A stretch of DNA of 64,000 nucleotides from an uncultured delta proteobacterium (lineage in GTDB: Bacteria > Desulfobacterota > Desulfobacteria > Desulfobacterales > JAHEIW01). The position numbers were made by a program, and so were the translations under genes. This document shows, one piece after another, positions 1 to 64,000 of this stretch. The DNA lies in the NCBI GenBank assembly GCA_963706575.1, contig CAVPNL010000003.1:320001-384000 (forward strand), given 5' to 3'. Under the pieces are notes generated by a model. The model was not told the origin of the DNA, did no database searches, and was given only the letters and a program-made list of their open reading frames with translations. The stretch's first letter is position 1. Each line of letters starts with the position of its first letter.

Positions 1-92
1 AATTACCAAAAATCTCGTTGATCTCGATACAGGCCTCTTTTTCCTGGTCTGGAACCATCACGTAACTTTTGAACAACCTCTACTTTTAAGGA

Positions 93-587
93 CTACCACC
101 ACACCCACACTCCCATAAGCGTGGTGACGGATCCCAAAAGGCACCAAACGCCATTAATTAGGGTCCACCAAGCTGTTATTGTGCCAATATTTCTTCCTAG
201 GGCAAGCAGTAAGAAAAACATGAACCATAAGGTCGCCCACATAAACCACAGCAGGGCCAAAAGAGGAGTAGCAAGAGAAAGCAATCCCGCCGGAATTGCT
301 ATCAAGGATACAGGCAGGCAGTACCATCCCAACCCCTTCACATCTAAGTCCCAGATTTGAGTGGCCGCCACATACAAATAGGTAAATGCGAACAAACATG
401 TTAATGCGGCGCCGAAAAACTCACCCGATCCTTCGCCGGTAAAGATTATCCTAAAAACGCCTCCTAACTGCAGTGCCGCGACAAAAATGTTCATCGGGAT
501 CACGGCTTTATTGGACATTAAGCCCAGCATCCAAATTGCATTGATGATGAGGACAAAACCGACATACCATAAGCCAAGACCTAACAT
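93..587 (-). CDS. amiS: AmiS/UreI family amide/urea channel (copy 1)
   Basis: Very hydrophobic 164 aa protein; N-terminus MLGLGLWYVGFVLIIN; LFAFTYLY and GLGWYCL motifs; downstream of amiE. Confidence 0.85.
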   Translation of the reverse strand: MLGLGLWYVGFVLIINAIWMLGLMSNKAVIPMNIFVAALQLGGVFRIIFTGEGSGEFFGAALTCLFAFTYLYVAATQIWDLDVKGLGWYCLPVSLIAIPAGLLSLATPLLALLWFMWATLWFMFFLLLALGRNIGTITAWWTLINGVWCLLGSVTTLMGVWVWW

Positions 588-689
588 AATTACCCTCCCT
601 TTTTCCTAATTGGTCAAAATGTTGTAAACCTTTCTACAAGGGCCAAGATTATAGCACTTTCTTACCTCCTTCCACATACCAAAAAATAA

Positions 690-1795
690 CGGTTCTATAA
701 CCTAAAAAAAGGCTGCAAATTGTCCTGATGTGACAAAATAGTTTGGTAATATCTCCTCAAAAAAAGGAGGAGATATTATGAATATCGATCAACTCAGAGC
801 AAAATTTCCAAATGAAAACGTTTGTAGACAATTTTTCGAATCAATCATCTGGCGACATGGACGCATTTGTCTACACTGCCAATGCCAAAAATCTTATCGC
901 ATCTGTGGCGCCAGTTCCCGGCTAGGTCTTTACGAATGTGGGCAATGTAAACGCCAATTTACCGTCACCACCAAAACTCCAATGCACAGCACCAAGCTGC
1001 CGTTATGGAAGTGGCTGTTAGCGATGTATTATATGATCAATTCAAGCAAAGGCATATCCTCGGTATTTTTGGCCAAATGGGTTGGCATCTCTCAAAAAAG
1101 CGCCTGGAAACTGGGTCATGCGGTGAGCGAGATGATGGACCCCGCTGCTGAGATCCTGCCGGCACTTAACGGTATGGTTGAGCTGGATGAAAAATACGTT
1201 GGTGGCAAACCCCGTTATCAACAAGGAATTAAACACAAACGCGGCAAAGGCACCGACAAGCAATGAGTATTGGTGGCCGTTGAACGCAATGGCCCGGTTC
1301 GGGCTGTACCGGTGGCTAGTGACAAAATCTCTGAGCTTTTCCCGCAGGTGGAGCGCTTTGTTGATAAGGATGCGTATCTGATCACTGATGAAAACCGCGC
1401 CTATCGATCCATTGGCAAGCAGTTTGCCGCTCATGATTGGGTTAACCACAGCCACAAAGAGTATGCACGCGGCAATATTCATAACAATACCGCCGAATCC
1501 TTTAGCGCTATTTTGGAACGCGCTAAACAGGGGGTGTTTCATTATTTGAGTAAGAAACATTTATCCCGTTACCTTCACGAAATCGGTTTTCGGTGGGACC
1601 ATCGAATCCCAGAGTTAAAGCTTACAAAAAAAGGTGACCTCAAACTGGTCATGAAACCAATGTCGGTTATAATAAAGCTTAAATCACTTCTATCTCGTGC
1701 TTCCGGTAGACAGCTACGAAGATCATTAAATGACTGCATTTTGTGCCTTGAACCTGTTTGACTAAAAAGCAGCCTTTTTATTGGTTATAATTCCG
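690..1795 (+). mobile_element. IS1595-family insertion sequence
   Basis: Imperfect ~27 bp terminal inverted repeats (cggttctataacctaaaaaaaggctgc at 690-716; the reverse complement of 1769-1795 is cggaattataaccaataaaaaggctgc). 8 bp target duplication aaaaataa at 682-689 and 1796-1803. Confidence 0.92.
778..1761 (+). pseudogene. IS1595/ISXO2-type DDE transposase interrupted by an in-frame TGA at 1264-1266
   Basis: N-terminal Zn ribbon (CLHC...CGQC); VELDEKYVGG, LITDE and HNNTAESF motifs. ORFs 778-1266 and 1270-1761 are in the same frame. Confidence 0.85.
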
Positions 1796-2094
1796 AAAAA
1801 TAAATTAAGTGTTATATTTTCATCCGTACTTCTTAGGACTCCACATAGGAATTAACGGTGAAATTCAACTTATTAGTTCCGGCTGTGGTATTCCTAATTC
1901 CTCTTCTCACATTTTATAAGTTTTAAAAAACCCCATCCCACATATAGACAGGGCTTTTTAGACAAATTAACCCTACTAGGCAACTCATTAAATTTTATGT
2001 ATGGTATTGCAATTCCGTAATTATTGATCCACTAAATTTAGAAACGACACTTAAAAATTACGTTGTAGAATTTAATAAGTTTCCGACTACGTGG

Positions 2095-3114
2095 CTACGT
2101 CGGGATGCCTTCAATTTTGCACTCGGATGTGCCGGCGGTAGACCTGGTAATCTTTTCTACATTGGCCCTGGCCTTTTCAGGATCATTAATCCAGAGGCGG
2201 TAAAATTCATAAGGACACACAGGTACGCCTTTTGCATCTTCATTTGACTTTATTTTTCCCGTATAGCCCCGGTGCAACAGTTTAAAAAGGTGATTCTGGG
2301 ACTGCCAATTCTTACGAGCATCCCTTATAGCGCTGACTGACAGTTCGGCATATTGATTTTCCATAGGTGATTCTCCGCATTCACCCAGCACCCTGCCGTC
2401 GAAGCCAACGAGGTTAGAATGTCCGAAGTAGTAGTATACGCCGTCCCATCCGGCACAATTTGCCACTGCCACATAAGAGGTATTCGCCCATGCCATAGCA
2501 GCTGCCATCATTACCTGCTGTTGTTTCGGGGGATACATGTAACCCTGGCAACGCACGATCAATTCCGCGCCTCTCATGGCACAGTCACGCCAGATTTCCG
2601 GGTAATTGCCGTCGTCACAGATAATCAGACTGACTTTCAAGCCTTTGGGCCCCTCAGTAACATAGGTGCTGTCCCCAGGATACCACCCCTCTATGGGGCA
2701 CCATGGCATGATCTTTCTGTACTTTTGAACGATATTGCCCTTGTTGTCGATTAGTAACAGAGTGTTATATGGGACTTTTTTTGGATGTTCTTCGTGTTTT
2801 TCGCCTGTTAGCGAAAAGACTCCCCAGAGGCCGGTTTTTTTACATGCTTCAGCAAAGATATCCGTTTCATCACCGGGGATGACTGCAGACAAGTCCATAC
2901 ATTCATCAGGATCATAAAGAATCCCTTCGGTGCTATATTCTGGGAAAATGATTAAATCTAAGCCGGGATGGCCTATTTGCACACCCTCCATATAATCAGC
3001 TATTTTGTGACAATTGTCTATAATCTCATCTTTTGTGTGGAAGCGGGGCATCCCATAATTTACCACCATGACACCCACGTTATCTTTGCTCGATGAAATA
3101 TCTCCGTGTCTCAT
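2095..3114 (-). CDS. amiE: aliphatic amidase (nitrilase superfamily)
   Basis: Starts MRHGDISSS behind a [28 protein letters not shown] and [14 protein letters not shown] motifs (E-K-C triad). Confidence 0.93.
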
Positions 3115-3217
3115 TTTTTTCCTCCTCTCTTCTAATTTACAGAATTGTTGACTGTTGCCAGTTAGACATATTAAGAATCCTAAACTATTATGTGTCACCT
3201 CCCTCCTTATATATATT

Positions 3218-3713
3218 TCAGAGCCAAGGCCACGCCTTGATTAGAATGAGGTAGCCCGGCACACTGCTGGCAATACCGTTGATGACTGTCCAAATACCGG
3301 TGCTTTTCCAATATTCTTTCCGAGACCCAATAACAGAAAAACATGAACCACAAGCTGGCCCACATTAGCCAGAGAATACACAGGCCGATGTCGGGGAAAG
3401 CAGTGAAAGCAGTTGGAGTGGCTATAATAGCCACCAGCAGGCAGTACCAACCCAGTCCCCTACCTTCAAGATTCCAGATGACATTTATGGCTACCCACAA
3501 ATAGGTGAAAGCAAACAATAAGGATTGCATGCCATAAAAATAAGACGTGATTTCTTCCCCTTGAAGAGCCACTGTACGCATTACACCCGCAAAAATTAAA
3601 AGACCTGTGAAAGCATTCATAGGAATCACGTGCTTATCATCTAAAACACCTAAAAGCCATATACCGTTCATAAAAAGAACAAAACCCACATAAACCAATG
3701 CACAACCCACCAT
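3218..3713 (-). CDS. amiS: AmiS/UreI family channel (copy 2), apparently with two 1-nt frameshifts near the C-terminus
   Basis: LLFAFTYLW and GLGWYCL motifs. The paralog-like C-terminus [24 protein letters not shown] is spread over two other frames. Confidence 0.8.
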
Positions 3714-3962
3714 TCCCCTTAGCCTACCTCCTTTCTTTACAACGTTATAAATGAGTCATGATCGGTCCTTTCCCTGGGTCTTTCACCACAACGAAATTGC
3801 CATTTCTGGTTCTGCAATTAATATTAACGACTATTCCGGCGTGATGAACTCAACGGTAAAAACCAATCTGTTGCAGCTGATGATCGCCTTATGCGTGTGC
3901 GTGGAATTTTAGGACCTTACAGAAACGGAAACAAAAAAAGGAATCAGGATTTCAACATTATA

Positions 3963-3978
3963 AGCAATCTTTATACCA
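3963..3978 (-). promoter_or_regulatory. sigma-54 (-24/-12) promoter for the amiS-amiE operon
   Basis: Minus strand TGGTATAAAGATTGCT has exact GG-N10-GC spacing and lies next to a divergent sigma54 activator gene. Confidence 0.75.
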
Positions 3979-4078
3979 AATCGAGAAAAGCGCCTCCGTT
4001 TTATATCTATCTATCTGATATATTGATATATTTCTGTTAGGGTAAAAAGACTTACCAGATAAACAAGAGCTGTGAAAA

Positions 4079-4116
4079 TGTTCTATTTTGGAACAAATTT
4101 AAAATAAAATAGAACA
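4079..4116. promoter_or_regulatory. candidate upstream activator sequence
   Basis: Inverted repeat TGTTCTATTTT(4079-4089)...AAAATAGAACA(4106-4116), plus TGTTC-N7-GAACA, ~100-140 bp upstream of the sigma54 site. Confidence 0.5.
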
Positions 4117-4401
4117 CTTATGTACCGAATTGATTTAAATGAGAAATATTTTATAATTACAAGTTGTTATTTACGATCAATATAAAAAAAACTTGTAAAC
4201 GTAAATCTATTCCTATATGGTGAAAAAAGTTAGGGGTAAAATTCAAACTCGCTTGTTTCTGTCCACTTGATGTTCCTATTCATGTTCCTTCGGTAATTTT
4301 TCCACCTCGTCTCACACATTGATTTCGCAAAGGGCAAAAAAATCCGCATTGGAATTAAAACCCTAAATCAGATAAAAAAATTCTTGGGCGGAAAATTTAC
4401 A

Positions 4402-6546
4402 ATGAAGAAGATAGGTTTGCTTTTTTCTTTAAGCGGTACGATTTCCATCGTTGGAGAGGGTCAGCTACAAGCTGCTTTGCTTGCAATTGAGGAAGTAAAT
4501 AAAAAAAGTAATCTGAAATTTGAATCGGTGATTCGAGATGATAAATCAGACCCACGCATAGCTGCCCAGGAAGCATACAGTCTTTTTACGGATGTTAAAA
4601 TCGATACACTGGTAGGCTGTTACATGTCCTCTCTACGCAATTCGATCAAACCAGTTTTAAATGAAACTGGAGGATTATTGATCTATCCAACTCTTTATGA
4701 AGGAGAACAATTTCATCCTAACATCTTCTATCTTGGAGCTGTACCCAATCAACAAGTCGAACCACTGCTTTCATGGGCAACAAACAATGTATCCGATAAT
4801 TTTATTTTGGTTGGATCTGATTATGTGTATCCCCGCTCCACAAATAGACAAGTAAGACAATGGGTCGAAAACGCTGGTGGCAATGTGTACCTTGAGACCT
4901 ATTTCCCATTAGGCTGCACCAAATTCGATGATTTCTTTAAAAAACTGAGTAATCTGTGTAAAAGAGTCTCTTCATTCGTCGTTTTTTCTACTATAGTCGG
5001 GAATAGTGTTGTTTCTTTTTATAAAGAATACAAGAGAAAAAAAATACCTTTTCCTATTATCAGTCCCATTACCTCTGAAAGAGAAATACAAAGCATTGGA
5101 AAAGAGGCATCGTGTGGCCACATTTGTACCTCGGCGTATTTTCAAACAATTGAAACTGAAATGAACCAAAGATTTATAAGTGCGTTCAAACGGCGCTTCG
5201 GTGATCAACCTATTAGCCGCGAAATGGCGGCAACCTACGATGCGATCCGTTTGCTAGCCGCGGCATATAACCGAATATCAAGTGTTCCTTGGGGAAAAAA
5301 TGAAACCGAAAAAGTCCGTATGTCTTTAAAGGATTTATCATTTCAAGGCATTCAAGGCAAAGTGCTTATAGATTCTAAGTCCCAGCACCTGTGGCAATGG
5401 TCGCGTATTGGGAGGATCAATCCTGAAGGTAAAATTGAAGCCTTTTGGGAGTCGCCAGGCCTTATTCCTCCCAAGGTAGATACGAGCAAAATAGGATTAA
5501 CAATTAGCGATAATTGGGATTTAAATCGAGATTGTAATTTTCGTTCATTAGTTGGCACCAATAAAAAGCTTTTAGAATGCATTCAACTGGCCAAAGTTGC
5601 CGCTATGACTTCGTGCAATGTTTTGATAACGGGTGACACTGGAACAGGTAAAGAACTGCTTGCAAGAGCGATACACGCAGCAGGTTCCCGACATAATTTC
5701 CCTTTTGTTCCCATAAATTGTGCAAACATTCCACGAGATTTAATTGAAAGTGAGCTTTTTGGATATGAAGAAGGTGCCTTTACCGGGGCAAAGAAAGGCG
5801 GCAAAGTGGGCAAATTTGAAATGGCCAACGGTGGAACGATTTTTCTAGATGAAATTGGCGAAATGCCAAACGATATGCAGGCTCATCTATTAAGAGTTAT
5901 TGAGGATATGGAAATATACAGAGTAGGGGGAACCGAAGCCGTTCGCTTGAAGGCTCGGTTGATCGCATCGACCAATAAAGATTTATCACGAGAAATCACT
6001 CAGACGGAATCTTTTCGAAAAGATCTTTTCTATCGATTGAGTGTTTTCCACATTGAGCTTCCTGACCTATGTGATCGAATAGATGACCTCTCTCAGCTTG
6101 CCGATCATTTCCTCCAGCGTTTATGCCGCAAGAACGCCATAGAAAAGAAATTGGCACCAGAGACCTTGAAGGCCCTGGAAAACCATTCATGGCCAGGAAA
6201 TGTTCGCGAATTGAGTAATGTTATTGAAAGATCTTATTATTTAGCCTTGGACTCAAAGTTCATCTGTCCCGATCACTTGCCTGACTATATTATTCATCCT
6301 CAACCTGCGAGGGATCATATAAATAAAACTGATGAGTTAAGTTCTCAAAATGCCATGTCACTCTATAGGTTACCTAAAAATCTTACATCTATAAAAAAAA
6401 CAGAAGAGTATCTTATCAAGCAAATTCTTGAACACTGCGGCTTTAACATCAGGAGAGCCTCCTTGTTACTTGGCATTTCGAGAAGCACGTTGTACCGAAA
6501 AATCAAAAAGTATAAAATTAATACAAAACAGGAATTTTTTATTTAA
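4402..6546 (+). CDS. AmiC/UrtA-like ligand-binding domain fused to a sigma54 enhancer-binding AAA+ domain and Fis HTH
   Basis: N-terminal KIGLLFSLSG, YPTLYEG, GAVPNQQ and VGSDYVYPR; central GDTGTGKE, ESELFGYEEGAFTGA and WPGNVREL; C-terminal LGISRSTLYRK. No signal peptide. Confidence 0.88.
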   Translation: MKKIGLLFSLSGTISIVGEGQLQAALLAIEEVNKKSNLKFESVIRDDKSDPRIAAQEAYSLFTDVKIDTLVGCYMSSLRNSIKPVLNETGGLLIYPTLYEGEQFHPNIFYLGAVPNQQVEPLLSWATNNVSDNFILVGSDYVYPRSTNRQVRQWVENAGGNVYLETYFPLGCTKFDDFFKKLSNLCKRVSSFVVFSTIVGNSVVSFYKEYKRKKIPFPIISPITSEREIQSIGKEASCGHICTSAYFQTIETEMNQRFISAFKRRFGDQPISREMAATYDAIRLLAAAYNRISSVPWGKNETEKVRMSLKDLSFQGIQGKVLIDSKSQHLWQWSRIGRINPEGKIEAFWESPGLIPPKVDTSKIGLTISDNWDLNRDCNFRSLVGTNKKLLECIQLAKVAAMTSCNVLITGDTGTGKELLARAIHAAGSRHNFPFVPINCANIPRDLIESELFGYEEGAFTGAKKGGKVGKFEMANGGTIFLDEIGEMPNDMQAHLLRVIEDMEIYRVGGTEAVRLKARLIASTNKDLSREITQTESFRKDLFYRLSVFHIELPDLCDRIDDLSQLADHFLQRLCRKNAIEKKLAPETLKALENHSWPGNVRELSNVIERSYYLALDSKFICPDHLPDYIIHPQPARDHINKTDELSSQNAMSLYRLPKNLTSIKKTEEYLIKQILEHCGFNIRRASLLLGISRSTLYRKIKKYKINTKQEFFI

Positions 6547-6779
6547 CACGAATATTCTTCCAGAGGAAAGGGACAATGATCTGAGCTTGCTTTATTCGAG
6601 CGTGAGCATCGCAAAAATAGGATAGTATGTAAAGCCGGTTGGTTTAAGTTGTTGGACAAATCAAGCTTTAATTATAGCAAATAAGTCCTTCAAAAGGCAG
6701 AGTCAATTGAACTCTAACCTGGCCCACAGGGCCAAGGTTTCCATGTTTAACTTAAAGTTGCATATAAAATCATGACAAA

Positions 6780-7508
6780 TCAGGTCGTCGCTTGATTTTC
6801 CTTTTTTCTTCCATTAGGGCAAATATAAAGACACATGCCACAGACACCAAGTGCAGATGTCTTTTTCAACTTGCTAAGATATTTGTCACACTTGAGGGCA
6901 TCAAAGCGAATTTCTCTGGGATCCTCTTCCCTAAATGGCTCACCTGTAAAGGCCTTTACAGGGCAAATGTCAACGCATTCATGACAATCACCGCAGCGTT
7001 CCTCCATCGGTTTGTTGGCAACTTTTAGAGGTGCATCAGTAAGGATGGTGCCCCAACGTACCCTTGGGCCAACTTCCGGAGTTACCAGAAGGCAGCATTT
7101 TCCAATCCATCCCAAACCTGAGAGGCGCGCGGCCATTTTGTGGGAGAAGATGCCATAAAGCTCCTCGTTATATGTATTCTCCTGGGTTGAAGGTATTGGT
7201 AGCGTTCGGTGTCCCTTGCGTTGGAGAACCCCACTTAGCCGTGACGATGTGTGATCCAGGCGCTGATTAATAACGTCGTAGGCATGATGTTTGTAATTCA
7301 TGCTTACAGGGCTTGAAAATCGGTTTGGCTGTTGGTCCACTATGGCATGAGATAGGGCGATCCCCAATGAAATAGCCCGCGGAAACTGAGTAGCTGCTTC
7401 TTCCCAAAATTTTTCGATGGACTCCTGAGCAGGTGATAAATCTGCAATTCCAAAGAAATCTGTTCCCATTTCAACAGCCAGTTTATTTAGTTTAGCTTCG
7501 AGTTCCAT
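6780..7508 (-). CDS. QueG/epoxyqueuosine reductase-like 4Fe-4S double-cluster protein
   Basis: SHKMAARLSGLGWIGK, GPRVRWGTILTDAPL, CGDCHECVDICP and CGMCLYICP motifs. Confidence 0.7.
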   Translation of the reverse strand: MELEAKLNKLAVEMGTDFFGIADLSPAQESIEKFWEEAATQFPRAISLGIALSHAIVDQQPNRFSSPVSMNYKHHAYDVINQRLDHTSSRLSGVLQRKGHRTLPIPSTQENTYNEELYGIFSHKMAARLSGLGWIGKCCLLVTPEVGPRVRWGTILTDAPLKVANKPMEERCGDCHECVDICPVKAFTGEPFREEDPREIRFDALKCDKYLSKLKKTSALGVCGMCLYICPNGRKKENQATT

Positions 7509-8060
7509 TTCATTCGGTTTCGTTTTCAGTAAAGCTTTCGGGTAACACAACTCTATTTAGACTTATTCCAGTGTGAGGTCAACACAAACTGAGATTAGCA
7601 CGGCATTCGAAAAAGTCATAATATCATACCAATCAGACTCAAATTTCTAGGGTTCAAAAGGCTGGAATCACTTGCAATAACATGAAAGTTGTGTTTTGCA
7701 CCGATTCTTGCAATATTTTTTTGATATTCAAATCCAAAACTCAAAAGATTTCCAAAAAGCACACATAAAATATGTAGTGTTCTGCCATTTTCGGATTGAG
7801 TTACAGATTGCGCATGACAAATCCATAATTTTTTAGCAGCTCGTTTTGTTTGCCTTAGTTTTAAATCTGTGAGGGCTTAAATTTTGTTGGATGTGCTAAC
7901 GCAATATGAAATTTTGGGGTTTTGTAGATTAGGTTTAAATCAGAGGAAATTTTACTGAACTGAAACTTGGGATATCCCGCTAGAAAAACAAATATCAGGT
8001 TGCCGGTGAATATCAAAGCAGGGGGTTGCAAGGTATGATTATCGGGAAAAAGAGTCAACT

Positions 8061-8843
8061 TTAGGCACTGATCTTAGGGGCCTTGGGTCGCAGGAGCGCT
8101 TCAACCACATTGCGCACATATTGCTCGTCGGAAATTCCATCGATGGCTTCTTGCGGAAAGCTTACAATGCTTTTAAAATACCCACTGAGCTCATGGAAAA
8201 GCTCAACCCGGGCCCGGGGCTCCAGGTCATTGCGTCGCACGATTGACTCAACCGCAATCTGGGCTTCTAAAGGAGTGACATTTTGTCTGAGGCGGGCTTC
8301 TATATGAGGATATTCACGAAAGGAATTGTATTTGCTCTCTAAAAGTTGGTTCAAGTCCGGTTCGGCAATACGAGGACTCCAGACCACAACGGTATTGGCC
8401 GCAAAATCTCCCAAACGTTGAGATCGCCTGTTAAACAGACATGCCAGACCACCAACCAGATACAGCGCCGGCAAACTGTCGACAAATCTTAACAGATTCC
8501 GGATGACAATCTGGCTGAATTGAAGCCGCAACCCCTGTTCATCCATAACTCTGAGCCGCAAAAGCCGTTTGCCCAGTGTTTGTCCCTGCCAGTACCACTC
8601 TGTTAAAATGCCGTAGCCGATCGAAACAACAAAAAAACCAATAATATTGGCCGCCATTGCCAGATCACGGCTGAGAATACCCAGGAGTCCGAAAACCACA
8701 TTTAATATCGTAATAAGGGCAAAAATCGTCCCCAGATCGATTGCCCAGGCCAAAAAGCGCGTAATCGGCCCCGCCAGCAGCAGCGAAAATTCGATCCCCT
8801 CAGGGGTTTTAATGATGAGTGTATTTGTTTTGCTGGATAACAT
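8061..8843 (-). CDS. RDD family membrane protein
   Basis: TPEGIEF, RFLAWAID, GQTLGKR, RNLLRFVD and QRLGD motifs. Confidence 0.85.
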   Translation of the reverse strand: MLSSKTNTLIIKTPEGIEFSLLLAGPITRFLAWAIDLGTIFALITILNVVFGLLGILSRDLAMAANIIGFFVVSIGYGILTEWYWQGQTLGKRLLRLRVMDEQGLRLQFSQIVIRNLLRFVDSLPALYLVGGLACLFNRRSQRLGDFAANTVVVWSPRIAEPDLNQLLESKYNSFREYPHIEARLRQNVTPLEAQIAVESIVRRNDLEPRARVELFHELSGYFKSIVSFPQEAIDGISDEQYVRNVVEALLRPKAPKISA

Positions 8844-8853
8844 AGTACGTAAT

Positions 8854-9000
8854 TAAATGAGCTAAAATTCAAAATGCCTAAAATGAGCTAAAATTATTGT
8901 CGAGTTCATTTTTCAACGTCTTTGCCAAATTTCTTATGATTCATAAATTTCTCTTTTAAATTTTAGGCATTTTAGATCACTTTAGATCATTTTAGGCATT
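8854..9000. repeat. inverted tandem-array cassette A, enclosing a 48 bp remnant of the four-helix-bundle gene 5' end
   Basis: ATGAGCTAAA/ATGCCTAAA arrays at 8854-8896 and (inverted) 8959-9000; 8897-8944 is 42/48 identical to 10381-10428. Confidence 0.9.
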
Positions 9001-9996
9001 TATTCTTTCTGACTTTCTCCCGGCTATTCCCAGAAACAACGCCAGAATAATCAATTCAAAAACGCCGAATCCAATTTTGACTGCGTACGGCATGACCGGT
9101 TCATGATATTGTGAAAAAAAGGCTTCAATAATTCCAGCCCACACCAGCATCAGGGCCACACCGGATATGAGCGTCACCAGATCATTGGATATTTTGCGCA
9201 GCCGCATTCGCAAAGATATCGGTTTGCCCCATCCGATAAGCGCCCCGGCCAGTACAATGCCGGCCTGCCCGGCAAGCAAAATGGCCGGAATTTCAACAGC
9301 CCCGTGTGGCAGCAACCAGCCTAAGAGGAAGGACGTCTCCCCCGCCATCACATAATCGACGGCCACCGCCCCTAAAATGATGCCATTATAAAATAGCATG
9401 ACCAATGTGCCGATCCCCCAGGTCAGACCCAGCGCCAGCGTTAGAATGGCCACTTTGGTATTGTGCGTCATCAAAAATGAAGAAAAGGTAGTTTTGGCGC
9501 CTTTGAGACGATCGGCATTGACGTCTTCTTCCTTTTTTACCCGCTCAGACGGATCCCCCTGTAGATGAGAAAACGGAAGCAGTATCTGTTTTGTATTCGA
9601 ATCCACGATAACCGTAAATCCGCCAAAGGTTGCGCCCACCCCGATCGCCAGCAGGCAGATCCAGAATGCGCGAATATGTTTGCGGAACGTCTGCGGAAAG
9701 GTAGTGAAAAACCAGTGCAACGGCCGGAGCCGGTGAGGCTTTTCGCGGGTTTCATGGATCTCCCCAAAGGCTCTGCCCACCAAGGCTTCAAGATAAAGTC
9801 GGGTGTTCGGCTCAGCAGAAAAAGTCGAAATTTTAGCCAGACCTGCCGAGGCCCGTTGATAAAGATAATGAAAGCGTTCAAGCTGCCCGAGCGTTAGCGT
9901 GACCTCCGGTTTTTTTTCAAGCCGGTCTAAAACCGCTTCCAACTCCGACCAGCAGGGTCGCTCCTCGGTGATGAATTTTGGTAGATCGATTATCAT
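8992..9996 (-). CDS. SpoIIM/DUF95 family membrane protein
   Basis: THNTKVA, NGIILGA, LLPHGAVEIPA and AGIIEAFFS motifs; lies in the RDD-DUF58-MoxR cluster. Confidence 0.85.
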   Translation of the reverse strand: MIIDLPKFITEERPCWSELEAVLDRLEKKPEVTLTLGQLERFHYLYQRASAGLAKISTFSAEPNTRLYLEALVGRAFGEIHETREKPHRLRPLHWFFTTFPQTFRKHIRAFWICLLAIGVGATFGGFTVIVDSNTKQILLPFSHLQGDPSERVKKEEDVNADRLKGAKTTFSSFLMTHNTKVAILTLALGLTWGIGTLVMLFYNGIILGAVAVDYVMAGETSFLLGWLLPHGAVEIPAILLAGQAGIVLAGALIGWGKPISLRMRLRKISNDLVTLISGVALMLVWAGIIEAFFSQYHEPVMPYAVKIGFGVFELIILALFLGIAGRKSERINA

Positions 9997-10004
9997 ATCG
10001 CTAA

Positions 10005-10483
10005 TAAATGAGCTAAAATTTAAAATGCCTAAAATGATCTAAAATTAAGGAAATATTTTATAGCGAGTATAAATGATTTACTTGCTTCCAATTGATGTAA
10101 AAAGAGCAAGTAGTTCGCTGCATTCATCATAATCGGCCTTTATTTCTTTCCATTTTAACCATTTTACTTCTGTAATTACTTCTAACCAGAATTGAGTTTC
10201 ACTTGACTCGCTTTCACATATTTTTATTTTATTTCTAAAATCCGCTTTGCTTCTTGCTCGATTGGCTTCGCGGTAATTAGCGCCAACTGAAGTTCCGGCT
10301 TTTGTAAGTTGATTTCTAACAACTCTTCCTTCTGGAGTATTGGGTAATTTGGCTGATATCTTAATTATTCTAACAGCAAATTGTCGGGTTCGTTTTTCAA
10401 GGTCTTTGGCAAATTTCTTACGACTCATGGGTTTTCTCTTAATTTTTAGGCATTTTAGCTCATTTTAGTTCATTTTAGGCATT
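10005..10483. repeat. inverted tandem-array cassette B, enclosing the intact four-helix-bundle gene
   Basis: Left array 10005-10047 is 41/43 identical to 8854-8896; inverted right array at 10441-10483. Confidence 0.9.
10078..10428 (-). CDS. four helix bundle protein (23S rRNA intervening-sequence protein / Avd-like)
   Basis: LEKRTRQFAVRI, QLTKAGTSVGANYREA, RSKADF and ESSETQFWL motifs; 116 aa. Confidence 0.9.
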   Translation of the reverse strand: MSRKKFAKDLEKRTRQFAVRIIKISAKLPNTPEGRVVRNQLTKAGTSVGANYREANRARSKADFRNKIKICESESSETQFWLEVITEVKWLKWKEIKADYDECSELLALFTSIGSK

Positions 10484-11864
10484 CTCTAATTATAAAACTT
10501 GTCTCCTCTTCAGACGAAAGATACTGTGAAACCATCTCCGAGCAGAGGTTTTCGGAATTCAACATGGCAAAACCCACACCGCGTCTTTGCAAAACTTTTT
10601 GGGTTTCCTGTATCCGCCGCCATACCATGTGCCCGCCCAGATCGTTGTAAATATCATTAACCGAAGAAACGGATTCAGAGGCAAAAAGCGGTTTCACGAC
10701 CGTGGGCTTGATCATGTTGACCAGCACCACATGGTTTCTTGAAATTAGATCGATGTGCCGTGTAAAACTATCCGCCAGAACCGGATCATCTAAATGGGTC
10801 AAGAAAACCAGCAAGGCCCGTCGACGGATCTTGGTACCGATAAATGTGAACAATTCAGCAAAATCTGGAGAAACCCGGTGCGGTTGCAAGGTGTAAAGCG
10901 CATCCCGGCAAACATCGAAATGCGCTTTGCCCATTTTGGCTTTTAAAAATGCACGTATCTTGTCGTCAAAGGTCAGCAAACCAAACAAATCCCCCTGCCT
11001 TTCCGCGGCCAGCGCCATGATCAGGGCAGCCGTAATAAATCGCTGCAGCACCGTGGTGAATTCGTCAGCATGCTTTTGTTCTTCCTCCCCATGGCTCGAC
11101 AGAGAGTTGCCCTCAGAAGATCTGGCGCTTAATCGCGAGGCATCGATGATGACATAGATTTGCTGGGTCCTCTCGATCTGATAAACTTTTGTAATCGGCA
11201 AGCCTCGCTTGGCGGTCGTCTTCCAGTGAATATCTTCAAAACTGTCACCGGGAAGGTATTCGCGGAGCTGCTCAAAATCCCGCCCTTTACCGATTTGCCG
11301 CTGGGCGTGAATCCCCAGTCCCCTGTTTAAAAAAAGCGCACTTAGATTTTTGCGCTCCTCAAAAAGATTGGGATAAACCCGAATCTCCATGTTAATCCGA
11401 AGCGCCGTGCGGACAGACCAGAATCCCCATAATGATGCGGTCTCCAGATAGCACCAATCAATCGGGTAACGTCCCTGTTTCAGGCCCTTGAGCAACCAGA
11501 CGATAGATGACAACGGATTATCTTCCGGCAGCTCGACGCTGAGCTCCACTGCCGGTGAATAAATTTCTTGCGGGAATGCCAAACCCAATCGAATGCGTTT
11601 GACCGCCCGTTTCTCGTTTTCAATCTGCAGATCAAAATGGCCCTGCCTGCCCTTTGAAATCCGAACAACCTCCGGCAGCATGACGCGTATACCCGCCAGC
11701 CGTCCCCGTGAACGATGAGCATCCATGATCACAACAGCCAGGATAGCCGCCGCCACAACGATGGTGGGCACAACCACAGCGTCAACCACCACCAGCAGCA
11801 GCGTAGCTGGCAGAAGGATCAGCCCTGCAAAAAAAAGAAGGCGGTATGTCGGCACCAATTTCAC
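10470..11864 (-). CDS. DUF58 (vWA-like) protein; C-terminus possibly frameshifted
   Basis: GRDFEQLREYLPGD, IHWKTTAK and IIDASRLS motifs; adjacent to MoxR. Confidence 0.85.
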   Translation of the reverse strand: MKLVPTYRLLFFAGLILLPATLLLVVVDAVVVPTIVVAAAILAVVIMDAHRSRGRLAGIRVMLPEVVRISKGRQGHFDLQIENEKRAVKRIRLGLAFPQEIYSPAVELSVELPEDNPLSSIVWLLKGLKQGRYPIDWCYLETASLWGFWSVRTALRINMEIRVYPNLFEERKNLSALFLNRGLGIHAQRQIGKGRDFEQLREYLPGDSFEDIHWKTTAKRGLPITKVYQIERTQQIYVIIDASRLSARSSEGNSLSSHGEEEQKHADEFTTVLQRFITAALIMALAAERQGDLFGLLTFDDKIRAFLKAKMGKAHFDVCRDALYTLQPHRVSPDFAELFTFIGTKIRRRALLVFLTHLDDPVLADSFTRHIDLISRNHVVLVNMIKPTVVKPLFASESVSSVNDIYNDLGGHMVWRRIQETQKVLQRRGVGFAMLNSENLCSEMVSQYLSSEEETSFIIRECLK

Positions 11865-11936
11865 TATTCGGTCACCTGACCTGTTTCAGTTTAACAGCTT
11901 TAATTCAGTGCAATAATCCAAGTCTTCGTAGGCAAC

Positions 11937-12046
11937 AAATGCCTAAAGTGAACTAAAATGAGCTAAAATGCCTAAAATTAAATAACGACTGAAATCCTTC
12001 CAAAATTTTAGGCACTTTAGGCATTTTAGTCATTTTAGGCACTTTT
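11937..12046. repeat. inverted tandem-array cassette C (empty, opposite orientation)
   Basis: Left array 11937-11980 is nearly the reverse complement of cassette B's right array; ~23 bp spacer; inverted array at 12004-12046. Confidence 0.88.
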
Positions 12047-12068
12047 TGAATATTGTAAAAAACTATCA

Positions 12069-13034
12069 TTAACGTGGGACGGCAATTTCCTTTAGAATAG
12101 ATTCAATGACCTCCCTGACCGTCAGTCCCTCGATTTCATATTCGGGCCGCAGAATCAGTCGATGTTCCAGCACCGGATAAGCCATTGTTTTGATATCATC
12201 GGGGGTAACAAAGTCCCGCCCGCTAATAGTTGCAAACGCCCGGCTGGAAAGCAGCAACGCCTGGGTGGCCCGCGGCCCGGCGCCGACCATAACGCTTTGA
12301 TGGTTACGGGTTTTACGTACGATGTCCACCACGTAAGCGACCAGGTCTTCCTTGACGAGAATCCCTTCCAGGGCCGTGCGCAGTTTGGGTAAGACCTCCG
12401 GTTTGATGATCTGCTGAACCGCACCACTGGCCAGCGTATCCTCAGGCGTGTCTTTACCCAGCATTCGTCGCGCGAGCGTGAGTTCCTCATCTTCGCCGGG
12501 AAGATCCATATTAATTTTAAGCATAAACCGATCTTTCTGGGCTTCGGGCAGCGGATAGGTGCCCTCATATTCGATCGGGTTTTGGGTGGCAAACACTGTA
12601 AAATTCGCGGGCAGCGGATGCGTCTCGCGGTCGATGGTGACCGTGCGTTCCTGCATGGCCTGCAATAGTGCCGATTGCGTTTTGGCCGGTGCCCGGTTGA
12701 TTTCATCCGCCAGCAAAAAGGAGCAAAAAACCGGGCCCTTTACCAGCGAAAATTCACTGGTCTGCAGGTTAAAGACATGCGTTCCGGTGATATCGGTCGG
12801 CATCAAATCCGGCGTAAATTGAATACGCGCGAAATCACATTGCATCACGTGCGCCAGGGTCCGCACCAGCAGGGTTTTCGCTATTCCGGGCACGCCTTCG
12901 ATGAGCGCATGCGTGCCGGTAAAAATCGCAATCAACGCCTGATCGACCACATGCTCGTAACCGATGATCACCTTGGCGACTTCCTGTTTCGTTTTTAAAA
13001 GGACCTTTTTTAAAATTTCCGTATTTTCATTCAT
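12069..13034 (-). CDS. MoxR family AAA+ ATPase
   Basis: EGVPGIAKT, RIQFTPDLMP, DEINRAPAKTQSALL and ATQNPIEYEGTYPLPEAQ motifs. Confidence 0.95.
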   Translation of the reverse strand: MNENTEILKKVLLKTKQEVAKVIIGYEHVVDQALIAIFTGTHALIEGVPGIAKTLLVRTLAHVMQCDFARIQFTPDLMPTDITGTHVFNLQTSEFSLVKGPVFCSFLLADEINRAPAKTQSALLQAMQERTVTIDRETHPLPANFTVFATQNPIEYEGTYPLPEAQKDRFMLKINMDLPGEDEELTLARRMLGKDTPEDTLASGAVQQIIKPEVLPKLRTALEGILVKEDLVAYVVDIVRKTRNHQSVMVGAGPRATQALLLSSRAFATISGRDFVTPDDIKTMAYPVLEHRLILRPEYEIEGLTVREVIESILKEIAVPR

Positions 13035-14373
13035 CGTATCTTCCCTTTGAAATTATTTTACTGATCCGTCGATAACCGCTGACCGGATCAATGAATTTGG
13101 GGCTGCGTTCTGTTATCATTTTAAAGGCTGATTTTATTTTCGCCAGCTGATCGTTGCGAAACCGCTTTTCAGGTTGAATCGTGCGTTCCCATTCCCGTAT
13201 GCATGCCTGCAAAATGTGCCGGGTGGGGATATTACGGCGCAACAGGCTGATCAAACCCTGGGTGGAATCCCGATCCGAGATGAAATCTCCGTCCGGTTGT
13301 GCCTGGCTTCTCTTCGGCGGGGGCACAAAATAAACTGAATTCTTCCAGATGAACAAAAGCGCTAAAACTGCCACCGTAAATATAAACCAGTGAAAGCGGT
13401 ATTTTTTAATCAGGCTCAGTACCCCGGGGTGTTTGAAGATGCCGAAATGGGTTTCATCAAAGACGACGGTTGCGCTTTCACCGAGCGCCCAGGCTAAAAG
13501 TTCCGGATGGCGATCAGATCGCAGCGCTTCATTACTCAGGAAAAACGAATCCGCCGAAAGCACCAGACTGCCGCTGCCATAATATTTTTCAACAATGACC
13601 GGCCGGCCATCTGCAGCATAAATCACCTGCCAGGTGTCATCAAGATCATCAAAATACAGCGCGGTATGCCAGGAGATCGCTTGGGGCAGGCCGTTTAGAT
13701 CGGACGCGGATAGACCATCACGGACATTAGCCGCTTTATCCGGCGGCTTTTCGGCAAACGCAAAAACCAGCCCCCATTTATCTTTTAAAGAAACACAGTC
13801 GCCCTGCTTTACAGATGTCACGGGGTCGGGCCCTTCCTCCAATTTTTTATCTTCTTTATTTGGCGCATTTGAAGCATTTTCAGTTGGGTACGGCTTTGAT
13901 CGATTTTGCTTATCGTTGGATGCATCTTTTTGTCGGGCATTATCTTTATCTTCGATTTCATTTTTGGGCGCCGCGCATTTTGACATTCGCCAGTTTGGCG
14001 GTTTTTTCTCAACCGGCAGAAAAGACAAAACCAGGCGGCCGCCGGCATTTGTTAGTCGCTCAAATACCTTGAACCACTCTGCGGAAACGGAATCGGAATC
14101 AAATACGGATGTTCCGATATAAATAAAGGCAGTGTTTTCGTTAAATTCTAACGTTTGCACGGGATGGTAATTGCGACTGACCACAGCGTCATTAATATTT
14201 TCCAGACTGCTGTAGAATGCGCGGCTACCCAGCGGATCGCTGCGCAATGATGAATAGGCCGGATATACATCCCCGGCTTCAAAGCGCAGCAAAAATAACT
14301 TAAACACACCGAACATGAAGCCCGACACAATGACGAAGAAAATAATTATCCGTATGGCCTTAACGTTGAGCAA
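13027..14373 (-). CDS. DUF4350-like membrane-anchored protein
   Basis: N-terminal TM, YSSLRSDPLG, VVFDETHFG and C-terminal TM; overlaps both neighbours in the MoxR operon. Confidence 0.65.
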   Translation of the reverse strand: MLNVKAIRIIIFFVIVSGFMFGVFKLFLLRFEAGDVYPAYSSLRSDPLGSRAFYSSLENINDAVVSRNYHPVQTLEFNENTAFIYIGTSVFDSDSVSAEWFKVFERLTNAGGRLVLSFLPVEKKPPNWRMSKCAAPKNEIEDKDNARQKDASNDKQNRSKPYPTENASNAPNKEDKKLEEGPDPVTSVKQGDCVSLKDKWGLVFAFAEKPPDKAANVRDGLSASDLNGLPQAISWHTALYFDDLDDTWQVIYAADGRPVIVEKYYGSGSLVLSADSFFLSNEALRSDRHPELLAWALGESATVVFDETHFGIFKHPGVLSLIKKYRFHWFIFTVAVLALLFIWKNSVYFVPPPKRSQAQPDGDFISDRDSTQGLISLLRRNIPTRHILQACIREWERTIQPEKRFRNDQLAKIKSAFKMITERSPKFIDPVSGYRRISKIISKGRYDE

Positions 14374-16000
14374 GTATCATTACCTTTTTTTGAATGGCCT
14401 CAAAATCGTCCAGATCAGGGCGGCTGATTTTATACATGCCGTACCAGACACGCTCAAATATTTCCCTGCCTTTGGAAAAGGCCGGCAACAAGCCCTTTTT
14501 TTGATGGGCCCTGCGCTGCAGTTCCATTTCATAATCTTGATTGGATTTAAACTTTTCAATCGTGATCAATTCGTGTTCAGCCAGATCGGCGAGGGATGCC
14601 AGATAGAACGCCCGGATTGCGAGACGCAATGACCCCTTTTCGGCCAGTTGGCGCGCCAGATCCAACCAGCGGTTTGCGGGCAAATCGTCAGCGGTGGTAT
14701 CTTCGTCTTCCAGATCGGGTGTGGATTCAACCGCCACCGCTGCTATTTCTGTGTGGGCCGCCTGCCGGCGCACCCATGAACGCCATAGAATATATACCAG
14801 CGCACACAAAAGCCCGATAAGCAGGGCAATAACGGCAATCCGCACGGATGACACCCAGTTTGCATCCGGTGAGGCAGCACGCCGCTCACCGCCGGGCAGC
14901 AGGCCGATCAGCCAATCGATCAGTTTGTTAATCCAGCTTATGATGGTATTAAAAGCCTTTGCCATTTTATCAATAATCCACGCCACCACCGAGGCGATAG
15001 GCCCCTCTGGCTCTTTTTCATCCTCAGCGATTCTCTCTCTGGGCATGCGCCAGACAAATTCCCGCCGTTCCATCACTTCGTCAATAGAGCGATCCAGTGC
15101 TTCGGGCGAGGTGAAACCGGTTTGGGTCGCTGTTAACGGTATGGGGTTGACGGCCAATAATGCCACAACCAAGACACCGATGACGGCCGCGTTGCGATTA
15201 CGCAGCAGGCCTTTCAATTCTGTTTTCAGATCGTCACCTGACTTCAAGGCCGCACCATAAAAACACCGCAGAACATAAACGGTCTTGACCAGCGGATTCA
15301 TACACAAATAGGTCATGCCGATGGTTACCACCCAGAAGGTTGTGTTGATGACGTGAGTTCCGCTCAGGGTAAACATGGATTCGATACCCAAATAATTTTT
15401 CAATAGGTGGGGCAAGACATAAATTGCAGCGGCGATATTTATAAAAACCACGCTGCCAAACATAAAAAAAACCGACATCAAAATATGATTCTGCCGCGGC
15501 CACAGCTTGGCCTGAAACCACGCTTTTTTGCATAACGTTCTCAGATCGTGAAGTTCGGTCGGCGCCACGACCGTTGCATTTTGATAGAAGGCATAGCACC
15601 AGCCAAACGGAAGGAAGACCAGGGCCGCCAGTGGTAGAATGAAAAAAGCGGTTGCATGAATGATGGTCTGATTTGCGGCAAGCGACAGAACGCGCTGCAA
15701 GGTCCATCGCGGCATTGGTTCTCCGCTGATTTTCAACTTTACCCTTGCAGCGAACACGACATGCCAGCATTTCATCCATATATAAAGCAGCGCAAGACCC
15801 AGAGAGGCCACCGCATGGTAGCTCCTGGCATCGGCGCTGCGACTCATATCGGCCCAAAAATAAAACAGGCCCAGTAAAAACGGCAACGTTCCGATCAAGT
15901 AGCTGGAAAGCAAAAACAGGGGCGTCTTTCGTAGTAAATGCACCGCTTCTTCCAAAAGGAGGACCACACCCTTGCGGTGTTGTTTTGATCTGGGTTTCAT
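14360..16000 (-). CDS. multi-TM protein with C-terminal DUF4129-like domain
   Basis: ATG at 16000 overlaps the upstream stop (ATGA); RLAIRAFYLASL, KSNQDY and FERVWYG motifs. Confidence 0.7.
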   Translation of the reverse strand: MKPRSKQHRKGVVLLLEEAVHLLRKTPLFLLSSYLIGTLPFLLGLFYFWADMSRSADARSYHAVASLGLALLYIWMKCWHVVFAARVKLKISGEPMPRWTLQRVLSLAANQTIIHATAFFILPLAALVFLPFGWCYAFYQNATVVAPTELHDLRTLCKKAWFQAKLWPRQNHILMSVFFMFGSVVFINIAAAIYVLPHLLKNYLGIESMFTLSGTHVINTTFWVVTIGMTYLCMNPLVKTVYVLRCFYGAALKSGDDLKTELKGLLRNRNAAVIGVLVVALLAVNPIPLTATQTGFTSPEALDRSIDEVMERREFVWRMPRERIAEDEKEPEGPIASVVAWIIDKMAKAFNTIISWINKLIDWLIGLLPGGERRAASPDANWVSSVRIAVIALLIGLLCALVYILWRSWVRRQAAHTEIAAVAVESTPDLEDEDTTADDLPANRWLDLARQLAEKGSLRLAIRAFYLASLADLAEHELITIEKFKSNQDYEMELQRRAHQKKGLLPAFSKGREIFERVWYGMYKISRPDLDDFEAIQKKVMILAQR

Positions 16001-16323
16001 TGCGGCTTCCACCACCCCATTTCCCATAACGTTCCTTCGTGAAATGAGGAAGGAAGCGACAGCAGAATTTGCCCCAGATAATAGAAGAATACCCATAGAA
16101 ACATTGCACCCAGCAGAAAATGGATAACCTTGGCAAATCGGCCAAACCGGCTTAGGCTGGAAGCATCGGCATTGATTTTGTTGCCCAGGCAGGCAGCACA
16201 CAGGACTTTGTCCTCATGCTCGGTCACACATTCGCGACAAAAATAGCGATGGCACTCCGGACAGCGGGCAACCGCTTCCCGTAACATATGATTGAAGCAT
16301 CGCTGATGCAGCAGATCTTCCAT
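15997..16323 (-). CDS. B-box-like zinc finger membrane protein
   Basis: CFNH-x7-CPEC-x4-CREC...CAAC followed by one TM helix. Confidence 0.7.
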   Translation of the reverse strand: MEDLLHQRCFNHMLREAVARCPECHRYFCRECVTEHEDKVLCAACLGNKINADASSLSRFGRFAKVIHFLLGAMFLWVFFYYLGQILLSLPSSFHEGTLWEMGWWKPQ

Positions 16324-17381
16324 CAGGACATCCTTTTCTCAGCACCGGTATCGATCGACGTGGTCGGCAGAGCTGAAGGCTGGTGAATGGCTTGCTGAGG
16401 ATTTCTTAATAGGAAAAGCCCCAGGATCCCGATAAAAGCAGCGCCGCTGATCGCAATAATATTAACCGTCATTATTAGGGGACTTTCCCAGGGCGTGGTA
16501 CTGGAAAGCAGCTTGAACAATTCCCATTGGTTCCGCAAAATTTCCGGGTGCCTGAATGCAATACCCATGCTGACAACATAGCCGGCAATAAAAGAAAAAC
16601 AAACATACCCCAGCGCCGCCCAGGTTAAGGTGCGAACAGAGCGGTTCAAATTACTCTCGTGCTGCTTGACCAGGGCCACGACCACACAGATTCCCAGCAG
16701 CATCGTTGCTGCCGATCCCAGAAGCGTCAGGGCCACATGGGTGAGCATAAAGCTGGCCGCGACGATGAGACCATCGGCGACCAATAAAGCAAATAAAAAT
16801 AAATGCACCCGCCCGTGTTCATGCTTTTGTCCTTCCAGCCCGTGTCTCTCGGTACCGCCTGTAGATCTTTCGGTTCGCCGGGCGGATGAGGAAACCTGTT
16901 GTTGATCAAAGACGGCCGGATTGATTCGTCCCTGTCGCTGTTCGATGATCGATCTAAGCCGGTTCATCACAGGTTCAGTCGTTTTTAAGCGATGCAGCGG
17001 ATACAATTTTTCAGTCTGAACAGCCGTTAGCAGAACCGTTTCACAGGTGGGGCCTTTTAAAACGTTTATCAGCAAAATAAGCAGTATGGCCGCAGCGATT
17101 ACTGCGGGAAAAAGCCGCCAGCCGCCCCCGGAAGTAACCGCAAAAAAACAGAATAGGCCCAACAGGGCCCCGAGAATTATATTCGCAATTCTTCCCGACC
17201 CGGTTTTACGAGTGATGATGGCCTGAATATCATCGAAGTAATATCGCTTATAGTCCTCTACACCCAACCGCGAATAGATCTGAAGCAAATGGTCGGAACC
17301 TTGCCAGAGGGTATGATGTCCGATTAAAAAGCCCTTTTTTTTACCGGGCAATCTTCGGTATGCTTGTGTTTTGTTGGCCAT
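16323..17381 (-). CDS. hypothetical multi-TM protein
   Basis: 352 aa ORF with several hydrophobic segments, co-oriented in the operon. Confidence 0.65.
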   Translation of the reverse strand: MANKTQAYRRLPGKKKGFLIGHHTLWQGSDHLLQIYSRLGVEDYKRYYFDDIQAIITRKTGSGRIANIILGALLGLFCFFAVTSGGGWRLFPAVIAAAILLILLINVLKGPTCETVLLTAVQTEKLYPLHRLKTTEPVMNRLRSIIEQRQGRINPAVFDQQQVSSSARRTERSTGGTERHGLEGQKHEHGRVHLFLFALLVADGLIVAASFMLTHVALTLLGSAATMLLGICVVVALVKQHESNLNRSVRTLTWAALGYVCFSFIAGYVVSMGIAFRHPEILRNQWELFKLLSSTTPWESPLIMTVNIIAISGAAFIGILGLFLLRNPQQAIHQPSALPTTSIDTGAEKRMS

Positions 17382-17443
17382 TTTTAGCTGAAATTAAAGT
17401 TCCTCAACAGATTTTTTGTGCTTCTTAAGATTAACCCCTTTAA

Positions 17444-17522
17444 TAATCACGAAAACACGAAATTAAAAAAGCACGAGATTTTTTGTTTTTCGTGTTTTTA
17501 CCTTTTCGTGCTTTCGTGATTA
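17444..17522. repeat. CACGAA-unit inverted cassette, copy 1
   Basis: taatcacgaaaacacgaaa...tttcgtgctttcgtgatta; related copy at 27289-27351. Confidence 0.8.
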
Positions 17523-17565
17523 ATTCTTTTTCTGCTGCTCAAGTTTAAGCAACTGTGTTTGGCCC

Positions 17566-18129
17566 CTATGTCGCCATCAGGCTGCCAAAAAACAGAATCC
17601 ACGCGGCAATTTGTAAACAGGCAATCGTAAAAGCCAGGACAAATCGGATTTTAGTCCGTGGAATGATACTGCCGGGAGCACCCCAGTATCGGATGACCAT
17701 AAAGAGAACGACGGGCGCTGTAATAAGGGTAAACCATACAAATATCATTGAAATCAGCGCGATATACAAAGCTACTTTGTCATAGCATACACGATGGTTT
17801 TCCAGATTTTTTATCTTGTGTTTGGTTTTCCCCGTTTCCAGACAGACCGGACAAAGATGCCGGTCGTTGAATTCAACGTCGCACAGCGCACATAAAAACC
17901 GACCACAGGACGAACAGGCGACGGCCGCCTTTTTCCCAGGGTGATAAAAGCAACCGGCTTCTTTCTCAGCCTGCAGTGGATCTCCGGTTTGGCCGGAGGG
18001 CAGTTTACGAAAAATAGCCGGATAAACATCCGCGCGTGTCAGTTCCTTACATGTCGGACACGGGATCAGCGCAAAGGTGTTGATCGTCTCAGTGTTGAAC
18101 GGTATTTTGCACTGGGTGCACGAAAGCAA
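17566..18129 (-). CDS. zinc-ribbon plus B-box-like membrane protein
   Basis: CTQC..CPTC and CFYH..CSSC..CALC..CPVC motifs, then TM helices. Confidence 0.7.
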   Translation of the reverse strand: MLSCTQCKIPFNTETINTFALIPCPTCKELTRADVYPAIFRKLPSGQTGDPLQAEKEAGCFYHPGKKAAVACSSCGRFLCALCDVEFNDRHLCPVCLETGKTKHKIKNLENHRVCYDKVALYIALISMIFVWFTLITAPVVLFMVIRYWGAPGSIIPRTKIRFVLAFTIACLQIAAWILFFGSLMAT

Positions 18130-18199
18130 AACTTGGCTCCTTATGATTTATTTTTAACGGCCACACCGCCCCAACCGGCCGGATATGTCTATGAAATTT

Positions 18200-18333
18200 T
18201 ACTGGAGAGACGGAGTACTTAAGATTTCGGAATGCAGATTGCGGATTTCGTATTTCGAATGTGCGATAGGTTTGATATTTAAATCTAAAATCCGCAATCT
18301 AAAATCCGCAATTAATTTTGCTCCATTACTCCA
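18200..18333. repeat. nested inverted tandem-array cassettes
   Basis: Inner GATTTCG/GATTGCG heptamers inverted against AATCCGC/AATCTAA (18223-18313); outer tggagagacggagta...tgctccattactcca. Confidence 0.65.
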
Positions 18334-18347
18334 TGGAAAATTCAGAA

Positions 18348-19115
18348 TTAAATTTCTCCTGATTTTATCACCCGGGTATCACAGATTCGGTCATGCAGCG
18401 TGCGTTTTTGCTCGTCGAACCCGGCCATGATGTAACCAATACCCAGAATCAACCCGCTGATGTATTTTGCAAAATGCCGACCGATTGCCCTCGCAAAGCT
18501 GACCTTATCGCCTTCTGACATGACTACTTTTAATTTACAGGCCATTTTTCCCGGAGTGGCTGCATATTTGCCCACAAACCAGGATTCATAGATAGCGGGT
18601 ATGATAAAATTAAGAATCGCGGAGATCAGTTGAATAATGGCAAATGCAGCGGGCTCATCAAAGGAGGAGACCCCCATAAAGGTAAGCGGGACATAAATAA
18701 TGGCGCTGGCGATTGCCATGATAATATAGTCAATAAACCAGGCGCCCACACGGATCCAAAAACCGGCATATTCCATCTCACCGGCAAGCGTAACGCCTTC
18801 TTTGATTTTTTGAACAAAAAGCGGTTTACAGCTCGCGCACACCCACGCTTCGGCGAACCGAATCATATCATCTTCAGCAAAAGCCTGGCCGCATTCAGAG
18901 CATAAGGATTGCTTCACCGGCGAGGCCGCCTGTACCGCTTGGGAGCTCCCTTGGGTTTTGCGCCGCACAAAAAGGCCCAATTCTTCCCACCCTTGCATGC
19001 CGGGTTGCCACACGAGCGTCTGGGAATCAATTTTGCGGTTTTTTATCAGTGACTGCAGCTCGGTTTTGTCTATGGGACCGACCTGTCGGTCCCCATCGGC
19101 ATAATATAAATTCAT
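18348..19115 (-). CDS. GYF_2 (DUF4339) plus RDD domain protein
   Basis: QVGPI...TLVWQPGMQGW, a CSEC/CASC pair, YAGFWIRVGAWFID and LHDRICDTRV. Confidence 0.85.
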   Translation of the reverse strand: MNLYYADGDRQVGPIDKTELQSLIKNRKIDSQTLVWQPGMQGWEELGLFVRRKTQGSSQAVQAASPVKQSLCSECGQAFAEDDMIRFAEAWVCASCKPLFVQKIKEGVTLAGEMEYAGFWIRVGAWFIDYIIMAIASAIIYVPLTFMGVSSFDEPAAFAIIQLISAILNFIIPAIYESWFVGKYAATPGKMACKLKVVMSEGDKVSFARAIGRHFAKYISGLILGIGYIMAGFDEQKRTLHDRICDTRVIKSGEI

Positions 19116-19207
19116 TTTTATTCGATCCGGTTTCCAGGTTGCGAACCTAACTCTAATGTATTGATATATGAGTCTATATCGGTTGCAGCCGCGAAAAACT
19201 TAAGCCC

Positions 19208-19247
19208 TAACGTCCTGATTGAGCAAAAAGGCTCAATCAGGACGTTA
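19208..19247. terminator. perfect 17 bp stem hairpin downstream of the ABC operon
   Basis: taacgtcctgattgagc-aaaaag-gctcaatcaggacgtta; no strong U-tract. Confidence 0.55.
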
Positions 19248-19376
19248 ATAATTATCAGAACAAATTTTGATTCCCACTATGACTAATAACGGATAGCAAA
19301 TAACGAATAACCAAGGGCTATTTTAGCATAAATCCGATTATTCGGCTTCATTTTTCGGGAAACGCAGGATGTGGCC

Positions 19377-20153
19377 CTAGTGCAAAATCTGGCTGAGAAA
19401 CAGTTTGGTGCGGTCGTGTTGGGGATTTTCAAAAAACTCTTCGGGTGTGTTGCCTTCTACAATTTGGCCGAAATCCATAAAAAGCACCTGGTGCGCCACG
19501 CTTTTGGCAAAACCCATTTCGTGACTGACCACGATCATGGTCATCCCTTCCTGGGCGAGTTCGATCATCGCATCCAGCACTTCCTTGATCATCTCAGGAT
19601 CAAGTGCAGATGTGGGCTCATCAAAGAGCATTATTTTCGGCGACATACAAAGACTGCGCGCAATGGCGACCCGTTGTTGCTGGCCGCCTGATAGCTGGCC
19701 GGGATATTTCTGGGCTTGTTCGGCAATTTGGACCTTCTCCAGATTATGCATGGCGGTTTCTTCGGCTTCTTTCTTGGGGATCTTCCGAACCCATATGGGT
19801 CCCAAAGTGAGATTGTCGAGGATGGTCAAATGCGGAAACAAATTAAAATGCTGAAACACCATGCCCACTTCGGCCCGTATTTTCTCAATATTTTTTAAGT
19901 CGTTCGTTAATTCGATCCCGTCCACTATAATTTTGCCCCGTTGATGTTCTTCAAGACGATTGATACATCGGATCAGCGTGGACTTACCGGACCCGGAAGG
20001 TCCGCAGATAACGATACGTTCCTGCTTTTTAACCGTAAGGTTAATGCCTTGCAGAACATGAAAATCGCCATACCATTTATGCATTTCGATAATTTCGATG
20101 ATGGCATCGTTTGCCATAGAACTTTCTGTCTTCTCTGACTTCTGGTTTACCAT
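19377..20153 (-). CDS. aapP: amino acid ABC transporter ATP-binding protein
   Basis: [22 protein letters not shown] and [11 protein letters not shown] motifs. Confidence 0.9.
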
Positions 20154-20202
20154 AACGATTCTCTCATCTTGAATTTAGATTTAATTTAGCTTTTGTTGCT
20201 CA

Positions 20203-21297
20203 TTAAAGACCTGTTTCTAGCTCACGTTCTAAACGCCGGCTGTAATTGGACATAAAGAAACAGCATAAAAAATAAATCAGGGCCACAAAAATATAGGCTT
20301 CGGCTGAAAAACCCATCCACTTTGGATCGCTTAGAATCGTCTGTGTGGTTCTCAGCAAATCGAAAAGGGCAATGATAACCACCAGAGAAGTATCTTTAAA
20401 GGCTGATATCAATTGTTGAACTGAAGGCGGTATCACTATTTTTAAAGCCTGGGGAAGAATAACCAGCCGCATGGTCAGGTAATAGCTTAATCCTATAGAA
20501 TCTGCTGCCTCATACTGCCCGCGCGGGATGGCCTGCAATCCGCCACGAACGACTTCGGCAATATAGGCTGCGGTAAAAAGGATGATGGCAACCATGGCTC
20601 TTAAAATTTTGTTGATGGTAACACCCTCGGGTAAAAATAAGGGGAGTACGACCGAAGACATGAACAACATACTGATGAGGGGTACACCGCGGATGAGTTC
20701 AATATAAACAACGCTTAGTGTTTTTATCGCCGGCATTTTGGATCGGCGTCCCAAAGCCAATACAATCCCTAAGGGGTAAGCAACCGTTAAGCCGAAAACC
20801 GACAATGTTAGCGTTAATGGAAGCCCTCCCCATTGCGTGGTTTCAACCGGTGACAAACCGAGAAGCCCGCCTTTCATCAGGAGCCCCATCACAAAGAGGC
20901 CAATAAGCCAGGCATAGAGCAGTGATTTTTTCCAGTGATTTCGGTTCCGGCTATAGAATAGAAGCCCGATTAACAGCACCATAGCCACCAAAGGTCGCCA
21001 TTGCTGCTCATACGGGTAAAATCCGAAAATGATAAACCTTATATTGGCAGGTATAAGAGACCAGCAGGCACCATCGCTCTGCCGGCATTCCGCCCCTGTA
21101 GAGACCCAGAGGCTGTCGATAAACGCCCAGCGAATCAGCGGCGGTACGATCACCCACAAACAATAAACCGCTATGATGGTCAGAATGGAGTTAAACCAAC
21201 TATTAAATAAATTAAATCTTATCCAGCCGATGACGCCCACATGAGTCACCGGTGGTTTTATGACTTCGCTCTTTTTAATTTGATCCGCCTTTTCCAT
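20203..21297 (-). CDS. aapM: general L-amino acid ABC permease
   Basis: GACW, WGGLPLT, RGVPLI and AEVVRGGLQAIPRGQYEAA motifs. Confidence 0.88.
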   Translation of the reverse strand: MEKADQIKKSEVIKPPVTHVGVIGWIRFNLFNSWFNSILTIIAVYCLWVIVPPLIRWAFIDSLWVSTGAECRQSDGACWSLIPANIRFIIFGFYPYEQQWRPLVAMVLLIGLLFYSRNRNHWKKSLLYAWLIGLFVMGLLMKGGLLGLSPVETTQWGGLPLTLTLSVFGLTVAYPLGIVLALGRRSKMPAIKTLSVVYIELIRGVPLISMLFMSSVVLPLFLPEGVTINKILRAMVAIILFTAAYIAEVVRGGLQAIPRGQYEAADSIGLSYYLTMRLVILPQALKIVIPPSVQQLISAFKDTSLVVIIALFDLLRTTQTILSDPKWMGFSAEAYIFVALIYFLCCFFMSNYSRRLERELETGL

Positions 21298-21305
21298 TCG
21301 GCAGT

Positions 21306-22508
21306 CTATCTTTCTACAAGGGCCATTTTTTTATTATACCAATTCATAAATGCGGACGTCGAAAGACTGAAAAAAAGATAAACCAACATGATCATGGCCA
21401 CGCCTTCAATCGCCTGTCCGGTTTGATTGATGGCTGTACCGGCAACTGAGACAAAATCGGGATAACCGATGGCCACTGCCAACGAACTGTTTTTGGTAAG
21501 GCTCAACATCTGACTGGTCAACGGCGGGATGATCACTCTCAGCGCCTGGGGTAAGATTACCAACTGCAGTACCCGGTTGGGTCTGAGTCCGATGGACATG
21601 GCCGCTTCCCGTTGCCCTTTGCTCACGGCTTGGATACCTGCGCGCACGGCTTCCGCAACAAAGGCTGCCGTATAAAGCACTAACCCCAGTAAAAGGGCAG
21701 TGAATTCGGGACTGACATTGAGTCCGCCTTGGAAATTGAAACCTTTGAGTTCAGGAACACTCATCGTGGTTGGAGTTCCCCCCGCCAACCAAACTAAAAG
21801 CGGGAGCAAGATGAGAATGCCGACGGATACGCTAAAAACAGGAAATGTCATGCCGGTTCTGGCCTGTCGCCTGCGCGCCCAGCGACGCAGAAAAAAAACA
21901 CTTACACAACCTGCCAGAAAAGCTAAAGCCATATAGGTATGCGCAGGATGGAATTCCGGAACGGCAAAAACAAGGCCGCGATTACTCAGGAAAACACCGT
22001 TAAACGGGCTCAATGCCTGTCGGGGACCCGGAAGGATTTCATAAAAGAATGCATACCAGAAGAAAAGCTGCAACAAGATCGGTATGTCCTGAAAGACCTC
22101 GATATAGACAGCCGCCACTTTGGATACCAGCCAATTTGTGGATAAGCGAGCGATACCCATCAAGGTGCCGAGGATAACCGTTAGGACAATCCCGATAAAT
22201 GAAACCAGCAGCGTATTTAAAACGCCAACAAATAAAGCGCGCGCGTATCTGTCTGCAGCGGAATAGGAAATTAAAGATTCACCGATTTCAAAAGAAGCTT
22301 CCTTTTGAAGAAAACCGAACCCCGTGGCTATGGCTTGCCTTTCAAGGTTGGCGATGGTGTTGGAAACGAGATAATATCCGAGCAGCCCCACCATAGCCAG
22401 GACGCCCAGCTGATAAAGAATGGATCGCTTACGCGGATCATACCAGAAAGCAACTTTACCCGATGCTGGGCTGGGCGCGGCGGCTGCGGTTTCCTTCATC
22501 ATCTTCAA
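21306..22508 (-). CDS. aapQ: general L-amino acid ABC permease
   Basis: GFGFL, GVLNTL, SPEF and LTKNSSLAVAIGYPD motifs. Confidence 0.88.
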   Translation of the reverse strand: MKMMKETAAAAPSPASGKVAFWYDPRKRSILYQLGVLAMVGLLGYYLVSNTIANLERQAIATGFGFLQKEASFEIGESLISYSAADRYARALFVGVLNTLLVSFIGIVLTVILGTLMGIARLSTNWLVSKVAAVYIEVFQDIPILLQLFFWYAFFYEILPGPRQALSPFNGVFLSNRGLVFAVPEFHPAHTYMALAFLAGCVSVFFLRRWARRRQARTGMTFPVFSVSVGILILLPLLVWLAGGTPTTMSVPELKGFNFQGGLNVSPEFTALLLGLVLYTAAFVAEAVRAGIQAVSKGQREAAMSIGLRPNRVLQLVILPQALRVIIPPLTSQMLSLTKNSSLAVAIGYPDFVSVAGTAINQTGQAIEGVAMIMLVYLFFSLSTSAFMNWYNKKMALVER

Positions 22509-22546
22509 GTCCAGGCTCGTAGAATATAGTGTTCTATTAAGTGGTT

Positions 22547-22646
22547 ATACCGCTTTTCATAATAAGGTTCCGAATTACGGAATTGCGGCATAAGTGGTTG
22601 TAAAAAAACGTTTGAATATCGGAACGTTTTTTTGACAGCCACTATA
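22547..22646. repeat. ~100 bp dispersed repeat with terminal hairpin, copy 1
   Basis: ataccgcttttcataataa...ggttgtaaaaaaacgtttgaatatcggaacgtttttttgacagccactata; second copy at 34026-34126. Confidence 0.85.
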
Positions 22647-22682
22647 TATCGTTGGAATTCTTTTTTTAACAAGAATTGTATA

Positions 22683-22707
22683 AAGGTGCCACTGAAAGTG
22701 GCACCTT
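22683..22707. terminator. hairpin after aapJ
   Basis: aaggtgccact-gaa-agtggcacctt. Confidence 0.55.
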
Positions 22708-22721
22708 ATTAAAATGAATAA

Positions 22722-23741
22722 TTACTTAAATGGCGGTGCATACATCAGCCCACCATTTTTCCATTGAGCATTCAAACCACGCTCAATTTTTAGGGGCGTA
22801 TCGACACCGACATTGCGTTCAAAGATTTCACCATAGTTGCCGACCTGTTTAATGATATTATAGGCCCACTTTTCATCCAACCCCAATGCCTTGCCGTTAC
22901 CTTCGCTGACACCTAAATATCTCTGAATTATGGGGTCCTTGCTTTTAGCCATTTGATCTACATTTTTTGAGGTGATTCCCAGATCTTCAGCCTCAATCAA
23001 TGCCAGAACCGTAAAATTAACAATATCATACCACTGGTCGTCTCCGTGGCGCACGACAGGTGCCAGGGGTTCCTTTGAAATGAGTTCCGGCAAAATAATG
23101 TAATCATCCGGATTGGGAGCAACGGACCGGGTAGAGGCCAACTGGGATGCATCCGAAGTGAGTACGTCACAGCGCCCGGCAAAAAATGCTTTGGCTAATT
23201 CAGGAGTGCTCTCGATAACGACCGGTTTCATCTTCATATTGTTGGCCCTGAAATAATCCGCCAAATTAAGCTCGGTGGTCGTGCCCGGCAATACGCACAC
23301 CGTGGCGCCATCGAGTTCTTTGGCGCCTTTCACACCCAATTTCTTGGGCACCAAAAAACCCTGCCCATCATAATAATTCACATGCACAAAATTTAGACCC
23401 AAAGCGGTTTCACGACCCAATGTCTGCGTACAGTTCCTCGTTAACACGTCGATTTCACCGGACTGCAATGCTGTAAAACGGGTTTTGGCTGATAAGGGTA
23501 CGAATTTTAATTTGTCCGGCACACCGAAAACCGCCACCGAGACCGCCCGGGCAGTATCGACATCAAGTCCGCGCCACACCCCTTTTTCATCCGGTTTGGA
23601 GAACCCAAACAAGCCTTCATTAACACCGACCGAAATAAACCCTTTGGCTTTAACATCGTCTAATGTGCCGGCCAGCGCAAAGCCGGCTGTTAGAACCACC
23701 GCCATTAAGACAACAACACATAATGTGAAACGCTTCATCAT
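22722..23741 (-). CDS. aapJ: general L-amino acid ABC substrate-binding protein
   Basis: Signal peptide; RFTALQSGEIDVL, YYDGQGF, ISKEPL and VGNYGEIFERN motifs. Confidence 0.92.
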   Translation of the reverse strand: MMKRFTLCVVVLMAVVLTAGFALAGTLDDVKAKGFISVGVNEGLFGFSKPDEKGVWRGLDVDTARAVSVAVFGVPDKLKFVPLSAKTRFTALQSGEIDVLTRNCTQTLGRETALGLNFVHVNYYDGQGFLVPKKLGVKGAKELDGATVCVLPGTTTELNLADYFRANNMKMKPVVIESTPELAKAFFAGRCDVLTSDASQLASTRSVAPNPDDYIILPELISKEPLAPVVRHGDDQWYDIVNFTVLALIEAEDLGITSKNVDQMAKSKDPIIQRYLGVSEGNGKALGLDEKWAYNIIKQVGNYGEIFERNVGVDTPLKIERGLNAQWKNGGLMYAPPFK

Positions 23742-24238
23742 TTTTCCTCCTCTTTTTTTGAATTAAGGTTTTCCCGGCGGAATTCATCAAGAAAACCAGA
23801 CCGCCGACGACAATTCTGGCTGGCAAATCCGAACGCTTAAATACCCCATTCCAGTCTAAATAGGCTCAGGAAATCCTAAACAGAAAAATGAATGCTCCTC
23901 ATCAATTAAACAACTGAAATTAAATAAAACGTCTATAGCAGAAAGAAATCGGGTTTGGCAACAAAAATATATGACTGAAAAATCCGCTCTCAGGTTCGAA
24001 TGTCAAATTTTACAATTGACATATCCTTGAATTTTTCTTATTAATTCAAGCGCATATTATTCAGATTATTTTAAGAACCTTTACAGTTAGCTCCTCGCAA
24101 ATATAGGCGTCTACTTCTAACTGAAATAATGCTAGATTTTTAACGTTGGTTGAAGAAAAACAACCCATTTGGGGGTGGTGTTAAGCGCTGGGAACCTGAA
24201 AAGGATCCGAATTGAGCCTGCCAAAATGCAAGGAGGAA

Positions 24239-24451
24239 ATGGTGAAGCGCGATCTAAACATCGAAGAATGGCAGGAACGGTCTCCCGTTGAGCGCCGCGG
24301 CGATCGGGACAAACGAAGGAAAAACAGCCAAAAATATTTTGCCGGCATCCTGGAAAGAAGAACCGGAAAAGAGCGTCGGGATATCACGGAGCGCAGAGAT
24401 CGCTGGTTACGGGTCGGTAAATGGCGCAGTGAGTCGGTTTTCGACGAATAA
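24239..24451 (+). CDS. small Arg-rich hypothetical protein
   Basis: AGGAGG RBS; repeated ERR motifs. Confidence 0.55.
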   Translation: MVKRDLNIEEWQERSPVERRGDRDKRRKNSQKYFAGILERRTGKERRDITERRDRWLRVGKWRSESVFDE

Positions 24452-24565
24452 GCCGTGTGGGGAGACACAAAATTTTATTATAATTGTAAAATCTTTTTTA
24501 TATGATAACCAAGGGGCAAAGTCTTTTAATGACTTTGCCATTTTTATGACTGGGGGAGAAATTAA

Positions 24566-25106
24566 ATGATCACAACCGATGATACGGCCCTGGTGCTTAT
24601 TGATATTCAGGAAAAATTAGCTCGGGCCATGCACAACAAAGAGGCCTTGTTTGATAATCTCAAAAAAATAGTTAAAGGGGCCCGCATATTGGGGCTGCCC
24701 ATCCTATGGGCTGAACAAAATCCGGATGGTCTGGGACCGACGATCCAAGAGATTGCCGACCTCCTGCCGGACAAGAAACCGGTGAGCAAATTCAGCTTCA
24801 GCTGTTGCGGCAATGAATCGTTTATGAAAAATCTCAAAGCCGCCAACTGCAAAAACATGCTGGTTGCCGGTATTGAAGCACACGTCTGTGTTTACCAGAC
24901 CGTGGCCGATTTAGTAAATCTAAAATTCAATGTTCAGGTTGTCGCCGATGCGGTCGCCTCCCGAACTCCTGAAAACAGATTGATCGGCCTCGAAAAAAGT
25001 AAAGCCGCCGGTGCCGGCGTAACCAGTACCGAAACGGCATTGTTTGAATTGCTCAAAGACGCCACGCAGCGACCACTTTAAGGAAATTATTCAAGTGGTG
25101 AAATAG
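24566..25106 (+). CDS. isochorismatase-family hydrolase; 1-nt frameshift near the C-terminus
   Basis: IDIQEKL, EQNPDGLGPT, KFSFSC and GIEAHVCVYQT motifs; plausible end FKEIIQVVK* lies in another frame. Confidence 0.8.
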
Positions 25107-25111
25107 TCGAT

Positions 25112-25777
25112 ATGAATTGGAATATTATATATGATTTTCTGACCGGCCCGGCACTCTGGTTTACCTTCATCTTTTTTAGCGGTGGCCTGCTGCTCCGAAT
25201 CGCCCTCTTGTTTCGGCTGAGCCTCAAAAAGGACCGGGTCATTTATAATCATTTCAGCTTTGGCTGGGGCCTGCGATCGATTGTTCAATGGTTAATTCCC
25301 TGGGCCAGTGCCTCTATGCGTCAGCAACCGGTATTTGCCATGGTTGCTTTTATCTTTCATCTCTCGTTACTGGCTGTTCCCCTGTTTTTGAGTGCCCACA
25401 TCCTGCTGTGGGATGAAGCTTTCGGCATCAGCCTGTGGTCCCTGCCCGATGTGCTGGCCGATGGGTTGACGCTGGTTCTGATTGGCGCTGCCGTCTTTTT
25501 ATTCATCCGCCGTCGTGTCAAACCCGAAGTTAGGATTTTAACCAGCTCATGGGACTATTTTCTGCTGATTATGACGACATTGCCTTTTTTAACCGGCTTT
25601 TTGGCATATCACCAATGGGGCCCCTACGAAGTGCTGCTGATTCTGCATATTTTTTTAAGCCAGGTTCTCTTGATCCTGATTCCAATAACCAAGCTGGGGC
25701 ATATGATTCTTTTCTTTTTTACCCGGGCGTTTATCGGCTTTGAGATGGGAGGACGCAGGGGGGCTCGCTCCTGGTAA
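25112..25777 (+). CDS. NarI/TmcC/HmcE-like cytochrome b membrane subunit
   Basis: Five TM segments with His ligands (FH..AH, LH, KLGH); upstream of a CCG Fe-S protein. Confidence 0.75.
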   Translation: MNWNIIYDFLTGPALWFTFIFFSGGLLLRIALLFRLSLKKDRVIYNHFSFGWGLRSIVQWLIPWASASMRQQPVFAMVAFIFHLSLLAVPLFLSAHILLWDEAFGISLWSLPDVLADGLTLVLIGAAVFLFIRRRVKPEVRILTSSWDYFLLIMTTLPFLTGFLAYHQWGPYEVLLILHIFLSQVLLILIPITKLGHMILFFFTRAFIGFEMGGRRGARSW

Positions 25778-25802
25778 TTGCACAAAAGCGTTTTGAAATC
25801 CA

Positions 25803-25890
25803 TTCACCACGAAGAGCACGAAGAACCACAAAGATAAAATAGAATTTATTAGATTTCTCCCTTTGTGTCCTTCCTGAACTTTGTGGTGAA
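25803..25890. repeat. CACGAAG-unit inverted cassette
   Basis: ttcaccacgaagagcacgaagaaccacaaag...ctttgtgtccttcctgaactttgtggtgaa. Confidence 0.7.
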
Positions 25891-25940
25891 ATTTAAACTT
25901 AAAAACACATTTTTCCTCTAAATAAAGAATCGAGACTTTT

Positions 25941-27281
25941 TTGATGACAAGCCCTGCCGAAAAGAAATTTGAGTTTGAAAATCCTTCGGATTCTCCTGTA
26001 GATGTGAGCCGCGTGCGTCAAATACTGGCTGCCAACGATGGCGCCCGCATTCGAACCTGGCTGAGCATTTGCTCCCGCTGCGGGTTGTGCGCGGAAAGTT
26101 GCTTTGTCTATGTCAGCAATGATCGAGATCCCCGCCTGAGTCCGGCCTATAAATTCAGACACACACTCGGTGAAATGATTCGGCGCAAGGGCAAAGTGGA
26201 CCGCGCCTTTCTGGAAAAATGCTATGAAATCGCCTGGCTGCAATGCACCATGTGCAAGCGCTGTTCGATGTATTGTCCCTTTGGGATCGATGTCGCCACC
26301 ATGATCGCCATCACCCGCAGTGTCTGCCACTCTCAGGGGGTGACGCCCAAACAACTGGCCTTTTTTTCGGATCATTGCGATAAAACCGGAAACCACATGG
26401 GCATCCCGGTGGAAGAACTGGTCGATACGTGCGAGTGGATGGTCGAAGAGGTAGAAGATGATTACCGGGGGGTAGACATCCCGGTGGATCAGCCCGGCGT
26501 CAGGTATATGTATACCATTAATCCGCGAGAGCCCGTTTATTACCCCCAGGACATTTCAAACGCCGCCATTATCTTTGCGGCTGCAAAAGAAAGCTGGACC
26601 ATTCCCACTTTCGGCTGGGATTGCACCAACCTGCCCATGTTTGCGGGCAACCGCAATCTGGCCGGCAAACAGGTCAAAAATGTTTACGAAAAAGCCCAGC
26701 AGCTAAACGCGCAGTATATTCTGATTACCGAATGCGGACACGCCTATCGCTCAATGGCCTTCGAAGGACCCTATCTTGCCGGATACGCGGATGGCAAGCC
26801 GCCGGTGGAAATTGTTCATTACGTCCAGTTGCTCTATGAATACCTGCGGGACGGTCGCATTAAAATCGACCCCGACAAAAAAATCAAAGAACCGATCACC
26901 TACCAGGACCCCTGCAATGTATCTCGCAACGGCGGTCTCTGGGAACATGCCCGCAAAATCATACCCTATATTGCCGAAGATTTTCGAGATATGGCCCCCA
27001 ACCGCGAACATAACCACTGCTGCGGCGGCGGCGGGGGCATAATGCCGATGGGACCGGACTACAAACCCTTCAGGATGGCTTCCGGGAAACTAAAGGCCGA
27101 TCAAATCAAGGAAACCGGAGCCAAAATCGTGATCACACCCTGCCACAATTGCTTTGATCAAATCAACGATCTGAGTGAAGCATACGAACTGGGAATCACG
27201 GCGCTTTCCTTAAAAGAAATCATCGTTGAAGCCATGATCATACCCGACCACATGAAATTGGAGCCCCAAAAGGAAGATTGA
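25941..27281 (+). CDS. TmcB/HmcF/DsrK-like Fe-S protein with CCG domain
   Basis: CSRCGLCAESC, CTMCKRCSMYCP, TECGH, YQDPC, CCGGGGG and PCHNC motifs. Confidence 0.85.
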   Translation: MMTSPAEKKFEFENPSDSPVDVSRVRQILAANDGARIRTWLSICSRCGLCAESCFVYVSNDRDPRLSPAYKFRHTLGEMIRRKGKVDRAFLEKCYEIAWLQCTMCKRCSMYCPFGIDVATMIAITRSVCHSQGVTPKQLAFFSDHCDKTGNHMGIPVEELVDTCEWMVEEVEDDYRGVDIPVDQPGVRYMYTINPREPVYYPQDISNAAIIFAAAKESWTIPTFGWDCTNLPMFAGNRNLAGKQVKNVYEKAQQLNAQYILITECGHAYRSMAFEGPYLAGYADGKPPVEIVHYVQLLYEYLRDGRIKIDPDKKIKEPITYQDPCNVSRNGGLWEHARKIIPYIAEDFRDMAPNREHNHCCGGGGGIMPMGPDYKPFRMASGKLKADQIKETGAKIVITPCHNCFDQINDLSEAYELGITALSLKEIIVEAMIIPDHMKLEPQKED

Positions 27282-27288
27282 TTTTTTT

Positions 27289-27351
27289 ATCACGAAAACA
27301 CGGAAATTAAAAAGCACGAAATCTTACTTTAGCCTTTCGCGCTTTCGTGAT
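27289..27351. repeat. CACGAA-unit inverted cassette, copy 2
   Basis: atcacgaaaacacggaaattaaaaagcacgaaat...tttcgcgctttcgtgat; lies between convergent genes. Confidence 0.8.
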
Positions 27352-27383
27352 TAATTTTTCCTGTTTGGCTCAGCCTGCCCGGC

Positions 27384-28154
27384 TTAAGATTGGAAACTTG
27401 CGATTAATGCGGCCCCTATGGCCCCGGTTACCTGGGTCTTTTGCGACACCTCAATGCCATACCCGGTTTTGTTTTCCAGAGCCTTGACCACCCCTTTGTT
27501 TTTAGCGACCCCACCGGTCATCATCAAAGGCGCTGACAGACCGATGCGACCGGCCATGGCGACCACCCGGGAGGCAATCGATTCGTGGATGCCGGCAATG
27601 ATATTTTCTCTTTTCTCTCCTTTGGAGATAAGAGAAATCACTTCTGATTCCGCAAAAACGGTACACAGGCTGCTGATTTTCGCCGGCGTGTCAGCTTCCA
27701 GCGAAACCCCGCCAAAATCATTGATATCAACTTCAAGTGCCCGGGCCATCACTTCCAGAAATCGTCCCGTACCGGCCGCACACTTATCATTCATGGCAAA
27801 ATCCTTCACGCCGCCATTTTCATCAACCACGATGGCTTTGCTGTCCTGACCGCCGATATCGATAATCGAGCGCACGGCCGGATTCAGATAATGGGCACCA
27901 ACAGCATGGCAGGTGATCTCGGTAACCGCCTTGTCGGCGAAGACAACACTTTTGCGACCGTAACCGGTTGCAATAATTTTATCTACGGCGGACGCTTTTA
28001 TCCCCAGATCGGCGATAATGTCTTGATAGACTTTCGTCCCGGCGTCCTGCGCATTATAGCCGGTTAACATCACCCGGTCGGAAATCAGGTTGCCGTCCTT
28101 AACAACAGCCGCCTTGGTCGTTATCGAACCCACATCGATCCCCACTGTAATCAT
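27384..28154 (-). CDS. acyl-CoA dehydratase activase (HgdC/BcrAD-type ASKHA ATPase)
   Basis: GIDVGSITTK, ATGYGR, DIGGQDSK, MNDKCAAGTG and CTVFAESE motifs. Confidence 0.92.
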   Translation of the reverse strand: MITVGIDVGSITTKAAVVKDGNLISDRVMLTGYNAQDAGTKVYQDIIADLGIKASAVDKIIATGYGRKSVVFADKAVTEITCHAVGAHYLNPAVRSIIDIGGQDSKAIVVDENGGVKDFAMNDKCAAGTGRFLEVMARALEVDINDFGGVSLEADTPAKISSLCTVFAESEVISLISKGEKRENIIAGIHESIASRVVAMAGRIGLSAPLMMTGGVAKNKGVVKALENKTGYGIEVSQKTQVTGAIGAALIASFQS

Positions 28155-28182
28155 ACCTTCACCTCACGTGTACCCAATCATA

Positions 28183-28311
28183 TGGCATAGCGCATAGTGC
28201 AGGCGCATGGTGTTAAAAAAAGATTATTTGAAAGAAAAGTGCATTGATTGATAGCAACTCTCGCAGTCAACATTTTTTTGCGCTATGCCCCATGCCCCAT
28301 GCGCTATGCCA
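28183..28311. repeat. GCATAGC-heptamer inverted cassette
   Basis: tggcatagcgcat...tgcgctatgccccatgccccatgcgctatgcca; 13 bp perfect inverted ends. Confidence 0.75.
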
Positions 28312-28376
28312 AATAGAGCTACATAGATCTGATCACCATGCTACGATACCTATCCCTGAAATCTGCAGACCCGCAA

Positions 28377-29621
28377 TCACTTCTTATTCTTTAGGACCTC
28401 CATAAATGCATCAATGCGGGTCTCAATCTGGCTTTCGGAAAAACTTCGTTCATCAACCATATCGGCCTCAATCAGCAAGGTCGGGATGCCTCTTTTTTGC
28501 TGAATGATTTTCTGGATATCATACTGACCGAGCGAGTAAGGTTTGCAGCTGCGGTTGGAATGCATCACCAGGCCGTCAACTTCATATTTATCGATCATTC
28601 CCATGACATTTTCAGCCATTTCATCAACGCTGATATTCAGGTAAATGCGGGCATAGCCTTCTGCCATCGAATCCAAAAAATTGTCTTCCTTAAGATATTT
28701 CAGTGAGCTGCACCAGGCCGATGTATAGGTGTCCGCCACCAGGCAGGCGCCTTGAGCGGCAAATTTTTCAGATAACCAGCGCGTCCGATACCAGACCGGC
28801 AGGTTATCCCATAAAAGCCGATACTTTTCATCCGGTACCGCACCGATTCCAGCGCCAACCCGCTCTTTCATTTCTTTTAAAAGCGCCGTGTAATAGTCAA
28901 TCGCAACCTGGGTGCCGCGCAGGGTCACGATTAAGGCCAGGTGAAAAAAAGCGTCAAAGGCGCTCATCGGTGACGGCCTGTGAGTGGTGGTGTCCAGCAC
29001 CGCCTGCCACAAACGCTGGCCCTCAATGGCCAGTCGGCCGACTTCGGCCATGCGGTCTTCGTCTGCTTTCTTGCCACAGACCTTTTCAAGAAATTCCACA
29101 TATTCGCTGATCTGTTCGCGCACATATTTTTTGGCGTCATCTGAAAATTCGGTGTGGCAAAAAGGTGTGTCCAGAATAAACAGCGGCACATCATAAAACC
29201 GCGCCTGAATTTCGTACCATTTGAGAACCGTCCCGCAGATATTGTTGCAGCAGACCAGCATGTCCGGCCGGGGCAACCCGCCGATCGGCCCCCCGTCGAT
29301 CGGCGCGCAAGCGATATCCGCACGCGCATACGAGCAAAGATCTCGCGAATACCCCATGGCCTCCGCCTTTTCGCAAAGATCCACGCCCATTTTAGCGGCC
29401 CCGATCATGGCGCCGTGATTTTCCGGATACACCGGAATGACATCCATGGCAATGAGGGGTTCCACCGGACCGCCACTGGTAATCCAGGCTACCTTTTTGC
29501 CTGTTTGCTCGGCGGTCTTGGCCTCGATGTAGTACTCGGTCATGATCTCTTTCATCTGCTTTACGCACTTGATCTTGCGTTTTTCCAGCTCTAGATCTTT
29601 CCCCTGTTTTTTTTCAGACAC
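28377..29621 (-). CDS. 2-hydroxyacyl-CoA dehydratase / benzoyl-CoA reductase B-like subunit
   Basis: YPENH, DLCSY, NNICGTVLKW, HSNRSCK and TRIDAF motifs. Confidence 0.85.
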   Translation of the reverse strand: MSEKKQGKDLELEKRKIKCVKQMKEIMTEYYIEAKTAEQTGKKVAWITSGGPVEPLIAMDVIPVYPENHGAMIGAAKMGVDLCEKAEAMGYSRDLCSYARADIACAPIDGGPIGGLPRPDMLVCCNNICGTVLKWYEIQARFYDVPLFILDTPFCHTEFSDDAKKYVREQISEYVEFLEKVCGKKADEDRMAEVGRLAIEGQRLWQAVLDTTTHRPSPMSAFDAFFHLALIVTLRGTQVAIDYYTALLKEMKERVGAGIGAVPDEKYRLLWDNLPVWYRTRWLSEKFAAQGACLVADTYTSAWCSSLKYLKEDNFLDSMAEGYARIYLNISVDEMAENVMGMIDKYEVDGLVMHSNRSCKPYSLGQYDIQKIIQQKRGIPTLLIEADMVDERSFSESQIETRIDAFMEVLKNKK

Positions 29622-29645
29622 ACCTATTCCCTCACGTTAAGCGCT

Positions 29646-30764
29646 TTAAAGAAGTTCGATGAACGCTTCCAATCTTGTCCTTAATTGTTCTTCTGAAGTC
29701 TGCTGATCTTCTATCTCCAGTAACATACTGGGAATTCCGGCTCGATCCAATAATTCCTTTATATACGGAAAATCAAAGGCATGCGGATCACAAAATTTCA
29801 AAAGAACAAAGATGACCCCCTGGGCTCGCGTATTTTCTACCATTTTTAAAAGACTGTCACCCCGGCTGAAACAATCGCGGTGTTTGGCCGGACAAATGAT
29901 ACGATTAAAATAGCGCTGTCCGATGGAATTCAATAGATCCCCTTCCGGATCTACCGTTCCCTCAAAATAGCGTGATCCGGTGCAGAGATCATCCCACACC
30001 ACGGTTCCTCCGGCATCTTCTATTGGCTGATAGATCTCCGGCATGCTGCAGATACCACCGGTCAGCACCAGTCGTTTCTCCGCGGTATCGGTTTCTGGGT
30101 TTTGGGTTTGCAGCAGATCAACAACCGCTGACAGCCTTTCGGCTAACTCATTACGGTCCATCACCATCGAAGCCTTGACAATCGCGTGAAGGTCACGGCT
30201 GCTCATCGTTCCAGAATGATCTCTTCTGATTTCATAGATGCGCTGTAAACCGGTTCGAATTTGATTAAAGGTTTGAATGGCTTTCGATAATTTCTCCGGG
30301 GTAATTTCAACCCCCAGCCCGGCCTCGAGATCGTGGTGAAATTTTTTGATGACTGCCTGCATGTAATCTTCAGCGCTTTTGGTATTTAATTTGACCGGCA
30401 GCACCAGATCCAGATGTAAGCTCAAACCGGCATTTAATCGCCAGATGTCGGATAATCTTTGAATGGAATCGCAGGTATGCGGAAAAACAGTGCCGTCTAA
30501 AAAGTCCAGCTTACCTGTGAGCGCATCATCCAGGGCGCCGCGAATGAGGCTGCAGCTGTAGGCCTGAAGATGGCCGTCGGCTCTGGAAACCGCACCGCCG
30601 GCGCCCAGTATCCGATACGGAAGCGCACCGGCAGCCCATATAATTTCTTCCGGTGCATAAGAGCAAAAATATCCGACAACTCTGCCCTGGGTCTCTGCTT
30701 TCCAACTTCTGGCGTAGCCGATCGGATCGTTGGCAATATCATGAAATTGTTTTAATACTTGCAT
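29646..30764 (-). CDS. 2-hydroxyacyl-CoA dehydratase / benzoyl-CoA reductase C-like subunit
   Basis: CSYAPEE, PHTCDS, DDLCTGSR, KFCDPH and RTRLEAF motifs. Confidence 0.85.
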   Translation of the reverse strand: MQVLKQFHDIANDPIGYARSWKAETQGRVVGYFCSYAPEEIIWAAGALPYRILGAGGAVSRADGHLQAYSCSLIRGALDDALTGKLDFLDGTVFPHTCDSIQRLSDIWRLNAGLSLHLDLVLPVKLNTKSAEDYMQAVIKKFHHDLEAGLGVEITPEKLSKAIQTFNQIRTGLQRIYEIRRDHSGTMSSRDLHAIVKASMVMDRNELAERLSAVVDLLQTQNPETDTAEKRLVLTGGICSMPEIYQPIEDAGGTVVWDDLCTGSRYFEGTVDPEGDLLNSIGQRYFNRIICPAKHRDCFSRGDSLLKMVENTRAQGVIFVLLKFCDPHAFDFPYIKELLDRAGIPSMLLEIEDQQTSEEQLRTRLEAFIELL

Positions 30765-31029
30765 TTCCTGATGCCTTCTATGAAGAGGTCTTCAACGTCA
30801 AGATAGTTATCATGAGAGAATTTGCTACGGCAATGGTGATCTCTTTTCATTATTTTTGCTTGACTCTGATACAATGTAGCTTTAATGTAGCTTTATTAAA
30901 TATTGGTTTAGATTGCAATCTTTAAATTAAAAACGTAATTTCAATTAGTTATATAGCGGTATAAATAGCTCTGTGTTAAATCGAAAATACGTCTGAGGAT
31001 TAAAAACCAAAGCGAAGAGGCATTTCACC

Positions 31030-31233
31030 GTGGCGAATGCAAAAAATCAAAATAAGAAACCGGTAGCGGTTAAAAATGATTCCGCCGCTGAATCACCGAA
31101 TAGCAAGGTTAAATTTGAAATATACGGTGAGGAAATGATCGAAAAGCGAGTCAAGTCCAGTGGCAACAGCGGCAGGGTTTATCTGCCGCCCAATTGGGTC
31201 GGCCACAAGGTGAAAATAATCAGAACCGATTAA
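31030..31233 (+). CDS. DUF2080-like small protein
   Basis: FEIYGEEMIEKRVKSSGNSGRVYLPPNWVGHKVKIIR. Confidence 0.75.
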   Translation: MANAKNQNKKPVAVKNDSAAESPNSKVKFEIYGEEMIEKRVKSSGNSGRVYLPPNWVGHKVKIIRTD

Positions 31234-31259
31234 TCTTTCCATCGATAAGGAATTTGCCC

Positions 31260-31697
31260 GTGGATAATTTTCAAATAAGACGGCTAAGCGTTGAAGATGC
31301 AGAAGAGATCACCCGGATTTACGCTGAGATTACGCGGCGGCCGGTTGAACCGGATTTTAAAAAAGTTGTCGAAGAACATGCCCAAAGCGAGGATGAGGCC
31401 TGTTTCGTTGCCGAACATCAGGGCAAGGTTGTCGGGTTTATGATCAGCTACATTCTGACCGCGGGATTTGGTGAAACCAAAAGTGCCTGGATTGCCACCT
31501 TGGGAGTCGACCCCAATTTCATGGGCCAGGGAATCGGCGCCAGCATGGCCAAAAAAATATTTGAAATTTACAAGGCCGCTGGCATAGAAAACGTCTACAC
31601 GACGGTCCGCTGGGATTCAACCGATATGCTTTCCTTTTTTAAAACCCTCGGATTCGACCGCAGCAAGTTTATCAACCTGCGAAAGGTGATTGATTAG
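31260..31697 (+). CDS. GNAT family N-acetyltransferase
   Basis: CFVAE..VVGF, LGVDPNFMGQGIG and FFKTLGF motifs; GTG start behind AAGGA. Confidence 0.85.
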   Translation: MDNFQIRRLSVEDAEEITRIYAEITRRPVEPDFKKVVEEHAQSEDEACFVAEHQGKVVGFMISYILTAGFGETKSAWIATLGVDPNFMGQGIGASMAKKIFEIYKAAGIENVYTTVRWDSTDMLSFFKTLGFDRSKFINLRKVID

Positions 31698-33088
31698 AAC
31701 AGCCCCGCTTTGCCTTTAAAACGATGGAGACTATTGATTTCAATTCCAAGAAGTTCTGAAATCCTGAATTTTGCTTCCATTCCCATGGCAAGGCCGGGTT
31801 GAGGATTAATTAGACCCAATTGAAGATCTTCTCTTATTTCAGCCATTATGACAGGGTCCGTTAAATCTCTTAACGAAACCCCCAGCTTATTGGCCACAAA
31901 ATTTTTTGCATCCTTTATCCTCATTCCTCGGGACATTTGCATACGGGCAACCAGATCTCCGGCTGCGCGTAATCCGCCCATGCCCGAAACAACGCCATGC
32001 GTAGCGGCCACGCCAAGAACATCTCCCACGCCAACCTACAAACCGTCCAGTTGCGTGATGTCAACAACCGCTTTGGATGCTCTGGCGACAGCATCGATGG
32101 GTGGGATTGAGTTTAAGGGAACCCCGCCTACCCCCATACCCATATTGGCATGAATGGGTATGTTGGACTGCGCTGTACAGGCCTTTAGGAAAGTAACAAC
32201 TCGCGCTACATTCCAGGCACAGGAATCATTCGTGGTTGTATTGATAACCGGGCCAAAAATGGTAACGCCTGCTTTCTCAGCCAGTTTGACCTGCTCGTGT
32301 GGAAACAATCCTGCTAAACGAATATCTTCATAGTGGAGATCTCCATGCATTCCTAAGACAAACTCGCCAGACATCCCCATTTCAATACACATATCGGGGT
32401 ATTTCTTTTTAAGGATTTCAACCGCTTTAAGGGTTGCCAAAAAATCAGGATCTCCGGCTGCCCCGGTGGTGTCGAAATCGATTCCATCCGCCCCGGATTC
32501 ATAGAGCTCACTGGCCACAAAAACCATATCCGCGACCGCATACTCAATCGCTGCTTCACTGGCCGCCCTGGCCTCATCAATTTTTCCCGCGGACATCAGT
32601 TCAGATGAATTCGGAGCGGGACCGTCCGGTTGGCTATAGATGCCCAGATTTGGCATCGCCCCATACATAACGGGGACCGTTGTGACCAACAATGCCTGCT
32701 CCAATATGGATCTTTCATAGCCGACAATGGGTTTGATTGCCTTGAAACTGTAATCGATATGGCCCAATTCAACGGTGTCGGCACCCAGTGCCTTCTCATA
32801 CAGCTGAAGCATTTGGGTCCTGTCGATGGGAAGAAGATTGCGTTGTATTTCGTTACAGGTTGTATCGTAAGTAAAAATCACCTCGTTGCCTGGCTCCACA
32901 TGTCCCGGTGGTGAGGACGAGCTGTAGATATCAAAAAGATGATCCAATTCATCCTGGGTGAGCGGATCGATTTTTCCGATGTCTGCGGCATCCTTAGTCC
33001 CCTCTTCGAGATCTTGCTTCAGTTCAGCCTCGGAAAGCGCTAATAAGGAACCATCTCCCATTCGGGTTCGGATTTTCTTATTCGCCAT
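31694..33088 (-). CDS. mtbB: dimethylamine:corrinoid methyltransferase with in-frame TAG (pyrrolysine) at 32036-32038
   Basis: RMGDG, DYSFKAIKPI, YGAMPNLG, DTTGAAGD, DGL*VGVGD and GDLVARMQ motifs; the two ORFs are in frame and give 464 aa. Confidence 0.92.
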
Positions 33089-33163
33089 GATCAGCTCCAT
33101 TTATGTATGATGATCATTCAGATAATACCTCAGTTGGAAAATTTCCCAAAAGCGGTTATTTAT

Positions 33164-33967
33164 TCAAAGGGTCTTTTCAAATAAACTGCCAAACTGGGGC
33201 AAACCATCATCCACGCCGGCAAGACGCAAACAGTGCCAGCCAAGGACCAGATTGCTTGAAAGAACCGGTTTGCCCAGTTCTTCTTCAGCCGCTTTAATGA
33301 TTCCGAGGGCCCGCACACTCGTACAGGAAATGAACACCGTGTCAACAAGATCCGACCCGCCCAACTTTAGGACAACTTCCTTGATCGAATCCGGTGTTAT
33401 GCGGCCGACATTTTCATCTTCTGGTTCATTCCATGATCCCATAACCGGAACCTTGAAGCCGTCATCCTGAATATAACCGCGCAGACGGCGATTAATATCA
33501 TCCATATAGGGCGTGATCAGCGCAATGCTGCCGGACGATAAGGCCTCAAATGCAGCGATTGCGGCCTGCAAAGGCGCCGTGCAGGCAACTTCCGGGCGCA
33601 CTTCATGAATTCGTGCGTGCACATTTTCGATGCCGATTTGCATTGAGCCAGAGGTACATCCGTAGGCAATCACATCCAGCGGCAATCCGGTCATGATCAG
33701 ACGGGTGGCCTCAGGGATTTTGCTTTCCATATCCTTGAGTGTCTGCGGGGTAATGGTCGGTGCGCAGTACAGGCGATTCCCATATAATGATACGCCGGGA
33801 AGATCCAGCAGCTGCCGAATTTCATATTCGATGGTCTGATCACCCGATAGCACGATCAGCCCTATACGGGCGCGTTCCCCCAGGCCGCTATCCATTTTAT
33901 AGGGAATGTTTTGCTCATCAATCACAAGATCTTCCCCTGATTGCGCGTTGGCTTTAACCTCTTGCAT
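33164..33967 (-). CDS. Asp/Glu racemase / maleate isomerase family (EutA-like)
   Basis: RIGLIVLSGDQTIE, YGCTSGS, ITPY, FISCTS and PVLSSN motifs. Confidence 0.85.
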   Translation of the reverse strand: MQEVKANAQSGEDLVIDEQNIPYKMDSGLGERARIGLIVLSGDQTIEYEIRQLLDLPGVSLYGNRLYCAPTITPQTLKDMESKIPEATRLIMTGLPLDVIAYGCTSGSMQIGIENVHARIHEVRPEVACTAPLQAAIAAFEALSSGSIALITPYMDDINRRLRGYIQDDGFKVPVMGSWNEPEDENVGRITPDSIKEVVLKLGGSDLVDTVFISCTSVRALGIIKAAEEELGKPVLSSNLVLGWHCLRLAGVDDGLPQFGSLFEKTL

Positions 33968-34025
33968 GGTTTCCTCCTTTATTTACTTTGCCAATGAGGT
34001 ACTGCGATCTTATATTTCCTTTTTA

Positions 34026-34126
34026 ATACCGCTTTTCATAATAATGTTTCGAATTGTGGCATAAGCGGGTGTGCGGTTGTAAAAAAAACGTTTGAATCTC
34101 GGAACGTTTTTTTGACAATCACTATA
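34026..34126. repeat. ~100 bp dispersed repeat, copy 2
   Basis: Same orientation and ends as 22547-22646. Confidence 0.85.
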
Positions 34127-34136
34127 AATGACCTGA

Positions 34137-35291
34137 TTACAGCTCGATCAAATCCCTTGATGTCTTTGAAAGAATCTCTGCGCCCGTCTCGGTCATGAGA
34201 ACATCGTCTATGATTCTGACCCCGACCCGTTCTTCGCTTATGTATACCGGTGGTTCGATGGAAACAACCATTCCGGGCTCGAGAGTATACTTGCTGTCCG
34301 CGAACAGGTGATTGTTCTCACCCCATGAGGGCGGATAACCCGGTCCAATCCCATAGCCGGTGGTATGCAGGCGATATGAATCCAATCCCGCATCTGCGAT
34401 AACCTTCTTGGCGACTTCATGGGGCTTTACCATGGGGACGCCTGGTTTCATCTCCGCTATACAAAGATCACAGGCCTCACGAACCACTTTATAGACCTCT
34501 TTAACACGGGGCCTGGCCTTTCCCAGGCACAGTTGTCTGCCGATGGTGCAGTGGTAGCGTTTGTAGCAACCGGAATATTCAATGTTGATATCGTCTCCCT
34601 GTTTGAGTTTGCGTTCTGTCGGAAACCCATGCGGATAAACAATTCGCTCACCGGACACAAAATTCATGGGGCTGGCCGATGCGTCGCTGCCCAGAGCCAT
34701 GAGGGTTCGATGCATCTCTCCAGCGATTTCGAGTTCGGTTTTTCCTTCGGCTAAGGTGTCCAGCCCGGTTTGAAATGCAGCATCTGCAATATCTGAAGCC
34801 TTGCGAATATAGGCAATCTCCGCCGCTGATTTGGCAAGCTTCAAATCTTCAATCAAAAAAGGCACTTCTTTGACGGAACAATCCTTGAGAAGGTCTTTGA
34901 GCTTTATATAATCATGGGGGCCCAGGTAGTAGTAAGGAACCTCGAAACCGATGCGGTGCTTAAAATAGCCCTTTTCTTCCATGATGGTTTTGACCACGTC
35001 GATGGGATCTTCCGGTTCGCGCCCACCCCAGCCGCGTATGTCTTCCGCCAGGCTTTGCTCGGTGTACTCCAACACCTCCGCCAGTCGCATCGTCACAGTG
35101 AGCGGACCCGGTTCGCGCGTGAAAAAGAGGCATTGAAACTCCTGGAAGCTTTTGGCACGGGTTCCGATCAACCAGTGTATGCTCTGGGGAGCAATAACAA
35201 GGAGGAGATCCAGTCCTTCTTTATCCATAGCCTCTCTGACCCGCCGCTGCCGCGTTTCAAATTCCTCCATTTCAAATTCATGCTTTGACAT
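34137..35291 (-). CDS. M24 family hydrolase (ectoine hydrolase DoeA/EutD- or creatinase-like)
   Basis: KSAAEIAYIR, EYSGCYKRYH, TGYGIGPGYPPSWGE and SIEPP motifs. Confidence 0.8.
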   Translation of the reverse strand: MSKHEFEMEEFETRQRRVREAMDKEGLDLLLVIAPQSIHWLIGTRAKSFQEFQCLFFTREPGPLTVTMRLAEVLEYTEQSLAEDIRGWGGREPEDPIDVVKTIMEEKGYFKHRIGFEVPYYYLGPHDYIKLKDLLKDCSVKEVPFLIEDLKLAKSAAEIAYIRKASDIADAAFQTGLDTLAEGKTELEIAGEMHRTLMALGSDASASPMNFVSGERIVYPHGFPTERKLKQGDDINIEYSGCYKRYHCTIGRQLCLGKARPRVKEVYKVVREACDLCIAEMKPGVPMVKPHEVAKKVIADAGLDSYRLHTTGYGIGPGYPPSWGENNHLFADSKYTLEPGMVVSIEPPVYISEERVGVRIIDDVLMTETGAEILSKTSRDLIEL

Positions 35292-35645
35292 TTTGATCCT
35301 CCCAGTTCAAAGGGTTTAAAAATAATCAGTTTAAATGAACCTTTATTTAAAATGCTCGCTCCGTCAAGTGTTTTCAATTAATTTTTAAAATAACCCATAA
35401 TGTTCATACTCCATATTGTTCAAAAAAAGAATTGGAATTAAGGCAATACTGGAAAGCACATTTTGGGTGGGTCCAAAAAAGGGGGGGTATATCGAAAAGC
35501 TACAGCGTTCACCCGGTAGGAATCAAAGGGTGCCTTTCAGACCTTCGGTGAATTGTGATATAATACCTTGTAAAGCCAGAGATTCTATGGTACAAAAACG
35601 GCGTTTTCGCCTCGGGAATTTATTTTAGGAAGGGAAAGAGTGTTT

Positions 35646-35792
35646 ATGTCCGAAAAGCATCCGGAATGTCCGCTTTATAATCCACTCAATTGCAAAGAAT
35701 ATTATAATCCCAAGCTTTGCGCTTTTGTCAGAAAAGATAAGGACTGCCTGAAGAAAAAAAAACCAAAAACTAAAGCCAAATCAAGCGCTTAG
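35646..35792 (+). CDS. 48 aa four-Cys, Lys-tailed small protein (below the ORF-track cutoff)
   Basis: MSEKHPECPLYNPLNCKEYYNPKLCAFVRKDKDCLKKKKPKTKAKSSA, with a purine-rich RBS upstream. Confidence 0.55.
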   Translation: MSEKHPECPLYNPLNCKEYYNPKLCAFVRKDKDCLKKKKPKTKAKSSA

Positions 35793-35810
35793 AGAAAACC
35801 AGAATTCGAA

Positions 35811-36383
35811 TTAAGCGTGTCCGGCCGTGTCTGAAAGCAGCGCCGGATCGATTCCCATCTTCCTTACCGCCTTTTCCCAACGATTTTCAACCGGCATTTC
35901 AAAAATATTCTCCTCGAACACCGGAACCGTTAACCAGGCATTTTGTTTGATCTCGGCTTCCAGCTGTCCCGGCCCCCAGCCGGCGCACCCGAGTACGATG
36001 ATAAATGAATGCGGTCCTTTACCCATTGCAATGGACTCGATAATATCCCTTGTATTGCTCAGGGCCAAATTTTCGGTAATCCTTAAAGACCCCTCCCAGT
36101 CAAACGGGGGGCCGTGAAGTACAAAGATTTCTGCAATGTGCACCGGGCCCCCTGTGTGGATTGGAATCTTTTCGGCCTCCGGCGAGTGTTCAATTTTGAG
36201 CTCCTTAAAAATATCCTTGGCCGTCAAGGCCTTTTGGACCCGGTTGACCACCAGTCCCATGGCGCCTTGCGAGTTATGTTCACACAAACAGGTCACCGTT
36301 TGATGAAAATTGGGGTCCACCAGTCCCGGCATCGCCATTAAAAACTGTCCTTTTAAAGACCCCTGATACCCCTCATCTTCCAT
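35811..36383 (-). CDS. YqgE/AlgH family protein
   Basis: AMPGLVDPNF, GAMGLVVN, GGPV and AGWGPGQLEAE motifs. Confidence 0.92.
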   Translation of the reverse strand: MEDEGYQGSLKGQFLMAMPGLVDPNFHQTVTCLCEHNSQGAMGLVVNRVQKALTAKDIFKELKIEHSPEAEKIPIHTGGPVHIAEIFVLHGPPFDWEGSLRITENLALSNTRDIIESIAMGKGPHSFIIVLGCAGWGPGQLEAEIKQNAWLTVPVFEENIFEMPVENRWEKAVRKMGIDPALLSDTAGHA

Positions 36384-36401
36384 GGTTTCCTCCGATGGGT
36401 T

Positions 36402-38987
36402 TTAACTGGCAGCCACGACATAGGGTTTGCCCGAGTTTCGTTCGAGCAATTCGAATACTTTCCTGCCGCCGAGCTCCTTGTCAAGGTCGGATGAAATTTT
36501 AATTTCTCCGACATCGGGGCGGGTCCGTGCCGCCTGCAAGGTATTTTCGCTGATGAGGATACCATTCGGAAATGATTTGGTAAGATTCTGCAGCCTGAAG
36601 ACCGTATTTACGGAATCACCGATCACCGTATAGTCCATCTTCTGCTCGAATCCGATATTTCCAACCACCACCTCACCGGTATGGATGCTGATTCCCATGC
36701 AAACGGTGGCACCGAATTTCCTTTCCAGGAATCGATTCACGGCAGCCAGTGATTTTTTCATCTCAAAACCGGCAGCGATGGCATTGTCGGCATCCTCTGT
36801 GCTCGATACCGGAGCACCGAACAGGGCTAAGAATCCATCACCTAAATATTTATCCACGATCCCGTGGTGCTTGAACACGATACCACCCATTGCCGAAAAA
36901 AAGCTGTTTAGAAGCGAGACTGTTTTTTGAGAGCCGATCTCACGGGAAAGCTTTGAAAATCCACGAATGTCGATATTTAGCAAGGTAAGGGTTTTCAATT
37001 CTTCAACCACCGGTTTGCCGTTTTCGGAATCATAAATGATTTTATCCAGAACTTCTTTGGGAACAAATTTCTGGAACATATGCCGGATATCGCGTTCCTG
37101 TTCGGCCATCGAAACGGTCTCTTTGTAAAGACGCGCGTTTTCCAATGCAATACATACCGAGGTTGCAATAGACTGTAAAAGATCCTTGTCGTCTGTATCA
37201 AACTCACCATCGACCTTATTGAGTACCTCAATAACGCCAATGACCTTTCCCTGTGAAACCATGGGCACACAGAGCGCCGATCGGGTTTGAAAACCTGAGT
37301 ATTCATCAACCATCGGGAAGAAATGGGGAGATTTTTCAATATCATTGACCAGGATTGATTTACCCCTGGCCGCCACGTAGCCGGCAATTCCCTGGCCGAT
37401 CTTGAGACGGAACTTTTTCATGGATTTGATTTTAATATTGAAGGCCACGGCAATCTCAAGCTCGTCTTCTTCCAGAAAAAGCAGAGAACCGGCCTCAATG
37501 TTCATCACTTCTCGGATCATATCCATGGTATATTTCAGAACTTTGCTGATATCAAATGTGGAAGACGCCAGGGCACTGCCGACCTGGCGGATGGTATCCA
37601 ATTCCTGATTTCGCTTGACGACCGCCGCGGACAGTCGATTGCGTTCAATTGCCAACGAGAGACCATTGGCGATCCAGGTGATGAGTTTGGGTGCATTGTA
37701 AAAAATACCGACATTTTTGGCTGCCAGCGCTAAAATGCCGGTAACAATACCGTCACTTTTTAAAGGGGCCAGCAGACAGGACGTGCAGCCGTGATCCGTA
37801 AAAAGTTCACGGTCCAACGAATTGGCAATCGAATTGGTATTTTCCACCAGCAGGCTGGTTTCCTGCTTGAATACCTTTTCAATAATTGAGCCTTTGATCG
37901 GATAACTGGTGCCTTTCGCAAGGTTTGAAGGCCCGCTGATCAGCAAGTCGAAGATTTTCAGATGCCCGGATTTGGCATCATCTTTGATCAGTACAAAGGC
38001 AAGGTCAAAGGGAACCACGCTTTGAAGTTCATTGAGCACCGCGTGCAGCAATTCCGTATCTCTGAAACTGGAAATGAGTATTTTAAAAATCTTTTCAATG
38101 GACTTGAGGTGCATCGTGTTGCGCTCGTTTTCCTTGATCAAGCGCAGATTTTCATAGGTAAAAGCGGCGTTGCTCAGCAGAGGGGTTAACACTTCAACAT
38201 CTTCCTGGGTATAAACACGATCGTGCCTCGACGAGATCGTCAAGACCCCAAAAATATCCTTGCTGGTTTTGATCGGCATGCAGACAAATGATTTCGTCCC
38301 GTAATGTGCCAGGTTGGCTCTTCCAAAACGGTTATCATTTTCGATATCCTCAACAACCAGAGGCGATTTATTAATGACGGCATATTTGGCGATGCTGGTT
38401 TCGAAATCAATGCGGTCTCCGGCCTTGACAAATTTCCCGAGACCCACCGTCGCTTTAACCATGAAAGATTTCGGCTCCGCCTTATTAAGGGTCAGGATAG
38501 AACCGAGATCTGAATTGGTCAGCAACAGGGCGCGCTCCAGCGTTATGTGAAGAATCTCCTCCGGGTCAAAAGTGACATAGCAAAGCTCTGAAAGTTCTTT
38601 AAGGATGGATATCTCGGACGCCTTTTTTTCAAGCGCATGAAACGTGTTGCTAAAACGATGTTCGATGGCACTGAAGGAATGCACAATTCTTTGAAGCTCG
38701 TCGGAACCGGGCGAAAGCTGGTCATCTGAAAAATCGCCAAGGTAATTGGACGACATTTGCTGCGATATATTGGAGATTTTATCAAATAGTTTTTTCAGAA
38801 TTGTAAAGCCGGCAAAAGAAAAGATCAGGATACCCAGAAAGAATAAAGGGACCCATTTGTCTTTCAGCATGTCGTATTTAATACTAAAGAAAATAAACCC
38901 CAGGACCGGAAAGAAAAAGAAAAGACCAAAAATTAAATTTAGCTTTGTATATAAGTTTTTTTTCCTCAAAAATGATCTCCCAGCCAA
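36402..38987 (-). CDS. membrane-anchored multi-GAF class III adenylate/guanylate cyclase
   Basis: Two N-terminal TMs, three GAF-like segments, DIRGFS, DKYLGDG and YTVIGDSVN. Confidence 0.88.
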   Translation of the reverse strand: MAGRSFLRKKNLYTKLNLIFGLFFFFPVLGFIFFSIKYDMLKDKWVPLFFLGILIFSFAGFTILKKLFDKISNISQQMSSNYLGDFSDDQLSPGSDELQRIVHSFSAIEHRFSNTFHALEKKASEISILKELSELCYVTFDPEEILHITLERALLLTNSDLGSILTLNKAEPKSFMVKATVGLGKFVKAGDRIDFETSIAKYAVINKSPLVVEDIENDNRFGRANLAHYGTKSFVCMPIKTSKDIFGVLTISSRHDRVYTQEDVEVLTPLLSNAAFTYENLRLIKENERNTMHLKSIEKIFKILISSFRDTELLHAVLNELQSVVPFDLAFVLIKDDAKSGHLKIFDLLISGPSNLAKGTSYPIKGSIIEKVFKQETSLLVENTNSIANSLDRELFTDHGCTSCLLAPLKSDGIVTGILALAAKNVGIFYNAPKLITWIANGLSLAIERNRLSAAVVKRNQELDTIRQVGSALASSTFDISKVLKYTMDMIREVMNIEAGSLLFLEEDELEIAVAFNIKIKSMKKFRLKIGQGIAGYVAARGKSILVNDIEKSPHFFPMVDEYSGFQTRSALCVPMVSQGKVIGVIEVLNKVDGEFDTDDKDLLQSIATSVCIALENARLYKETVSMAEQERDIRHMFQKFVPKEVLDKIIYDSENGKPVVEELKTLTLLNIDIRGFSKLSREIGSQKTVSLLNSFFSAMGGIVFKHHGIVDKYLGDGFLALFGAPVSSTEDADNAIAAGFEMKKSLAAVNRFLERKFGATVCMGISIHTGEVVVGNIGFEQKMDYTVIGDSVNTVFRLQNLTKSFPNGILISENTLQAARTRPDVGEIKISSDLDKELGGRKVFELLERNSGKPYVVAAS

Positions 38988-39146
38988 TTGCCAACATCGG
39001 TTTTATTCTGATGTGTTTTTCAGAAACGTCAAATTTGCGATTGGCTCTTATTTTATGCGAAAATAAAAAATCTTAAACATCATACCTCGGAATTTCTACA
39101 ACTGAATGAAAATACATGGTGTTTTTGAGGAATGAGTTTTTGCCTC

Positions 39147-39304
39147 AATAATGGAATAATGGAATAGCGGAATGATGGAATAGTGGGTTCTTAAATAATA
39201 TCTATCACTTAAAGCTTTATCATCAAGCCGATATTTTGCCAGTTACCCAATCTTGCAGTATCCCAACACCCATTTTTCCAATATTCCAGCATTCCACCAT
39301 TCCA
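39147..39304. repeat. GGAATAAT-octamer inverted cassette
   Basis: aataatggaataatggaatagcggaatgatggaatagtgg...ccaatattccagcattccaccattcca. Confidence 0.75.
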
Positions 39305-39450
39305 AGCGGGGCGAAGCCTCAAACTCGATACGCAACTTATTTATATTATAAAAATGATCATTCTTCAACCAAAATAGGTCTTTTAACGCTGCAGAGGGTT
39401 TCCCGGTTTCTAAGCATAACCCATGGCTTTCCGACAGGATGCACTTCAGC

Positions 39451-39479
39451 TTGACATTACCTGGCGACTTTTTTATAGG
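39451..39479 (+). promoter_or_regulatory. possible sigma70 promoter of dtd
   Basis: TTGACA-17 nt-TATAGG. Confidence 0.4.
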
Positions 39480-39571
39480 GCAATGCAATTAGATTGCTTG
39501 GAAAATCGAGATGATTTCTATAGAATATATTAAACAATAATTCAAATAATGTAAATTTTTGGGGATATTTT

Positions 39572-40012
39572 ATGCGGGCGGTTGTTCAAAGAGTCAAACA
39601 AAGTTCCGTTAAAACGGATGGTGAAGTGGTGGGCCGGATCGGCGGGGGTCTTTTAGTCTTGCTCGGCGTGGCCAAGGGAGATCGCGCTGAAGATGCGGAT
39701 TTTCTGGCCAATAAGATCATCAACCTGAGGATATTTGAAGACGAGGACGGTAAAATGAACCGATCGTTGCTGGAAATCGGCGGTGAATTGCTGGCCGTTT
39801 CTCAATTTACCCTGTTAGCCGATTGCCGCAAAGGAAGGCGCCCCTCGTTTATAGCAGCGGCTGAACCCGAAAAAGCCACCGAACTCTACGAAAAGTTTAT
39901 TGAGCGGGTACGCCAAAAGGGTGTCGCGGTTCAGACCGGCCGGTTTCAGGCGACGATGGAAGTCGCTCTGATCAACGATGGCCCGGTAACGATCATCATC
40001 GAAAGTCGGTAG
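39572..40012 (+). CDS. dtd: D-aminoacyl-tRNA deacylase
   Basis: [20 protein letters not shown] and NDGPVT motifs. Confidence 0.96.
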
Positions 40013-40014
40013 AT

Positions 40015-41226
40015 ATGGGGCCAAAACCCGTTATCTTGATTTTGTTGTTGGCGGTGCTGTTGGGTGTCCTGTTTTTTCCGGCCGACCTGCACGCCCAGGA
40101 GCTCTCTGATCTGAATCGCTTTATCGGCAAAAATGATTCAATTTTGGTCGTCAACGCCAACGGTCAGATTATATTAGCAAAAAATGCCGATAAAAAGCTG
40201 ATGCCGGCTTCGATTTTAAAAATTTTCACCTCCCTGGTGGCCCTGCACTATCTTGGTGACGATTATCGCTTTCCAACCGAATTTTACCTGGACAAACAAT
40301 CAAATCTCAAAATTAAAGGCTACGGCGACCCGCTCCTGATTTCCGAGGTGGTCTCCAAGATATCGCAAGTCCTTGCCGCGCTATTAAAAAACAGCCAACC
40401 TTTGAATGATCTGATTTTAGATGATTCCTATTTTCAACATCCGTTGACCATCCCGGGAATCACATCGTCCCCACAACCTTATGATGCGCCCAACGGTTCA
40501 TTGTGCGTCAATTTTAATACGGTCAGCTTTAAGCGCACATCACAGGGTTATATCAGTGCAGAGCCCCAAACACCGCTGCTGCCCTTTGTGATCGAAAAAA
40601 TAAAAGCATCCGGATTAAAACAGGGCCGTATTGTTTTTTCTCACGACAAAAATGAAATCACCCTGTATGCGGGGAAGCTCTTCCAGTATTTCTTTGAAAA
40701 ACAGGGGATACGTTTCAACGGAGTAGTCAAATTGGGGCGAATCAATGACAACACCGACCGGCTGATATTCAAATATGTTTCCAGTTCATCACTGGCGGAA
40801 GTTGTCGTAAAGCTCCTGGAGCATTCCAACAATTTTACGACGAACCAGCTGCTGATCGCCACCGGCGCCGGAGTCATCGGTCCACCGGGCACCCTCGCCA
40901 AAGGTGTCGCCATTGCCTCCGACTATGCCAAAGAGATGCTGGATCTCGAGGATATGATGATCGTCGAAGGCTCGGGCATATCCAGAGACAATCGAGTCTC
41001 GGCCGTACAGATGGATCAGGCTCTCCAGGAATTTTTGCCCTATCACTATCTGATGCGCCGGCAGGGAAGAGAGTTTTATAAAACCGGCACACTTTACGGC
41101 GTCAGCACCCGCGCCGGCTATATCAAGCGAAGTGATGGCGAATTTTACCGCTACGTCATCATGTTCAACACCCCGGGCAAATCCACCGACTCCCTGATTC
41201 TAAGGCTCCTGCGCATCCTGGATTAA
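40015..41226 (+). CDS. D-alanyl-D-alanine carboxypeptidase/endopeptidase (S13, DacB-like)
   Basis: PASILK (SxxK), GYGDP, SNN, EGSGISR and KTGTL motifs. Confidence 0.85.
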   Translation: MGPKPVILILLLAVLLGVLFFPADLHAQELSDLNRFIGKNDSILVVNANGQIILAKNADKKLMPASILKIFTSLVALHYLGDDYRFPTEFYLDKQSNLKIKGYGDPLLISEVVSKISQVLAALLKNSQPLNDLILDDSYFQHPLTIPGITSSPQPYDAPNGSLCVNFNTVSFKRTSQGYISAEPQTPLLPFVIEKIKASGLKQGRIVFSHDKNEITLYAGKLFQYFFEKQGIRFNGVVKLGRINDNTDRLIFKYVSSSSLAEVVVKLLEHSNNFTTNQLLIATGAGVIGPPGTLAKGVAIASDYAKEMLDLEDMMIVEGSGISRDNRVSAVQMDQALQEFLPYHYLMRRQGREFYKTGTLYGVSTRAGYIKRSDGEFYRYVIMFNTPGKSTDSLILRLLRILD

Positions 41227-41328
41227 TCTGCGATTGCCCCCTCATAGCCGTAATGGCACCTTTCGCAAATTTGGCTTTGGATCCAGTTTGGATGTTCACC
41301 GAGAATTGCCGGCGACCAAAACGCGCAA

Positions 41329-42117
41329 TCAAATAAAGGATACCTCCGCGGTACCCATCGTTCCGAAATCGGCAACGATGTGGTCCCCTGGTTCTGCAAG
41401 ATAGATATCCGTGCAGACCCCGGTGCTGACCAGATCGCCCGCCTTTAACGCTTTGCCCTGTTCGCACAGGGTATTGGCGAGCCAAACCAGGGAGTTCAAA
41501 GGGTTGCCCAGAACCGCAGCGCCTGAGCCGCTAAGTTTCTCCGCACCGTTGACCCTGAGACGGACCTCGTGGGAGGCAAGGTCAATGTGGCGCCACGCCT
41601 CGGTGGCGCTTCCCCGGACCCAACCGCTGTTGCACCCGTTGTCCGAAATGAGTGAAGGCAGGGGCACCTCCGTCCAGACGGTATACCGGGTGTCCACGAG
41701 TTCGATGGACGGTAGGATTGCCGCCACCGCGTCGGCCACGGATTCCCTGTCGTAGGGGGCACCCTCTCGGGGCAGATCCTCGGCCAGTTGAAACGAAAAT
41801 TCCGCTTCAATGAGCCGCATGGAAAAATTTTGTGCGTTGACCCGGGCTGGGCTTTGATATACAAATGGTGAGAGGAGCCGTCCGTAAAAAGGGGTGTCGG
41901 TGCCCAGGAGTTCCTGGGCAAGCTTGTTGGTGCAGGCCACCTTGTATCCAACCGCACGGCCGCCGTTTTTTTTAAGCAGCCGGTCCACCACCCCTTCCTG
42001 TACTGCGTATCCCGAGGCAAGATTGTCCGGCCGAAAGGTTTCAGGGATCTGGGGTTCCTGGCGAAGCGCAAAGCGGAGCTCCGCGATAAACTCGGCGGCT
42101 TTTGAAATCTGGTCCAT
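41329..42117 (-). CDS. 2-keto-4-pentenoate hydratase / FAH family protein
   Basis: GYKVACT, IEAE, IELVDTR, DNG, LGNPL..WLAN and STGVC motifs. Confidence 0.85.
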   Translation of the reverse strand: MDQISKAAEFIAELRFALRQEPQIPETFRPDNLASGYAVQEGVVDRLLKKNGGRAVGYKVACTNKLAQELLGTDTPFYGRLLSPFVYQSPARVNAQNFSMRLIEAEFSFQLAEDLPREGAPYDRESVADAVAAILPSIELVDTRYTVWTEVPLPSLISDNGCNSGWVRGSATEAWRHIDLASHEVRLRVNGAEKLSGSGAAVLGNPLNSLVWLANTLCEQGKALKAGDLVSTGVCTDIYLAEPGDHIVADFGTMGTAEVSFI

Positions 42118-42472
42118 AAACTCTCCTTGAAAGATCAAAAGACGAATGATCTGCTTGTAATTATTTTAATCGAATGACAATTGCCCCAGTTATCTATCAT
42201 TTTCTGATTTGTTCTATATGACTCGCTAATCTGAATAATTTTGGCTTTGTGATATTGCATATTCATAGCCGCTACACAATTCAACCAAAATGTGGGTTGC
42301 GGGACCTAATATACAACCACGGATAGTAACGAAATTGGCATAATTTTAAACCTGAGATATAAAATGAATATCACAAGAATTTTGATGATTCAAAACCTTT
42401 GATATGTTGGAGCTAATCTGCAACTTCAGATGGGCGGGCTAATTAGACACATAGGGCAAGAATTTATATTTT

Positions 42473-43081
42473 TCAGAAGGCAAATTTTAGTCCGAGACAT
42501 AAGTAGTTAGAAACACTTTGCCCGATTATTCCTTTGGCACCTGATCGATGGTGAATGCGGAGCATTAAATCCCACATAGAATATTGCGGAAGGCCAAATG
42601 TAAATTCAAACGCAAGGTAACCCAACAAGTGTTGAGCGTTTTTGTCTCTTTTCAACTCAGTTTCAGATATATCGCTATAGTAAGACAGGCCACCCCCCAT
42701 AGCAAAGCTGGTATCGATATACTTGTCCCAAGGAAATGGATGCCAGCGCCCAAGCACCAGTCCTACAAATTCCCAATGATCATTGTCTGATCCGAAATGT
42801 TTTCCTACCTGGCCTTCGAGCTCAAAACTTAACCATTGCTTGTATTGATAAATCTCTCTTGCCAGAGCACCAACAGCCACATAGTTTCCATCTGAATAAT
42901 CCGCATTAAGGGTAGCGATCTCAGCCAAATTTTCTTCTGTACGTGCTCCCCCGTAGATAGACACAAACCATTTGTAATCCGATTCAGTTTTTTCAGTGTC
43001 TGAAGAATTAGCACTTACATTTGATGAAATTAAAACTAGCAATATTTGTATAACTACCCAAAAGCATCTTCGTGAAGTCAA
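42473..43081 (-). CDS. small outer-membrane beta-barrel protein (PagL-like)
   Basis: Signal peptide, RIHHRSGA motif and C-terminal Phe. Confidence 0.55.
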   Translation of the reverse strand: MTSRRCFWVVIQILLVLISSNVSANSSDTEKTESDYKWFVSIYGGARTEENLAEIATLNADYSDGNYVAVGALAREIYQYKQWLSFELEGQVGKHFGSDNDHWEFVGLVLGRWHPFPWDKYIDTSFAMGGGLSYYSDISETELKRDKNAQHLLGYLAFEFTFGLPQYSMWDLMLRIHHRSGAKGIIGQSVSNYLCLGLKFAF

Positions 43082-43502
43082 TACAACACCTCTTTTTCAG
43101 CCCAGATTTCGACATTAAAAATCCCATCCCAGTATTTCTGCCCTCATGGAGATGTTTTAAAGGGTGAATTGCAATTATTACAAAGTTGAGTCTAACTATC
43201 ATTACTATAGTGTGGTGCCAACCTTAAATTTACTGAGGAACCACCAAAAATCGAAAATCTTGTGGTACGTAAATGAAATCCCGATAATTGAAAGTCTCCA
43301 AAAATCTAAATTATCTTACCATAGCACAGCTTCGGCAAAATCCCATATATGAGAATATCACAGGTTCAGCAATATAGCAGATGTGCTAATTTGGCAAGAA
43401 AAAACCCCGACGCGTCGCCGGGGCCTCTTATGCTTTTTCGAGGGTGATTTTTCTAGTATTTGTTGATGGAAGTTGCAAATTTCTGTAATGTCTGCATCAT
43501 AC

Positions 43503-43696
43503 TAGAACCCATCTCAAAAATAGGATTTTGGTTCAAGGTCGCGGCGGAGCCGAGCTTTCCAGCGTTGCTGGACTTCCCGCCTGATTAAATCCTCTTTGTG
43601 GGTCGTAAACCGCAGGCATACTGTTGTATGTTGAGGATTTAAAGCGAATCACCAACAAAGATATTGGACCAAAAGACATTTTTGAGACGGGTTCTA
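43503..43696. mobile_element. MITE-like element (194 bp)
   Basis: 19 bp terminal inverted repeats, 18/19 match (tagaacccatctcaaaaat); CTAG at both junctions; no ORF. Confidence 0.75.
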
Positions 43697-44878
43697 GATA
43701 AAATTCAACGCACTATCGAGATCTGTAATTAAGTCATCTACTTCCTCTATTCCCGCAGAATATCGAATTAGGCTTTCCGGAATTCCCATCGCCTCTCTTT
43801 CTTCGGCTGTGCATTCTACGTGGCTGGTCGTCGCCGGCGGTCCCACTATGGTTTCCACTGAGCCTAAGTTGGCAGCCCGATGCGCGTATCTAAGCCGAGG
43901 TAGGAAGGCTTTTACTGCATCATAGCCACCTTTGACCATGAACGCAAGCATGCCCCCATAACCATTCATCTGCTGTCGGGCAATATCATGTTGAGGATGA
44001 GACGCTAGTCCTGGATAAAAAACTTTCATCACCTTAGGATGTTTTTCCAAATGTTCAGCTATTTGCATGGCGTTTTGACTCTGTCGACGCACGCGCAGGT
44101 GAAGGGTTTTCATCCCGCGCAACAAAAAATAGGCAGACATTGGCTCCAAAACCGCCCCGTTTATTTCTCGAAAATGATAGATTTGCTCGACCAGCTCCGA
44201 GGGCCCGCAAACTACCCCACCTAAGGCATCTGCATGTCCTCCCAGGAATTTGGTGGCACTATGCAAAACCAGGTCAGCTCCCAACTTCAAAGGTTTCTGG
44301 TTAATGGGTGTAGCAAATGTGTTGTCCACCACAACGAGTGCTCCGACCCTGCTGGCAGCATTTGACAAACGAACGATATCCACAATTTTCATGGTGGGGT
44401 TTGTGGGGCTTTCCAGATAAAGTATTTTACAGCCTGAACTTACAGCATTCTCTATGGCTTCGTGATCGGTGGTATTGCACAGAGTGACTTCAATATTAAA
44501 GCGCGGCAGAAATTCAATGAAAATCTTATTTGTTCCACCATAGCTGTCTTTAATTGAAACGATCCGATCTCCGGGCGATAGCAGGGCAAAAAGCGTGTTT
44601 GAGATCGCGGCCATTCCGCTGGCGAAACTGGTGGCTGAAGCCGCCCCTTCCAGTTGGCGAATTTTATTCTCAAAGACCCGCACCGTAGGATTGGTATTCC
44701 GGCTGTATATATGGCCCCGGGCTTTGCCCTGTCCGATTTCCAACCACTTATCCAAATCATCATAACCGAATGATACGCTGTGAACGACAGGAACCTGAGT
44801 GGCGCCTTCCCATAATGGTTCTTCTTCACCAGCCCAGACAGCCATGGTGCCTTCTCCAGGGGTTTTTTTGTGACTCAT
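43694..44878 (-). CDS. cystathionine gamma-synthase/lyase family PLP enzyme
   Basis: YSRNTNPT, FASGMAA, ESPTNP, DNTFATP and HSATKFLGGH motifs. Confidence 0.9.
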   Translation of the reverse strand: MSHKKTPGEGTMAVWAGEEEPLWEGATQVPVVHSVSFGYDDLDKWLEIGQGKARGHIYSRNTNPTVRVFENKIRQLEGAASATSFASGMAAISNTLFALLSPGDRIVSIKDSYGGTNKIFIEFLPRFNIEVTLCNTTDHEAIENAVSSGCKILYLESPTNPTMKIVDIVRLSNAASRVGALVVVDNTFATPINQKPLKLGADLVLHSATKFLGGHADALGGVVCGPSELVEQIYHFREINGAVLEPMSAYFLLRGMKTLHLRVRRQSQNAMQIAEHLEKHPKVMKVFYPGLASHPQHDIARQQMNGYGGMLAFMVKGGYDAVKAFLPRLRYAHRAANLGSVETIVGPPATTSHVECTAEEREAMGIPESLIRYSAGIEEVDDLITDLDSALNFI

Positions 44879-45011
44879 TGTATATTCTCCTTCTCTCCTA
44901 ATTACTAAAAGGCTTTTCCTTTTCTGATGCAGTATTTTTAGGCCTTACGGTTTGAAAACATCCGACGAACTTTCCATTTTTTAAAATGGGTGAAAGGGTT
45001 ACACAAATGAT

Positions 45012-45782
45012 TTAATCGCTGGTGATATGCGCGTATGCGCTGTGGTTGTGGATGGATTCGAAATTCTCGGCGCTGACTGAATACCAGGTGATATTGTCAT
45101 CTTCTTCCAGTTTTTTGGCAATGTCCCGCACAATATCTTCGACAAACTTGGGATTGGCAAATGCTGTTTCGGTGACATGCTTTTCGTCCACGCGCTTTAA
45201 AACGGAGTACACATCGGTAGAAGCCGCACCTTCCACCAGTTCAATCATATCTTCCATCCAGATGAATTTCTTAAAGCGGGTCGCCAGCTGCACCTCACCG
45301 CGCTGGTTGTGGGCGCCTTGGTCGCTGATTTCCAGCGAGCAGGGACAGACGGATGAGATGGGCACAATGACTTCTGAAACCAGATCGATTTTGCCGGACG
45401 GATCACTGGTACCGATGATGCGGCAGGTGTAATCCATCAAACCCGGCAAGGTGCTGACCGGCGCTTTCTTTTCGATAAAGTAGGGAAATGTGACTTCAAT
45501 GTGCGCCGAAGCCGCATTGAGGTGCTTCTTCATACTTTCCAGGATTTCAGAAAATTTTTGCAGTGAAACTTCCGTTTGTAAAAGATGAAGCATCTCGACA
45601 AACCGGCTCATGTGAGTGCCCTTATACTCATGGGGCAAATCAACATACATATTGATGGTGGCAACCGTATTTTGCGAACCGTCACGGCGATCACGAACCG
45701 TTATCGGATATCGCAAATTTTTGATACCGACCTTATCAATCGGGATGTTGCGGTAATCGCGCTGGTTTTGGGTGTCTTTCAT
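45012..45782 (-). CDS. folE2: GTP cyclohydrolase IB
   Basis: KGTHMSRF, CPCS, AHNQR and FESIHNHSAYA motifs. Confidence 0.95.
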   Translation of the reverse strand: MKDTQNQRDYRNIPIDKVGIKNLRYPITVRDRRDGSQNTVATINMYVDLPHEYKGTHMSRFVEMLHLLQTEVSLQKFSEILESMKKHLNAASAHIEVTFPYFIEKKAPVSTLPGLMDYTCRIIGTSDPSGKIDLVSEVIVPISSVCPCSLEISDQGAHNQRGEVQLATRFKKFIWMEDMIELVEGAASTDVYSVLKRVDEKHVTETAFANPKFVEDIVRDIAKKLEEDDNITWYSVSAENFESIHNHSAYAHITSD

Positions 45783-45783
45783 G

Positions 45784-46515
45784 CTATTTTAGAAGGTAAT
45801 CTATTTTCACCCGGCTCATTGCCCGGAAGATGTTGCCTTTGATTTTTTTATTGCTGCGGTAAAGCTGCTTTAAAACGGTTTTTATTTCCCGGCGTTTTGA
45901 ATGATTTGCTGAAGGACACGGATTGACAAACTCGGGAAAACGTTGCTCCCCGGCAAACGCCCGGATAAGGTCCTCATCCGCATAGGCCAGCGGCCGGACA
46001 ACGGTGAACCTTCCCTTAAAGAATTTCTGGGAGGGAACCATGGTGCTCATTTCGCCCGCGTAGCAAATGTTTAAAAAAAGGGTTTCAATGATGTCGTCTT
46101 TGTTATGCCCCAGTGCCAGTTTATTGCATCCCAGTTCATCGGCAATTTCAAAAAGACGTTTGCGGCGCAGGCGCGAGCATAAAAAACAGGGATTTTCGCG
46201 GTTGACCGTGCTGTGTCCCAAAATCCCATAATCTGTATGCTCAACCCTTAATGGGAAGCCGGAATTGGCACAGTAGGTTTTAAGCGATTCACTGAATCCG
46301 CCTTCAAAACCCGGATCGATGTGTACCGGAAACAGCTCAAAGCTTATGGGTATGCGCGGCAGCCGTTCGGCCAGCACCCACATCATCGTCAGACTGTCAG
46401 CCCCCCCGGATATCCCCACAATGATTCGATCACCGTCCTGCAGCATGTCATACCGGTGTACGGCTTTGCCGACAGCCCGGTTTAAAGCCTTGTATTTCGC
46501 GCTATTCCTGGTTAC
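45784..46515 (-). CDS. ttcA: tRNA 2-thiocytidine biosynthesis protein; start uncertain (ATG 46446, or upstream GTA at 46515)
   Basis: SGGADS PP-loop, CFLCSRLRR, GHNKDD and RPL motifs. Confidence 0.85.
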   Translation of the reverse strand, partial: VTRNSAKYKALNRAVGKAVHRYDMLQDGDRIIVGISGGADSLTMMWVLAERLPRIPISFELFPVHIDPGFEGGFSESLKTYCANSGFPLRVEHTDYGILGHSTVNRENPCFLCSRLRRKRLFEIADELGCNKLALGHNKDDIIETLFLNICYAGEMSTMVPSQKFFKGRFTVVRPLAYADEDLIRAFAGEQRFPEFVNPCPSANHSKRREIKTVLKQLYRSNKKIKGNIFRAMSRVKIDYLLK

Positions 46516-46718
46516 GTTTCTGCCTCTTCCTTTTCGATCATTGTAATTTTTCCGGCGGCCACCTCCCGCAAAGCGACCACAACATCTTCATTCTTGGGAG
46601 AACTTACCAGATAATCAGATCCTTCCCGAATCTGTCTGACGCGCTGGGAGACCATGTTTACCAACAAAAATCGATTGCCAACTTTTTTTAGACAATCCTC
46701 AATTGTAATTCGTGCCAC
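46512..46718 (-). CDS. rpoZ: RNA polymerase omega subunit
   Basis: MARITIEDCL, NRFLLV and ALREVA motifs. Confidence 0.95.
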   Translation of the reverse strand: MARITIEDCLKKVGNRFLLVNMVSQRVRQIREGSDYLVSSPKNEDVVVALREVAAGKITMIEKEEAET

Positions 46719-46737
46719 GAAAAGACCTCCGTCGGAT

Positions 46738-46838
46738 GTGTTTTATTTGTTTAATTTGTTTAAATTGGTTTTATTGGTTTGGTTCGGTGAACATCAATAA
46801 TTATTAAACCAATTGAACCAATCCAACCAATCGAACAT
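46738..46838. repeat. 9-mer (ATTGGTTTA-like) inverted cassette
   Basis: tttgtttaatttgtttaaattggttttattgg...aaaccaattgaaccaatccaaccaatcgaaca. Confidence 0.65.
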
Positions 46839-46839
46839 T

Positions 46840-47307
46840 CTACAATATCTCTATGAGTTCATACATGCGTTTGCCGCCGGGGACCTCAAGGGTAAGTTCA
46901 TCACCCGGCTTTCGGCCAATGATCGCCTTCCCGAGAGGCGATGATACGGATATGCGACCGTTTCCAATATCCGATTCATCCGGCCCCACCAGTTGATATC
47001 TTACATCCTCCCCGGTTTCGATGTTTTCAAGAACGACTTTGCAGCCGAAAACAGCCCGATCCTTGGGCAGTTTGTCGGTGTCAATAATATCAATATGGGC
47101 CAGCTTGAATTCCAATTCATTGATGCGCCCTTCAATAAAGCCCTGACGATCTTTAGCAGCGGCATACTCTGCATTTTCACTTAAATCACCGTGAGCCCTT
47201 GCTTCTTCTATTGCTTTTATATTTTGGGGGCGCTCAATTCTTTTCAGGTTTTGCAGCTCTTTTCTAAGGGCTTCAAAACCCTGCCTGGTGACGGGGACTC
47301 GTTCCAA
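46840..47307 (-). CDS. greA: transcription elongation factor GreA
   Basis: ARAHGDLSENAEY and ISVSSPLGKA motifs. Confidence 0.96.
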   Translation of the reverse strand: MERVPVTRQGFEALRKELQNLKRIERPQNIKAIEEARAHGDLSENAEYAAAKDRQGFIEGRINELEFKLAHIDIIDTDKLPKDRAVFGCKVVLENIETGEDVRYQLVGPDESDIGNGRISVSSPLGKAIIGRKPGDELTLEVPGGKRMYELIEIL

Positions 47308-47424
47308 TTTGTACTCCTGGTCGAATTGAGTGAAGAAAACTCAATTCGACGTTAATTGTTATTTGTTATTTAAATTCTGAATTCCCAAATTCCTCAATCC
47401 TGCAATTCCTAAATTCCTAAATTA

Positions 47425-48447
47425 TCATAAATATTCTTTTGCCAGGATTTGGGCAATCTGCACGGTGTTGGTAGCGGCACCTTTTCTAATGTTGTCAGCG
47501 ACGATCCACATATTGAGGCCGTTGGGAATAGATTCATCCTGACGAATCCGCCCGACTAAGGTTAAATCCTGGCCGGCAGCATCTGTAGCCAGCGGGTACA
47601 GATTTTTACCGGGGTCATCCATCACTTGAACTCCCGGCGCATTTTCCAGCAAGGCCCTGACATCCTTAGCAGATACCGGTTCATGGGTTTCAATGTTAAC
47701 GGATTCGGAATGCCCGAAGAAAACCGGCACGCGTACCGTCGTGGCCGTGACGGCGATGGAATCATCCTCCATGATCTTGCGGGTTTCGTTGACCATTTTC
47801 ATTTCTTCTTTGGTATACCCATTGTCCAGAAAAGTATCGATATGGGGCAAACAATTAAAAGCAATGCGATGCGGGTATACCCGATTCTCATAATCCAAAA
47901 AATTGATCATCGCCCGGGATTGGTCGAAAAGTTCATCAATGGCTTTCTTACCCGTTCCCGATACCGCCTGATAGGTAGATACCACGATTCGTTTAATACC
48001 ATATTTTTTGTGAATCGGATGCAGCGCCACGACCATCTGGATCGTCGAACAATTCGGGTTGGCGATAATGCCCTTTTCCGTATGTTGAGCGATGGCATGT
48101 GGATTTACCTCAGGCACCACCAGCGGCACCTGGGGATCCATTCGCCAGGCGCTCGAGTTGTCTACGACCACACATCCGTCCTTGGCAGCAAAAGGGGCAA
48201 ATTTTTCGCTGGTGCCGCCGCCGGCTGAAAAAAGGGCAATATCGAATCCTTTAAAAGAATCCTCCTTCAGCTCTTTTACATCGATCAGGTCGCCTTTAAA
48301 TCTGAGCTGGCGGCCAACTGAACGACTCGAGGCCAAAAATACGACGGAATTCATCGGGAAATCCATCTCTTCCAGACAGCGGATCATCTGATTTCCCACC
48401 GCACCGGTAGCACCGGCAACCGCAATGTTCATTTTTTTCTGCGCCAT
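47425..48447 (-). CDS. asd: aspartate-semialdehyde dehydrogenase
   Basis: GATGAVG, ANPNCST, YQAVSG and DNIRKGAA motifs. Confidence 0.96.
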   Translation of the reverse strand: MAQKKMNIAVAGATGAVGNQMIRCLEEMDFPMNSVVFLASSRSVGRQLRFKGDLIDVKELKEDSFKGFDIALFSAGGGTSEKFAPFAAKDGCVVVDNSSAWRMDPQVPLVVPEVNPHAIAQHTEKGIIANPNCSTIQMVVALHPIHKKYGIKRIVVSTYQAVSGTGKKAIDELFDQSRAMINFLDYENRVYPHRIAFNCLPHIDTFLDNGYTKEEMKMVNETRKIMEDDSIAVTATTVRVPVFFGHSESVNIETHEPVSAKDVRALLENAPGVQVMDDPGKNLYPLATDAAGQDLTLVGRIRQDESIPNGLNMWIVADNIRKGAATNTVQIAQILAKEYL

Positions 48448-48485
48448 ACCTTGTTCCTTGCATATTATTTTTTTTCAAACCACTT

Positions 48486-49559
48486 CTAACAGTTTTTTAC
48501 GATATAATCTACTACCAGATCCCCAACCGCCTGGGTCGAATGCCCCATTTTACCGGCTGCGACATCCTTGATATCTTCCCGCAATACTTTGGCAACACCG
48601 TCTTCAACAAGTGCGGCGGCCTTTTTTTCCCCGATGGTATCCAGCATCAACTGCGCTGCGGATATGGCTGCAATCGGATTTATTTTGTTCTGGCCGGTAT
48701 ACTTGGGTGCCGAGCCGCCGATGGGTTCAAACATCGAAACGCCATTGGGGTTGATATTGGCGCCGGCCGCGATTCCCATGCCGCCCTGCAACATCGCACC
48801 CAGATCGGTAATAATATCACCAAACATATTATCGGTGACGATCACATCGAACCACTCCGGGTTTTTTACCATCCACATGCACAGGGCATCAATATGGGCA
48901 TAATCGGTTTCAATATCCGGGTACTCCTCAGCAACCTCGTAGAATGTTCGTTCCCAGAGGTCAAAGGCATAGGTCAGTACATTGGTTTTACCGCAAAGGG
49001 TGAGCTTCTTGGTCTTGTTTCTTGTGCGGCAATAATCAAAGGCATATCGAATGCAGCGTTCGACACCTTTGCGAGTATTGATAGATTCCTGAGTGGCAAT
49101 CTCATCCGGCGTGCCACGCTTCAGGCAGCCACCGGCACCGGCATAAATCCCTTCCGTATTTTCACGTACGACGACAAAATCGATATCTTCAGCGCCTTTG
49201 TTCTTGATCGGCGTATAAACACCCTCATAGAGCTTCACCGGTCTTAAGTTGATATATTGATCCAGAGTAAACCGGATTTTCAACAGAATGCCCTTCTCAA
49301 GGACACCGGGTTGCACTTCCGGATGACCGATGGCCCCCAGAAAAATGGCATCTCTTTGAGCGAGTGAATCAAGCTGTTGATCGGAAATGGTTTCTCCGGT
49401 GGCCAGGTAATGATCACCGCCGATATCGTAAGTCGAGAACTGATAACCGAAATTACATTTGGCGGCCACCGCTTCAAGCACCTTTATGCCTTCGGCGACG
49501 ACCTCCGGCCCGGTTCCATCTCCCGGGATAACAGCGATATTATATGCTTTTTTCATCAA
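48486..49559 (-). CDS. leuB: 3-isopropylmalate dehydrogenase
   Basis: PGDGTGPEV, NLRP, VRENTEG, NMFGDIITD and GSAP motifs; upstream of asd. Confidence 0.85.
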   Translation of the reverse strand: MMKKAYNIAVIPGDGTGPEVVAEGIKVLEAVAAKCNFGYQFSTYDIGGDHYLATGETISDQQLDSLAQRDAIFLGAIGHPEVQPGVLEKGILLKIRFTLDQYINLRPVKLYEGVYTPIKNKGAEDIDFVVVRENTEGIYAGAGGCLKRGTPDEIATQESINTRKGVERCIRYAFDYCRTRNKTKKLTLCGKTNVLTYAFDLWERTFYEVAEEYPDIETDYAHIDALCMWMVKNPEWFDVIVTDNMFGDIITDLGAMLQGGMGIAAGANINPNGVSMFEPIGGSAPKYTGQNKINPIAAISAAQLMLDTIGEKKAAALVEDGVAKVLREDIKDVAAGKMGHSTQAVGDLVVDYIVKNC

Positions 49560-49632
49560 TAAATTCCATTAGTCTAAGATTTACATTTGAGATCGGTTAA
49601 AAAAAAACCGGGCTCTGTGAACCGGAGGATTC

Positions 49633-49691
49633 TTGAACCCGCCTCAAAAATGTCTTTTGGCCCAATACCTTTGGTGGGCACTTGGGTTCAA
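49633..49691. repeat. truncated copy of the 43503-43696 MITE end
   Basis: 49635-49677 is 39/43 identical to the reverse complement of the MITE right end. Confidence 0.75.
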
Positions 49692-50369
49692 TTAAGGCAT
49701 CGCAAATCGTCCGATAACAGAAGACCCCGCCTTTACTTTATCACCGACTGACACCTTGGTTTCGACATCATCCGGCAGATACACATCAAGCCGCGAACCA
49801 AAGCAGATCATGCCGAAACGCTGGCCTTTACGCACATCATCACCGGGCTGCACCTTACAGATAATCCTTCTGGCAATCAAGCCGGCGACCTGAACGGTAC
49901 ACAGCGGTTTGCCGTCTGCAGTTTCAAGAAAAACGGCGTTGTGCTCATTTTGCAAAGATGCTTTGTCCAGGTTCGCCGAAAAAAATTTACCGGGATGATA
50001 ACCCACTTTTTTGACCTTACCGTCAAAGGGAATACGATTGACGTGCACATTAAATACAGACATAAAAATGCTGATCTTCTGGCAACTGCCCTCGCAAAAG
50101 GAAGTGTGATCAACGGGGCCCACCGCAATAACCTTGCCATCCGCCGGCGAAACGATGGCATCCGGTTGATTGGGAATCACCCGATCCGGATCCCTGAAAA
50201 ACCCGCAAAAGCAGAAGGTGAGCACCAGACCCAATAAGGTCAAATAGGTCATCCCTAACAGGGCAAAAATCAAGGTGACAAATGCCGCACCGAAAATCGG
50301 CACAAATCCGGCTCTTGCCACCGGAAAAGCCGTCTGGCCCGGTGGATCCGGCCAAGAATGTGGGTTCAT
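49692..50369 (-). CDS. psd: phosphatidylserine decarboxylase proenzyme
   Basis: FFRDPDR, SPADG, FMSVFNVHVNR and FGSR cleavage motif. Confidence 0.93.
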   Translation of the reverse strand: MNPHSWPDPPGQTAFPVARAGFVPIFGAAFVTLIFALLGMTYLTLLGLVLTFCFCGFFRDPDRVIPNQPDAIVSPADGKVIAVGPVDHTSFCEGSCQKISIFMSVFNVHVNRIPFDGKVKKVGYHPGKFFSANLDKASLQNEHNAVFLETADGKPLCTVQVAGLIARRIICKVQPGDDVRKGQRFGMICFGSRLDVYLPDDVETKVSVGDKVKAGSSVIGRFAMP

Positions 50370-50529
50370 GGAATTCTTATCTTGTCCCAGATGTTAAAAG
50401 TAAAATGGGTTTACGGAAGAATCTCCCGTAAACCTTAACCCGCATCCATATCAACATGGATACGGATTGTCAATGATTACCGTGGCATGGTTAGATAAGC
50501 CCTGACCCATTGCAGGCTTGAGCGTAACA

Positions 50530-51213
50530 TCATCGGCCAAAGTTTAATTCTGCATCCGATTTCCGGATGTAATGCGGGACCAGGCCGGCAATCGCATCTG
50601 TGTCTTCGGCCTCAAATCTGAGCCTGCTCAGAAAGGCAACACTCGATGCCCGTATTATATTTTGGCCCTCGGGGACAAAATGGGCCAAATTTCCCAGGGC
50701 AGCTATAATCTCTTGGCGATAAAGCCGGGCACCGGTTCCGATAAACACACAGGGCGATTTAATGCTCTCGACTACGGCCTCAGGACTCATCGCGCGCTCG
50801 CTTGTCTTTTGAACGAACTGATCCGCATTGAAACGATAGGTGGCAGCATATACCTCGCCTTTGCGAGCATCCAGCAACGGGCAGATTAAATGCGGTGTTT
50901 GACCACATTGCCGGGCAAGCGCTTTAAGCGTTGATACCCCCACAACCGGTTTGCCCAGCGCATGCGCTAATCCCTTGATCGTACTGATGCCGATTCGCAG
51001 GCCGGTGAAAGAGCCCGGACCGATCGTAACGGCCAGCCCGTCCAAATCTCCAACACCAAAACCGGCTTTTTCCAGAACTGAATGGATTAATTCAATTAAG
51101 TGTTTAGAGTGGGTCTGGTTTTTACTTATGGTTAATTCAGCGGCCAGTTTCCCTTCATCAGTTGCGGCAACACTGCAGCTGTTTGTGGCTGTATCCAGTG
51201 CAAGGATTTTCAT
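50530..51213 (-). CDS. tsaB: tRNA threonylcarbamoyladenosine biosynthesis protein
   Basis: LALDTAT, GPGSFTGLRIG and DARKGEVY motifs. Confidence 0.95.
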   Translation of the reverse strand: MKILALDTATNSCSVAATDEGKLAAELTISKNQTHSKHLIELIHSVLEKAGFGVGDLDGLAVTIGPGSFTGLRIGISTIKGLAHALGKPVVGVSTLKALARQCGQTPHLICPLLDARKGEVYAATYRFNADQFVQKTSERAMSPEAVVESIKSPCVFIGTGARLYRQEIIAALGNLAHFVPEGQNIIRASSVAFLSRLRFEAEDTDAIAGLVPHYIRKSDAELNFGR

Positions 51214-51216
51214 CGG

Positions 51217-53634
51217 CTATTTGCGTTTGGTTTTTGTCCGCTTTAATTTGCGCCGGGTTTTAGTCCCAATAATAGCCCGTGTCACAACCTCAGACATTTG
51301 TTTTACGGGGACAAACTCAATTTTGCGCCTAAGATGGTGGGGCAATTCAGAGAGTTCTTTTTTGTTTTTCTCGGGTATGATGACAGTTCGAATTCCCGCC
51401 CGCATGGCACCCAGGGCCTTTTCTTTTAAACCGCCAATGGGAAGAACTCGGCCTCTCAGCGTGATTTCACCGGTCATGGCCACATCACTGCGAACGGCTC
51501 TGTTTGTTAATGCGGATATGAGCGCTGTCGCCATGGCGATGCCTGCAGACGGGCCGTCTTTGGGAATAGCGCCTGCCGGGACATGAATATGGATATCAGA
51601 ATTATCGAATTTCTTTTCATCCAACCCCAATAACGCCAGATTCGCCCGCGCATAACTTACCGCCGCCCGGGCGGATTCCTGCATCACATCCCCCAGTTGC
51701 CCGGTCACAATCAAATCACCCTTTCCGCCGATCAATGATGCTTCAACATACAGCGCCTCTCCGCCGGCCTGAGTCCAGGCCAGACCGGTAGATAGGCCGA
51801 CCTGGTTCTCTTCCTTATCCATTTCCGGACCATATTTGGGGACCCCCAGATATTTATGCAGGTTGGTCTTGGTAATTGCAAAGGGTCCTTTTTGACCTTC
51901 AGCAATTTTACGCGCCACTTTGCGGCAGATTGCACCAATCTCCCTTTCAAGGTTTCGCAGCCCCGCTTCGGATGTATATTCCGTAATCATCTGCTGCAGT
52001 GCTCCTGCGCTTATAGTCGTCGAGCGGGCTTTAAGGCCATTTTCTTGGATCTGGCGAGGAATAAGATAATTTTTGGCGATCACGATCTTCTCTTCTGAAG
52101 TGTAACCGCTAAGCGGGATAACCTCCATCCGATCCAGCAAGGCTGAGGGGATGGTATCCGTTAAATTCGCAGTTAGAATAAACACCACTTTAGACAGATC
52201 AAACGGTATGTTGATGAAATGATCGCTGAAGGCAAAATTTTGCTCCGGATCCAGTGCTTCTAACAGCGCCGAAGACGGATCTCCCCGAAAATCAGCACCC
52301 AGCTTGTCAATTTCATCCATCATAAAAACCGGATTGTTGCTGCCACACTGCTTCAGACCCTGCAAAATACGGCCGGGCAAGGCGCCAATATAGGTCCGCC
52401 GATGACCCCTGATTTCGGCCTCGTCGCGGATTCCGCCTAGCGAAATTCGAATAAACTTGCGTTTTAGGGCCCGGGCGATGGATTGGCCCAGCGAGGTCTT
52501 GCCGACACCGGGAGGGCCCACAAAACAAAGAATCGGGCCTTTCATCTTGGGGTTCAGTTTGCGGACGCTCAGATATTCAAGGATACGATCTTTTACCTTG
52601 TTTAATCCGTAATGATCTTTTTCCAACACAGATTTAGCCCCGGCAATATCAAAGCGATCTCGCGATGATTTAGCCCACGGCAGATCAACTAACCAGTCGA
52701 GATAGGTGCGCGACACGGTTGCTTCAGCAGAGTCGGGATGCATCTGTTCGAGGCGTTTGAGCTGTTTGATGGCTTCTTTGTCCGCCTCTTTAGGCATCTT
52801 GGCACGCTTGATTTTTTTGTGGTAATCTTCAATCTCAACGGTCTTGTCATCCTGATCCCCGAGCTCTTTGTAAATGGCCCTGACCTGCTCGCGCAAAAAA
52901 TAATCTCGCTGGGATTTGAAGATTTCATCTTTTACCTCGGATTCGATTTTGGCCTGAACCGTTGAAAGGTCGAGTTCTCTTGAGAGCAAATCATTTACTT
53001 TTTTGAGACGCTCGACCGGCTCGGCCAATTCAAGAAGCTCCTGCGAATCCTGAATTTTGAGTTTTAGATTGGATGCCGCCAGATCCGCCAGCTTGCCGGG
53101 CGCTTCAATGCTATCTAAAATGGTGCTGATATCGCCGGACATCTCTCCGCGCAACGAAAGGATCTTTTCTGAATTTTCCCTGACAGTCCTCATCAGAGCC
53201 TCGATTTCCAGATTGATCTCGCCGGAGGGCTGTTCTTCAACTTTTTCAATTTTGACGCGATAAAAGGACCGTTTTCTGAGGTAACGCATAATTTTGGCCT
53301 TGGCAACGCCCTGCACCAGCGCTTTGACGCGGCCATCCGGCAATTTCAACATTCGCAGCACCCGGCTCACCGTGCCGACAGCATATATGTCATCGGTAGC
53401 CGGATCTTCGATTGCGGGATCCTTTTGGGTCGCCAGCATTAAAAACCCGTCCTTGGCCACACCTTCTTCAACCGCTCGGATCGATTTATCGCGACCGACA
53501 AACAACGGCAGCACCATGTCACAGAAAACGACGACATCACGAACGGGCAGTAAAGGAAGGGAAGTCGGAATTTCAAGATTTGCGCCATCGTCTTCGATGA
53601 GGCTGATCAAATCATCATTATCGCTTTGTGCCAT
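51217..53634 (-). CDS. lon: ATP-dependent Lon protease
   Basis: GPPGVGKTS, RRTYIGALPG, PKDGPSAG and IGGLKEK motifs. Confidence 0.97.
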   Translation of the reverse strand: MAQSDNDDLISLIEDDGANLEIPTSLPLLPVRDVVVFCDMVLPLFVGRDKSIRAVEEGVAKDGFLMLATQKDPAIEDPATDDIYAVGTVSRVLRMLKLPDGRVKALVQGVAKAKIMRYLRKRSFYRVKIEKVEEQPSGEINLEIEALMRTVRENSEKILSLRGEMSGDISTILDSIEAPGKLADLAASNLKLKIQDSQELLELAEPVERLKKVNDLLSRELDLSTVQAKIESEVKDEIFKSQRDYFLREQVRAIYKELGDQDDKTVEIEDYHKKIKRAKMPKEADKEAIKQLKRLEQMHPDSAEATVSRTYLDWLVDLPWAKSSRDRFDIAGAKSVLEKDHYGLNKVKDRILEYLSVRKLNPKMKGPILCFVGPPGVGKTSLGQSIARALKRKFIRISLGGIRDEAEIRGHRRTYIGALPGRILQGLKQCGSNNPVFMMDEIDKLGADFRGDPSSALLEALDPEQNFAFSDHFINIPFDLSKVVFILTANLTDTIPSALLDRMEVIPLSGYTSEEKIVIAKNYLIPRQIQENGLKARSTTISAGALQQMITEYTSEAGLRNLEREIGAICRKVARKIAEGQKGPFAITKTNLHKYLGVPKYGPEMDKEENQVGLSTGLAWTQAGGEALYVEASLIGGKGDLIVTGQLGDVMQESARAAVSYARANLALLGLDEKKFDNSDIHIHVPAGAIPKDGPSAGIAMATALISALTNRAVRSDVAMTGEITLRGRVLPIGGLKEKALGAMRAGIRTVIIPEKNKKELSELPHHLRRKIEFVPVKQMSEVVTRAIIGTKTRRKLKRTKTKRK

Positions 53635-53910
53635 TTTAGCTCCAGGAAATTGCTGCGGGATTCAAGGTCCACCCTTTTTTTGCCGAAACTATATAATATT
53701 GGTCTTGCTTGCAGCGGGTTGCAAATCCAGGCCGATTTATAATAAGACAGAATTTCACTTTGACAATATCCATCTTATTTTTTTATGAAACACCTCGATA
53801 CTGGAAAAAATTCATTTTTTATTGCTAAAGCTGACATAACCCTACACCTGGCACACTGACATTTGCAGATGGCAGGCATGCAATCACTCAAAAACGGGGG
53901 CAGATAAACG

Positions 53911-54693
53911 ATGATAGCACCCTATTTAGCTGAATTTTTAATCTTTATTTTTGGTCTGTGTATCGGAAGCTTTTTAAATGTATGCATCTACCGGCTTCCG
54001 GAATCAAAGTCAATTGTCCATCCCCGTTCGATGTGCCCCAAATGTGAGACCCTTATCCCTTTTTACGACAATATACCGATTTTAAGCTATATCGTCCTTG
54101 GAGGGAAATGTCGTCATTGCAAGGCGCCCATCTCGTTTCGCTATCCCGTAATCGAATTTATGAGTGGAATGTTTGCGGTAGGCGTTTTTCTTAAGTACGG
54201 CATCACCTTTGAAGCGCTGATTTATTACACCTTTGTTACTGCTTTGCTGGTCATCACTTTTATTGATATTGATCACCAGATTATCCCTGATGTGATCACC
54301 CTGCCGGGAATACCCATTTTCTTTGCCGCCAGTTTGGCCCTTCCGAAAATTACCTTAGTGGAGTCCATCCTCGGAATTTTAATCGGAGGCGGAAGCTTAT
54401 TTTTGGTCGCCTGGTTGTATCATCTGCTGACCCGTAAAGAAGGCATGGGCGGCGGAGATATTAAACTTTTGGCCATGATGGGCGCCGTTATTGGATGGCA
54501 GGGGGTTTTGTTCACGATATTTGTGGCATCAGCCATAGGCACGGTCTCAGGCTTACTTCTCATGCTCAAAACCCGTAAAACGATGAAGCTGGCGATTCCA
54601 TTCGGCCCCTTCCTGGCTATTGGCGGTACGGCATACATTTTTTTTGGTCCCCAATTGATTACCTGGTATTTTAATCTGTTAAGACCGTCATGA
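53911..54693 (+). CDS. pilD: prepilin peptidase
   Basis: GSFLNVCIYRLP, two CxxC pairs, GMGGGDIKL and PFGPFL motifs. Confidence 0.95.
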   Translation: MIAPYLAEFLIFIFGLCIGSFLNVCIYRLPESKSIVHPRSMCPKCETLIPFYDNIPILSYIVLGGKCRHCKAPISFRYPVIEFMSGMFAVGVFLKYGITFEALIYYTFVTALLVITFIDIDHQIIPDVITLPGIPIFFAASLALPKITLVESILGILIGGGSLFLVAWLYHLLTRKEGMGGGDIKLLAMMGAVIGWQGVLFTIFVASAIGTVSGLLLMLKTRKTMKLAIPFGPFLAIGGTAYIFFGPQLITWYFNLLRPS

Positions 54694-54789
54694 AAATTGC
54701 AACAAATCAAAATACCTGATCTGGGACTCCGTCGAAGATACGGTATATGTTTCATACCAAACACCAAACACTTGATGAATTCAGCTTTT

Positions 54790-55335
54790 TTAGTTTTTGG
54801 CCTCCTCACCCAACCCAAGCCCGATATCCAGTGCTTTGCGGTTCATATCCAGGAAGTCGGCCGGAATTCGGGTTTCAAGCGACTTCATAATGGATTCGGG
54901 TTTCACCAGACCGGTTAAGCCAATAACGGCCCCGAGCATGCAAATATTAAAAACAATGGGGTTGCCGATTTTGGCCATTACGGTTTCATACATCTCTAAT
55001 TCTCTTTGCTGGGCATCGACCTTTTTTTCAGTTTGCACAAATCGGGTATCGGTAATCAATAAGCCCCCCGGTCGAACAATCGGATAAAACTTACCATAGG
55101 CGGCCTGGGTCAAACAGACCAGCACATTGGGCTGAATCACTTTTGGAAAATGAATGATTGAGTCGGATATGATGACATCGGAGCGAGTTGCTCCGCCCCT
55201 GGCCTCGGCACCGTATGATTGGGATTGAACGGCAGTCAGGTTTTCGTAAAGCACCGCTGCTTCGGACAGAATAATGGATGCGGTGATGACCCCCTGCCCG
55301 CCCGATCCTGAAAATACCATCCTGCATCTTTCCAT
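54790..55335 (-). CDS. 2-oxoacid:ferredoxin oxidoreductase gamma subunit
   Basis: SGSGGQG and QSYGAEARGG motifs. Confidence 0.92.
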   Translation of the reverse strand: MERCRMVFSGSGGQGVITASIILSEAAVLYENLTAVQSQSYGAEARGGATRSDVIISDSIIHFPKVIQPNVLVCLTQAAYGKFYPIVRPGGLLITDTRFVQTEKKVDAQQRELEMYETVMAKIGNPIVFNICMLGAVIGLTGLVKPESIMKSLETRIPADFLDMNRKALDIGLGLGEEAKN

Positions 55336-55337
55336 CT

Positions 55338-56141
55338 TTAACGACCTTTCATCGCGTTTTGAACCACTTTATCATATTGGCTGCAATATTCCGGCATCTC
55401 TTTTTGTACAAAAATACCGCGCTCCAGCAAATCGGGATTCTCTTTTTTGGCATTTGAACCAATCGTTGTGGTATTTTTCTTAAAGTACTGAATCATATCG
55501 ACTGCATCACCGGTTTTGTTTTTGCGGCCAAAATAGGTCGGGCACTGGGACAAAATTTCCACCACCGAAAAGCCCTCGTGCAGGACGGCCTGTCGGATGA
55601 TATCGGTCATCTGCTGAATGTGGTAGGTGGTGGTTCGCGCCACAAACGTCGCACCGGCGGCTTTTGCCAGCTCAACGACATCAAAGCTGGGATCAATCGT
55701 CAGATAGGGCGCGGTGGTAGCGCGGATGTTCTCACCCGATAAGGGCGAGTACTGACCGCCGGTCATGCCGTAAATTCGGTTGTTCATGACAATGGCGGTG
55801 ATATCAATATTTCGGCGGGCTGCATGAATAAAATGATTGCCCCCAATCGCCAGTGCGTCGCCATCCCCCATGGGAACAATCAGATTCAGTTCCGGACGCG
55901 CCATTTTAACACCCGTCGCAAAGGCCAGCGCCCGACCGTGAATGGTATGCAGGGTGTGAAAGTCGACATAGCCGGTTATCCTCGATGAACAGCCGATACC
56001 GGAAACCATCACAATCTCGTTTTTGCTCATACCCAGTTTTTCAATGGCACCGAGGAGCCCGTTTAAAACCGTGCCGTGACCGCATCCGGGACACCACAGG
56101 TGAGGAAAAAACCGTTCACGCAAATAATCTTTAATCGCCAT
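55338..56141 (-). CDS. 2-oxoacid:ferredoxin oxidoreductase beta subunit
   Basis: WCPGCG, GIGCS, GDGDALAIGGNH and YGMTGGQ motifs. Confidence 0.93.
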   Translation of the reverse strand: MAIKDYLRERFFPHLWCPGCGHGTVLNGLLGAIEKLGMSKNEIVMVSGIGCSSRITGYVDFHTLHTIHGRALAFATGVKMARPELNLIVPMGDGDALAIGGNHFIHAARRNIDITAIVMNNRIYGMTGGQYSPLSGENIRATTAPYLTIDPSFDVVELAKAAGATFVARTTTYHIQQMTDIIRQAVLHEGFSVVEILSQCPTYFGRKNKTGDAVDMIQYFKKNTTTIGSNAKKENPDLLERGIFVQKEMPEYCSQYDKVVQNAMKGR

Positions 56142-56144
56142 GAC

Positions 56145-57293
56145 TTAAACCCCCTTTCCCTGGATCACCCGCAGGATATTCATGATATCCGATGGCGCGA
56201 TAAAACTGCCGTCAATCCGATTGGCCAGAAACACCTTGTCGGGTTGATCCACCGCCAGTTTCACGGCCTGCATAATCTGGCCCATATTCTGTTCCACAAC
56301 AACGACGGATTTTACATGGGCGCATTTTTCCCGTACAATTTTTTCCGGAAATGGCCATAACGTCTGCAGCTCCAGCAGGCCCAGGCGCTCGCCGCGTAAC
56401 CTTCTATCTTCGACAGTATGGTGGGCGGAGCGGGCTGCAGAGCCGTAAGACAGCAATAACTGCTCGGCATCTTCGGTATAATATTCCTTGTAGCGTGCCA
56501 ACTCATGCGCCCGGTTCTCGAGTTTATCGACCAGATGACGCAGCAAATCATGGACGGCCCCGGGATCACTGGATGGAAATCCCCACATGTCGTGAAACAG
56601 CCCGGTAACGTTGAAGCGGTGAACACCGCCGAAATCAGACATGGGCAGCCGACCATCTTCGCGCGGCAGATAGGGGTGATAATCGACGCCCTGTTTGACG
56701 GTGGTTTTTAAACGTTCGACCAGCGCAATTTCACCGGGTTGCGGAACCACGAAACGCTCCCGCATATGGGCAACAACTTCGTCCAGCAGCAAAATTACCG
56801 GCGTCCGGTAAATTTCGGCTAAATTAAAGGCCTCCACGGTAATAGCGAAAATATCCTGGTGATTGGAAGCCGTCAGTGCAATGATGGCATGATCGCCGTG
56901 CGTCCCCCAGCGGGCCTGATTAACGTCCCCCTGGCTGCCGTGGGTCGGTAATCCGGTGGATGGCCCGCCGCGCTGCACGTTGACAATGACACACGGAATT
57001 TCAGCCATAATGGCATACCCCAGCGCTTCCTGCATCAAGGAAAAGCCGGGCCCGCTGGTGGCTGTCATCACTTTGCTGCCGGTTAGCGAAGCGCCGATAA
57101 TAGCACACAGCGATGCGATTTCATCTTCCATCTGAATGAATTTCCCACCGATTTGCGGCAGCCGATAGGCTAAGGTTTCGGTAATTTCAGAAGACGGTGT
57201 TATCGGGTAGCCGGCGTAAAAATTAAGCCCGGCATACAAGGCCGCTTCAGCGCAGGCCTCGTTGCCTTGGACAAATTTTATGTTCTCGCTCAT
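56145..57293 (-). CDS. 2-oxoacid:ferredoxin oxidoreductase alpha subunit
   Basis: YPITPS, QMEDE, TSGPG and QRGGPSTG motifs. Confidence 0.93.
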   Translation of the reverse strand: MSENIKFVQGNEACAEAALYAGLNFYAGYPITPSSEITETLAYRLPQIGGKFIQMEDEIASLCAIIGASLTGSKVMTATSGPGFSLMQEALGYAIMAEIPCVIVNVQRGGPSTGLPTHGSQGDVNQARWGTHGDHAIIALTASNHQDIFAITVEAFNLAEIYRTPVILLLDEVVAHMRERFVVPQPGEIALVERLKTTVKQGVDYHPYLPREDGRLPMSDFGGVHRFNVTGLFHDMWGFPSSDPGAVHDLLRHLVDKLENRAHELARYKEYYTEDAEQLLLSYGSAARSAHHTVEDRRLRGERLGLLELQTLWPFPEKIVREKCAHVKSVVVVEQNMGQIMQAVKLAVDQPDKVFLANRIDGSFIAPSDIMNILRVIQGKGV

Positions 57294-57302
57294 ATCATAA
57301 GC

Positions 57303-57518
57303 CTATTCATTATTTTCGATCGTTTCGATCTCTATTGCAAAATCCGGGCAGCGCAACTCACAAAGCCTGCAACAGATACAGTCTTGTGGGCGCACCGCCG
57401 AGACCTTGTCCTGATCGTCTAATTCCAGAACCTTTTTCGGGCAAAGCGCAACACATATGCCGCATCCCTTGCACCAATCCCGGTTTATATGATGCTTTTT
57501 TAGTTTTGGTTTGGCCAT
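57303..57518 (-). CDS. 2x[4Fe-4S] delta subunit / ferredoxin
   Basis: CKGCGICVALCP and CICCRLCELRCP motifs. Confidence 0.9.
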   Translation of the reverse strand: MAKPKLKKHHINRDWCKGCGICVALCPKKVLELDDQDKVSAVRPQDCICCRLCELRCPDFAIEIETIENNE

Positions 57519-57719
57519 CTAAAATCCCTCGGCTTTGAATAAATTACCTTTTGATTCGAATAATAGAAAATTCTTCTCGCTGCGCTTCGATTAAAACCTG
57601 CGAAACCCAGTCATTTCCGGGGTTGAGTTTTTTTCATGGGAACAGGTAAAGGGGCTCAATATTGATTTTAGGTATGATTGTCAAGAAAAACAAGGCCCTA
57701 AATCGTTTTCTTGCGGCTT

Positions 57720-60281
57720 CTAATTACTTTGCCGCAACCAGTGCACGCTATTGGATCGGCATTCAGGGCAGATCCGTTCACGGTTCACACTGAAAATACT
57801 GTCCCAATGATGCCCGCAGCGCATGCACGCAAATTCGGTCTTTTTTTCTTCGTTGGCAGGCTTCGGGTTGCGAGGACGCGGTACGCGTGCTTTTGCCAGA
57901 AGTTCTCGCGTCAGTTCCAATTCTTCCGGGGTCACCATCTCACGTTTTTTCTCAACAGCCTGCATAATGGTTTGCCAGCGGCCGCCCTCGGCAGCGGAAC
58001 ACCATTCCAACAATAGCCGGTCAGCGCGGACACCGGATTTTTCCAGGCCATCCCACAGACCGTCCATCCGCCGCACCGTGCTGCGGTTCGCGTCAATGTA
58101 ATGGCAGTCAACGTAATGGCAACCGGACACCAAGACGACCGGCGCACCCTTTTGAAATGAATACCACACGAATTCCGGATTCACCCGCCCCGAGCACATC
58201 GTGCGGATAATTCGCGCATTGGGTGGATATTCCAAACGGCTCACGCCGGCCGTATCTGCCCCGGCGTATGAGCACCATTTGCAGGCAAAAGTGACGATTT
58301 TTTTCTGAGGGTCTTCTTCCAGCATGGCGTCGATCTGAGAATATATTGCCTGGTCTGAAGAGTGCCGCATTTCAATTGCCCCAAATTTGCACTCGGCAGC
58401 GCAAGTCCCGCAACCGGCGCAAGCCGCACTGATGATCTGAGGGGGTTGCTTTTTTTGCCAGGTGATTGCACCAAACGGGCAAACATGAGCACATTGTCCG
58501 CATTTTGTACAGGCCGCTTCATACACACTGGCCGTAATCGCTTCCACCGCAAATTGATCTTTACGCAACAGAATCGAAGCGTGTATGCTCGCAGCGCTGG
58601 CCTGGGTAACACTCTCACGAACGTCCTTGGGACTTTCGGCAGCGCCGGCAATGAATACCCCTTTGGTGGGCGTCTCTACCGGACGCAGTTTTGCATGCGC
58701 TTCCTTTAAGAAACCGTTCGGTGATTTAGAGATACTCACCATTTGCCGAATGGTTTCTGTTTCAATCGCCGGCGTTGCACCCACTGCCAGAACCAGCATA
58801 TCGAATTCGTGTTTCTCAAGGCGCTTTTTGATGGTATTTTCAACGGTAACCATCAGGCTGCGGGTTTGGGGATCTTCTTGAACATCACCCGGCAAGCCAC
58901 GGACATAGCGCACCCCGCTGCCCCGCGTTCGCATCAGAAGCTCTTCAAATCCCTTACCGTAAGCCCGCAGGTCAATGTAAAAAACGGTAATTTCCGTATC
59001 GGGGTAGTTGTCCTTAAGGTACTGTGCGCCTTTGATGGTGTTCATACAACAAATATTGGAACAATAGGGATTGCCCCGTTTGGGATCCTGGGTCCGCGAT
59101 CCAACACATTGGATAAATCCGATCCGATGGGGCCTGGCCTGGTCACTGGGTCGACCAAGGTGTCCCATCAAAGGCCCGCCGGTGGAAATCAGCCGTTCAA
59201 ATTCGATGCTGGTAACCACATTGACAAAACGGGTGTAGCCGTATTCATCCAGCGACGTGGGGTCATACACGTCCATGCCGGTGGCCACAATGATCGCGCC
59301 GACCTCAACTTCGAGAAGTTCATCCTCCTGGTCAAAATCAATACATTTCTTATCGCAAACTTCGAGACACTTCCCGCAAGCGATCGGATTGGCACCAAGA
59401 CAGTCTTGGGCCGAGATTAGATAGGCGGAAGGGACAGCCTGCGGAAAAGGAATATATATCGCCCGACGACTGCTCAAACCCATCTGGAATTCGTCGGCAA
59501 TAACGACCGGGCAAACAGTTGCGCAATCACCGCAGGAGACGCAGGCCTGCTCGTCAACGTAGCGGGCTTTTTTGCGAATGCGGGCCTTGAAGTTGCCCAC
59601 ATATCCGGTTACATCTTCTAATTGAGAATGGGTCAGCAGTTCAATTTTGGGATGTCGACCGACATCCATCATCTTGGGGCCCAAAATTCAGATACTGCAC
59701 TCGATGTCAGGATAGACTTTGTCAAGCTGCGCCATAATACCGCCAATCGATGGCGTTTTTTCGACCAGATAGACCTGATGTCCCGCATCGGCCAAATCCA
59801 ATGCTGCCTGCATACCGGCCACCCCACCGCCGACGACCAGGGCGGCATCCTTGACCGGAATTTGCTCTTCATCCTGCGGGTAAAGCCATCTGGCTCGCGC
59901 TACGGCCACTTTAACAATGTCTTTGGCCTTTACGGTGGCTTCGTCGGGGTCCGAGGTCACCCAGGAACAGTGTTCACGGATGTTGGCCATCTCCAACAGG
60001 TATTGGTTAAGCCCTGCGTCCTGAATACATTGCCGGAATATCGGCTCATATGACGATGGTGAACACGATGCAACCACGATCCGGTTGAGCCGATGCTCGA
60101 AAATCGCTCGTTGAATCTCCTGCTGCCCCGGATCCGCACAGGTATATTTATTGCGAATCGATAAAACAACACCCGACAGGTCCTCGGCAAACTTGCGCAC
60201 CTCCTCGGTGTCCAGAAAACCAGCAATATTTGAACCGCAATCGCACACGAAAACGCCGATACGTAAATCTTCTTTTGCCAA
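57720..60281 (-). CDS. hdrA: HdrA-MvhD fusion selenoprotein (in-frame TGA at 59688-59690)
   Basis: GVFVCDCG, GGGVAG, ECSI*ILGPKM, FIQCVGSR and YCSNICC motifs; C-terminal MvhD domain (CKWCSYAGAD, CSGRV, GCHYVDCHY); AAGGAGG RBS before TTG 60281. Confidence 0.92.
59643..59687 (-). promoter_or_regulatory. bacterial SECIS-like hairpin
   Basis: Immediately 3' of the TGA: lower stem ttttggg/cccaaaa and upper stem ggatgtc-GGTC-gacatcc (the two 3' arms share bases); loop 27 nt after the TGA. Confidence 0.75.
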
Positions 60282-60383
60282 CGTCAACCTCCTTGGATAA
60301 AATCAGGCATCGCCTGTCATACGGATGCACGCCCAAACGAAAATCGTCATCATAGATGGACACATCTCATGAATTAAATGTGA

Positions 60384-60863
60384 TCATCGAGTCGGATCGG
60401 TTTTGTCTCGCTGCCACATTTCATATTTTTGATCGCGAATAAATTCTTTGTCTTTCCAGGTTTTGCGATCACGGATAGTTTGTTCGACTGCGTCTTGAAA
60501 TGATCGTCGGAAATCATCTGAATCAAATTGGGCTTTACTTAAAAAATCAAAGGCCTGAAACTCTTTAAAGGCCTTGCGCTGAGTTTCCATGGTTCCATAT
60601 CCGGTAACCATGATAACCCGTGTAAAGGAAAGTCGTTTGCGGATTTCAGCCAGCAAACGCATCCCGTCTTCATTGTTTTCCTCGGTCTCTACCAGGCGGA
60701 TATCCAATATGACCAGGTCCAGATCTTTATTTTCATCGATGTAGGCCAGGGCGGCCTCTCTGGTACTCACCGATTCGACCAGATGTCCCTCCCGTTCGAT
60801 TAAACCGCTTAGCATGTTGCGCCAATCGGAATAGTCATCTACAATTAAAATTTTACCTCGCAT
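60384..60863 (-). CDS. stand-alone response regulator receiver protein
   Basis: ILIVDD, LVILDIRL, MVTGYG and FLSK motifs. Confidence 0.9.
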   Translation of the reverse strand: MRGKILIVDDYSDWRNMLSGLIEREGHLVESVSTREAALAYIDENKDLDLVILDIRLVETEENNEDGMRLLAEIRKRLSFTRVIMVTGYGTMETQRKAFKEFQAFDFLSKAQFDSDDFRRSFQDAVEQTIRDRKTWKDKEFIRDQKYEMWQRDKTDPTR

Positions 60864-60923
60864 TTTTTTCTCCCGGGTTTTATTTTTCTTCGGTTGTCTC
60901 CACTGCCGAATTACCGCTTTGGA

Positions 60924-62567
60924 TCATATCGATGATTGCCTGCCAATAGCAGCGGGTAGACGCACCACAAAGACCGAGCCTTTATTTGGTTCGCTATGGC
61001 ATTTAATCGATCCCCCCTGACGCTCGATAAATGTGCGCAACCACCACAGTCCGAATCCGAGCCCATCTTCGCTTTGTTGAAACATATTCCACAAATGCAT
61101 CATCTGCTCAGGGGTAATACCTCTGCCCGTATCCTTGATCTCAACGATCACCCAAAAGCCGGTATCATCTTGGTCTGAGTGTGTACTCACTTGTAGCCGC
61201 CGCTGATCGCTATCTTCCATGGCCTTACGCGCATTGGTTATTAACTCGAGGAATATATCCACTAACAGCAGGCTGCAATCCACCAACGGCAATTTTTTTT
61301 CGAAGGTTCGGCTGACTTCGATTTTATCGGGCAGATCGGCAGCCTCCAGAGCTTCATCCAGCAGGTGGTTGACGTCCAGCCGTGCTGCGGGACCGGAGTC
61401 TTTGAACGGTTTAAACAATGCTTCGCTGAGTTTAAGGACAAATCGCGCGTTACGCTCGACGCGTTCTAAATTGCCTTCAATCCATAGTCGCTCTGAATCG
61501 GCCATCTCCAATTTTGTCAGGGAGCGCAGGGTTTCCCTGGCACTGACCGGCACGATCCCCATCAGATTGTTAATCCGATGCGCCAAAGCAGTGGCGGCTT
61601 GACCCATGATCGCCCACTTTTCGGCGGCCAGCCGCTTTTCCTGCTCGGACAGAAGCTTTCGATGCTGGCTGGCATTTTGGATGGCGATGACGGCTTCCTG
61701 CGCCAGGGCCTCCAGAAGTTCGACATCCTGTTGATCAAAGGCGGCCACCCGTGAACTTTCCAAAAGCAAAACGCCTAAAAGCGAATCCGGTTTGCCGGGA
61801 TCTTCCAGTCCATATTGTAATGGAACCGAAATGCTTGAACGCATGTCTTCAAAAAGAACAACGTTCAGCGGATCATCGCGGACATCGGAGCTCAGATAAG
61901 GACGCCGGTTCTCTGCCACCCATCGGGCGATCCCCTGCCCGATGCGGGGGGTGTAGGCAAGCTTTTCGGGTGTCCACCCGTCTCCATAGTGGGCCCTGAG
62001 AACCAGTTTTCCCGACTCGGAATCCAATTGCCGCAAAGAACCGTGTTCGGCGTCAACCAGTTCTGCCGCCTTTTCAAGAATCATGTCCAATACGCGCTCT
62101 AATTCCAGGCTGGAAGTGAGCGCCACGTCAATGGTGTGCAGGGCTCGAAACTGGTTGGTCATCCGCGCCAGCCGCTCGTTTTGCTGAGCCATCGACGCCG
62201 TCATGTCGGCCAGGGACTGAAGCAGTGCGGCGTCCCGCTCCCGAAAGACCCGCTTTTGATTTCCATCAAACACGACGAGTACGCCTCGAACAGAATCCTG
62301 CCAGATCAATGGTGCCGCCAATGATAACGAACCATCGGGACAGATCTCAGTCATGGTTTCCCGGGAGTTCATCACACGTCCCGGCAATCCATCATCCCAG
62401 GGGACGTGCTGCAGGTTATGGGTGGCCACCAGCGATATTCGCTCCTTTTCCGAATCCCACAGATAAAAGCAGCTGCCGTCAGCGCGGCACTGGTAACTTG
62501 CTTGCCGGACAACGCTTTGTAGAAAATCCGGATCCAGAATTCCTGTCGGTGTTGATGGGTTTGCCAC
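60924..62567 (-). CDS. cytoplasmic GAF-GAF histidine kinase
   Basis: LAHRINN H-box; LITNARKA, DTGRGI and GLGFGL boxes; no TM segment. Confidence 0.88.
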   Translation of the reverse strand: MANPSTPTGILDPDFLQSVVRQASYQCRADGSCFYLWDSEKERISLVATHNLQHVPWDDGLPGRVMNSRETMTEICPDGSLSLAAPLIWQDSVRGVLVVFDGNQKRVFRERDAALLQSLADMTASMAQQNERLARMTNQFRALHTIDVALTSSLELERVLDMILEKAAELVDAEHGSLRQLDSESGKLVLRAHYGDGWTPEKLAYTPRIGQGIARWVAENRRPYLSSDVRDDPLNVVLFEDMRSSISVPLQYGLEDPGKPDSLLGVLLLESSRVAAFDQQDVELLEALAQEAVIAIQNASQHRKLLSEQEKRLAAEKWAIMGQAATALAHRINNLMGIVPVSARETLRSLTKLEMADSERLWIEGNLERVERNARFVLKLSEALFKPFKDSGPAARLDVNHLLDEALEAADLPDKIEVSRTFEKKLPLVDCSLLLVDIFLELITNARKAMEDSDQRRLQVSTHSDQDDTGFWVIVEIKDTGRGITPEQMMHLWNMFQQSEDGLGFGLWWLRTFIERQGGSIKCHSEPNKGSVFVVRLPAAIGRQSSI

Positions 62568-62641
62568 AGTGCTCGTCCCATCGCCTTAAGGCGCATTTTT
62601 GTTTTAACACACAGGTACGGGTAAACAACGCGCGTTGACGA

Positions 62642-63793
62642 TTACGGCAATCGATCCGCCAGTACCGTCGTCAGATCGCAAATCGGAATACCGATATCAT
62701 TCTCCAGGGCAGGATCCTGCTGGGCGCATTTAAAATGAATCTGACATTTAATGCAGGTTGTAATCAGCAGCTCGGCACCGGTGGCTCTGGCTTCCTTTAA
62801 CCGTTGTACCTGGATGTTTTTACTGACCTGGCCGCATGCGGTCCAACAGCTGGTACCGCAACACAGACTACTCCGATGAGTTTGCTCCATCTCAACAAGC
62901 TCCAACCCGCAAGCCTGCAATAATGCCCGGGGCTCGTCGTAAATCCCCAGATGCCGGCTCAACCGGCAGGCATCTTGATAGGTCGCCCTGGATTTCATTT
63001 TTTCCGAATTCCAGCCTAAGGTTGCAGCAGCCGGATGCCGGCTGATGAACTGGCTGAGGTGTAACACTTCCATTCCATGCTCGCCAACCCGTTTGGGGTA
63101 GTCCAGTCCCAGGGTCCGGGCGCATTCGGGACAGGTGGTGATAATTTGCCTGGCCTGGGTAGCTTTAAGCTGCTCAAGATTGAGGCGCGCCAGAGCGTCA
63201 AATGTCACCCTATCACCTTGCCAGATCTGGTCGTGGCCGCAGCAGCGTTCATCGGATAACACCTGCGGCTCGATACCCAGATGGTTCAGAATCCTCACGG
63301 CTGCCCTGGCAATCTCCAGACCTTCAATACCCAGGTCTTTAAACTGGGCCTGATAGTATGGCAGGCAGCCGACAAAATACAAAACTTCCGAATCCTGCGA
63401 GATTCTCAAATCATGGTCAAGCCATTCAAGCCTGTTTTGATTAAGGTCAGGATTCGTCATCATCTGGCCCAAGGTCTGGATGACCTTACCATGGGTGCAT
63501 TCTCCCGACTGGCCGTCGTTCATTGCCATAGCCCGGGCATCCCGCATAAACTCTGAAAACAGCACATCCGACGGGCACAGCTGGCTGCACCTTTTGCACG
63601 TCAGACATGACCAAAACAGGGGATCCTCATAAACATCAGCTGAAGGGCTATTAAGGGCTTTCTCGATCAGCAGGCGCGGGCTGCAATAAGCACGCTTCTC
63701 CCATAAGGTGATCGGGCAGACCGCACTGCATTTGCCGCATTCCAGACAATACCAGGCACGATTCTGATTAATGATTTCCTGCAGATTGCTCAT
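62642..63793 (-). CDS. HdrD/GlpC-like Fe-S protein with two CCG domains
   Basis: CLECGKCSAVCP, CLTCKRCSQLCP, RCCG, TCPEC, YQDAC and LCCG motifs. Confidence 0.88.
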   Translation of the reverse strand: MSNLQEIINQNRAWYCLECGKCSAVCPITLWEKRAYCSPRLLIEKALNSPSADVYEDPLFWSCLTCKRCSQLCPSDVLFSEFMRDARAMAMNDGQSGECTHGKVIQTLGQMMTNPDLNQNRLEWLDHDLRISQDSEVLYFVGCLPYYQAQFKDLGIEGLEIARAAVRILNHLGIEPQVLSDERCCGHDQIWQGDRVTFDALARLNLEQLKATQARQIITTCPECARTLGLDYPKRVGEHGMEVLHLSQFISRHPAAATLGWNSEKMKSRATYQDACRLSRHLGIYDEPRALLQACGLELVEMEQTHRSSLCCGTSCWTACGQVSKNIQVQRLKEARATGAELLITTCIKCQIHFKCAQQDPALENDIGIPICDLTTVLADRLP

Positions 63794-63795
63794 CC

Positions 63796-64000
63796 TTATC
63801 CCTGATTCCCGTTCAACCCCGCTAAAAAGGATTTGATTTGATTAACCCAGGCTTGGCCGTCACCAGCCGCCAGTCTATCCATTTTAAGATGTTGATCCGA
63901 ATAGCCCATGGTCCGAACCAGATCCTGCGCAACCGCAAAAGTCTCTTCCGCACGACGCCCCCCGAATTCGTAGCGACATTCATCTTGCGGGCAACCCAAC
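63796..64000 (-). CDS. 3' end of an MvhD-like iron-sulfur subunit (truncated by window edge)
   Basis: GCPQDECRYEFG resembles the MvhD GC-x3-CHY motif; Hdr context. Confidence 0.65.
   Translation of the reverse strand, partial: LGCPQDECRYEFGGRRAEETFAVAQDLVRTMGYSDQHLKMDRLAAGDGQAWVNQIKSFLAGLNGNQG

Follow-up and report, generated by a model that had tools for sequence, protein, structure and literature searches.

Inverted tandem arrays around a four-helix-bundle gene at operon junctions: a likely selfish mini-cassette in an uncultured delta proteobacterium

Intervening sequences (IVS) of 23S rRNA that bear an open reading frame (ORF) are known in Coxiella burnetii and Leptospira (PMC4990558). 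The locus reported here lies in the window, a stretch of 64,000 nucleotides on contig CAVPNL010000003.1 of an uncultured delta proteobacterium, where three junctions of an operon of RDD, SpoIIM, DUF58 and MoxR genes (gaps A, B and C) each hold an inverted pair of short tandem arrays. It resembles ORF-bearing 23S rRNA IVS, but stands at operon junctions and is accompanied by REPIN-like shells. As the available text of PMC4990558 describes them, the IVS share with it the protein family and fold, complementary stem-forming ends (here in predicted folds), tandem short repeats just before the ORF, decay of the ORF by internal deletion, and a sporadic, laterally acquired distribution in which a small hairpin is replaced by a long one. 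Unlike the IVS, cassette B is not inserted in an rRNA helix, its gene is intact and under purifying selection, and there are more than 100 gene-less shells; the 23S gene of this genome lies elsewhere and has no A+T-rich insert (no 60-nt segment under 36% GC). In the openly accessible literature covered by our search, no account was found that connects PF05635 genes with inverted tandem arrays outside rRNA.

Other described systems share parts of this architecture. In REPINs and RAYTs, as far as the accessible part of PMC3116915 describes them, a gene is likewise flanked by its own repeats, many inverted-pair hairpins lie between genes and each gene has its own repeat type; yet RAYTs are HuH transposases and largely immobile, and REPs are palindromes rather than tandem arrays, whereas the B protein has no known catalytic site and the cassette itself appears to change place. 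The Avd protein of DGRs, described in the portions available of PMC6182149 and PMC10053308 as a positively charged pentamer that works with RNA and an enzyme, is similarly basic and of the same fold. Unlike a DGR, the locus includes no ORF for a reverse transcriptase between 3000 and 18000, in agreement with the earlier note on this DNA, and no template/variable repeat pair among the repeats of 8500-12500. Intergenic short tandem repeats that are patchy across phyla and have no known mover are familiar from cyanobacteria as STRR and SDR. The TAACTGA heptamer repeats of Beggiatoaceae are abundant intergenic arrays of the same kind, patchy and with no known mover, but the available text of PMC4679880 describes them as direct repeats and names neither a four-helix-bundle protein nor an S23 protein. 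Bacterial MITEs such as BrickBuilt are non-autonomous, intergenic and multi-copy, with tandem repeats within the element, and by the available account stem from transposase-bearing IS and have fixed terminal repeats and target duplications (PMC4596501). Here, in contrast, the tandem arrays form the termini, and the parent gene codes for no transposase.

Array pairs A, B and C were located where the earlier note had placed them (Table 1); its reading that A has nearly the same left array as B and retains the first codons of a B-type gene, interrupted by a stop (TGA), and that B holds an intact four-helix-bundle gene (PF05635, E 4.9e-19), was borne out. The A fragment is the sole gene fragment detected in the genome (E 1.8e-6), and the gene-upstream arm of A provides the stop codon of SpoIIM (8992-8994). 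Shell C has an interior of 26 nt without any gene piece. Since inverted tandem-array pairs far outnumber control pairings in a generic genome scan (148, against 3 with reversed-only and 2 with complemented-only partners) and RNA folding z-scores are negative (C -9.0, A -3.4, B -2.3), the array pairs are not due to chance. Rfam yields no match at gathering level over 8000-13000; three chance matches lie far below gathering. The earlier description of C as flipped did not survive: it was based on one arm, with 3 mismatches in 45, to which a shell on contig C9 that is unrelated shows just as good a match, and the other arm of C has more than 6 mismatches from the left arm of B. Judged on both arms, C is a generic shell and not a flipped B.

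Table 1. Features of the three operon junctions and host genes (positions in the window).
Feature	Position	Strand	Remarks
RDD family host gene	8061..8843	-	
Cassette A gene-downstream arm	8854..8896	.	tandem 9-10-nt CTAAAAT-core units; 41/43 bases identical to B arm
Cassette A four-helix-bundle gene fragment (16 codons, stop at codon 13, remainder deleted)	8897..8944	-	42/48 nt identical to B
Cassette A ribosome-binding spacer and gene-upstream arm	8945..9000	.	54/56 to L201 gap-A cassette
SpoIIM family host gene	8992..9996	-	
Cassette B gene-downstream arm	10005..10047	.	
Cassette B four-helix-bundle gene, intact, PF05635, S23p/Avd fold, 116 aa	10078..10428	-	
Cassette B ribosome-binding spacer and gene-upstream arm	10429..10483	.	
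DUF58 host gene	10470..11864	-	one extra base near 3' end vs relatives
Shell C left arm	11938..11982	.	
Shell C interior, short, without gene or family core	11983..12003	.	
Shell C right arm	12004..12046	.	RNA hairpin -49 kcal/mol, z -9.0
MoxR AAA ATPase host gene	12069..13034	-	

The gene of cassette B has 36% GC, against 49-53% in four neighbouring host genes, and PF05635 is the only Pfam family matched in it. The fold of its product agrees with 2RLD (TM 0.84-0.87) and 2GSC (0.83), and with Avd at a TM-score of 0.73-0.76 (PDB 4DWL, 8UB7) and 12% identity, so that the assignment to the 23S rRNA intervening-sequence protein family, related to Avd, is upheld by both profile and fold. The protein is basic (25 K+R vs 15 D+E). 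The gene is under purifying selection, with dN/dS about 0.04-0.08 in comparison with the gap-B copies of relatives G019 and G021; at a site occupied for so long, such constraint is likewise compatible with a role in the host. Associations between protein residues and repeat bases, for example position 79 with a CTAGAGT variant, were seen in a comparison that ignores kinship, and so do not establish a residue-to-base code.

Alignment of the operon across relatives, with the junction states labelled by eye, places empty sites at all three junctions. Gap B (24 genomes) holds a full cassette in 3, a deleted gene in 2, a shell or remnant in 8, another repeat family in 6, and is empty in 5; gap A (22 genomes) holds a full-length pseudogene in 1, a deleted gene in 2, a shell in 8, hybrid arms in 3, other sequence in 3, and is empty in 5; gap C (21 genomes) holds the A/B/C family in 4, other array families in 16, and is empty in 1. 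These states are scattered over the SpoIIM tree, in which many forks are weak, and the relatives G005 and L201, whose SpoIIM is 92-93% identical to that of this genome, show the reverse state, with A full-length and B deleted. The earlier view of A as a decayed copy stands in that its gene is internally deleted, but deletion within B does not by itself account for A. The spacer and upstream arm of A agree at 54/56 bases with the intact cassette that L201 has in gap A, and A goes back to a separate copy that formerly occupied this gap. A single segmental duplication is ruled out, as the flanking genes are single and the upstream arm of A comes from a different copy. Gene deletions have four distinct breakpoints, three of which show 3-5 nt of microhomology as judged by eye. 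Between G000 and G019 the gap-B gene differs at four-fold sites by 0.23 (CI 0.08-0.43; 41 A+T-rich sites) against 0.62 and 0.75 in the flanks, as would be expected of re-entry into one slot; for G000-G021, G019-G021 and G000-G005 the four-fold distance of the gene is similar to that of the flanks. The layers nested within gap C of L156 and within the L121 junction are consistent with insertion into older hairpins; at 4/6 other shell sites the family found in a relative is a different one. A putative 3-base target duplication fits gap B of this genome against the empty allele of L021 and does not fit the other filled alleles, the flanks being too diverged.

The arrays had been viewed locally in the earlier note, and A, B and C are indeed related; the family, however, is genome-wide. 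A search with the array consensus returns 111 inverted pairs, none of them inside an ORF, and B alone encloses a gene, its PF05635 gene being the only long interior between arms of the family (assembly contamination is 6.4%; 5/111 pairs, on contigs overlapping others, were dropped from the clustering, generic-scan and strand-folding analyses). Shells are rarer in divergent gaps (9/110 vs 577/2936, P 0.0008), and therefore most lie downstream of a gene end. Their typical interior matches the non-coding inner flanks of L057, a gene-bearing cassette. A separate, TA-flanked MITE contains 21 of the 111 shells, one of which has a clear empty site in three relatives; such carriage can explain the spread of those shells without the protein. 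No autonomous IS sharing the ends of the MITE was found, and A, B and C are without these ends. Shells that lie close together resemble one another no more than those far apart (P 0.15), and shells do not cluster (16 near pairs vs 11.4 expected, P 0.105); local hopping is therefore not general. Shell orientation shows no pattern with respect to GC skew, itself weak (15:12 and 11:7), and is independent of transcription, at 37 vs 29 in an alignment-based count that supersedes the 31 vs 16 of a cruder classifier, whereas gene-bearing cassettes in co-directional contexts lie with the operon in 55 cases and against it in 2 (Fisher P 7e-8). Overlapping contigs of the assembly contain no filled/empty pairs; one pair, 91% identical, carries different shells at one site. 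When the generic scan is restricted to interiors of at least 250 nt, all six array pairs hold a gene, of PF05635 (3) or of GxxExxY (3), the latter having the inverted-array layout in common with PF05635 cassettes. Each of the other PF05635 genes of the genome is flanked by repeats of a different unit, in clear inverted tandem arrays in 4/6 and in less regular repeats in 2/6; TGTTTAG, GGTATTG and TTGCGGA mark the arms of other subfamilies in this genome.

The association extends well beyond this genome. The B query alone matches 5,123 PF05635 clusters at E 1e-20 or better. Of 87 homolog loci whose flanks are complete, 69 have two or more inward-facing units on both sides, against 0/69 control windows, and 78 have at least one; an additional metagenome set has inward-facing arrays at 51/68 loci. 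By record titles the loci span Desulfobacterota, Planctomycetota, Bacteroidota, Calditrichota and others, and the downstream neighbours fall into 54 clusters among 78 loci. The repeat unit tracks the protein subfamily across phyla, and different subfamilies in one genome have different units. In a comparison that takes no account of kinship, array density is higher in the 8 congeners with a close gene than in the 13 without one, with medians of 27 and 6.6 matches per Mb (P 0.01). Even a profile search reveals no close gene in five relatives rich in shells (77-202 pattern matches), whose genomes are 84-95% complete. Each way in which the earlier note thought its reading might fail came out otherwise: junction states vary, the arrays go with the gene subfamily and the flanking genes are unduplicated.

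Because there are more than 100 empty frames in this genome and relatives gain, lose and swap the element at the same spots, we lean towards an undescribed selfish element: the locus is likely to be a DNA mini-cassette in which inverted tandem arrays frame a single small four-helix-bundle gene. Such a cassette would come and go at gene junctions or be exchanged there for another, and internal deletion of its gene would turn it into a shell. The states of relatives and the arrays of homologs agree with the earlier proposal that array and gene are copied together as one unit, which decays from within until a MITE-like shell is left. The stated lack of a transposase is also supported, as the ends are not common to any transposase-bearing IS and the homolog cassettes carry a PF05635 gene too. 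We propose that the basic Avd-like protein, a predicted pentamer by likeness to 2RLD and 2GSC, recognises its own arrays in hairpin or single-stranded form and so serves as an adaptor that confers specificity. A borrowed enzyme would copy everything between and including the arms, and the target would often be the loop of a hairpin element that the junction already carries. Operon read-through would express the gene, and shells may spread in trans, some perhaps also as passengers of an ordinary MITE. No catalytic partner or moving enzyme of the cassette was found in this genome.

Spread at the level of RNA, as in an element like the rRNA IVS whose arms pair in the operon mRNA, whose stem is cut by RNase III and which uses, for instance, a borrowed reverse transcriptase as Avd does the DGR enzyme, seems to us unlikely. 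The arms do fold into long stems (family median -45 kcal/mol), genes for RNase III and for one reverse transcriptase are present in the genome, and shells avoid divergent gaps and mostly lie downstream of a gene end. In the Coxiella 23S IVS, by the available text of PMC4990558, tandem heptamers precede the S23p ORF and RNase III does the cutting. The stems, however, show no G-U vs A-C strand asymmetry, and the sense strand folds no better in shells (36 vs 39 of 75) or in gene cassettes (62 vs 68 of 131); the independence of shell orientation from transcription argues in the same direction. The sole reverse transcriptase match lies on contig C4 without a PF05635 gene beside it, and RNA-library contigs show only joints explicable by DNA variation. 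In these contigs, joints at arrays derive from other family members and are uninformative on excision.

Some array, whatever its family, stands at gap C in 20/21 genomes, which would suit hairpins selected by the host, as would the change of family at 4/6 other shell sites, the strong purifying selection on a gene at a fixed site and the translational role that PMC4679880, in its available text, proposes for intergenic heptamer repeats. The junction would then need a stem-loop for mRNA stability or translation tuning, the protein would be a domesticated repeat-binding regulator, and families would be swapped by strain recombination. We regard this as quite improbable, given that gap A is empty in 5/22 and gap B in 5/24 genomes, that the gene has repeatedly been deleted or inactivated, and that it has 54 neighbour types and crosses phyla. 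It is very unlikely, in our judgement, that the arrays are REP- or MITE-like repeats moved by known transposases (HuH/RAYT or that of the MITE), with the four-helix-bundle gene as captured cargo without a role. Although six Y1-transposase matches occur in the genome, two of them flanked by REP-like palindromes, none of the six has the A/B/C repeat unit in its inspected flanks; 21/111 shells do lie in the TA-flanked MITE, one with its clear empty site in three relatives, but A, B and C lack MITE ends. GxxExxY genes with an identical layout and shell-rich genomes without the gene would fit passive carriage, whereas units that track protein subfamilies across phyla, and differ between subfamilies in one genome, speak against it, and a dN/dS near 0.05 is not expected of passive cargo.

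A wider reading, less likely than not, can be offered tentatively: bacteria may have a class of mobile elements that lack their own transposase, in which a ring-shaped, Avd-like protein would recognise the tandem arms of the cassette that encodes it and guide copying into junction hairpins, each subfamily having its own shells. Within such a class the rRNA IVS might occupy one niche, and the intergenic tandem repeats of 7-10 bases seen in many phyla might be what the class leaves behind; cassettes of GxxExxY nucleases could form a sister branch or supply the missing enzyme. Despite being very common, PF05635 proteins lack a known function; the locus offers a concrete candidate substrate, their own arrays. 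How rRNA IVS spread has been an open question for decades; with a full life cycle in close relatives and a candidate substrate, both this question and the function of PF05635 become directly testable. The locus also offers a candidate origin for abundant intergenic tandem repeats, one family of which reaches more than 100 copies in a single genome.

The operon carries, in the three gaps where the earlier note had placed them, inverted pairs of arms, each arm being a tandem array of 9-10-nt units with a CTAAAAT core. The details it had read from these cassettes also hold: the left arms of A and B match at 41/43 bases, B encloses an intact four-helix-bundle gene (PF05635, 116 aa), and A keeps the first 16 codons of that gene (42/48 nt identical), the 13th now being a stop. 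The B gene has a GC content of 36%, against 49-53% in its neighbours, and the predicted structure of its product (pLDDT 97) consists of four helices, with 2RLD and 2GSC as best matches and Avd, the DGR accessory protein, as a weaker one. In DUF58 one extra base near the 3' end, relative to relatives, shifts the final residues and displaces the stop into the B arm; one base at position 10515 is absent in two DNA runs, and the extra base may be an assembly error.

Locations of the cassettes and accompanying features (window positions, or contigs of the source genome, G000)
Feature	Location	Context
Cassette A	8854-9000	RDD/SpoIIM gap, minus-strand operon
Cassette B	10005-10483	SpoIIM/DUF58 gap, minus-strand operon
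Cassette C	11937-12046	DUF58/MoxR gap, minus-strand operon
Extra DUF58 base	10505-10520	
Other-unit inverted pairs	18222-18312; 39147-39304; 46739-46836	gene-less
Other-unit single arm	47371-47423	gene-less
MITE examples	43504-43695; C1:99579-99722	
Modified shell interiors	C6:453329; C8:143700; C4:178930	
GxxExxY genes (L164-L166)	C19:8547-9040; C6:266121-266578; C6:909603-910246	
Four-helix-bundle cassette (two contigs) or Y1 transposase (one)	C6:747695; C20:5976; C19:5817	junction L161
Reverse transcriptase gene	C4:301305-302598	

Alignment of the operon across relatives, proposed in the earlier note as a search for empty sites, found gap B empty in 5/24 genomes, gap A in 5/22 and gap C in 1/21. 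With junction states labelled by eye, gap B is full in 3 genomes, holds a deleted gene in 2, a shell (an inverted arm pair without the gene) or remnant in 8 and another family in 6, and the stop and start codons overlap in 4 of its 5 empty alleles. Gap A holds a full-length pseudogene in 1 genome, a deleted gene in 2, a shell in 8, hybrid arms in 3 and other contents in 3, while gap C holds the A/B/C family in 4 and other families in 16, with nested layers at locus L156. Counts for gaps A and B exclude L022 (partial), L026 (paralogous) and L027 (duplicate), and gap A is absent from L005 and L025. The arm-bounded unit undergoes gain, loss, deletion and replacement.

In the relative G005 and at locus L201 the same deletion is present at B, and A carries a full-length gene. 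Upstream of the start, A of G000 matches the intact A copy of L201 at 54/56 bases and A of G005 matches the B type at 54-55/56 (both ungapped), so A in G000 is the descendant of an older second copy, which was overwritten in G005; the coding piece of A is about equally near to B (42/48) and to A of L201 (40/48). The intact gene has a dN/dS near 0.04-0.08. In the comparison of G000 with the relative G019, its four-fold-site divergence of 0.23 lies below that of both flanks (0.62 and 0.75), which suggests re-entry; in three other genome pairs its divergence looks vertical. At L161, the junction upstream of a gene that we take from its N-terminal sequence to be mutL-like, two contigs carry a four-helix-bundle cassette and a third a REP-flanked Y1 transposase. 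Contigs C6/C9, C6/C20, C5/C10 and C16/C17/C21/C22 mutually overlap at 91-99.7% identity, so the bin is a mixture of close strains, and the L161 difference probably reflects different strains.

An assembly-wide search for the array consensus, also suggested earlier, returned 276 arrays of the A/B/C unit, 222 of them forming 111 inverted pairs; only B contains the gene and only A a fragment of it. By a simple ORF caller, 0/111 pairs are ORF-internal, and the 110 with genes on both sides occupy 79 co-directional, 22 convergent and 9 divergent gaps, the last being under-represented (P 0.0008). Most interiors measure 47-52 or 76-80 nt, and they share a core matching both non-coding inner flanks of the gene-bearing cassette L057; by this match the majority of shells seem to have arisen by deletion from the L057 subtype, not from B. 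Several kinds of small palindromic modules, some doubled, are inserted in shell interiors, and the window also holds gene-less arrays of other units (table). A separate MITE encloses 21/111 pairs, and the site of one such composite is empty in three relatives. The MITE has 16-base ends forming 92 end pairs, 56 with TA on both sides; its roughly 90 copies, often TA-flanked, carry these ends as terminal inverted repeats and mostly measure 144 or 192 bp. No autonomous IS bearing them was found in G000.

The linkage of gene and arms extends well beyond this operon. At least two inward-facing units stand on both sides in 69/87 homolog loci with full flanks, against 0/69 control windows; in a metagenome set the figure is 51/68. 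Downstream neighbours fall into 54 clusters in 78 loci, and the gene is co-directional with its neighbours at 55 of the 69 loci having both called (fully opposed at 2). Each of the six other distinct PF05635 genes in the genome is flanked by repeats of a different unit (4 clear, 2 less regular); protein subfamily and repeat unit are fixedly paired. A generic scan for inverted arrays found 148 pairs (controls, 3 and 2), and all six with interiors of at least 250 nt enclose a PF05635 (3) or GxxExxY (3) gene; several array families have no gene-bearing copy within the assembly. Each GxxExxY (PF13366) gene is enclosed by inverted tandem arrays of its own, whose units also form gene-less shells elsewhere in G000. 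On a single metagenome contig, two full cassettes (L224 and L225) occupy junctions 2.4 kb apart, with gene identity of 330/348 nt.

STRR and SDR repeats offer a further comparison, as do bacterial MITEs such as BrickBuilt (PMC4596501). The nearest known system is the ORF-bearing 23S rRNA intervening sequence, for which PMC4990558 describes excision by RNase III, ends complementary to each other, tandem heptamers preceding the S23p ORF and, in one strain, an internal deletion. The window cassette is built alike but lies at operon junctions rather than in rRNA, and is therefore not an intervening sequence. RAYT-REPIN systems, as far as PMC3116915 was available, have the same population structure, but the cassette family lacks their HuH enzyme. 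Abundant heptamer repeats between genes are described in PMC4679880, with no PF05635-type protein in the accessible parts. Avd forms a pentamer with a positive charge (PMC6182149) and is related to PF05635 (PMC10053308). A literature search limited to the main texts of open-access papers turned up no account of the cassette other than in rRNA.

The 5/111 pairs on contigs overlapping others were excluded from co-variation, folding and the generic scan. Within single elements one arm co-varies with the other, with a rho of 0.66 for 106 shells and 0.48 for 131 cassettes. The sense strand had no folding advantage in shells or gene cassettes, and shells showed no orientation bias (37 vs 29), which favours a DNA-level process, and RNA processing may also occur. 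Contigs assembled from sequencing runs yielded no evidence on excision. We propose that the PF05635 protein would bind its own arms and serve as adaptor for a putative separate enzyme, that older hairpins may be preferred landing sites of new elements, and that the gene would rely on operon read-through. A close homolog of the gene is absent from five shell-rich relatives, which argues against a strict need for it; congeners with a close gene have higher array density (P 0.01, kinship ignored). The only reverse transcriptase gene of G000, presumably group II intron-like from its N-terminal sequence, lies near two tandem Y1-family genes.

The cassette is real and, it seems, an unpublished variant of a known design, and its life cycle is well supported as a description. 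To that design the locus adds the complete life cycle, spread over neighbouring junctions that show the reciprocal states in close relatives; a family of more than 100 shells that can be traced to the flanks of cassettes; slot exchange among repeat families; partial hitch-hiking of shells on a MITE; and parallel GxxExxY cassettes.
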